A DNA stretch of 19,824 nt from a virus. Its lineage: Duplodnaviria > Heunggongvirae > Uroviricota > Caudoviricetes. Positions 1 through 19,824 of this stretch are shown here, piece by piece. A model generated the notes under the pieces. It was not told the origin of the DNA. It saw only the letters and a program-made list of their open reading frames with translations, and did no database searches. Position 1 is the first letter of the stretch; each line of letters begins with the position of its first letter. The position numbers were made by a program, and so were the translations under genes. The DNA is taken from the IMG/VR virus record IMGVR_UViG_2585427788_000002, one strand, 5' to 3'.

Positions 1-13
1 CATTGGAGAGCAG

Positions 14-379
14 ATGATTGATGTCTTAGGACCGGAGAAACGCAGACGGCGTACTACACAGGAAAAGATCGCTATTGTTCAGCAGAGTTTTGAACCGGGA
101 ATGACGGTCTCCCTTGTTGCCCGGCAACACGGTGTGGCAGCCAGCCAGCTATTTCTCTGGCGCAAGCAATACCAGGAGGGAAGTCTTACTGCTGTGGCCG
201 CAGGAGAACAGGTCGTTCCTGCCTCTGAACTTGCTGCCGCCATGAAGCAGATTAAAGAACTCCAGCGCCTGCTCGGCAAAAAAACGATGGAAAATGAACT
301 CCTTAAAGAAGCCGTTGAATACGGGCGTGCAAAAAAGTGGATAGCGCACGCGCCCTTATTGCCCGGGGATGGGGAGTAA
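14..379 (+). CDS. insC: IS2 transposase OrfA (InsC), DNA-binding subunit
   Basis: 121-aa translation [41 protein letters not shown]... recognised as IS2 InsC (HTH, leucine-zipper-like C-terminus). Confidence 0.9.
331..337 (+). other. Programmed -1 ribosomal frameshift site A_AAA_AAG (IS2 OrfA to OrfB)
   Basis: Heptamer A AAA AAG sits in the insC zero frame (codons 332-334 AAA, 335-337 AAG), inside the insC/insD overlap. This is the classic IS3-family slippery motif. Confidence 0.7.
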
Positions 380-1242
380 GCTTAGTCAGCCGTTGTCTCC
401 GGGTGTCGCGTGCGCAGTTGCACGTAATTCTCAGACGAACCGATGACTGGAAAGATGGTCGCCGCAGCCGTCACTCAGATGATACGGATGTGCTTCTCCG
501 TATACACCATGTTATCGGAGAGCTGCCCACGTATGGTTATCGTCGGGTATGGGCGCTGCTTCGCAGACAGGCCGAACTTGATGGTATGCCTGCGATCAAT
601 GCCAAACGTGTTTACCGGATCATGCGCCAGAATGCGCTGTTGCTTGAGCGAAAAACCGCTGTACCGCCATCGAAACGGGCACATACTGGCAAAGTGGCCG
701 TGAAAGAAAGCAATCAACGATGGTGCTCTGACGGGTTCGAGTTCCGCTGTGATAACGGAGAAAAACTGCGAGTCACGTTCGCGCTGGACTGCTGTGACCG
801 TGAGGCACTGCACTGGGCAGTCACTACGGGCGGCTTCGACAGTGAAACAGTACAGGACGTCATGCTGGGAGCGGTGGAACGCCGCTTCGGCAACGAGCTT
901 CCGGCGTCTCCAGTAGAGTGGCTGACGGATAATGGTTCATGCTACCGGGCTAATGAAACGCGGCAGTTTGCCCGGATGTTGGGGCTTGAACCGAAGAACA
1001 CGGCGGTGCGGAGTCCGGAGAGTAACGGCATAGCAGAGAGCTTCGTGAAAACGATAAAGCGTGACTACATCAGTATCATGCCTAAACCAGACGGGTTAAC
1101 GGCAGCAAAGAACCTTGCAGAGGCGTTCGAGCATTATAACGAATGGCATCCGCATAGTGCACTGGGTTATCGCTCGCCACGGGAATATCTGCGGCAGCAG
1201 GCCAGTAATGGATTAAGTGATAACAGGTGTCTGGAAATATAG
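337..1242 (+). CDS. insD: IS2 transposase OrfB (InsD), DDE catalytic domain; normally made as an InsCD fusion by -1 frameshift
   Basis: 301-aa translation with IS3-family integrase-core motifs (...WCSDGFEF..., ...[14 protein letters not shown]...); frame is -1 relative to insC and overlaps its 3' end. Confidence 0.9.
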
Positions 1243-1675
1243 GGGCAAATCCATTCGTAGCGCATCAATTCTTACGTTGATTATTAGTGGGATTATTATC
1301 GGGTGCACTGATGCTGTATCGACAAATTATCATGACCGTACATCATATTACTCCGATAAAGCAATAGAGACACAGTATGTGAGTTCATCTGAACGTACTT
1401 CTGATGTTAGTGAGGATATCCGTCTGTATGCCCATCAAATCAAGAGCGCCATCGAAAAACAGTTCGGGGATGCGAGTAAGTATTCAGGAAAAGAGTGTAC
1501 ACTGAGAATGCATATGGCCCCGAATGGCCTTCTACTGGAGGTTAAAAGAGAAAGTGGAGACCTCGATTTATGTCGTGAAGCGATGAATGCGATAAAGAAT
1601 GCTGATATACCTGCCCCCCCTTCGCCGGAAGTATATAAAGTATTTCAAAATGGGGTGCTGGATTTTAAACCCTGA
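1217..1675 (+). CDS. Lipoprotein with C-terminal TolA-domain-III-like domain; 5' end lies at the IS2 junction, so the native start is uncertain
   Basis: Lipobox [10 protein letters not shown]|T. The C-terminal ~85 aa ([82 protein letters not shown]) aligns by eye to the TolA C-terminal domain as I remember it, including the two Cys and the terminal LDFKP. The first 12 codons (GTG at 1217) are IS2 sequence. Confidence 0.6.
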
Positions 1676-1825
1676 TATTTATTGTTTTGTAATAAACGGT
1701 TTCGGCTTAGGTTTGTTCTGACACAGCTACGGCACTGAGCTAAATTTAGCGGATAGTCAGCTCTGAGCCAGTGGCGGACGTAACAACTACTATTGCTGAG
1801 ATTTTAATGGATTGAGGAGCAAGAA

Positions 1826-2221
1826 GTGGGATTAAAGAAAATCGTTATGTTGACTTTTTGGGTCGGTTTTGTTGCGGGATGCACACCTTTACACCCTTCA
1901 GATTGCCACAAAACTACTGCTACAGGTAGTTGCAGTTCAGGACGCTGGGATGATCAGGATGAATGGGGGGCGCAAGCGCGGGGAATCAGAGCTGCAATTA
2001 ATGCCAAACTTGATGAGCCGCATAACTGGAAAGGGAAAAAATGCAGGTTGCATATGGAATTCTCTCAGGATGGCACGGCGTTAAAAATATCTACCAGTAA
2101 CGGTGATAAAGCCTATTGCGAAGCGATAAAGTCCGCAGCTCATAAAGCCAAATTTCCGGCCTTCAACAATCCGGAAGTCTACAGAGATTTTCAGAAATCT
2201 GGCTTTGACATGCGAGGTTAG
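1826..2221 (+). CDS. Lipoprotein, divergent paralogue of the upstream TolA-III-like protein
   Basis: GTG start 6 nt after GAGGAG (1814-1819); signal peptide plus lipobox WVGFVAGC|T; C-terminal half (KCRLHMEFSQDGTALKISTSNGDKAYCEAIKSAAHKAKFPAFNNPEVYRDFQ) shares the Cys...Cys...PEVY..F pattern with the upstream gene. Confidence 0.65.
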   Translation: MGLKKIVMLTFWVGFVAGCTPLHPSDCHKTTATGSCSSGRWDDQDEWGAQARGIRAAINAKLDEPHNWKGKKCRLHMEFSQDGTALKISTSNGDKAYCEAIKSAAHKAKFPAFNNPEVYRDFQKSGFDMRG

Positions 2222-2346
2222 CTCTTCAATTACTATATCTCATTCATAGCAAACTGACAGATTTGATGATGTTCTATATACGAAACCTGTGATGTCAAGT
2301 CTGAGCTAATACAAATAAACATAATATCAGAGAAATACATTTTATT

Positions 2347-2369
2347 AGCTCGCTACGGCGAGCTTTTTA
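2347..2369 (+). terminator. Rho-independent terminator; candidate tR'-like late-region terminator or terminator of the lipoprotein transcript
   Basis: Perfect 7-bp stem AGCTCGC/GCGAGCT with TACG loop followed by TTTTTAT, about 100 bp upstream of the holin start. Confidence 0.55.
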
Positions 2370-2472
2370 TATTGCATCGTCTCCAGCATATATATCAATT
2401 AAGGCTCTGATTGATGTGTCTGAAAGCCTACACATAATAACTATGCCATCCGTTCCGTGCGGAGGTGAGGCT

Positions 2473-2688
2473 ATGAAATCCATGGACAAAATTTCAACAG
2501 GCATTGCCTACGGCACCTCCGCAGGCAGTGCTGGCTACTGGTTTTTACAGTTGCTCGATAGAGTAACTCCGTCACAGTGGGCTGCAATCGGTGTGCTGGG
2601 TAGTCTGGTATTTGGCCTGCTGACGTACCTGACAAACCTTTATTTCAAGATTAAAGAAGATAAGCGCAAGGCTGCGAGAGGTGAATAA
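2473..2688 (+). CDS. Class II pinholin, phage 21 S family, with dual-start (antiholin/holin) motif
   Basis: Strong RBS GGAGGTGAGG (2461-2470). N-terminus M-K-S-M-D-K gives two in-frame starts (2473 and 2482) as in the phage 21 S gene; two predicted TM helices; charged C-terminus [11 protein letters not shown]; stop overlaps the endolysin start (TAATG). Confidence 0.85.
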
Positions 2689-3185
2689 TGCCTCCATCAT
2701 TACGAAAAGTCGTTGCTGCTGCTATTGGTGGCGGAGCAATTGCTATAGCATCAGTGTTAATCACTGGCCCAAGTGGTAACGATGGTCTGGAAGGTGTCAG
2801 CTACATACCATACAAAGATATTGTTGGTGTATGGACTGTATGTCACGGGCATACAGGAAAAGACATCATGCTCGGTAAAACGTATACCAAAGCAGAATGC
2901 AAAGCCCTCCTGAATAAAGACCTTGCCACGGTCGCCAGACAAATTAACCCGTACATCAAAGTCGATATACCGGAAACAACGCGCGGCGCTCTTTACTCAT
3001 TCGTTTACAACGTGGGTGCTGGCAATTTCAGAACATCGACGCTTCTTCGCAAAATAAACCAGGGCGATATCAAAGGCGCATGTGATCAGCTACGTCGCTG
3101 GACATATGCTGGCGGTAAGCAATGGAAAGGTCTCATGACTCGTCGTGAGATTGAGCGTGAAATCTGTTTGTGGGGTCAGCAATGA
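2688..3185 (+). CDS. SAR endolysin (signal-anchor-release lysozyme, phage 21 R / T4-lysozyme family)
   Basis: N-terminal Gly/Ala-rich weak TM segment ([18 protein letters not shown]) followed by a lysozyme-type E-x8-D-x5-T catalytic spacing ([17 protein letters not shown]); directly downstream of the pinholin. Confidence 0.9.
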
Positions 3186-3646
3186 ACAGAGTAACCGCGA
3201 TTATCTCCGCTCTGGTTATCTGCATCGTCGTCTGCCTGTCATGGGGTGTTAATCATTACCGTGATAACGCCATCGCCTACAAAGAACAGCGCGACAAAAA
3301 TGCCAGAGAACTGAAGCTGGCGAACGCGGCAATTACTGACATGCAGATGCGTCAGCGTGATGTTGCTGCGCTCGATGCAAAATACACGAAGGAGTTAGCT
3401 GATGCGAAAGCTGAAAATGATGTTCTGCGTGATGATGTTGCCGCTGGTCGTCGTCGGTTGCACATCAAAGCAGTCTGTCAGTCAGTGCGTGAAGCCACCA
3501 CCGCCTCCGGCGTGGATAATGCAGCCTCCCCCCGACTGGCAGACACCGCTGAACGGGATTATTTCACCCTCCGGGAACGACTGGTAATGATGCAGGCCCA
3601 ACTTGAAGGTGCTCAGCAATACATAACCGAGCAGTGTTTAAAGTAA
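3182..3646 (+). CDS. Rz: Rz inner-membrane spanin (i-spanin)
   Basis: ATGA overlap with the endolysin stop; N-terminal TM helix ([16 protein letters not shown]) then a coiled-coil-type periplasmic domain; Rz1 is embedded in its +1 frame. Confidence 0.8.
3402..3587 (+). CDS. Rz1: Rz1 outer-membrane lipoprotein spanin (o-spanin), embedded in the +1 frame of Rz
   Basis: 61-aa ORF wholly inside Rz in another frame; lipobox LVVVGC|T; proline-rich mature region ([18 protein letters not shown]) typical of Rz1. Confidence 0.8.
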
Positions 3647-3783
3647 AATCTTAACTACAATATGATTCATTTTGATGATTGTTTCATAAGGAACAGTGAA
3701 GTAAGATCTAAGAGGAGTTAAATTTTATACAGTATAATCATAATATTGCAGCAAGGTGGTTATAATTGAAAGAATATTTAGAT

Positions 3784-5241
3784 ATGAATACATCTCATGT
3801 AAGAGTTGTTACTCATATGTGTGGGTTCCTGGTTTGGCTCTATAGTCTTTCAATGTTGCCACCAATGGTTGTAGCATTGTTTTATAAAGAAAAAAGCCTG
3901 TTCGTTTTCTTTATAACTTTCGTTATATTTTTTTGCATTGGTGGCGGAGCGTGGTATACAACTAAGAAATCTGGCATTCAATTACGTACCCGTGATGGGT
4001 TTATTATAATTGTAATGTTTTGGATTTTGTTTTCTGTTATTAGTGCATTCCCTTTATGGATTGACTCAGAACTTAATTTAACGTTCATTGATGCTCTGTT
4101 TGAAGGGGTTTCTGGAATAACAACAACAGGAGCAACTGTAATTGATGATGTTAGTTCATTACCTCGGGCATATTTGTACTATCGGTCACAGTTAAATTTT
4201 ATAGGTGGTTTAGGAGTTATTGTTCTGGCGGTTGCTGTATTGCCATTATTGGGTATTGGTGGTGCAAAGCTTTATCAGTCAGAAATGCCGGGGCCATTTA
4301 AGGATGACAAACTCACTCCCCGCCTGGCCGATACGTCACGGACACTGTGGATAACTTATTCTTTATTAGGTATTGCTTGTATTGTCTGTTATAGACTTGC
4401 AGGAATGCCTTTGTTTGATGCTATTTGTCACGGGATTTCCACAGTTTCGCTTGGTGGTTTCTCAACTCATAGCGAGAGTATCGGATATTTTAATAACTAT
4501 TTGGTTGAGCTGGTGGCTGGTTCTTTTTCCCTGCTATCGGCTTTCAACTTCACTCTTTGGTATATTGTTATTAGCAGGAAAACGATAAAACCTTTAATCA
4601 GAGATATTGAACTTCGTTTCTTTCTGTTAATAGCCTTAGGGGTGATCATTGTTACCTCTTTCCAGGTCTGGCATATAGGTATGTATGACTTGCATGGAAG
4701 TTTTATTCATTCGTTTTTTCTTGCCAGCTCCATGCTCACTGATAATGGTTTAGCTACGCAGGATTATGCAAGTTGGCCCACGCACACGATAGTGTTTTTG
4801 CTGTTGTCAAGTTTCTTTGGGGGATGTATAGGTTCAACTTGTGGTGGAATTAAGTCACTTCGATTTCTTATACTTTTCAAACAAAGCAAACACGAGATAA
4901 ATCAGCTTTCTCATCCCAGAGCGTTGTTGAGTGTAAATGTAGGAGGGAAGATAGTTACAGATCGTGTAATGAGGTCTGTATGGAGTTTCTTTTTTCTTTA
5001 TACTCTCTTCACGGTGTTTTTTATACTGGTGTTAAATGGTATGGGATATGATTTTCTTACATCATTTGCAACAGTGGCTGCATGTATTAATAATATGGGA
5101 TTAGGTTTTGGGGCTACTGCATCGTCATTCGGAGTGCTTAATGACATTGCAAAATGTTTAATGTGCATAGCTATGATTCTTGGTCGCCTTGAAATTTATC
5201 CTGTTATTATATTGTTTTCAGGTTTTTTTTGGCGCTCCTAA
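3784..5241 (+). CDS. trkG: TrkG, Trk-system K+ uptake membrane protein (Rac-prophage moron)
   Basis: Translation matches E. coli TrkG (from memory) along its length: multi-pass membrane protein with TrkH-family motifs. The gene is far more AT-rich than flanking phage DNA. Start placed at ATG 3784 (MNTSHVRVV...) rather than the upstream TTG at 3766. Confidence 0.9.
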   Translation: MNTSHVRVVTHMCGFLVWLYSLSMLPPMVVALFYKEKSLFVFFITFVIFFCIGGGAWYTTKKSGIQLRTRDGFIIIVMFWILFSVISAFPLWIDSELNLTFIDALFEGVSGITTTGATVIDDVSSLPRAYLYYRSQLNFIGGLGVIVLAVAVLPLLGIGGAKLYQSEMPGPFKDDKLTPRLADTSRTLWITYSLLGIACIVCYRLAGMPLFDAICHGISTVSLGGFSTHSESIGYFNNYLVELVAGSFSLLSAFNFTLWYIVISRKTIKPLIRDIELRFFLLIALGVIIVTSFQVWHIGMYDLHGSFIHSFFLASSMLTDNGLATQDYASWPTHTIVFLLLSSFFGGCIGSTCGGIKSLRFLILFKQSKHEINQLSHPRALLSVNVGGKIVTDRVMRSVWSFFFLYTLFTVFFILVLNGMGYDFLTSFATVAACINNMGLGFGATASSFGVLNDIAKCLMCIAMILGRLEIYPVIILFSGFFWRS

Positions 5242-5327
5242 TATATGGCTGATTTATAATTGTGAGTTTAATATTATGTTGACTCACTCATTGATCCAAT
5301 ACCTAACTTTACCAGCAACCCCTCCGT

Positions 5328-5359
5328 CCCCAGTAGCACTGGCTGCTGGGGTGCGTTTT
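5328..5359 (+). terminator. Rho-independent terminator downstream of trkG
   Basis: 10-bp stem CCCCAGTAGC/GCTGCTGGGG (one G-U pair) with ACTG loop (5328-5351), then TGCGTTTTATT. Confidence 0.5.
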
Positions 5360-5378
5360 ATTCATAAAGCAAGGCTGT

Positions 5379-6170
5379 ATGAGCGAGAAATTAAAGATAG
5401 TCTATCGCCCATTACAAGAATTGTCACCGTATGCGCACAACGCCAGGACGCACAGCCCTGAGCAGGTGGCACAACTGGTAGAAAGTATTAAGCAATTCGG
5501 CTGGACTAATCCGGTGCTGATTGACGAAAAGGGCGAAATTATTGCGGGTCACGGTCGTGTTATGGCGGCTGAAATGCTCAAAATGGATTCTGTTCCGGTC
5601 ATTGTTCTGTCTGGCCTGACGGATGAGCAGAAAAAGGCGTACCGCCTGGCAGATAATCGCCTGCCGATGAATGCTGGCTGGGATGAAGATCTGTTGCGGA
5701 TGGAGCTGTCGGACCTAATCAATGCTGATTTTGATGTCTCCCTGACAGGCTTCATCCCGACAGAAATTGATGAACTGTTGACGGATGTTTTGCCCGGTAC
5801 AGGAAATGAGGAGGAGCCGTATACGACGAAAATTGATACGCCTGTTTATGAGCCGTCGGGCGGTAAACCGGATATCAGTGAACTGTACGACGATACGAAA
5901 ACTCAGGAGCTGATCAGCCGGATACGTTCGGCGTCCCTTGAGCCTGATATTGAGAAATTCCTCCTGTGTGCGGCAGAACGTCACACGGTGTTTAATTTCA
6001 GCAGAATTGCGGACTATTACGCTCACGCCCCCTCTGAAATTCAGTGTTTTTTCGAGGAGTCGGCGCTGGTGATCATTGATTATCAGCAGGCTATTGAAAA
6101 TGGATTTGTCCGGATGACGCAGCGCATGGTGGAGATCATGCATGGTGGTGAGGAGGAGGAATATGCGTGA
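5379..6170 (+). CDS. ParB-like nuclease (ParB/Srx) domain protein
   Basis: The N-terminal ~110 aa (KIVYRPLQELSPYAHNARTHSPEQV...GEIIAGHGRVMAAEMLKMDSVPVIVL...RLADNRLPMNAGWDEDLL) has the ParB N-terminal domain signature seen at the N-terminus of many phage ParB-methyltransferase fusions. The C-terminal ~130 aa is unrecognised and ends in an acidic tail GGEEEEYA. Confidence 0.75.
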   Translation: MSEKLKIVYRPLQELSPYAHNARTHSPEQVAQLVESIKQFGWTNPVLIDEKGEIIAGHGRVMAAEMLKMDSVPVIVLSGLTDEQKKAYRLADNRLPMNAGWDEDLLRMELSDLINADFDVSLTGFIPTEIDELLTDVLPGTGNEEEPYTTKIDTPVYEPSGGKPDISELYDDTKTQELISRIRSASLEPDIEKFLLCAAERHTVFNFSRIADYYAHAPSEIQCFFEESALVIIDYQQAIENGFVRMTQRMVEIMHGGEEEEYA

Positions 6171-7095
6171 TGATTTTTGCGCCTTTATTCTGACTCACGG
6201 GCGACCGGACAAAGTTCTGACTTACCGGACGTTGCGTCGTGCTGGCTATACCGGGAAAATTTTTATCGTTGTTGATGATGAAGATAAGACACGAAATCAG
6301 TACATGGCTGAATTTGGTGAACAGGTGCTGGTGTTTTCCAAAGCCGATATCGCCAGTCGTTTTGACGAAGCCGATAATTTCTGTGACCGCCGCTCAATTT
6401 TTTACGCCCGTAATGCCTGTTTCGACCTGGCAAAACTGGTCGGGTGTAAATACTTCATTCAGCTCGATGATGATTATCACGAGTTCCAGTTTCGGGTGGA
6501 TCGCAACTATGACCAGGCCTATTTTCCGATAAGGAAACTGGATGCGATCCTTTCTGAAATGCTGGCGTACTACGAATCAATACCTGCTCTTTCCATCGCT
6601 ATGTCGCAGGGCGGGGATTTTCTTGGTGACAATGGCGGCCATGCTTCGTGGGTGAAACGCAAGGCAATGAACAGCTTTATCTGTTCGGTTGATCGACCGT
6701 TCTCATTCATGGGGCGCATTAACGAGGATGTGAATACGTACACGAATCTCGGTCGCTGTGGTGAATTGTTTATGACGATCGGTGCTGTCCAGTTAGGGCA
6801 GAAACAGACGCAGAAAAACAGCGGCGGAATGACCGAGCTGTATCTGGATTCCGGAACCTACGTTAAAAGTTTTTACTCCGTCATGTATGCGCCGTCGTGC
6901 GTAAAAATCTCACTGATGGGTGCCAGCCATAAACGCATTCACCATCAGGTCACCTGGAACAACGCTGCAGTAAAAATCCTTCACGAAAAATACAGGAAGA
7001 AGACACCCTGCATATCAATGGGGGTGACAAATGATTCCGTATTCGAAAGTCGAGTCTCTGGCAGCGTGCCGGATGACTGCACAACAAATCGCTGA
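6163..7095 (+). CDS. Hypothetical protein with DxD-type motifs (possible GT-A-like nucleotide-sugar transferase fold), translationally coupled to the ParB-like gene
   Basis: ATG 6163 about 6 nt after AGGAGG (6151-6156), overlapping the ParB-like stop. Contains IFIVVDDEDK and FIQLDDDYHE acidic motifs spaced as in GT-A folds; no methyltransferase motifs seen. The fold assignment is a guess. Confidence 0.5.
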   Translation: MRDDFCAFILTHGRPDKVLTYRTLRRAGYTGKIFIVVDDEDKTRNQYMAEFGEQVLVFSKADIASRFDEADNFCDRRSIFYARNACFDLAKLVGCKYFIQLDDDYHEFQFRVDRNYDQAYFPIRKLDAILSEMLAYYESIPALSIAMSQGGDFLGDNGGHASWVKRKAMNSFICSVDRPFSFMGRINEDVNTYTNLGRCGELFMTIGAVQLGQKQTQKNSGGMTELYLDSGTYVKSFYSVMYAPSCVKISLMGASHKRIHHQVTWNNAAVKILHEKYRKKTPCISMGVTNDSVFESRVSGSVPDDCTTNR

Positions 7096-7282
7096 CGTTC
7101 TGGATGTTGATCTGAACCGACTGAAAGAAAATCGGGAAGCAATGACAGATTTTTATGCGGCCATCCGTAAGGGCAGAGCGAAAGGTGAAGCCGAGTTACG
7201 AGCGGCATTGTTTAAGCTTGCCAGAAAAGGGGATGCCTTTGCTCTGCGCGAACTACTCAGGGTGGATAAAAATCAGGACTAA
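7031..7282 (+). CDS. Small hypothetical protein with HTH-like segment (MTAQQIADVLDVD); start uncertain (7031 or 7073)
   Basis: 83-aa ORF just upstream of terS; possible DNA-binding or packaging accessory protein; no confident family match by eye. Confidence 0.4.
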   Translation: MIPYSKVESLAACRMTAQQIADVLDVDLNRLKENREAMTDFYAAIRKGRAKGEAELRAALFKLARKGDAFALRELLRVDKNQD

Positions 7283-7285
7283 CTG

Positions 7286-8380
7286 ATGAGCAGACCGGAC
7301 TGGGGGGCGTTGCAGCAGGAGTATATTGCTGAATACACCCGCTCCGGTATATCTCCGGTGGCATGGTGTGAAGCAAGGGGACTGAATTACGCAACAGCCC
7401 GTCGTTACATCAAAAAAACTCCGAAAAATGCGCAGACAGAAATGTGCAAAACTGCGCAAAAAAGTGCGCAGAAAAAATCTGCGCAGACTGCACAAAAGCG
7501 GAACGAAAAATCTCAGGAAAAAAAGCCAGTATTCGATGCGGGCCTGAATGAGGGCGACGCGGAGGAATTTTCGTTCTGTCCCGATGAATTCGGCATTTCT
7601 GACCAGCAGGCTAAGTTTGCGATGCTTGTTGCTCAGGGTAAAAAGCCGACAGAGGCGTACCGACTAGCCGGTTATGAGGGGCAAGGTGCGACAGCTAACA
7701 GCAACGCCAGTCGTATGCTTAGAAATGCCAGGGTTTTTCGCGCTATCAGCTACTTCCGCAATCAGTACCAGAAACGCTATACCGCAGACCTGGATTTACT
7801 AGTGAGTCAGTTGATGGCTATTGTCCTGGCCGACCCCAATCAGCTTGCACAATTTCGCCGTGTTAACTGCCGTTATTGCTGGGGCGAGAATCATCTCTAC
7901 CAGTGGCGCGATATAGCAGAATTCGACAAGGCAGCGGCGCAGGCTTCCAGAGATGGCAAACCCGAACCGGAATATGGAGGCCTCGGCTTTGTTGATAACG
8001 CCATACCCAATCCGGACTGCCCGAAGTGCTGCGGTGAGGGAACGGGACAGCTTTATATGGCTGATACCACTCTGCTTGATGGGGATGCGCGGCAATTATA
8101 TGCAGGGGCAAAATTCGGAAAATTCGGCGTTGAGATCCTGCTGGAGGATAAGGCTGCCGCCCGGCGTGAATTGTTGCGTTTGTTTTCTGCTGGCGGGGCT
8201 TTATGTGCAGATAAACGGCTACAGGAACTGGAAATTGAACGGCGCAGAATGGAAAACCAGAAGCTGCGCAAAGAGATCGAAACGGTGGAAGATAATGAAC
8301 ATCCCCAGCCTGTGGCGATCAATATTAATGTGGTTGATGCCAGAGTAAGGAGTGATGAAGATGATCTCTCCGACGCTTAA
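7286..8380 (+). CDS. Terminase small subunit (TerS), with N-terminal HTH, low-complexity linker and C-terminal Cys cluster
   Basis: N-terminal HTH (GISPVAWCEARGLNYATARRYI); central region FAMLVAQGKKPTEAYRLAGYEGQGATANSNASRMLRNARV typical of small-terminase domains; sits immediately upstream of the large terminase. Confidence 0.75.
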   Translation: MSRPDWGALQQEYIAEYTRSGISPVAWCEARGLNYATARRYIKKTPKNAQTEMCKTAQKSAQKKSAQTAQKRNEKSQEKKPVFDAGLNEGDAEEFSFCPDEFGISDQQAKFAMLVAQGKKPTEAYRLAGYEGQGATANSNASRMLRNARVFRAISYFRNQYQKRYTADLDLLVSQLMAIVLADPNQLAQFRRVNCRYCWGENHLYQWRDIAEFDKAAAQASRDGKPEPEYGGLGFVDNAIPNPDCPKCCGEGTGQLYMADTTLLDGDARQLYAGAKFGKFGVEILLEDKAAARRELLRLFSAGGALCADKRLQELEIERRRMENQKLRKEIETVEDNEHPQPVAININVVDARVRSDEDDLSDA

Positions 8381-9662
8381 TGTGCCTCAGGCGCGATTTC
8401 TTTCAATGCCCCATAAATTTAAAGCCTATATTGCTGGTTTTGGCTCGGGCAAAACATGGGTTGGGTGTGGCGGCATATGCAAGGGGATTTGGGAGCATCC
8501 AGGTATAAATCAGGGATATTTTGCGCCAACGTATCCCCAAATTCGCGATATTTTTTACCCTACAGTGGAAGAAGTTGCTGCTGACTGGGGATTGAACGTA
8601 AAAATTAATGAGGGAAATAAAGAGGTTCACTTTTATTACGGACGCCAGTATCGGGGAACCACTATCTGCAGATCGATGGAGAAGCCACAAACGATCGTCG
8701 ATTTCAAAATTGGTAATGCGTTGGTGGATGAACTGGACATTTTGCCGAAGGAAAAAGCCAGAACGGCGTGGCGCAAGATAATTGCACGTATGCGTTATAA
8801 GATTGATGGACTTCGCAACGGTATTGACGTTACAACCACGCCGGAAGGATTCAAATTTGTCTACGAGCAGTTTGTTAAAGCCGTGCGTGAAAAAACAGAG
8901 CTGGCCTCACTGTATGGTCTGGTGCAGGCATCTACTTTCGATAATGAAAAGAACCTGCCAGCAGATTACATTCCTTCGCTTCTTGAATCATACCCTCCAG
9001 AGCTGATTAAAGCCTATCTTCGAGGACAGTTTACTAACCTGACAAGTGGTACTGTTTACCATCAGTTTGACCGGAAACTGAATAATTGCGAAGAAGTGGA
9101 GCAGCCAGGGGAGCCGATTTATATTGGGATGGATTTTAACGTTGGAAAGATGGCGGGAATCGTCCATGTGCTGCGTTTGGGGCTTCCATGTGCGGTAACT
9201 GAAATCATCAATGCCTACGATACGCCGGATATGATCCGCATCATTAAAGAACGCTTCTGGCTGTATGATGGGAATGATTACCGGAAAGTGAGGGAAATTT
9301 ATATTTATCCAGATGCTTCCGGGGATTCCAGAAAATCAAGTAACGCAAGTACGACGGATATAGCCCAGCTTAAGCAGGCTGGTTTTAACGTTGTGGTGAA
9401 CAGCTCGAACCCGCCAGTAAAAGATCGCGTTAACTCAATGAATGCAATGTTCTGCAATGCCAATGGTGAGCGTCGCTATAAAGTTAATGTGAAGCGTTGC
9501 CCGTTATATGCCGAATCTCTGGAGCAACAGGTCTGGGATGAGAAGGGGGAGCCTGATAAAAAATCTGGCAATGATCACCCGAATGATGCCGGAGGTTATT
9601 TCATCGTTAAGCAATTCCCTATTGTCAAACCGACCGGAAGAGTCACATCACTTCGGATTTAA
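8361..9662 (+). CDS. Terminase large subunit (TerL), ATPase plus nuclease
   Basis: Walker A AGFGSGKT near the N-terminus; C-terminal RNaseH-like nuclease region (YPDASGD); RBS AAGGAG (8347-8352) before ATG 8361. Alternative starts GTG 8352 and ATG 8355. Confidence 0.9.
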   Translation: MISPTLNVPQARFLSMPHKFKAYIAGFGSGKTWVGCGGICKGIWEHPGINQGYFAPTYPQIRDIFYPTVEEVAADWGLNVKINEGNKEVHFYYGRQYRGTTICRSMEKPQTIVDFKIGNALVDELDILPKEKARTAWRKIIARMRYKIDGLRNGIDVTTTPEGFKFVYEQFVKAVREKTELASLYGLVQASTFDNEKNLPADYIPSLLESYPPELIKAYLRGQFTNLTSGTVYHQFDRKLNNCEEVEQPGEPIYIGMDFNVGKMAGIVHVLRLGLPCAVTEIINAYDTPDMIRIIKERFWLYDGNDYRKVREIYIYPDASGDSRKSSNASTTDIAQLKQAGFNVVVNSSNPPVKDRVNSMNAMFCNANGERRYKVNVKRCPLYAESLEQQVWDEKGEPDKKSGNDHPNDAGGYFIVKQFPIVKPTGRVTSLRI

Positions 9663-9664
9663 TT

Positions 9665-11071
9665 ATGGCTGATATATCAACACCCAACCTCGACTATAAC
9701 GATATGCTGGAGGCGTGGGATATTAACGACGCACTGATGGGCGGTACGCTTGAAATGCGCAGGCAGGGGGAAAATTATCTCCCAAAATGGCCTAACGAAG
9801 ATGAAGACGCTTATAAAAAACGCCTGTCTGTGGCTACGCTACTTCCTGTGTATGAAGAAAGCATCAAGCAAAATATTGGGCGCATATTTGCAGAGCCGAC
9901 AGTATTGAGTGAGGAAACGCCGGCAAAAATCAGGGAATATGCAGAAAATATCGACATGGAGGGGAGCCGACTGGATGTGTGGGCGCAGCAATTTTTCAGC
10001 CTCGCATTTCAGTATGGTGTGGCACATGCGCTGGTGGACTATCCACGAACGGATATGAAAGAGATTCGTACAAAAGCCGATGAAAACGCGACCGGTGGTC
10101 GTCCGTACGTTACGATGCTGAATCCACGCCAGGTTATTGGATGGAAATCGAAAGTTGAAAAAGGGAAAGTTGTTCTCACTGATTTGCGTATAAAAGAGGT
10201 CATCATTATTGATGGTGATGATTTCGGGCAGAAGAAGGTGGAGCAGATCCGCCATATTATGCCCCGTCGAGTTGAAATTTATCGACGTAGCGAAGGCACT
10301 AATGGCGAATCTGTCTGGACGCTTCATGAGTCATGGAATACCAGCCGTGATGATATTCCTCTGGTAACACTGTACACGAAGAAAACAGGATTTATGCGTG
10401 GTACACCGCCATTGCTTAATCTTGGCTTGCTGAATATCAAGCACTGGCAAAGCCAGAGCGAGCAGGACAATATTCTTTATGTTACCCGCGTTCCATTGCT
10501 GGTGGCCTACGGGCTGGACAGGAATGAAGAACTGACGGTTGGTGCATCCACCGCTACGATTTTTGAGGACAGAACAAAAAATGGCCTCGAATATGTTGAA
10601 CATAGTGGCGCAGCGATAGAATCTGGCGAAACATCACTTGAGAAGCTGGAAAATCAGATGCGTCATGCCGGCGCTAAACTTCTGCGTGCTGAAAATACAT
10701 CCACCAAATCTGTTGATCAGACTAATGAAGAGCGAATGCAGGAAAACTCGCCGCTTTATACAATGGCGAACTCCCTCGAAGATGCCCTCGATAATATTCT
10801 CCAGATAATGGCGGAATGGATCGGAGAGAGTTGCGGTGGCAATGTGGATGTGCGCACTGAACTGGATGTATCTGCCCAGGTGTTTGACTCATCCTCCGCG
10901 CTGGCTGTTCAGTCATTGCGTCAGGGCGGTGATATACGTCAGATTGATGCGGTTCGGGTGTTGCAGGCGTTGAAATTTATCGATCAGGATTCCCGTCCAG
11001 AGGAAGTGATCGATGAATTAAAAAATCAGAGTGTAATGCTGATGGAAATCAATGATGCAAACCGTGAATGA
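9665..11071 (+). CDS. Portal protein (probable)
   Basis: 468-aa ORF starting 3 nt after the TerL stop and followed by an SPP1 gp7-like head-morphogenesis gene, which is the canonical position. Family not confirmed by motif. Confidence 0.7.
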   Translation: MADISTPNLDYNDMLEAWDINDALMGGTLEMRRQGENYLPKWPNEDEDAYKKRLSVATLLPVYEESIKQNIGRIFAEPTVLSEETPAKIREYAENIDMEGSRLDVWAQQFFSLAFQYGVAHALVDYPRTDMKEIRTKADENATGGRPYVTMLNPRQVIGWKSKVEKGKVVLTDLRIKEVIIIDGDDFGQKKVEQIRHIMPRRVEIYRRSEGTNGESVWTLHESWNTSRDDIPLVTLYTKKTGFMRGTPPLLNLGLLNIKHWQSQSEQDNILYVTRVPLLVAYGLDRNEELTVGASTATIFEDRTKNGLEYVEHSGAAIESGETSLEKLENQMRHAGAKLLRAENTSTKSVDQTNEERMQENSPLYTMANSLEDALDNILQIMAEWIGESCGGNVDVRTELDVSAQVFDSSSALAVQSLRQGGDIRQIDAVRVLQALKFIDQDSRPEEVIDELKNQSVMLMEINDANRE

Positions 11072-12167
11072 ACGGCTGCGTGATGAATCAATTGCTCATG
11101 CAGTCTGGATATCCCGCTATAGCACTGGCGTGGCTGCCAGAATGGTGAAAATACTGAATGACAGCGATGCGGAACTTACTGCTCGCCTGCTGATAGCACT
11201 GGACAGCCTCGATCCAGGTAATTTTACCGTTAAGCGCCTGGAGTCACTTCTGGCGAGCGTCAGAAAGGTTAACCGCACTGCTATTAACAGCATGTTTACC
11301 AGTCTCTCCGGAGAGCTGAACGAGCTGGCAATTTATGAGGCTGGTTATCAGTTAAGTCTGTTTGATTCTATGCTACCTGATTTTGTTGCTGATGTTCACC
11401 CTCTGGTTGGTATCTCTCCTGATGCACTTTATGCCGCTGCAATGGCGCGACCATTCCAGGGACGACTGCTCAGTGAGTGGGCCTCAGATCTTGAGGCGGA
11501 TCGGCTCAGACGCATAACAAATACAGTGCGTCAGGGTTTTTTGCTGGGGGATACCAATGAGCAGATCGCAAGAAAAATTCGGGGACATGTCAGTAAGGGA
11601 TTTCAGGATGGTGCATTGCAGATGAGCCGGGCTAATGCGGCCAGCATTGCAAAAACAGCGGTTGGACATCTTGCTGCTACTGCCCGTGAGAGTTTTGCCA
11701 GCGCGAATAATGATTTGATTAAGGGTAAGCAATGGTTATCAACGCTTGATAATCGTACTACGCCACAATGTCGAATCAGGGATCGCCTCAAATATACGCT
11801 GAATAATAAACCTGTAGGTCACAGCGTGCCTTATTTGCAGGGGCCGGGAAAAATTCATTTCTGCTGCCGCTCAACGGAAACGTTCATTCTGAAATCAGCG
11901 AAGGAACTGGGTATTGATGTTCGCGATATTTCCCCGGCTGAGCGGGCCAGCATGGATGGCGTGGTGGCCGGAGATACAACCTACAGGGAATGGTTTTTGC
12001 GTCAGCCTTACACCAGACAAAAACAGATTGTGGGGGAAACCCGAGCAAAGCTGATTCGGGATGGTGGTATGTCGCCAGATGAATTTTACACCGATAAAGG
12101 CGAATGGCTGACGCTGAAGCAGCTCCGTGAGCGTGATGCACAGGTATTCAGAAAAGCAGGGATTTAA
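11052..12167 (+). CDS. Head morphogenesis / minor capsid protein (SPP1 gp7 / Mu F-like)
   Basis: 371-aa ORF overlapping the portal 3' end by 20 nt; position and size fit gp7/F-like proteins. Assignment by context and general resemblance. Confidence 0.65.
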   Translation: MMQTVNERLRDESIAHAVWISRYSTGVAARMVKILNDSDAELTARLLIALDSLDPGNFTVKRLESLLASVRKVNRTAINSMFTSLSGELNELAIYEAGYQLSLFDSMLPDFVADVHPLVGISPDALYAAAMARPFQGRLLSEWASDLEADRLRRITNTVRQGFLLGDTNEQIARKIRGHVSKGFQDGALQMSRANAASIAKTAVGHLAATARESFASANNDLIKGKQWLSTLDNRTTPQCRIRDRLKYTLNNKPVGHSVPYLQGPGKIHFCCRSTETFILKSAKELGIDVRDISPAERASMDGVVAGDTTYREWFLRQPYTRQKQIVGETRAKLIRDGGMSPDEFYTDKGEWLTLKQLRERDAQVFRKAGI

Positions 12168-12187
12168 ATAAATCATTTATTACAACA

Positions 12188-12211
12188 GGCTACCTTCGGG
12201 TGGCCTTTTTT
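12188..12211 (+). terminator. Rho-independent terminator after the head-morphogenesis gene
   Basis: 7-bp stem GGCTACC/GGTGGCC (one G-U pair) with TTCG tetraloop, followed by TTTTTTATT. Confidence 0.6.
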
Positions 12212-12271
12212 ATTGCTGCGATCCGGATGGTGAGCAGCGTAACTGTCGGAAGACTTAAACCAGGTACTAAT

Positions 12272-13036
12272 ATGAAACTGAAAACGGTCGAGATTAACGG
12301 AAAACAATACGCAGAAATTGATACTGCTGGCCTGCCAGTTTATGTGCACGACGATGGTAAAGAAATTGGCTTCGATGCACCGCTGGCGACAAAAAAAATT
12401 ACAGAGCTTAATGGCGAGGCAAAAAATCATCGCCTGGCTAAAGAAGCTGCAGAGGAAAAACTGGCTAAGTTTGCCGCTATCGAAGACCCGAAGAAGGCGA
12501 TCGAGGCACTGGAAATGCTGTCAAAAATCGACCAGAAAAAGCTGCTCGATGCGGGACAGGTTGACCAGGTTAAGGCAGAAATTACGAAAAATTTTCAGCA
12601 GCAATTAGATGAAGAAAAGCAACGCTCTCAGATGCTGGAGAAGCAGCTTTACGATTCTATGATTGGCGGTAGTTTTGCGGGTTCAAAATATATTGCCGAT
12701 AAAATTGCGATCCCGGCAGATTTATTACAAGCCCGCTTCGGGCAGGCATTCAAAGTGGAAGAAGGGAGGATCGTTGCTTATGACGCTTCCGGCAACAAAA
12801 TTTATTCCCGCGCGAAGCCTGGCGAACTGGCGCAGTTTGATGAGGCGCTGGAGTTCCTTGTCGAAAATTACCCTCAGAAAGACTACATCCTGAAAGCCAG
12901 TGGCAACAATGGCGGCGGCTCCCGTCCGACACAGCATGATATTGGTCAGAAAACGATGAAACGCTCTGCTTTTGATGCACTGGATGTTGCAGGTAAGCAA
13001 AACGCATTGAAAGACGGTATCACAATCGTTGATTAA
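12272..13036 (+). CDS. Capsid scaffolding protein (probable)
   Basis: Highly charged, helical, Lys/Glu/Ala-rich protein immediately upstream of the major capsid gene. Start chosen at ATG 12272 (MKLKTVEINGKQY) because the longer ORF start at 12200 lies inside the terminator. Confidence 0.55.
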   Translation: MKLKTVEINGKQYAEIDTAGLPVYVHDDGKEIGFDAPLATKKITELNGEAKNHRLAKEAAEEKLAKFAAIEDPKKAIEALEMLSKIDQKKLLDAGQVDQVKAEITKNFQQQLDEEKQRSQMLEKQLYDSMIGGSFAGSKYIADKIAIPADLLQARFGQAFKVEEGRIVAYDASGNKIYSRAKPGELAQFDEALEFLVENYPQKDYILKASGNNGGGSRPTQHDIGQKTMKRSAFDALDVAGKQNALKDGITIVD

Positions 13037-13134
13037 CACATTTGTCAGCTTCCGGATGGGAGCTGGTGTCAGGGCTGGATAGCTCATTACTCCATCTATT
13101 CACAATTACGCAAATTTTTAAGGAATATTTAATT

Positions 13135-14274
13135 ATGGCTGGAAATACCCTGACCGGGTTGATCCCGACTATTTATACCGCCCTGGATGTTGTATCCCGT
13201 GAGCAGGTAGGTTTTATCCCTGCGGTAGCAAAAAACGCAAAAGCTGACGCCGCAGCAAAAGATCAGACGGTAACCGCGCCAGTTGCGCCTGAGGCGAAAA
13301 CCGAAGATATCGTACCGGGGCCGTCAGCTCCGAATACCGGTGATCAAAATATTGGCACTGTTGATGTAAAAATTACTAAATCCAAAATGGCACCGGTTAA
13401 ATGGAATGGTGAAGAACAACTGGCTCTTGGCCCTTCAGGGACTTACAACACCATTCTGGCTGATCAGTTCAAGCAGGCTTTTCGCGCCCTTGCAAACGAG
13501 GTTGAGGCTGATCTTGGTGCGTTGTATTTCGGTGCTTCCCGCGCCGTGGGAACCGCAGGGACAACGCCGTTTGGTGTTAAAGATGATCTTTCTGATGCTG
13601 CTCTGGCTCGTCAGGTTCTGGAGGATAACGGCGCACCGACAACCGATCTGCAGATGGTGCTTGGCTCCACTGCCATTGCTAATTTGCGCGGAAAACAGTC
13701 TGTATTGTTTAAAGTGAATGAATCCGGCACTGAACAGCTACTGCGTGAGGGCGTGTTGGGGTGTCTGGAGGGATTCAATATTCACAGTTCGGCAGGTGTG
13801 AAACGAGCGCCAAAGGTTGCTGCAACTGGTTATCTCGTGAATGGAGAGAAAAAAGAAGGCGATGTTCTTATTTCCATTGATACTGGTTCGGGGAGTATTT
13901 CTGCAGGTCAGATTGTTACGTTCGCTGGTGATCCGAATCAGTATGTTGTGGCAGCAGCGACCAGCAATCTGATTACTCTTGCAGCGCCCGGACTGCGTCA
14001 GGATCTGGCCGATGATACTGCCATCACAGTTGTTGGGGCCTTTACGGCAAATATGGCGTTTGATCGCAACGCGTTTCTGCTGGCATCCCGTACTCCGGCA
14101 ATGCCGGAAGGTGGCGATAATGCTGATGATGTAATGAATGTTACGGACCCGATTTCAGGGATTACGTTCCAGATTGCACTGTATCGTCAGTATCGCCAGG
14201 TGCGCTATGAAGTTGGACTGGCATGGGGTGTTTCATCAGTGAAGCCGGCACATGGTTGTCTGATTCTTGGTTAA
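13135..14274 (+). CDS. Major capsid protein
   Basis: About 380 aa, starting at ATG 13135 after RBS AAGGA (13120-13124); follows the scaffold gene and is followed by a strong terminator. Confidence 0.75.
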   Translation: MAGNTLTGLIPTIYTALDVVSREQVGFIPAVAKNAKADAAAKDQTVTAPVAPEAKTEDIVPGPSAPNTGDQNIGTVDVKITKSKMAPVKWNGEEQLALGPSGTYNTILADQFKQAFRALANEVEADLGALYFGASRAVGTAGTTPFGVKDDLSDAALARQVLEDNGAPTTDLQMVLGSTAIANLRGKQSVLFKVNESGTEQLLREGVLGCLEGFNIHSSAGVKRAPKVAATGYLVNGEKKEGDVLISIDTGSGSISAGQIVTFAGDPNQYVVAAATSNLITLAAPGLRQDLADDTAITVVGAFTANMAFDRNAFLLASRTPAMPEGGDNADDVMNVTDPISGITFQIALYRQYRQVRYEVGLAWGVSSVKPAHGCLILG

Positions 14275-14284
14275 ACATTCAAAC

Positions 14285-14304
14285 GGGGCTTCGGCCCCAT
14301 TTTT
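14285..14304 (+). terminator. Rho-independent terminator after the major capsid gene
   Basis: GGGGC-TTCG-GCCCC hairpin followed by ATTTTT. Confidence 0.6.
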
Positions 14305-14316
14305 AATGGGGGGCAT

Positions 14317-14493
14317 ATGGCCGGATTAACTAAAGAGCAAAGAGCACAGCGTGAAGCCGCACAAAAAACGCAAATTGAGTTAGTGGTTATGGTGACCGAT
14401 TATCAGATGTTTCCCGGCGCACCAACTATCGCTAATGTTCATCCTGATGAAGTTGACAACTGGAAGGCTATGGGCTGGAAAACTCAGGAGTAA
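14317..14493 (+). CDS. Small hypothetical protein (58 aa)
   Basis: ATG 14317 after a purine-rich stretch; translation MAGLTKEQRAQREAAQKTQIELVVMVTDYQMFPGAPTIANVHPDEVDNWKAMGWKTQE; below the length cut-off of the ORF track; fills the gap between the capsid terminator and the connector gene. Confidence 0.35.
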   Translation: MAGLTKEQRAQREAAQKTQIELVVMVTDYQMFPGAPTIANVHPDEVDNWKAMGWKTQE

Positions 14494-14496
14494 CAC

Positions 14497-14891
14497 ATGA
14501 TCACTTACGTGACCTGTGATGACGTTGATAATGCGTTTGGGAACGCCTGGACGAGTGAGAACGCTAAAAATAAAGCTGTTTTAATGGCTAATGCCTGGCT
14601 TAATGGCTCAACCTGAAAATTAACCCATCCCGTATTCCGGAAGAGGTAAAACTTGCGGGAGCATATGCAGCCAGAATTGCCTCATTCGGTAAGTTGTTTC
14701 AGCAGAAAAATGATTCTGGCGTTGTTATCAGTAAAGCCGTGTCGGCTGACGGGGTCAGTGTATCGAAATCATTTTCTGAGTTGCCAGCAAACAGCACTGC
14801 ATTGCTTGAACCCGATTTACAGCTTGCGATAGCACTGCTGAAACCGTACGGACTTAGTCGCTCACAAGTCAGGGTTGTGAGGGGGGGATAA
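14497..14891 (+). pseudogene. Head-tail connector/adaptor gene disrupted by a frameshift near 14601-14612
   Basis: Frame +1 reads MITYVTCDDVDNAFGNAWTSENAKNKAVLMANAWLNGST* (stop 14614-14616); frame 0 continues from 14604 as WLNLKINPSRIPEEVKLAGAYAARIASFGKLFQQKNDSG... to 14891 with no ATG. A single-base indel in ...AATGGC(C)TCAACCTG... would join them into one ~130-aa protein. Confidence 0.5.
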
Positions 14892-15274
14892 TGGGGCTTC
14901 GTGAAGAGATTCAGTCAGAGGTTGCCGCTGCTTTTGATGAGGATTTAGCGGACGCCGTGAGTGATTTTTCTGGTTCTTACGTTACGCACCGGCACTGGGA
15001 TCCTGTGACGGAAACTGGCGGCGAATCCACCGCAATCTATACCGGGCGAGGCGTGTTGACACGTTATAAGCTGGGCAGAATTGATGGGATTAATATTTTG
15101 CATGGTGACCTTAAATTAACCGCTCTGGTATGCGAGGTTACGGATAAACCAGCTGTCGACCATATTATTGAGATTTATGATCCTGTATCAAGGCAGTTAC
15201 AACGATACGAGGTAATTACAGCAAGTGTAGATCCTTCCGCATCAGTTTACTCTATCCAGTTAAGGAGAGCGTAA
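14891..15274 (+). CDS. Head closure / head-tail joining protein (probable)
   Basis: 127-aa ORF coupled to the upstream ORF (TAATG overlap), in the neck-gene position. Family not confirmed. Confidence 0.5.
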   Translation: MGLREEIQSEVAAAFDEDLADAVSDFSGSYVTHRHWDPVTETGGESTAIYTGRGVLTRYKLGRIDGINILHGDLKLTALVCEVTDKPAVDHIIEIYDPVSRQLQRYEVITASVDPSASVYSIQLRRA

Positions 15275-15655
15275 ATGGCAAAGGCATGGGATATAGAACC
15301 GTCAATATTTGCCGGGATGATTGAGGAAGATGTAGGGCTGAAGATTCGCTACATCGCTATTCAGATTCTTACTGCTATTGATATTGCTGCTCCGGTTGAT
15401 ACCGGACGTTTCAGAAATAACAACCTGGTGTCGTTACAGCATCCCGATTTTGGTATATCTGATAACGTGGATCCGAACGGTACGATTGCTGTTCAGCGTG
15501 GGATCGGGGTTATTTCGAAAGCTGCAAATTACGGAGTTATTTATATCCAGAATAACCTTCCTTATGCAGAGGCTCTTGAAAACGGTCATTCACAACAAGC
15601 GCCAACTGGCGTGTATGCCAACGCTTTTCATGGTGTTTTACAGGCTTACAAATGA
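15275..15655 (+). CDS. Tail completion / neck protein, HK97 gp10-like family
   Basis: Contains the DTGRFRNN motif characteristic of HK97 gp10-family proteins; start is adjacent to the upstream stop. Confidence 0.6.
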   Translation: MAKAWDIEPSIFAGMIEEDVGLKIRYIAIQILTAIDIAAPVDTGRFRNNNLVSLQHPDFGISDNVDPNGTIAVQRGIGVISKAANYGVIYIQNNLPYAEALENGHSQQAPTGVYANAFHGVLQAYK

Positions 15656-16044
15656 CGTTTACTGAAATCAGAAATACGGTTATTTCCAGAATGACGGCAC
15701 AGACGATTATTGATGGAAAAGACGTATTGTATCCGAACGCGCCAACGTTCGATCCTTCCGGTAAGTTAATCTGGGCGCGGTTAAGTAATATTCCCGGGCA
15801 GGCTGGAGTTAATGAAATTGGCGCGGGGCCGATTGTTTATCGCACGGGGATAATCATTATTCAGTTATTTGTCCCCGCAGGTTCTGGTTCAAAACTCATT
15901 ACTGAGACAGCCGATAAATTGCGGGAACTGTTTGAGTTTCAGGATGACGATCGTCTCAGTTACCAGGCTGTTTCCTCAATAGCCGTTGGCGAAAAGAATG
16001 GCTGGTTCCAGCTTAATCTTCAAATTCCATATCGCGCGCTCTAG
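15652..16044 (+). CDS. Tail terminator-like protein (probable)
   Basis: 130-aa ORF with ATGA overlap to the upstream gene, immediately before the major tail gene. Assignment by position. Confidence 0.5.
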   Translation: MTFTEIRNTVISRMTAQTIIDGKDVLYPNAPTFDPSGKLIWARLSNIPGQAGVNEIGAGPIVYRTGIIIIQLFVPAGSGSKLITETADKLRELFEFQDDDRLSYQAVSSIAVGEKNGWFQLNLQIPYRAL

Positions 16045-16070
16045 CGCAATTAATGACATAGGAGGCTCCT

Positions 16071-17033
16071 GTGAGTTCAGGTGCAAAGGTTATCTCGGCA
16101 TTTATCCGGGAGACGGTTGCAGGCACTACGCCAGCAAGTGGTGACTGGAGTTTATTAAAACGCACAAGCTGGGGAGTAAAACCCACCCAGAATAAAGGCG
16201 AAAATAATGAGATTGGTGGCTCCCGGATGGCTCAGGGGGCGACGCCTGGCACTGTGGATGTCGGCGGTGATGTTGGTACCAAATTTCGCTGGGGTCAACA
16301 TGATGATTTTCTTGCATCCTGTTTCGGCGCGGAATGGTCAGGCGATTCTCTGACAATGGGGAATGAGCGAATAACATTTTCTCTGGCGACCTATGCGTCC
16401 GATGTCGGAATTGCCTCTGTCGTCAGAGGAGCGCAGGTTGGCTCATGGAAAATGCAGATCCCTAACGACGGCGATATTACAGCGACCGTAACCTTTGCCG
16501 GACTGGACTGGGAATCAAAGGCCGATGATACGAATTTTATCAAAGGCGAACCTGTGGATAGTGCAGGAAAGCTACGTTATTCGTTTAAGGAGGTTTCAGC
16601 AGTAAGCCTGAATGGTGTTGCCGGAGGTAACGGTTTTTGTATCGACAGTTTTGATATTCAGTTCGATAACAAACTCCAGACACAGCGTTGTATCGGGACT
16701 GGCTCGCCTTATGCAGGAGCAAATATTCCGACTACTTTTACACCGTCCGGTACGGTGACGCTTTCATGGTCTAAAGCCGCGTGGGAAATCTGGAGTAAAA
16801 CACTGACTGGAGAAACAGTTCCGTTCAGCTTCACGCTTTCGAATGGAGAGGGGGCATACACTTTCAGTTTCCTGAAGGTTCAGGTGTCAGGTGAATGGCC
16901 TGATGGGGGTAATAGCGACATTATCCAGGTTCAATTGAGCATTACCGCAGCAGATGAAGCACCTACGATAACCAGAAAAAAAAATTCCCCGGCTGCCGTG
17001 ATCGCAAAAGCCAGTGCTGAGGCGATTAGTTGA
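16071..17033 (+). CDS. Major tail (tail tube) protein
   Basis: 320-aa Gly/Thr/Ser-rich protein with RBS AGGAGG upstream, sitting between the tail terminator and the G/T chaperone pair. Confidence 0.7.
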   Translation: MSSGAKVISAFIRETVAGTTPASGDWSLLKRTSWGVKPTQNKGENNEIGGSRMAQGATPGTVDVGGDVGTKFRWGQHDDFLASCFGAEWSGDSLTMGNERITFSLATYASDVGIASVVRGAQVGSWKMQIPNDGDITATVTFAGLDWESKADDTNFIKGEPVDSAGKLRYSFKEVSAVSLNGVAGGNGFCIDSFDIQFDNKLQTQRCIGTGSPYAGANIPTTFTPSGTVTLSWSKAAWEIWSKTLTGETVPFSFTLSNGEGAYTFSFLKVQVSGEWPDGGNSDIIQVQLSITAADEAPTITRKKNSPAAVIAKASAEAIS

Positions 17034-17081
17034 TTTTCCGTTAATCCTCCTGTGGTACTGCCCTACAGGGGGACGCATTGA

Positions 17082-17543
17082 ATGAGGTTATGGATGTTTA
17101 TTCTTAATCAGAAAATTATCATTGGTGGAGAACGCTGGTTTACGCCAATGAAGGACTTAAAACCTGTAGACGGGTTAAAACTGTTGGTGGCAAGCAGCGA
17201 TAACGATCAGTATCGCTCCCGTAATGCATTAATCCGTCGCCACATTGAGAAAATGGATGCCAGTTTGCACGTCGGAACGAAGGAGTTTGATATTTCAAAG
17301 GTTTCCGAGGTGGATTCTGTTGATGATTTACTCATTGATAATGCCGCTCGTTATCTGCTGAAAGACTGGAAAGGGGTTGGTGAACTGGTTAATGGTGTTG
17401 AGGTTGCACTGGAATATACGGCAGAACGAGGGATCGCGCTGCTTAAGCAGAATCCAGAGTTGTACTGGCAGATCCTTGCAGAAGCAGCCAGCATCGCCCA
17501 GGGTAAAGAGCAGCAGAAGCAGGATACGATAAAAAAGCCATAG
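17082..17543 (+). CDS. Tail assembly chaperone (lambda gpG-like); start may be 17148
   Basis: Position before the tape-measure gene; ends two codons after an A_AAA_AAG slippery site; the -1 frame is open from 17507 into the downstream T-like ORF. Confidence 0.7.
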   Translation: MRLWMFILNQKIIIGGERWFTPMKDLKPVDGLKLLVASSDNDQYRSRNALIRRHIEKMDASLHVGTKEFDISKVSEVDSVDDLLIDNAARYLLKDWKGVGELVNGVEVALEYTAERGIALLKQNPELYWQILAEAASIAQGKEQQKQDTIKKP

Positions 17544-17851
17544 CTGCCCAGCGGTGGTTATCGGAGTTCGGGGGAGAAAGGGGGGAAAAGGCAAGATGGA
17601 AGCGAGAAAAACTCAGGTTGCCACCGATACCGGAACCAGAAATAGACCCGGTGCTTAAGGAGTTGTTGTACGCCTATTCGGTAATATCCCGTGCCCGACG
17701 TTATGCTGGAATGGCTGGGGTGCCTTTGCCTTTATCTCTGACAGAGATAAATGAATATTTAGCCACTCATCCGGTATTGATTGAGCGCGATGAATTTGAA
17801 GCAGTGATCTTTGCACTGGATGACCAGTATTTTCAGGAGCAGTGTGTGTAG
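17082..17851 (+). CDS. Tail assembly chaperone frameshift product (gpG-T-like fusion), via -1 slip at 17531-17537
   Basis: Downstream ORF (to 17851) is in the -1 frame relative to G and has no upstream stop until 17504-17506. Predicted junction ...QDTIKK/AIAAQRWLSEFGGERGEKARWKREKLRLPPIPEPEID...QCV. Confidence 0.6.
17531..17537 (+). other. Programmed -1 ribosomal frameshift site A_AAA_AAG (tail chaperone G to G-T)
   Basis: Heptamer in the G zero frame (ATA AAA AAG), 2 codons before the G stop TAG at 17541-17543. Confidence 0.65.
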
Positions 17852-17971
17852 TTGTTAATTACGTACACTCTGTTACAGAGATGTGATGGTGTCTTTAATT
17901 AAATCGATGATGCTCCTGGAGAAAAGCATTGCGTGGCCTCGTAATCGCTATATCTACTATTATGTCGCCTG

Positions 17972-17996
17972 AAACCCACTTCGCGGTGGGTTTTTT
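17972..17996 (+). terminator. Terminator-like hairpin immediately upstream of the tape-measure gene
   Basis: 8-bp perfect stem AAACCCAC/GTGGGTTT with TTCGCG loop, running into TTTTTTGTT; A-tract on one side and T-tract on the other suggest possible bidirectional activity. Confidence 0.45.
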
Positions 17997-18016
17997 GTTG
18001 TCAGGAGTTTTAATAA

Positions 18017-19516
18017 ATGGCAGAGCAAACCTCGCGTCTCGCAATAATTATTGATAGCACTGGAGCGAAAAATAATGCTGACAATCTGACCTCCTCATTA
18101 GTCAAAATGACGCAGGCTGGGGAAACTGCTGCAAATAGCGCAGGGAAAGTGACTAAGGCAACAGAAGATGAGAAGAACGCGCTCGCAAAATTAAAAGCAG
18201 CTATTGATCCAGTTGGTGCCGCAATTGATACTGTCGGTCGACGCTATTCTGAATTAAAGAAATTTTTCGATAAAGGGCTTATTGATAAAGAAGAATATGA
18301 ATTTCTTGTCCGTAAACTTAATGAAACCACAGAGGAATTGAGCGGGGTTGCGCAAGCGCAGAGAGAAGCCGAGAAGGCCGGAAAACTTGCTGCCGCCCAG
18401 CAGGAAGCGCAGGCTCAGGCCTTTCAAAGAATGCTGGACAAGATCGACCCTCTGGCTGCGGCGCTAAGAAATCTTGAACAACAGCATGATGAACTTAATG
18501 CTGCGTTTGCATCCGGGAAAATAAATGGTTCTCAGTTTGAGAATTATAGCCGAAAAATACAGGAAACACGGCGAGAGCTTACCGGAGAGGCTCAGGCAGA
18601 GCGAGAAGCAGCAAAAGCGCATGATGAACAGGTTGTTGCTTTGCAACGTCTGATTGCTCAACTTGATCCTGTCGGAACTGCTTTTAATCGTCTGGTAGAA
18701 CAACAGAAACAGCTCAATGAAGCAAAAGCTAAGGGGATGCTTTCTCCTGAAATGTATGAGGAGCTTTCTGGAAAACTTCGTGCTATGCGGAGTGAGCTTG
18801 AGGTTACTCAATCACAATTAAGCAAAACCGGAATGTCGGCAAAACAAACGGCTTTTGCTATGCGCATGTTGCCTGCACAAATGACGGATATTGTTGTTGG
18901 GTTGTCCACTGGTCAGTCGCCATTTATGGTGTTAATGCAGCAGGGCGGCCAGCTAAAAGATATGTTCGGTGGGATTGGCCCGGCGATCAAAGGTGTAGGT
19001 TCTTATGTGCTGGGATTAATTAATCCTTTTACCCTGGCCGCAGCAGCCGTTGGGGTCTTAGGACTGGCTTACTATAAAGGCTCTCAGGAGCAGGACGAAT
19101 TTAATAAATCTCTTATTCTTACCGGAAATCAGTTGGGGACAACCAGCGGGCAATTGGGCGATATAGCTCAACGTGCCGGGAATGCGGCTGATTCGACAAC
19201 TGGTGCTGCGGCGGCAGTATTAAATCAGCTTGTGCGTTCGGGAAAGGTAGCGAGCAGTTCGCTGGAGCAAGTGACGACAGCGATAGTAAAAACGAGCGAA
19301 GTAACAGGAATATCAACCGAACAACTGGTTAATGACTTCAATGAAATTGCAAAGGATCCTGTCAGTGCCATATCAAAACTTAATGATCAGTACCATTTTC
19401 TGACACTTGCGACTTATAACCAGATTAAGGCGCTACAGGATGAAGGGAACCAGCAGGAGGCCGCCCGCATTGCGACAGAAGAATACTCATCCTCGGTGAT
19501 GCTGCCAACTTACTGA
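18017..19516 (+). CDS. Tail tape measure protein (lambda H family), 3'-truncated by IS1 insertion at 19495
   Basis: Region [38 protein letters not shown]...[13 protein letters not shown] matches the conserved lambda gpH segment (from memory). The last 6 codons plus stop (VMLPTY*) are encoded by the IS1 terminal inverted repeat. Confidence 0.85.
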
Positions 19517-19824
19517 TTTAGTGTATGATGGTGTTTTTGAGGTGCTCCAGTGGCTTCTGTTTCTATCAGCTGTCCCTCCTGTTCAGCTACTGACGGGGTG
19601 GTGCGTAACGGCAAAAGCACCGCCGGACATCAGCGCTATCTCTGCTCTCACTGCCGTAAAACATGGCAACTGCAGTTCACTTACACCGCTTCTCAACCCG
19701 GTACGCACCAGAAAATCATTGATATGGCCATGAATGGCGTTGGATGCCGGGCAACTGCCCGCATTATGGGCGTTGGCCTCAACACGATTTTACGTCACTT
19801 AAAAAACTCAGGCCGCAGTCGGTA
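19495..19824 (+). mobile_element. IS1 insertion sequence, left end and insA; continues beyond the window
   Basis: Starts with the IS1 terminal inverted repeat GGTGATGCTGCCAACTTACTGAT at 19495; insA reading frame follows. The 9 bp before it (19486-19494, CTCATCCTC) would be the target-site duplication if the other end is intact. Confidence 0.9.
19550..19824 (+). CDS. insA: IS1 InsA (transposase N-terminal protein / repressor), stop codon cut by the window end
   Basis: GTG start at 19550; translation [91 protein letters not shown] is IS1 InsA. The longer ORF at 19521-19733 in the track is in the wrong frame. Confidence 0.85.

Follow-up and report, generated by a model that had tools for sequence, protein, structure and literature searches.

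Stand-alone TolA domain III lipoprotein genes next to prophage lysis genes, putative decoys for Tol-dependent colicins and filamentous phages

Relation to described systems

[quoted passage not shown] Cells that overproduce this domain in the periplasm reportedly become leaky and acquire tolerance to group A colicins and Ff phages. This laboratory 'tol phenocopy', obtained with periplasmic TolA-III, g3p-N1 or a colicin T-domain, is the same effect as the one proposed here for two adjacent lipoprotein genes, gene 1 and gene 2, in a 19,824 nt stretch of prophage DNA (the window; IMG/VR record IMGVR_UViG_2585427788_000002). In the phenocopy, TolA-III is artificially supplied and is the host's own domain, whereas the prophage domain is naturally encoded, has diverged and is tethered by a lipid anchor.

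Both prophage domains belong to the same family as Escherichia coli TolA-III (residues ~334–421; structures 1S62, 3QDP, 1TOL and 2X9A), share its fold and disulfide, and align to it without gaps. The domain of gene 1 retains the VLDFKP end together with the larger part of helix α1 and of the colicin A box, and that of gene 2 retains the β3 pattern. They differ from TolA in lacking domains I and II, and with them any coupling to TolQR or the proton-motive force, in the N-terminal lipid that would anchor them at the opposite membrane, and in being encoded on mobile elements rather than in the tol-pal operon. They have diverged from it (59 and 34 % identity), and gene 2 lacks all three of the lysines that form cation-π contacts with colicin A.

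Known shields either block a surface receptor, as Cor and Llp do, or consist of a toxin-specific immunity protein. Cor (N15, φ80) and Llp (T5) are likewise small outer-membrane lipoproteins encoded by accessory phage genes, and they block phage or colicin entry from the periplasmic side. Their target is the outer-membrane receptor FhuA and they have no TolA-like domain, whereas the proposed target here is the TolA-binding element of the invader, or TolB, reached by mimicry of a periplasmic co-receptor. No relationship at the sequence level was found, nor would one be expected, and the likeness, drawn in part from 10.64898/2026.03.26.714494, is functional only. Bor and Lom of lambda, and stx in the Q-S slot of Stx phages, are accessory genes of the late region that have their own expression signals. 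The slot described below corresponds to that of stx, in the order Q, tR', tRNA genes, cargo and holin. Their proteins and functions are unrelated to the TolA-III lipoproteins.

A full-text literature search found no study of these TolA-III lipoproteins, and papers on the O157:H7 soil and water transcriptome, the O157:H7 proteome and the SdiA regulon contained nothing relevant. An apparent link through the prophage gene EDL933_2012, connected with 'TolA' in a ciprofloxacin transcriptome, was discarded as the supplement lists this gene as a tail fiber protein. Neither protein matched any of the PADLOC anti-phage defence models at E-values up to 1.

TolA C-terminal domains carried by lipoproteins

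[quoted passage not shown] This description was correct, except that gene 1 is not intact in the window (see below). The lipobox of gene 1 in its intact form is IIGC, followed by TD, and the signal peptide of gene 2 is MGLKKIVMLTFWVGFVAGC, with the lipobox VAGC, followed by TP. Both conform to the pattern [LVI][ASTVI][GAS]C and neither has Asp at position +2, where the homologues have A, G, S or T. The absence of Asp supports the earlier suggestion that both lipoproteins are probably sorted to the outer membrane.

By profile and alignment, both ORFs encode a real TolA C-terminal domain. The matches to PF06519 (TolA C-terminal; gathering score of 25 bits) were well above the threshold for gene 1 (82.4 bits, E-value 2.7e-23, residues 59–150 of a 152 aa ORF) and for gene 2 (54.6 bits, E-value 1.3e-14, residues 44–125). 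Gene 1 aligned with residues 334–421 of E. coli TolA over 88 residues and shares its C-terminus, ...LDFKP; the alignment of gene 2 with E. coli TolA covered 80 residues and its match to 1S62 had an E-value of 5e-9. Cysteines equivalent to C363 and C388, the disulfide pair of TolA, are present in both proteins and are invariant in two alignments (A3 and A4). The AlphaFold models, with pLDDT above 90 across the domain for gene 1 and of ~90 for residues 45–130 of gene 2, predict the TolA-III α/β fold (helix, two strands, two helices and a C-terminal strand) in both proteins. The top match among solved structures was 2X9A_B for gene 1 (target-normalised TM-score 0.96) and 3QDP for gene 2 (E-value 5e-8). 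Profile and structure comparison thus bore out the similarity to TolA-III, with rmsd values of 0.6 Å and 1.1 Å, respectively.

Gene 2 had been regarded as a divergent paralogue of gene 1. The two proteins are ~31 % identical, share the TolA-III domain and both match PHROG 5772, a phage family of unknown function. Rather than as the outcome of a simple tandem duplication, the genes are better seen as separate lineages that differ in host range and context.

The remainder of TolA is missing. Scores against the full-length TolA model NF007065 were 107.6 and 53.7, compared with a cut-off of 213, and the matches covered only model positions 293–386 of 387. In place of the N-terminal inner-membrane anchor (domain I), both proteins have a lipoprotein signal peptide with the lipobox as its predicted cleavage site, and the long Ala/Lys-rich helical domain II is replaced by only 25–35 residues between the lipid-bearing Cys and the domain. 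This linker is predicted to be disordered (pLDDT below 50 in both models). The genes lie outside the tolQ-tolR-tolA-tolB-pal operon, in the neighbourhood of an IS element, phage lysis genes and trkG.

Genomic setting, distribution and selection

The features of the region are listed in Table 1. The element at the left end, which we take to be an IS2 relative from recognition of its InsC and InsD sequences, has the right end ...GGGGCAAATCCA, and its counterpart in a related locus (L005) is labelled by RefSeq as an IS3 family transposase with programmed frameshift. Homology to two uninterrupted loci (L001 and L002) begins at the base adjoining the IS. Such uninterrupted relatives carry ...GAGGAAAAATGGGTTTTCGTAGC..., which encodes the intact N-terminus, and with the N-terminus of L001 and L002 the intact product of gene 1 is 142 aa. 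Strain ECCHD184 is one of those with an intact gene 1. In the window, the insertion has cost gene 1 its ATG, its Shine-Dalgarno sequence and the promoter-like site. The original prediction took gene 1 to be the ORF at 1217–1675 and overlooked that its GTG start falls within the IS. As the IS took away the start of gene 1, this ORF is, judged from the alignment, an IS-fusion artefact, and with these start signals removed gene 2 is probably the only one of the pair with normal expression in the window.

Table 1. Features of the two-gene unit and its surroundings in the window
Feature	Position	Strand	Evidence
IS2-like insertion sequence, IS3 family (clipped by window start)	1..1253	+	ORFs, alignment to L001/L002
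insC	14-379		
insD	337-1242		
Gene 1, 5'-truncated TolA-III lipoprotein gene	1254..1675	+	PF06519, alignment, AlphaFold
Gene 1 lipobox Cys codon	1304-1306		
Gene 1 linker, disordered	up to ~1408		
Gene 1 TolA-III domain	~1409-1672		
C8 homopolymer in gene 1, codons for PAPPSP	1615..1622	+	Sequence; database variants
Gene 1 stop	1673-1675		
Mobile cassette, gene 2 with 30-nt leader including ribosome-binding site	1796..2224	+	Megablast against plasmids
Gene 2, intact 131-aa TolA-III lipoprotein gene	1826..2221	+	PF06519, 1S62 match, AlphaFold, dN/dS
Intrinsic-terminator-like hairpin, AGCTCGC-TACG-GCGAGCT then TTTTAT	2347..2372	+	Terminator scan, consensus match only
Lysis cassette (holin, lysozyme, Rz/Rz1)	2473..3646	+	PF04971, PF00959, PF03245
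P21-type holin	2473-2688 (longer ORF from 2416)	+	Pfam
Lysozyme	2688-3185	+	Pfam
Rz, with embedded Rz1	3170-3646 (Rz1 3402-3587)	+	Pfam

Disruption of gene 1 is not confined to the window. In a second strain, an independent IS2 was found 48 bp upstream, and the databases contain many frameshifted or IS-fused forms, including a set of variants (P0129–P0140) that change frame at the C8 homopolymer. Having been hit repeatedly by IS elements and frameshifts, gene 1 is dispensable. A part of the C8 variants may be assembly errors. RefSeq labels gene 1 as a tolA pseudogene missing its N-terminus, because the annotation measures it against full-length TolA. For intact copies this label was rejected; it comes about because the stand-alone domain passes TIGR02794 (75.3 compared with 59.45).

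Gene 2 starts with GTG, preceded by GAGGAG. Residues 20–44 of its product form a linker with a conserved Cys-x8-Cys loop, followed by the TolA-III domain at residues ~45–130, and the motif lipoCys-x7-Cys-x8-Cys is also present in distant members of the family.

As had been stated, the pair is found directly upstream of the lysis genes, which RefSeq names essD, rrrD and lysis protein in L001. In intact relatives, the pair lies between the gene for the antiterminator Q together with tRNA genes and the holin gene, the slot that is occupied by the Shiga toxin genes elsewhere. The slot proposed earlier is seen in these relatives; in the window, the other side of the slot is beyond the IS, and the context of Q, tR' and tRNA genes is taken from the relatives only. 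In L002, a promoter-like sequence (TTGAGC-18-TATAAT, 10 of 12 matches; positions 5935–5964 of L002) is found 30 nt ahead of the ATG of gene 1, and the terminator-like hairpin, also present in L002, ends the two-gene unit ~100 nt ahead of the holin start. These promoter and terminator sites are consensus matches only, and such sites are not more numerous than in shuffled sequence. An Rfam scan of the window detected no RNA family. The presence of the genes varies, with some prophages holding gene 1 and lacking gene 2, and the Rac prophage of K-12 is not known to carry either.

Among 50,697 sequenced phage records, the genes were found in only one, which rules them out as a common feature of isolated lambdoid phages. 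They are a feature of prophages, plasmids and chromosomes. Every gene 1 homologue examined occupied the late-gene slot of a lambdoid prophage, one of them next to a gene for a NanS-p-like esterase, as in Stx phages. Gene 2, as judged from nucleotide comparisons, is a mobile single-gene cassette. The cassette is common to ~600 plasmids at ~87 % nucleotide identity, with the megablast matches confined to positions 543–971 of the query (L003, L004, L017 and L018 are annotated examples). In I-complex conjugative plasmids (IncB/O, IncK2/Z), the gene 2 homologue is a backbone gene located 68 nt past the relaxase gene, on the same strand, within the transfer region. A homologue is also carried by pO157, and chromosomes of Enterobacter, Citrobacter and Serratia have single-gene copies in surroundings unrelated to phages. 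The Enterobacter copies are stable and surrounded by housekeeping-type genes, and the Serratia copy adjoins genes for GmrSD and HEPN proteins. A third lineage of TolA-III lipoproteins is found on ~300 Klebsiella plasmids, of which the one examined was a conjugative IncFII plasmid. The stand-alone TolA-III proteins with a lipobox form at least 58 clusters at the 50 % identity level.

Gene 2 is under strong purifying selection. Its dN/dS values were 0.08–0.17, and its protein is 78–88 % identical across several genera with dS mostly 0.4–1.1 between lineages. The Cys-loop linker (0.015–0.10) is as constrained as the domain. For the domain of gene 1, dN/dS was 0.09–0.34. The diversifying selection that would mark an arms race was not seen, as all pairwise domain dN/dS values were well below 1.

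Ligand face and possible functions

The interfaces of TolA-III with its ligands have been defined (PMC4339652, PMC3365938, 10.1101/790931), and the substitutions D418P and K420P in TolA lead to a leaky tol phenotype, which shows the importance of this face for envelope integrity (PMC4339652). Residues 415–421 of TolA, APLDFKP, correspond to GVLDFKP in gene 1 and SGFDMRG in gene 2, and the β3 strand, which TolB, g3p and colicin N bind, thus persists as VLDFKP and GFDMRG, respectively. The colicin A box, LLDIKP in TolA, is LLEVKR in gene 1 and ALKIST in gene 2, and the cation-π lysines K368, K379 and K396 correspond to H, K and K in gene 1 and to E, S and H in gene 2. Hence, the box and two of the three lysines are kept in gene 1 only. 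When 58 stand-alone lipoproteins were compared with 49 long TolA-like proteins in six-residue windows, the conservation of the lipoproteins relative to TolA was strongest, among 83 windows, at 341–346 (helix α1) and 415–420 (β3), a comparison of unmatched cluster representatives without formal statistics. These are both elements of the g3p contact surface. As β-strand augmentation is mostly backbone-mediated, retention of the β3 sequence is weak evidence for any given ligand.

The best-supported mechanism is a putative competitive decoy that confers tolerance to colicins or filamentous phages. The copy of TolA-III would sit on a short lipid-anchored tether and, because TolA domains I and II are absent, would not be coupled to the TolQR motor, so that any ligand it bound would stay held unproductively at the outer membrane. 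It would compete with host TolA for the ligands of the face formed by helix α1 and strand β3, namely the N-terminal strand of TolB, the N1 domain of g3p and the translocation domains of TolA-dependent group A colicins, and gene 1 may additionally compete for colicin A through the β2 box. The affinity of host TolA-III is 44 µM for the TolB peptide (residues 22–33) and ~1 µM for colicin N. The occurrence of gene 2 homologues on conjugative plasmids and at non-phage chromosomal sites suggests that the function is of benefit to the carrier cell. The selected function would most likely be tolerance of that cell to Tol-dependent bacteriocins and/or filamentous phages, and for conjugative plasmids the invaders that matter would be phages entering by way of the pilus that the plasmid encodes. 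We infer the outer-membrane location, the ligand binding, the decoy effect and the benefit, and put the chance that the lipoproteins are decoys of this kind with this benefit at slightly below even. Binding of TolB would also inhibit Tol-Pal, at a cost to envelope integrity and to bile and detergent resistance, and protection would therefore need suitable expression levels or affinities.

One alternative is a lytic role. A lipoprotein made from the late transcript might trap the N-terminus of TolB at the outer membrane, so that TolA could not release Pal and the outer membrane would loosen; we consider this unlikely, and equally so the outcome envisaged, faster lysis or release of virions, vesicles or toxin. 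The location between Q with the tRNA genes and the holin, where the Q-antiterminated late transcript would read the genes, fits such a role, as do the restriction of the gene 1 homologues to this slot, including the one beside the esterase gene, the retained TolB-binding strand and the leaky phenotype of the TolA β3 substitutions (PMC4339652). However, lysis help makes no sense for the gene 2 homologues on plasmids and at non-phage chromosomal sites, and this distribution also weakens, for gene 2 only, the aid to lysis that the original prediction had offered as its alternative. Furthermore, the unit has a promoter-like site and a terminator-like hairpin of its own, both consensus matches, the phage already encodes a complete set of holin, endolysin and spanin, and the single occurrence among the phage records shows that the genes are not a regular part of the lysis cassette. 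If inhibition of Tol-Pal were nonetheless real, the genes would encode natural inhibitors of a system that is now pursued as an antibiotic target.

The linker and domain could instead bind a different envelope partner in the carrier cell for a purpose other than blocking invaders, an explanation that we regard as doubtful. The variants envisaged, which are also improbable, are that they aid or regulate conjugation on plasmids or tune Tol-Pal or Pal as a physiological accessory. The location just after the relaxase gene and the stable Enterobacter copies fit a function of this kind, as does the strongly constrained linker, with cysteines that recur in distant members. Against this, we could name no alternative partner, what is retained best in comparison with TolA coincides exactly with the known ligand face, and, as a weak argument, no such gene is named in the main text of a TraDIS and mutant study of I-complex conjugation genes (PMC10286972). 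That the genes are decaying relics, fragments of tolA caught by mobile DNA and functionless in a cryptic prophage, is very improbable. The host prophage is Rac-like, a type that is often defective, and the two IS2 insertions at gene 1, its numerous damaged forms and its RefSeq pseudogene label would fit decay, but that label stems from comparison with full-length TolA, intact copies are under purifying selection and both lineages have gained proper lipoprotein signal peptides. Neither the conservation of the gene 2 protein across genera despite the accumulated dS nor the number of clusters of stand-alone lipoproteins would be expected of relics.

Returning to the decoy mechanism, the lipoproteins may represent an unstudied class, widespread on enterobacterial mobile elements, of outer-membrane proteins that mimic the tip of TolA, a generalization that we put forward tentatively and lean somewhat against. 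On the same tentative footing, the class would span lambdoid prophages, I-type and F-type conjugative plasmids and small chromosomal islets. Group A colicins and g3p would be caught by their TolA-binding elements just inside the outer membrane, the outcome being a broad 'tolerance by co-receptor mimicry', and for a conjugative plasmid the lipoprotein would be a dedicated shield against filamentous phages that are specific for its pilus and drawn in by the plasmid itself.

If the decoy mechanism is correct, it would be a new principle for how mobile elements shield their hosts: a periplasmic co-receptor of the host, copied and parked at the outer membrane, could weaken the attack of many Tol-dependent colicins and filamentous phages simultaneously. 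The consequences would extend to the ecology of colicins in the gut, to the fitness of resistance and virulence plasmids that are widespread (IncB/O/K/Z, pO157 and Klebsiella IncFII), and to attempts at using colicins or filamentous phages as antimicrobials or anti-plasmid agents.

Two further observations concern the individual genes. The confinement of gene 1 to the lambdoid late-gene slot also fits a role in the lytic cycle. The strong constraint on the Cys-loop linker of gene 2, for which the decoy mechanism does not account, suggests an additional partner.

TolA-III domains in the two lipoproteins

The original prediction, that gene 1 (the lipoprotein gene interrupted at the start of the window) and gene 2 (the second lipoprotein gene, 131 aa and starting with GTG) each encode a copy of TolA-III, the C-terminal domain of host TolA, was confirmed by profile and structure comparison, both proteins matching TolA-III in sequence and in fold. 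The Pfam TolA C-terminal profile (PF06519) was found with E values of 2.7e-23 (gene 1) and 1.3e-14 (gene 2). Against solved structures of E. coli TolA, the alignments were gapless over residues 334–421 for gene 1 (52/88 identities) and 340–419 for gene 2 (27/80 identities), and the disulfide cysteines C363/C388 were retained in both. In the AlphaFold models of both proteins, pLDDT was ~90 or above over the domain and the tether was disordered. The best solved match to the gene 1 model was 2X9A_B, TolA in complex with IF1 g3p (rmsd 0.6 Å, TM-score 0.96), and that to the gene 2 model was the TolA-III structure 3QDP (rmsd 1.1 Å, target-normalised TM-score 0.89).

Unlike full-length TolA, both lipoproteins lack the membrane anchor domain I, the helical domain II and the tol-pal operon context, and both fell far short of the requirement of the full-length TolA profile NF007065. 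The RefSeq label for gene 1, 'tolA pseudogene missing N-terminus', was rejected for intact copies because it stems from measuring a stand-alone domain against full-length TolA. Databases already record the domain assignment, as the Pfam architecture, under the RefSeq name 'cell envelope integrity TolA C-terminal domain-containing protein' and as PHROG 5772, whose entry for this phage protein family reads 'unknown function'; no functional study of TolA-III lipoproteins was found in the literature searched.

Gene 2 is intact in the window: a GAGGAG ribosome-binding site precedes it, and its signal peptide is MGLKKIVMLTFWVGFVAGC, followed by TP. Its tether contains a conserved lipoCys-x7-Cys-x8-Cys loop, then GRWDDQDEWG. 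Distant members of the family share this Cys spacing, and AlphaFold confidence over the loop was low. The loop is likely to be a second functional element that would have a partner of its own.

Coordinates of features in the window
Feature	Position	Remarks
IS3-family insertion sequence	1–1253	Window starts inside element; right end abuts base 1254
insC	14–379	Part of IS3-family element
insD	337–1242	Part of IS3-family element
Gene 1 (5'-truncated)	1254–1675	
C8 homopolymer	1615–1622	Inside gene 1
429-bp cassette	1796–2224	Gene 2 plus 30 nt leader
Gene 2	1826–2221	
Gene 2 tether	1883–1957	Residues 20–44
Clean hairpin terminator after gene 2	2347–2372	Consensus match only
trkG	3766–5241	Potassium transporter; directly after Rz/Rz1, as in Rac prophage
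ParB_N-domain protein	5379–6170	Between trkG and terminase genes
TET-associated glycosyltransferase	6142–7095	PF20691, E 8e-35; between trkG and terminase genes

Damage to gene 1 and selection on intact copies

The window was aligned with a chromosomal prophage of E. coli ECCHD184 and with phage mEp460_ev081, two relatives in which the locus is not interrupted. Homology began exactly at base 1254, and intact gene 1 in these relatives starts 7 bases before the equivalent position, as GAGGAAAAATGGGTTTTCGTAGC, and encodes a 142 aa product whose lipobox Cys is followed by TD. The ORF at 1217–1675 that had been put forward as the gene is therefore a fusion starting at a GTG inside the IS, which we take to be IS2, and the ATG, ribosome-binding site and promoter region of gene 1 have all been lost to this element. 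The exact IS2/gene 1 junction was absent from all 5,426 complete genomes searched. In FDAARGOS_1279 (L005 3570–3720), a second, independently inserted IS2 has the same orientation and lies 48 bp further upstream of gene 1, between its predicted -35 and -10. That IS2 inserted separately at two sites no more than 50 bp apart points to a hot spot for this element or to selection on gene 1 expression.

Database variants P0129–P0140 are frameshifted at the C8 homopolymer and have a different C-terminus. These could represent slipped-strand variation or assembly error, and many originate from automated read assemblies. IS-fusion forms of gene 1 are also present in databases. Gene 1 is often damaged, by IS2 insertions, IS fusions and frameshifts, although intact copies are under selection. 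Nei-Gojobori dN/dS estimates were 0.08–0.17 when prophage, plasmid and chromosomal copies of gene 2 were compared, and its short Cys-loop linker (0.015–0.10) was at least as constrained; for gene 1 they were 0.09–0.34 in the domain and 0.3–0.6 in the linker. These low values indicate that intact copies of both are functional genes, not debris.

Genetic context and distribution

In mEp460_ev081, antiterminator Q is followed by a terminator (4681–4700) and the genes for tRNA-Met(cat) and tRNA-Arg(tct). Next come gene 1, with a promoter-like TTGAGC-18-TATAAT located 30 nt ahead of it, and gene 2, and a hairpin terminator separates this pair from the holin gene. The promoter-like site and terminator of the two-gene unit are consensus matches only. 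In Stx phages, stx occupies this slot. The layout appears to be that of a moron. In the window, gene 2 is followed by a P21-type holin, lysozyme, Rz/Rz1, trkG and then a full siphovirus head and tail gene set, with terminase, portal, P22-type coat, tail tube and tape measure all present. The window is a Rac-like prophage, presumably more complete and much less decayed than the K-12 Rac copy. The pairing of ParB_N and TET-associated glycosyltransferase genes (5379–7095) is typical of phage DNA-modification modules.

The two genes had been described as tandem paralogues; their adjacency and homology (31% identity) were borne out, yet by host range and context they belong to separate lineages. 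Gene 1 relatives formed 47 clusters, and all matches with an organism name were from E. coli or Shigella. In the examples looked up, all of them in lambdoid prophages, the gene was always flanked by a Q-type antiterminator on one side and a P21-type holin on the other, and gene 2 was usually absent. Gene 2 relatives formed 370 clusters, in Citrobacter, Enterobacter, Serratia, Klebsiella and Raoultella, and the 429-bp cassette is ~87% identical to a gene on ~600 plasmids. The homologue lies 68 nt after the relaxase gene, inside the transfer region, in IncB/O and IncK2/Z plasmids, upstream of toxB in pO157, and as a lone gene in non-phage chromosomal surroundings in Enterobacter, Citrobacter and Serratia. 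In Serratia marcescens (L010–L013 ~6001–8736), its neighbours are a GmrSD-type gene (PF03235) and one for a HEPN_RiboL-PSP protein, and together they make up a small defence-like islet flanked by nrdDG and an ArsP-family (PF03773) arsenic permease gene.

A third lipoprotein lineage (lipobox LITAC, C-terminus ALDFRL) was found on ~300 Klebsiella plasmids. In the one plasmid examined in detail, a conjugative IncFII plasmid of Klebsiella pneumoniae, the gene (L025 4812–5246, 144 aa) directly follows a thioredoxin-fold gene. Searching 1.84 billion representatives with a profile recovered 701 relatives; among the best 150, 148 were new, 96 of these 148 were at most 170 aa, and a lipobox-like motif was present within residues 1–45 in 62 of the 96. 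P0171 (323 aa), P0176 (235 aa), P0221, P0248, P0292 and P0315 have TolA-III with non-lipoprotein signal peptides or longer N-terminal regions, so secreted stand-alone domains exist both as soluble and as lipid-anchored proteins. Window 1254–2400 was present whole at ≥99% identity in 775 of 5,426 complete E. coli genomes, and gene 1/gene 2 in only one of 50,697 sequenced phage records.

Ligand-binding faces and possible functions

On one face of TolA-III, formed by strand β3 (A415–K420) and helix α1, g3p-N1, colicin N and the N-terminus of TolB all dock by β-strand augmentation; the mutations D418P and K420P make cells resistant to colicin N and produce a leaky tol phenotype (PMC4339652; 10.1101/790931; PMC7391070). 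Strand β2 (375-LLDIKP-380) with K368, K379 and K396 forms a second face that binds colicin A (PMC3365938). In the alignment, β3 and the greater part of the colicin A site were retained in gene 1, while gene 2 kept the hydrophobic-Asp-hydrophobic-basic pattern of β3 and lost the colicin A site. When 58 stand-alone lipoproteins were compared with 49 long TolA-like proteins over 83 six-residue windows, variability was higher in the lipoproteins nearly throughout (mean entropy difference +0.43 bits), and their most relatively conserved windows were 341–346 (helix α1) and 415–420 (β3). These are both elements of the g3p/colicin N/TolB face, which is suggestive in a comparison that is not rigorous.

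Residues at the TolA-III ligand faces
Region	TolA	Gene 1	Gene 2
β3 and C-terminus (415–421)	APLDFKP	GVLDFKP	SGFDMRG
Colicin A box (375–380)	LLDIKP	LLEVKR	ALKIST
Positions 368/379/396	K/K/K	H/K/K	E/S/H

It is probable that the proteins capture TolA-III ligands at the outer membrane in competition with TolA, which is likelier than a decoy or tolerance function, to which we give slightly less than an even chance. An outer-membrane-tethered TolA-III with no link to TolQR should hold g3p, colicin and TolB ligands unproductively. Colicin N binds more tightly than the TolB peptide (~1 µM versus 44 µM; 10.1101/790931; PMC4339652). Because one entry event by a colicin or phage is enough to kill or infect the cell, and because these ligands have affinities above that of the TolB peptide, modest decoy expression could protect and spare Tol-Pal function. 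Periplasmic overproduction of host TolA-III gives colicin and Ff tolerance, with leakiness.

Inhibition of Tol-Pal as an aid to lysis would fit the late-operon slot and the strictly phage context of gene 1, but it is unlikely given the gene 2 homologues on plasmids and chromosomes, the two-gene unit with its own predicted terminator and the complete spanin system already present. Another role in the carrier cell, in conjugation or with an unnamed partner, is viable because of the relaxase-adjacent position of the gene 2 homologue and its constrained Cys loop, and is similarly improbable. Decay into a relic without function is contradicted by the selection and breadth of distribution, and is very improbable. 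That prophage and plasmid TolA-III lipoproteins act as decoys is a plausible reading that would apply widely and is easily testable. Their nearest functional analogues are the exclusion lipoproteins Cor and Llp; however, these block an outer-membrane receptor, whereas the TolA-III lipoproteins would mimic a periplasmic co-receptor.

Follow-up and report, generated by a model that had tools for sequence, protein, structure and literature searches.

The closest described relatives of the locus considered here are the phage GT-A glycosyltransferases associated with TET/5mYOX enzymes (TAGT, a family reportedly defined by Iyer et al. 2013), whose pathways are reportedly described in the work of Burke (2021) and Pyle (2024). 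The phage genes for these enzymes often lie near ParB-like and terminase genes. Kinetoplastid JGT (base-J glucosyltransferase), which belongs to the same superfamily, glucosylates 5hmU made by JBP1/2. The mammalian member GREB1, a multidomain protein of 1949 aa, O-GlcNAcylates ER-alpha (PMC7968844). An R...DDD...ED motif has been reported for phage DNA GT-A enzymes and JGT (bioRxiv 10.1101/2023.12.21.572611). ParB homologues devoid of a DNA-binding domain act as activators of phage 5mYOX enzymes when dsDNA is the substrate; in the pair 5mYOX176/ParB176, the ParB homologue is built from an NTP-binding domain at the N-terminus, a linker and a C-terminal domain, and is needed for the dsDNA activity of its DNA-modifying enzyme (PMC13229309). 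Finally, temperate phages carry fusions of a ParB_N domain with a SAM-dependent DNA methyltransferase as the effector.

The pair of genes analysed here (A and B) lies in a window of 19,824 nucleotides, which is the whole stretch of DNA studied and belongs to a Rac-like E. coli prophage. Gene B shares the Pfam family, the GT-A fold and the R/DDD/ED motifs with the phage TAGT enzymes, and the superfamily and catalytic motifs with JGT. Like the phage TAGT genes, the pair is phage-encoded and placed close to ParB-like and terminase functions. In contrast to those systems, it is accompanied by no 5mYOX/TET, thymine hydroxylase, C5-methyltransferase or hydroxymethylase gene, and the large subfamily to which it belongs has an obligate small partner protein.

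Organization of the locus and coupling of the two genes

Gene A (5379..6170, plus strand) encodes 263 aa, and gene B (6163..7095, plus strand), with a likely ATG at 6163-6165, encodes 310 aa; the length of 311 aa given in the preliminary description counts the stop codon. The TGA of gene A (6168-6170) lies behind the ATG of gene B, and 8 nt are common to both frames (ATGCGTGA). As read from the sequence, the coupling junction (6149..6170, plus strand) comprises a strong Shine-Dalgarno run, GGAGGAGGAGG at 6149-6159, the ATG of gene B and the TGA of gene A. This agrees with the earlier view of two overlapping, translationally coupled genes at 5379-7095. The longest ORFs of the partner and the glycosyltransferase (GT) also overlap or abut in 37 of 44 diverse loci. 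The pair is situated within the late operon, 3′ of the lysis genes and of the trkG terminator; ahead of gene A there is no promoter-like site.

It had been stated that the pair lies just upstream of the terminase. The position is indeed conserved across phyla and TerL families, but a small basic ORF of 83 aa (orf83, 7031..7282, plus strand) is located between gene B and the small terminase subunit. The terminase genes (7286..9662, plus strand; small subunit 7286-8380, large subunit 8352-9662) were recognized by Pfam Terminase_2, Terminase_6N and Terminase_6C. The product of orf83 matched phrog_309 (E 8.3e-23) over a TerS-like segment. In enterobacterial phages orf83 travels with the A-B-TerS block, and it adjoins the GT gene in nearly all of 80 viral loci, the exceptions being contig ends or degraded loci. 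The last 22 codons of gene B (7027..7092, plus strand) overlap the start of orf83 and are found in the E. coli/Rac version only. Homologues of gene B stop at about 285-290 aa, and orf83 homologues elsewhere begin 3′ of the GT stop; the extension is probably a read-through tail. A search for parS- or pac-like repeats in positions 5100-8500 returned short matches at chance level only.

Gene B, a TAGT-family glycosyltransferase

Gene B matched the Pfam profile PF20691 (TAGT, TET-associated glycosyltransferase) with 121 bits at a cut-off of 27.5 (E 8.4e-35, profile positions 4-205 of 205), and the RefSeq name of its product is "GREB1-related protein". The protein has the GT-A (single Rossmann-like) fold, and gene B is a GT-A glycosyltransferase of the TAGT/JGT/GREB1 family; the C-terminal half of its predicted structure is of low confidence. 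The preliminary description had proposed a GT-A nucleotide-sugar transferase, which is borne out, and had called the protein otherwise unrecognisable, which the clear family match corrects. It had also named a non-enzymatic fold as an outcome that would speak against it, and the fold found is an enzymatic one.

The catalytic motifs (plus strand) are R14 (6202-6204), D38-D41 (6274-6285), D102-D104 (6466-6474) and N187-E-D189 (6721-6729). The acidic stretches VVDDED and LDDDYHE, noted from the beginning, correspond to D38-D41 and D102-D104, and both are present and conserved. In 51 sequences from many phyla (39-79% identity), the conservation of R14, D102-D103-D104 and E188-D189 is 94% or higher, in agreement with the motif described for JGT and the DNA-modifying GT-A enzymes of phages (bioRxiv 10.1101/2023.12.21.572611). 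In the R...DDD...ED(Y/F) form of this motif, ED is followed in gene B by V190 instead of Y/F, and Y193 follows.

The partner protein encoded by gene A

Gene A matched phrog_620 over residues 1-250 (E 8.5e-91) and, according to the RefSeq annotation, is the intact form of K-12 ynaK. Its product is acidic, with a computed pI of 4.5 and a net charge of about -25. The N-terminal part (5379..5783, plus strand; residues 1-135) has the sequence and fold of the ParB/Srx (ParB-CTPase) domain followed by a helix-helix extension. G57-H58-G59-R60 occupies the position of the GERR box (P-motif), and N93 and D102 are conserved. Among the partners, the phosphate-binding Arg at the R60 position is retained in 30 of 38 and N93 in 39 of 40; where the GERR box has its hydrolytic Glu, they carry His or Asn (His in gene A). 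From these residues, NTP binding by the domain is plausible and NTP hydrolysis is doubtful.

The ParB_N domain shares 35-57% identity with N-terminal domains of phage proteins, and many of the matches listed are annotated as DNA methyltransferases; by this resemblance the domain is of the methyltransferase-fused kind, as had been proposed. This kinship is confined to the N-domain (residues 10-144): no methyltransferase family matched residues 136-263, in line with the earlier statement that the C-terminal region carries no such enzyme. In the methyltransferase fusions the effector is part of the same chain, whereas here it is a separate GT that would be recruited via a dedicated adaptor domain.

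Deposited phage records name the gene A protein "chromosome (plasmid) partitioning protein", in which case gene A would serve plasmid or prophage segregation. However, the partition model TIGR00180 (ParABS) gave 38.5 bits where 58.45 are required, no DNA-binding domain or HTH family of Pfam matched gene A, no ParA gene is present nearby or elsewhere in the phage, the prophage integrates via an integrase, and a His stands in place of the catalytic Glu in the GERR box. We consider a partition function extremely improbable and rejected it. The architecture is instead that of the ParB activators: an N-terminal domain of the NTP-binding type and a C-terminal domain, no DNA-binding domain, and an enzyme gene alongside. 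The differences from 5mYOX176/ParB176 are that the cognate enzyme here is a glycosyltransferase, not a 5-methylpyrimidine dioxygenase, and that the C-terminal domain of gene A also exists alone, without ParB.

Downstream of an acidic disordered linker lies a linear motif, Y148-T-x-K-I-x-x-P155-x-Y157-x-P159 ... L169-Y-D..K174 (5820..5899, plus strand). Based on an alignment of 42 partners from many phyla, Y148, P155 and Y157 are invariant, and position 149 is T, S or A. The motif is followed by a helical C-terminal domain of about 90 aa with an acidic tail (5901..6167, plus strand), in which R201, A211, Y214, E226 and D234 are invariant and G242 is nearly so. The helical domain had no match in Pfam, NCBIfam, PADLOC or PDB, and its predicted structure is of low confidence. 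The ParB domain is missing from many GT partners, and the YTxK..PxY motif and helical domain often make up a separate protein of about 130 aa.

This C-terminal module stands directly 5′ of the GT gene in 50 of 51 species-level loci from many phyla, and also in the archaeal virus HHTV-2. Partners were located by gene calling and a six-frame HMM search, and the single locus lacking one is degenerate. The same order was seen in the isolated phages c5, NTR1, HHTV-2 and pv27 and in a Porphyromonas phage. The obligate companion of the GT is the C-terminal module of gene A, not its ParB domain. This appears to be a new point: we found no description of a partner protein for this GT subfamily in the literature covered. 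A literature search on DNA modification in HHTV-2 or L. delbrueckii phages, or on ynaK, returned nothing relevant. The idea that A and B form a functional pair is upheld by their adjacency, and the neighbourhood survey showed strict linkage where a lack of it in homologues would have told against the idea. It should be noted that no convincing natural partner-GT fusions were found; two candidates, P0081 and P0221, resemble chimeras produced by a frameshift or a deletion. Long GT proteins instead have a tandem GT, a P-loop kinase-like N-terminus, or SAM methyltransferase or sulfotransferase domains at the C-terminus.

The genomic position of the pair depends on the form of the partner. ParB-fused pairs head the terminase operon, a slot kept across phyla, and the TerL proteins that follow them belong to at least five Pfam families unrelated to one another. 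In viral loci with all four genes, the A-B-orf83-TerS block stays intact while TerL and portal are exchanged. Pairs without ParB lie among replication genes away from the terminase; in five contigs, the stand-alone partner-GT genes have DNA polymerase A, primase, DnaB, RecA, beta clamp and N6_N4 methyltransferases as neighbours. The earlier label "packaging-linked" therefore fits the ParB-fused form only.

Another reading would have the ParB-like protein aid the terminase as a nuclease or pac-site factor, with the GT as a passenger. Some ParB-fold proteins are annotated as nucleases, and ParB_N proteins of the same clade occur directly 5′ of the terminase with neither GT nor methyltransferase (Vibrio phage R20L, Streptococcus phage Javan511). 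Against this, the part of gene A conserved together with gene B is the C-terminal module and not ParB_N, many pairs are without ParB_N and distant from the terminase, the ParB-fused pairs precede unrelated TerL families, and in viral loci gene B ranks with the best-conserved proteins in the A-B-orf83-TerS block. A packaging accessory is very improbable, and the suggestion of a terminase nuclease helper is poorly supported. A different occupant of the slot was seen in the one phage checked for it, Psychrobacter phage pOW20-A, where a ParB_N-methyltransferase fusion lies between Q and the terminase, directly 5′ of the latter as A-B does.

Possible acceptors of the sugar

Based on the above results, we suggest that A and B constitute a two-component, late-acting DNA glycosyltransferase with no particular acceptor specified; this is our best explanation, to which we give not quite an even chance. 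Gene B, as a Mn2+/DxD-type GT-A enzyme, would move a sugar from a nucleotide-sugar donor. The motif and helical domain of gene A would act as an obligate subunit that binds the enzyme in a physical complex and activates or targets it. The ParB/Srx domain, plausibly NTP-binding, may bring the enzyme to replicated phage DNA just ahead of packaging, by likeness to the ParB homologues that activate phage thymine dioxygenases on dsDNA. The product would most likely be sugar-modified phage DNA, shielded from nucleases in the next host, with an anti-restriction purpose. In favour of a DNA acceptor are the intact state of the enzyme, which belongs to a family acting on the DNA of phages and trypanosomes, the linkage of A and B, a genomic context of DNA metabolism, the precedent offered by ParB-5mYOX pairs and the late timing.

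Several points count against this reading. No TET/5mYOX or pyrimidine hydroxymethylase was found in the full Rac-like phage or in the complete 31.8-kb genome of phage c5; the two genes 5′ of the partner, inspected at 46 loci, and the ±10 kb examined in five contigs yielded none either. The acceptor therefore cannot be phage-made 5hmC or 5hmU, and DNA modification, though plausible, is unproven because an enzyme making a hydroxymethylpyrimidine is missing. To our knowledge, all characterised DNA-acting relatives require a hydroxymethylated base, and we know of no DNA glycosyltransferase acting on canonical bases. Moreover, the partner is very acidic with no DNA-binding domain, the family includes the protein O-GlcNAc transferase GREB1, and the models of the GT C-terminal half and the partner C-domain are of low confidence. 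A narrower version, in which the pair puts the sugar directly on a canonical base or other DNA atom with no prior hydroxymethylation, and with a ParB-fold loader acting shortly before packaging in some viruses, is in our opinion unlikely. If it is true, viruses of many bacterial phyla and of archaea would possess a new type of DNA glycosylation that takes place after replication.

The identity of 39-79% between enzymes from different hosts points to a universal acceptor, and a protein acceptor would have to be equally universal across phyla, which a co-inherited partner is. Modification of a protein by gene B is the main rival, one that we take seriously while thinking it rather unlikely. The most economical acceptor would be Y148, T149 or Y157 of gene A, and another phage or host protein is also conceivable. 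Glycogenin, which primes itself on tyrosine, serves as the model for a partner acceptor of this kind. Such an acceptor does not need the missing hydroxymethyl base, the partner motif is rich in hydroxyl groups, Y148 and Y157 occur in all 42 sequences, and GREB1 provides a precedent within the superfamily, although it shows only the capacity of the family for protein acceptors. However, a binding interface would equally give invariant residues, T149 is not invariant, DNA methyltransferases possess the ParB_N module as well, the surrounding genes consistently concern DNA replication, modification or packaging, and no context of virion-protein glycosylation was seen at the loci.

A small molecule would be a third type of acceptor: a free nucleotide, a nucleotide-derived signal or a metabolite whose glycosylation might, for example, blunt host defence or alter precursor pools. 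Some members of the family are fused to a P-loop kinase-like N-terminus, to SAM methyltransferases or to a sulfotransferase, cytidylyltransferase-like or NTP_transf genes adjoin the pair at some loci, and genes of nucleotide and DNA metabolism surround the pairs. Sugar tailoring or donor synthesis would explain the fusions and neighbours just as well, and it would be unusual for such an enzyme to have a dedicated protein partner and a domain of the ParB fold. Neither the gene A nor the gene B protein matches a defence or anti-defence model; a reading of the pair as such a system was rejected on this ground, which also weakens the small-molecule idea. We hold the latter to be quite improbable.

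Identification of the acceptor would reveal a new DNA modification or a new phage protein-glycosylation system, and would build on the recent observation that DNA-modifying enzymes are served by proteins of the ParB fold. A new DNA modification, if true, would bear on restriction evasion and phage therapy and on tools for sequencing or epigenetics.

The GT subfamily comprises 1483 clusters at 50% identity, with hosts among Enterobacteria, Bacteroides, Veillonella, Clostridia, Verrucomicrobia and Actinobacteria, and also includes haloarchaeal viruses. Matches were present in 1580 of 5426 complete E. coli genomes, 889 of which contain the full pair. Short remnants of both genes had been expected in K-12 Rac. 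The first 254 nt of gene A (ynaK) are indeed kept there, but gene B is wholly deleted, and E. coli K-12, having lost the A-B system, allows direct testing.

Setting of the gene pair in the prophage

The window comes from an E. coli prophage of the Rac-like lambdoid type and covers its late region. From the left it carries an IS3-family element, two ORFs with TolA C-terminal domains, the holin, lysozyme and Rz genes and a trkG moron (3766-5241); rightward of trkG follow gene A, gene B, an 83-aa ORF (orf83), the genes for the small (TerS, 364 aa, 7286-8380) and large (TerL, 8352-9662) terminase subunits, the portal gene and the head genes. Over 5379-7095, ten deposited phage records match the window with an identity of 99.7% or higher. 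One of them, ON470595, is a whole phage with integrase, recET, racR, replication genes, Q and lysis genes.

The IS3-family insertion sequence (14-1242), composed of an HTH_Tnp_1 ORF and an rve integrase-core ORF, occupies the place of the Q antiterminator and tRNA genes of related phages. Since it stands where relatives have Q, this prophage copy may have lost normal late-gene activation. The TolA C-terminal domain is present in each of the two neighbouring ORFs (1217-1675, E 2.7e-23; 1826-2221, E 1.3e-14), prophage-borne TolA-like morons located just 5′ of the holin gene. The region of the trkG potassium-transporter moron (3766-5351) has a GC content of 0.39, markedly below its flanks, and a strong terminator-like hairpin (5328-5351) lies after trkG, immediately ahead of gene A. 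Short tandem-like direct repeats in TerS (7411-7487) give a K/Q-rich low-complexity stretch (KTAQKSAQKKSAQTAQK) near the N-terminus. In ON470595 (10381-13971), what looks like a defence-type moron separates the replication genes from Q; it is made up of a kinase fragment, an AAA ATPase with an FtsH annotation and an S8 peptidase of 738 aa.

Both genes of the pair are on the plus strand. Gene A (5379-6170) encodes 263 aa and gene B 310 aa. The best start of gene B is the ATG at 6163, with GGAGGAGGAGG at 6149-6159 just ahead, and gene B ends at 7095. The TGA of gene A is at 6168-6170, and the overlap of stop and start noted in the preliminary description is thus 8 nt. In E. coli, the gene B product ends in a lineage-specific extension of 22 residues, which overlaps the first 21 codons of orf83 (7031-7282) in another frame. 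The small, basic orf83 product matches an internal segment of a TerS PHROG, and the ORF accompanies gene A, gene B and TerS in enterobacterial phages.

A glycosyltransferase and its partner protein

Gene B matched Pfam PF20691 (TET-associated glycosyltransferase, TAGT) with 121 bits against a cut-off of 27.5, and phrog_842 at 1.2e-103; RefSeq/UniRef names are 'GREB1-related protein' or 'TAGT domain-containing protein'. The protein had been called unrecognisable, the only slip in an otherwise correct description, and its VVDDED and LDDDYHE motifs are present as reported. Among 51 sequences drawn from many phyla, with identities of 39-79% (median 50%), 62 positions were at least 90% conserved, including R14, D38/D41, D102-D103-D104-Y105, R166-K167, N187-E188-D189 and the G231-T-Y-V-K-S-F-Y238 block. 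R...DDD...ED has been reported as the active-site signature of phage-encoded DNA GT-A enzymes and of the base-J glucosyltransferase of trypanosomes (bioRxiv 10.1101/2023.12.21.572611).

The subfamily comprises 1483 clusters at 50% identity. Some homologues (P0248, P0252, P0276, P0286, P0264, P0295, P0301, P0261) are fusions whose partners differ by protein: a C-terminal SAM methyltransferase or sulfotransferase, an N-terminal Walker-A-like (kinase-like) domain, or a second glycosyltransferase (GT). Such fusions point to tailored or multi-sugar products in other phages. The kinase-like, methyltransferase and sulfotransferase fusions, together with neighbouring nucleotidyltransferases, also hint at glycosylation of a nucleotide or small molecule, but sugar tailoring explains them equally well, and we consider such a substrate quite unlikely.

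Residues 10-144 of gene A match the N-domain of ParB-methyltransferase fusions far better than partition ParBs (PADLOC MTase_II, 2.2e-38; phrog_498, 1.2e-50), which bears out the earlier assignment to the methyltransferase-fused ParB/Srx kind. This domain is matched at E <1e-15 by 293 phage records, and among those listed many are annotated as methylases. In the NTP site of the fused domain, the phosphate-binding Arg and conserved Asn are kept, and His or Asn stands in place of the hydrolytic Glu. A partition ParB, whose defining features are missing here, is hardly credible. With a pI of 4.5 and a net charge of about -25, the gene A product is very acidic; that of gene B is mildly basic.

Residues 136-263 of gene A, ending in an acidic tail, had no match in Pfam, NCBIfam, PADLOC or PDB, in agreement with their description as an unrelated region without a methyltransferase. 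The conserved unit consists of a linear motif, Y-[TS]-x-K-[IV]-x-x-P-x-Y-x-P (Y148, P155 and Y157 invariant in the aligned partners), a helical domain of ~90 aa (R201, A211, Y214, E226 and D234 invariant) and the acidic tail. If the enzyme glycosylates protein, the obvious acceptor to consider is the invariant Tyr/Thr motif, and GREB1 shows that the superfamily can O-glycosylate proteins (PMC7968844); we rate this possibility as rather unlikely.

Partners of 130-145 aa without the ParB domain were found in seven genome loci. A profile search returned 979 proteins, of which the best 120 were nearly all stand-alone, mostly ~130 aa, and without a Pfam domain. The ParB domain is thus dispensable. 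The C-terminal module is specific to the GT, because ParB_N proteins without an adjoining GT, such as the pOW20-A methyltransferase, Javan511 gp34 and R20L gp1, do not have it.

Linkage and genomic slots

Gene A, gene B, orf83 and TerS occurred together in 80 viral contigs wherever the contig was long enough and the locus intact. This block holds down to 72% GT identity, with the TerL and portal genes exchanged. The gene immediately 5′ of the GT was also inspected at 61 loci in one-genome-per-species bacterial and archaeal assemblies (including Bacteroides, Veillonella, Clostridia, Ignavibacteria, Verrucomicrobia, Spirochaetes and Methanosphaera). Of the 51 loci whose upstream sequence sufficed, 50 had the C-terminal module in this gene, counting genes recovered by six-frame search, and the longest ORFs of partner and GT overlap or abut in 37 of 44 pairs. 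The pairing is found in isolated viruses too: L. delbrueckii phage c5, Nocardia phage NTR1, haloarchaeal virus HHTV-2, Vibrio phage pv27 and a Porphyromonas phage, the last with just 27.5% identity in the GT. In some phages (loci L120, L115, L150), two TAGT-family genes surround one partner gene, as partner-GT-GT or GT-partner-GT, and in several loci cytidylyltransferase-like genes follow the pair.

Pairs bearing ParB_N stand at the head of the packaging operon. They are followed, in the next one or two genes, by TerS and TerL, the latter from at least five different Pfam TerL families, and in phage c5 the cos site is followed first by the pair. Psychrobacter phage pOW20-A has a ParB_N-methyltransferase fusion in the equivalent slot (after Q, before the terminase), alike in N-domain type but lacking the C-terminal module. 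Pairs without ParB_N are located in replication modules (five metagenomic contigs and phage pv27): DNA polymerase A immediately precedes the pair in three of the five contigs, N6_N4 methyltransferases adjoin it in two, and primase, DnaB, RecA and beta clamp genes are nearby. The proposed link to packaging therefore stands where ParB_N is attached and fails where it is not. The alternative offered with it, a nuclease accessory for the terminase, is contradicted by these ParB-less pairs away from the terminase and is very improbable.

Acceptor and proposed mechanism

We searched for enzymes that could make an acceptor, namely TET/JBP (5mYOX), a thymidylate-synthase-like hydroxymethylase and a C5-methyltransferase. 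None was found in the early region of the full Rac-like phage, in the complete 31.8-kb phage c5 genome (unannotated ORFs all of at most 208 aa; the eight largest unassigned ORFs gave no relevant match), in the two genes 5′ of the partner at 46 loci, or within ±10 kb in five metagenomic contigs. Since no TET/5mYOX was found in any place examined, the subfamily is 'TET-associated' in name only. To our knowledge, every DNA-acting relative characterised so far puts its sugar on a hydroxymethyl group, which phages with the pair apparently cannot make; the acceptor would thus be a canonical DNA atom, implying new chemistry, or not DNA. The chemistry is the weak point of the DNA-glycosylation reading.

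We propose that the pair is a two-component, late-acting glycosyltransferase; that its acceptor is DNA has a little less than an even chance. The gene B product would be the catalytic GT-A, the motif and C-terminal domain of gene A its obligate adaptor or activator, and the fused ParB/Srx domain would load the complex on replicated DNA ahead of packaging. This mechanism is supported by the same ParB domain being used by phage DNA methyltransferases, by the position of ParB-less pairs in replication modules, and by ParB homologues without DNA-binding domains that activate phage thymine dioxygenases on dsDNA (PMC13229309).

Each of the two domains falls in a known family, and both proteins already have RefSeq names. 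Leaving aside Iyer et al. 2013, which may mention ParB-TAGT neighbourhoods, we found no published description of an obligate link, across domains of life, between this GT subfamily and a specific unannotated partner module, of the module's optional attachment to ParB_N, or of the consistent hydroxymethylase absence. Published surveys report GT-A genes near ParB-like and terminase genes and set aside the ~65% of GT contigs without 5mYOX or ThyS; ParB-fold surveys do not mention a GT partner.

In many E. coli records, the first ~160 residues of gene A are joined to Lom, tail-fibre or terminase fragments (homologues P0197, P0234, P0193, P0199, P0231, P0206). These chimeric ORFs and K-12 ynaK show that recurrent deletions start inside gene A in decaying Rac prophages. 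E. coli K-12, in which the pair can be tested, keeps only the first 254 nt of gene A as ynaK.

Follow-up and report, generated by a model that had tools for sequence, protein, structure and literature searches.

We propose that a short array of TGCGCA hexamers at positions 7429-7494, inside the gene for the small terminase subunit (TerS), forms the recognition element of pac in a Rac-like headful prophage, and that it is read by an extra domain at the N-terminus of TerS itself. We put the probability of this reading at about 0.75. The window referred to throughout is the whole 19,824-nt stretch of DNA that was analysed. With its four perfect and two decayed hexamers and their A-run flanks, the array is supported as a predicted variant of the P1-type pac site, and from it we infer physical binding, a role in packaging initiation, the oligomerisation and engagement of TerS, a position of cleavage and a direction of packaging. 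A first-pass annotation had suggested a candidate pac or TerS recognition site at this place, and the suggestion is supported by evidence that is comparative throughout, namely constraint on the DNA, co-variation of the hexamer with helix 3 of the N-terminal domain (N-domain), and likeness to PacA of phage P1.

Genomic context of the array

The window corresponds to an intact, Rac-like lambdoid prophage from Escherichia coli. Its genes include, in this order, a lysis cassette (2416-3646), trkG (3766-5241), a gene for a ynaK-like ParB_N protein (5379-6170), one for a glycosyltransferase of the TET-associated type (6142-7095), an 83-aa ORF (7031-7282), terS (7286-8380, + strand, 364 aa), terL (8352..9662, + strand), the portal gene (9665-11071) and the gene for a MuF-like head protein (11052-12167), after which come head and tail genes. 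A copy 100% identical to the window region and carrying the same annotation is found in E. coli ECCHD184, and the terS region is present in 906 of 5,426 complete E. coli genomes. That the gene holding the array encodes a small terminase, as had been proposed from the sequence at first reading, is borne out by matches to PF03592 (34.5 bits, cutoff 26.1) and to phrog_51 (E = 1.7e-75). The large terminase subunit (TerL, Terminase_6N plus 6C), presumed to be the nuclease and motor brought to the array, has domain matches to PF03237 (6.8e-31) and PF17289 (3.4e-10) that place it in the Terminase_6N/6C (T4-like) type, a feature of headful packaging phages, and the nearest cultured relatives, listed beside the TerL type, are Kagunavirus and Jersey-like siphoviruses. 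Public records of near-identical phages (ON4705xx) are the product of prophage analyses, and their record ends do not match the position of the array.

The four perfect copies of TGCGCA start inside terS exactly where the first-pass annotation had put them, at 7429, 7453, 7465 and 7480, and sequence reading and pattern search agree on them. They are copies 1 (7429..7434, read N-A-Q), 3 (7453..7458), 4 (7465..7470) and 5 (7480..7485) of a set of six to which no strand is assigned. The two degenerate copies, recognised by sequence reading together with the relatives, needed small corrections: copy 2, TGTGCA, lies at 7443..7448 and had been placed at 7444, while copy 6, reported as CTGCAC at 7488 with the right bases in a register shifted by one, is better read as TGCACA at 7489..7494. 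Start-to-start spacings for all six copies are 14, 10, 12, 15 and 9 bp, where 12-15 bp had first been described; an A-run directly follows some of the hexamers and not, as had been stated, each of them. In most relatives copy 2 is a perfect TGCGCA, read there in another frame as M-R, and copy 6 is perfect in many. Two of the six window copies are thus decayed, and all the relatives examined retain four or more perfect copies.

Over the window as a whole the number of TGCGCA hexamers is ordinary (11, with 8.4 expected). Four of these 11 fall within 57 bp, and this clustering is beyond chance, 400 first-order Markov simulations having placed at most two copies in 60 bp where four are observed. 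Tandem Repeats Finder also calls the segment, as 7424-7497. The array forms a single cluster, the next TGCGCA lying at 8265, and by sequence reading GATC is absent from 7420-7500. The hexamers occupy terS codons 48-70, and the array starts 12 bp past the codons of helix 3 within an A-rich linker segment (7383..7545, + strand) that has no stop triplet in any + frame and whose 162 nt are the longest stretch of the window open in all three + frames. The repeats had also been described as encoding a low-complexity, AQK-rich linker, and translation of the ORF 7286-8380 confirms it, the array-coding segment giving the peptide KNAQTEMCKTAQKSAQKKSAQTAQK of TerS.

Architecture of TerS

TerS begins with an extra three-helix helix-turn-helix (HTH) domain, the proposed hexamer reader, which occupies codons 1-44 (7286..7417, + strand) and was delimited with AF2 and hhalign. 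It is followed by the low-complexity linker (about aa 45-100) and by a Terminase_2 (PF03592) core at aa 122-321 (7649..8248, + strand) that contains a Cys-rich insertion (CRYCW...CPKCC). The HTH that belongs to the Terminase_2 family itself is placed at about aa 105-160 by phrog_641 and by a weak match to the structure of Pam5 TerS, and is therefore not at the extreme N-terminus of TerS, since the extra N-domain and the linker come first. Modelled with AF2, aa 1-51 (pLDDT 81.5) form three helices, 6-20, 24-30 and 35-41, a predicted HTH in which residues 39 and 40 would lie in the third, recognition-type helix. This putative recognition helix (helix 3) is encoded by codons 35-44 (YATARRYIKK; 7388..7417, + strand), and its R39 co-varies with the hexamer. 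A full-length AF2 model of TerS computed without an alignment was poor (pLDDT 45) and was used for helix positions only.

At E <= 1e-3 the relatives of the N-domain number 231 cluster representatives, and the domain is at or near the N-terminus in almost all of the 150 matches listed. Pfam holds no family for it, a protein homologue search with the 46-aa N-domain returned truncated fragments only, and the PDB, searched by sequence with TerS, yielded nothing beyond a weak match between the Terminase_2 HTH and a TerS structure. Foldseek with the N-domain model yielded no significant match in the PDB (best E = 0.8), and because its weak matches are mostly generic HTH DNA-binding domains, the N-domain is claimed here only as a three-helix HTH.

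Constraint on the repeat as DNA

Comparison of the linkers indicates that the TGCGCA repeat is constrained as DNA and not as protein. When the window linker was resampled with synonymous codons, keeping the amino acids fixed and using the phage's own codon usage, 0.43 copies of TGCGCA were expected and 4 are observed (P = 2.5e-4), and the same resampling of 48 distinct related linkers gave 23.8 expected hexamers against 198 observed, an excess of about 8-fold. The hexamer can be read in three frames, as A-Q (xxT-GCG-CAx), as M/L-R (xTG-CGC-Axx) or as C-A (TGC-GCA), and all of them are used, with frame counts of 304/81/32 among 73 unique homologues. The linker peptides of TerS homologues (52-55% identical) from Superficieibacter, Serratia and Buttiauxella are very unlike that of the window, but four or five exact TGCGCA are present in the same place and are read in different frames. 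The same is seen more widely among relatives with 37-75% identity in the N-domain, whose very different linkers keep 4-9 exact copies distributed over all three frames. The first-pass annotation had named retention of the linker protein with synonymous loss of the DNA repeats as the pattern that would speak against a recognition site, and the relatives present the opposite one, in that the DNA repeat, and not only the protein, is conserved while the linker peptides differ.

The spacers between hexamers range from 7 to 16 bp and are variable in sequence while the hexamer is exact, and the flanks are simply A-rich. At the locus L116 an array of six TGCGCA occupies a 70-bp intergenic spacer located 1.9 kb upstream of a TerS with the N-domain, and the linker of that TerS contains zero hexamers. 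Because of the resampling excess, the use of three frames, the variable spacers and this intergenic array, we regard the repeat as a property of the DNA.

Co-variation of the hexamer with helix 3

When IMG/VR was scanned motif-first for three TGCGCA with 4-10 nt between them, 120 loci were recovered, and 80 of them carry a homologue of TerS aa 1-44 (37-100% identical). In all of these 80 but L116, where the distance is 1.9 kb, the N-domain is on the strand of the cluster and stops 5-60 bp before it. Among the 40 loci that lack an N-domain, one (L100) is cut at a contig end most of the others resemble tandem repeats or GC-rich DNA, and a few (L017, L094, L107 and L135) contain TGCGCA clusters with A-rich flanks. 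The converse, protein-first scan covered 80 loci, 79 of which were scored, and found 4-8 TGCGCA in the next 150 nt at 71 of the 79 (background 0.55 per kb). The remaining eight have zero TGCGCA and carry an R39K helix 3 (...NYA[ST]AKRYIK[IV]); what recurs in their linkers is TGCGAA, together with the palindrome TGCGAATTCGCA. A reciprocal motif-first scan for two TGCGAATTCGCA gave 103 loci, of which 96 have the N-domain; 95 of these have K39 and none R39, the other one being a truncated fragment.

In a pooled set of 184 unique N-domain-plus-linker sequences, helix-3 ARR is paired with TGCGCA in 98/100 cases, AKR with TGCGAA/TTCGCA in 76/76 and ART (933W) with GATCAT in 8/8, counts that reflect few independent switches (ARR/AKR, ART, PacA) and loci mostly ascertained by motif. 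The two ARR exceptions are a decayed remnant and L116. In 933W and its Stx relatives helix 3 reads NTARTRIKM, and four [C/T]GATCAT stand at an exact 12-bp spacing. The ARR and AKR classes both occur on phrog_51 (Rac type) and phrog_370 (933W type) cores, ARR is found in addition on phrog_1482 and phrog_32222 cores, and all eight ART sequences are on the 933W-type core; no arrays accompany those homologues of the Rac-type core in which the N-domain is missing. Because the classes span several cores, and cores without the N-domain are without arrays, the hexamer tracks the N-domain and not the TerS core. Moreover, the K39 and R39 domains are identical at 30-33 of 33 positions over residues 1-33, one backbone being fully identical, so the difference in specificity maps to residues 34-44 (helix 3). 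A simple 'residue 39 code' was considered and dropped: PacA of P1 has ARRY yet its hexamer is TGATCA, so a code resting on residue 39 alone does not transfer. Two further motif-first scans were less productive. The scan for three GATCAT recovered mostly unrelated DNA, with the N-domain at 20/120 loci, and the scan for three GGGGCA gave 1/120, for which reason a GGGGCA class with a different N-domain (L008, L009 and L551) stays anecdotal.

Comparison with P1 pac and other packaging systems

The N-domain appears, from profile comparison, to be homologous to the N-terminus of P1 PacA. Aligned by hhalign with PacA aa 3-40, the N-domain profile gives a probability of 91.5% (E = 8.8e-7, 38 columns), and pairwise BLASTP of the N-domain with PacA alone is weak (E = 0.045). 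Outside the N-domain BLASTP found no similarity between TerS and PacA, and it found none between TerL and PacB, so that, unlike the N-domain, the rest of the window TerS (Terminase_2 plus the Cys-rich insert) and TerL are not detectably like their P1 counterparts. The experimentally defined P1 pac site is 161 bp long and contains seven hexamers with Dam sites, as described in a passage of PMC10028697 that cites Sternberg and Coulby. These hexamers fall within pacA, at codons 65-77 and 108-125, and cleavage is annotated at about codon 93. In both systems the array is inside the small-terminase gene, shortly after an N-terminal HTH domain and in the DNA coding for the linker behind it, and the motif LN..TARRY[IL] is common to PacA and the window N-domain. 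The P1 hexamer, however, is TGATCA/G and includes GATC, whereas TGCGCA has no GATC, and the window array would for that reason be without control by Dam methylation. The two also differ in that P1 has its hexamers in two groups, 4+3, which flank an IHF site and the cut, in contrast to the one cluster of the window. The same reader domain and the same layout thus appear to be already known from P1; what is new relative to P1 pac is the other hexamer, the lack of Dam control, the single cluster and the portability of the module between unrelated TerS cores. Our search of the literature found no description of the TGCGCA motif, of the N-domain family or of a Rac-like or 933W-type pac site.

In phage lambda, the repeats R1-R3 of cosB are read by the N-terminal winged HTH of gpNu1, which positions the large subunit. 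Several short repeats are therefore read by the N-terminal HTH of a small terminase there too, but lambda packages by cos and has defined cohesive ends, and its sites are beside the Nu1 gene and not in a linker-coding segment. The SPP1/SF6 system has in common with the window TerS the Pfam Terminase_2 core of G1P, and its pac (pacL/pacC/pacR) likewise overlaps the 5' part of terS and consists of short direct repeats in A-tract-rich, bendable DNA (PMC4737164). Unlike G1P, the window TerS adds an N-terminal HTH and a linker ahead of the Terminase_2 HTH, and whereas the SPP1/SF6 repeats are poorly conserved and binding by the DNA-binding domain is non-specific (PMC4737164), the window repeats are exact, palindromic and strongly conserved. 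For SPP1-like Terminase_2 TerS, in vitro work could not demonstrate sequence-specific binding of the repeats (PMC4737164, PMC9611059), and a specific interaction of TerS with pac has proved difficult to show for P22, Sf6 and SPP1/SF6 (PMC9611059; PMC4737164). P22 and Sf6 are similar to the window prophage in that the recognition site of a headful phage is embedded in its own terS coding sequence (PMC9611059), but P22 pac is a single asymmetric 22-bp sequence with no hexamer array, and the folds and DNA-binding parts of the P22 and Sf6 TerS proteins are unrelated to the window N-domain. Among the phages with the N-domain, 933W has terminally redundant DNA and carries out generalized transduction (PMC3752737), which is indirect evidence for permuted, terminally redundant virion DNA in the window phage.

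Proposed mechanism and alternative explanations

We envisage that the flexible AQK-rich linker joins the N-domain to the Terminase_2 core and that the DNA coding for this linker is at the same time the array of binding sites. A TerS oligomer would display several N-domains on flexible linkers, and helix 3 (YATARRYIKK) of each would read the palindromic TGCGCA. With several hexamers about one helical turn apart and A-tracts between them, such an oligomer could capture phage DNA cooperatively and specifically. The phage DNA having been marked in this way, TerL (8352-9662) would be recruited and make the first cut nearby, and headful packaging would proceed from that cut.

A broader and more tentative suggestion, to which we give slightly less than even odds, is that helix 3 and the array form a co-inherited specificity cassette, a 'packaging address code' common to Rac-like, Stx (933W-type) and P1-like phages. 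Such a cassette would be movable between at least four unrelated small-terminase cores, and only a very small number of helix-3 substitutions would be needed to change its specificity, as where R39K accompanies the change from TGCGCA to TGCGAA/TTCGCA in otherwise identical backbones. Under a cassette reading the DNA site would largely dictate the sequence of the linker, which would account for the AQK, ANSQK and IDHE peptide repeats and for the openness of all three frames. With the site inside the gene, a newly made N-domain would also emerge beside its own target if transcription and translation are coupled, which could favour packaging in cis.

Of the alternatives to a pac site, the one that survives best, although we consider it unlikely, is that the N-domain binds the array for autoregulation of the late or packaging operon, as a roadblock or by tethering TerS in cis, and not for packaging initiation. 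The site is inside the protein's own gene, the L116 array is in a promoter-like intergenic position just upstream of lysis genes, and autoregulation is common among HTH proteins whose binding arrays are within or close to their own genes. Wherever the attached core can be classified, however, the N-domain is always on a small-terminase core, and these cores represent at least four unrelated families; in P1, where PacA is the apparent homologue, an equivalent array serves as pac; and recognition of pac or cos is the only known sequence-specific job of TerS (PMC9611059).

We think it quite improbable that the array is simply intrinsically bent DNA sensed by a ring of Terminase_2 HTHs, as in the SPP1/SF6 model, with no base-specific reading by the N-domain. 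The exact hexamer follows the class of the N-domain across cores, including those that are not Terminase_2, core homologues without the N-domain are without arrays, and the TGCGCA and TGCGAA arrays share A-rich flanks yet segregate perfectly with R39 and K39. While the TerS core of the window is indeed Terminase_2, and its A-runs of 4-7 alternate with GCGC cores at about 9-15 bp, matching the description of SPP1-like pac DNA (PMC4737164), bending alone leaves the co-variation of hexamer and helix 3 unexplained. The alternation of A-tracts and GC also fits the picture of bent DNA wrapped on a TerS ring (PMC4737164).

It is very unlikely that the A-runs and hexamers are primarily a contingency or recombination hotspot, serving on/off frameshifts of terS or shuffling of the N-domain, with recognition secondary. 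Such a role could draw on the fact that the 162 nt open in all three frames are the window's longest, on the frame-hopping linkers and N-domain-only truncations held in databases (e.g., P0121, with 25 member sequences), on the 'gpO-terS fusion' of Rac-SA53, whose junction is inside the array at about 7438, and on the shuffling of TerS cores. The frame-shifted forms, though, are rare singletons, the in-frame clusters having 357-1423 members, and may reflect errors in sequencing homopolymers, and a hotspot leaves both the exact conservation of the hexamer and its co-variation with helix 3 unexplained.

Finally, the possibility raised in the first-pass annotation that the repeats are a mere by-product of a flexible, low-complexity AQK-rich linker, arising for example by replication slippage and with no function as DNA, can practically be set aside, since, although the segment does encode such a linker between two folded domains, copy number differs among relatives and A-run indels are common, it is already contradicted by a hexamer that is kept across three frames and very different linker peptides at about 8 times the protein requirement, is exact between spacers of varying length and sequence, occurs in an intergenic array (L116) and co-varies with helix 3.

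Significance of the predicted pac site

The array and its predicted reader offer a clean, testable case for the choice of pac, as they combine a small, separable HTH with an exact palindromic hexamer in 4-9 copies and come with natural variants of specificity, set apart by one to three residues of helix 3. They would provide a concrete predicted pac site for the terS region of the 906 E. coli genomes noted above, and the GATCAT variant would extend the prediction to the 933W-type Shiga-toxin phages. Lateral and generalized transduction would begin at such sites, and pseudo-pac sites in the host could be predicted from them. The arrangement would also represent a case of overlapping codes, in which the sequence of a protein linker is predicted to be set by the DNA-binding site embedded in its gene.

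As a minor observation from the surveyed loci, L020 and L022 have two clusters of TGCGCA each, one of four copies and one of three to five.

Placement and Copy Number of the Hexamer Array

The TGCGCA hexamers of one relative are placed differently. In L116, an IMG/VR locus (IMGVR_UViG record; reverse strand, 3652-3721), six copies occupy a 70-bp intergenic spacer just 5' of the lysis genes and 1.9 kb upstream of a gene for a small terminase (TerS) with the N-domain, the extra N-terminal helix-turn-helix, and the linker of this TerS itself contains no TGCGCA. Since the L116 array is intergenic, such arrays can occur outside coding DNA. Copy number varies as well, and the first 300 nt of terS in four other IMG/VR loci (L020, L022, L037, and L044) hold either two groups of TGCGCA, e.g., 4 + 3 copies ∼50 bp apart, or a longer series that reaches 10 copies in 150 bp, a layout that recalls the bipartite 4 + 3 arrangement of the P1 packaging site.

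Other N-Domains and Their Hexamers

The TerS gene of phage 933W (AF125520) contains, at 2630-2690, four copies of [C/T]GATCAT at an exact 12-bp spacing, an arrangement shared by its Stx phage relatives. These copies encode IDHE IDHK TDHE IDHD and directly follow a divergent N-domain, with two TGCGCA-like copies farther along. The 933W-type hexamers contain Dam sites and closely resemble the P1 repeats, and they are predicted to be the pac site of Shiga-toxin phages.

A Rac-type TerS core is joined to a different N-terminal domain, MSKPDEKAIERDF...YGITIKALRYMAGKKGW, in loci from Erwinia and Izhakiella (L008 and L009) and in L551, and the linker DNA of all three has four copies of GGGGCA followed by inverted TGCCCC/GCCCC. 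This domain and the GGGGCA repeats may represent a further reader/site pair, found in three loci. The database proteins P0244, P0249, and P0250 carry K39-type N-domains, with 'LNF[AS][TS]AKRYIKK', and have linkers that contain ENCES.../ENCETNCESA; as read back from the proteins, their hexamer would be TGCGAA in the C-E reading frame.

Genes Upstream of terS

Directly 5' of terS, and overlapping the end of a glycosyltransferase gene, is an 83-aa ORF (7031-7282, + strand) that PGAP annotates in a shortened version as hypothetical. It matches positions 145-218 of the 319 in phrog_309 (E = 8e-23), a 'terminase small subunit' family other than that of TerS, of which it covers the middle, and may either encode a second TerS-like protein or be a remnant. 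Between trkG and terS (5379-7095, + strand), a ynaK-like ParB_N-domain protein of 263 aa is followed by the glycosyltransferase, which is of the TET-associated type (PF20691, E = 8e-35) and also matches phrog_842, 'beta-glucosyl-HMC-alpha-glucosyltransferase'. This pair may be a DNA-modification module; neither a TET nor a methyltransferase was seen within the window.

Linker Frames and Unusual Relatives of terS

The longest segment of the window without a stop triplet in any forward frame lies in the linker (7383-7545, + strand), 162 nt compared to a window mean of 22.6 nt. Public databases contain TerS variants whose linkers hop across all three frames (e.g., P0010, P0019, P0021, P0031, and P0036), together with truncations to the N-domain alone (P0121, 25 member sequences), and these variants may reflect either true slippage on the A-runs or homopolymer sequencing errors. 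The terS of phage Rac-SA53 (KU052037, 2412-3440) is annotated as a 'gpO-terS fusion by deletion', and its similarity to the window starts at ∼7438, within the hexamer array; the N-domain is therefore missing from it, as is the first hexamer. Actinobacillus phage vB_Apl-pPE4 (PP818812), deposited from Actinobacillus pleuropneumoniae, has 93% nucleotide identity to the terS core of E. coli (7580-8170 in the window), which is unexpectedly high for such a host.
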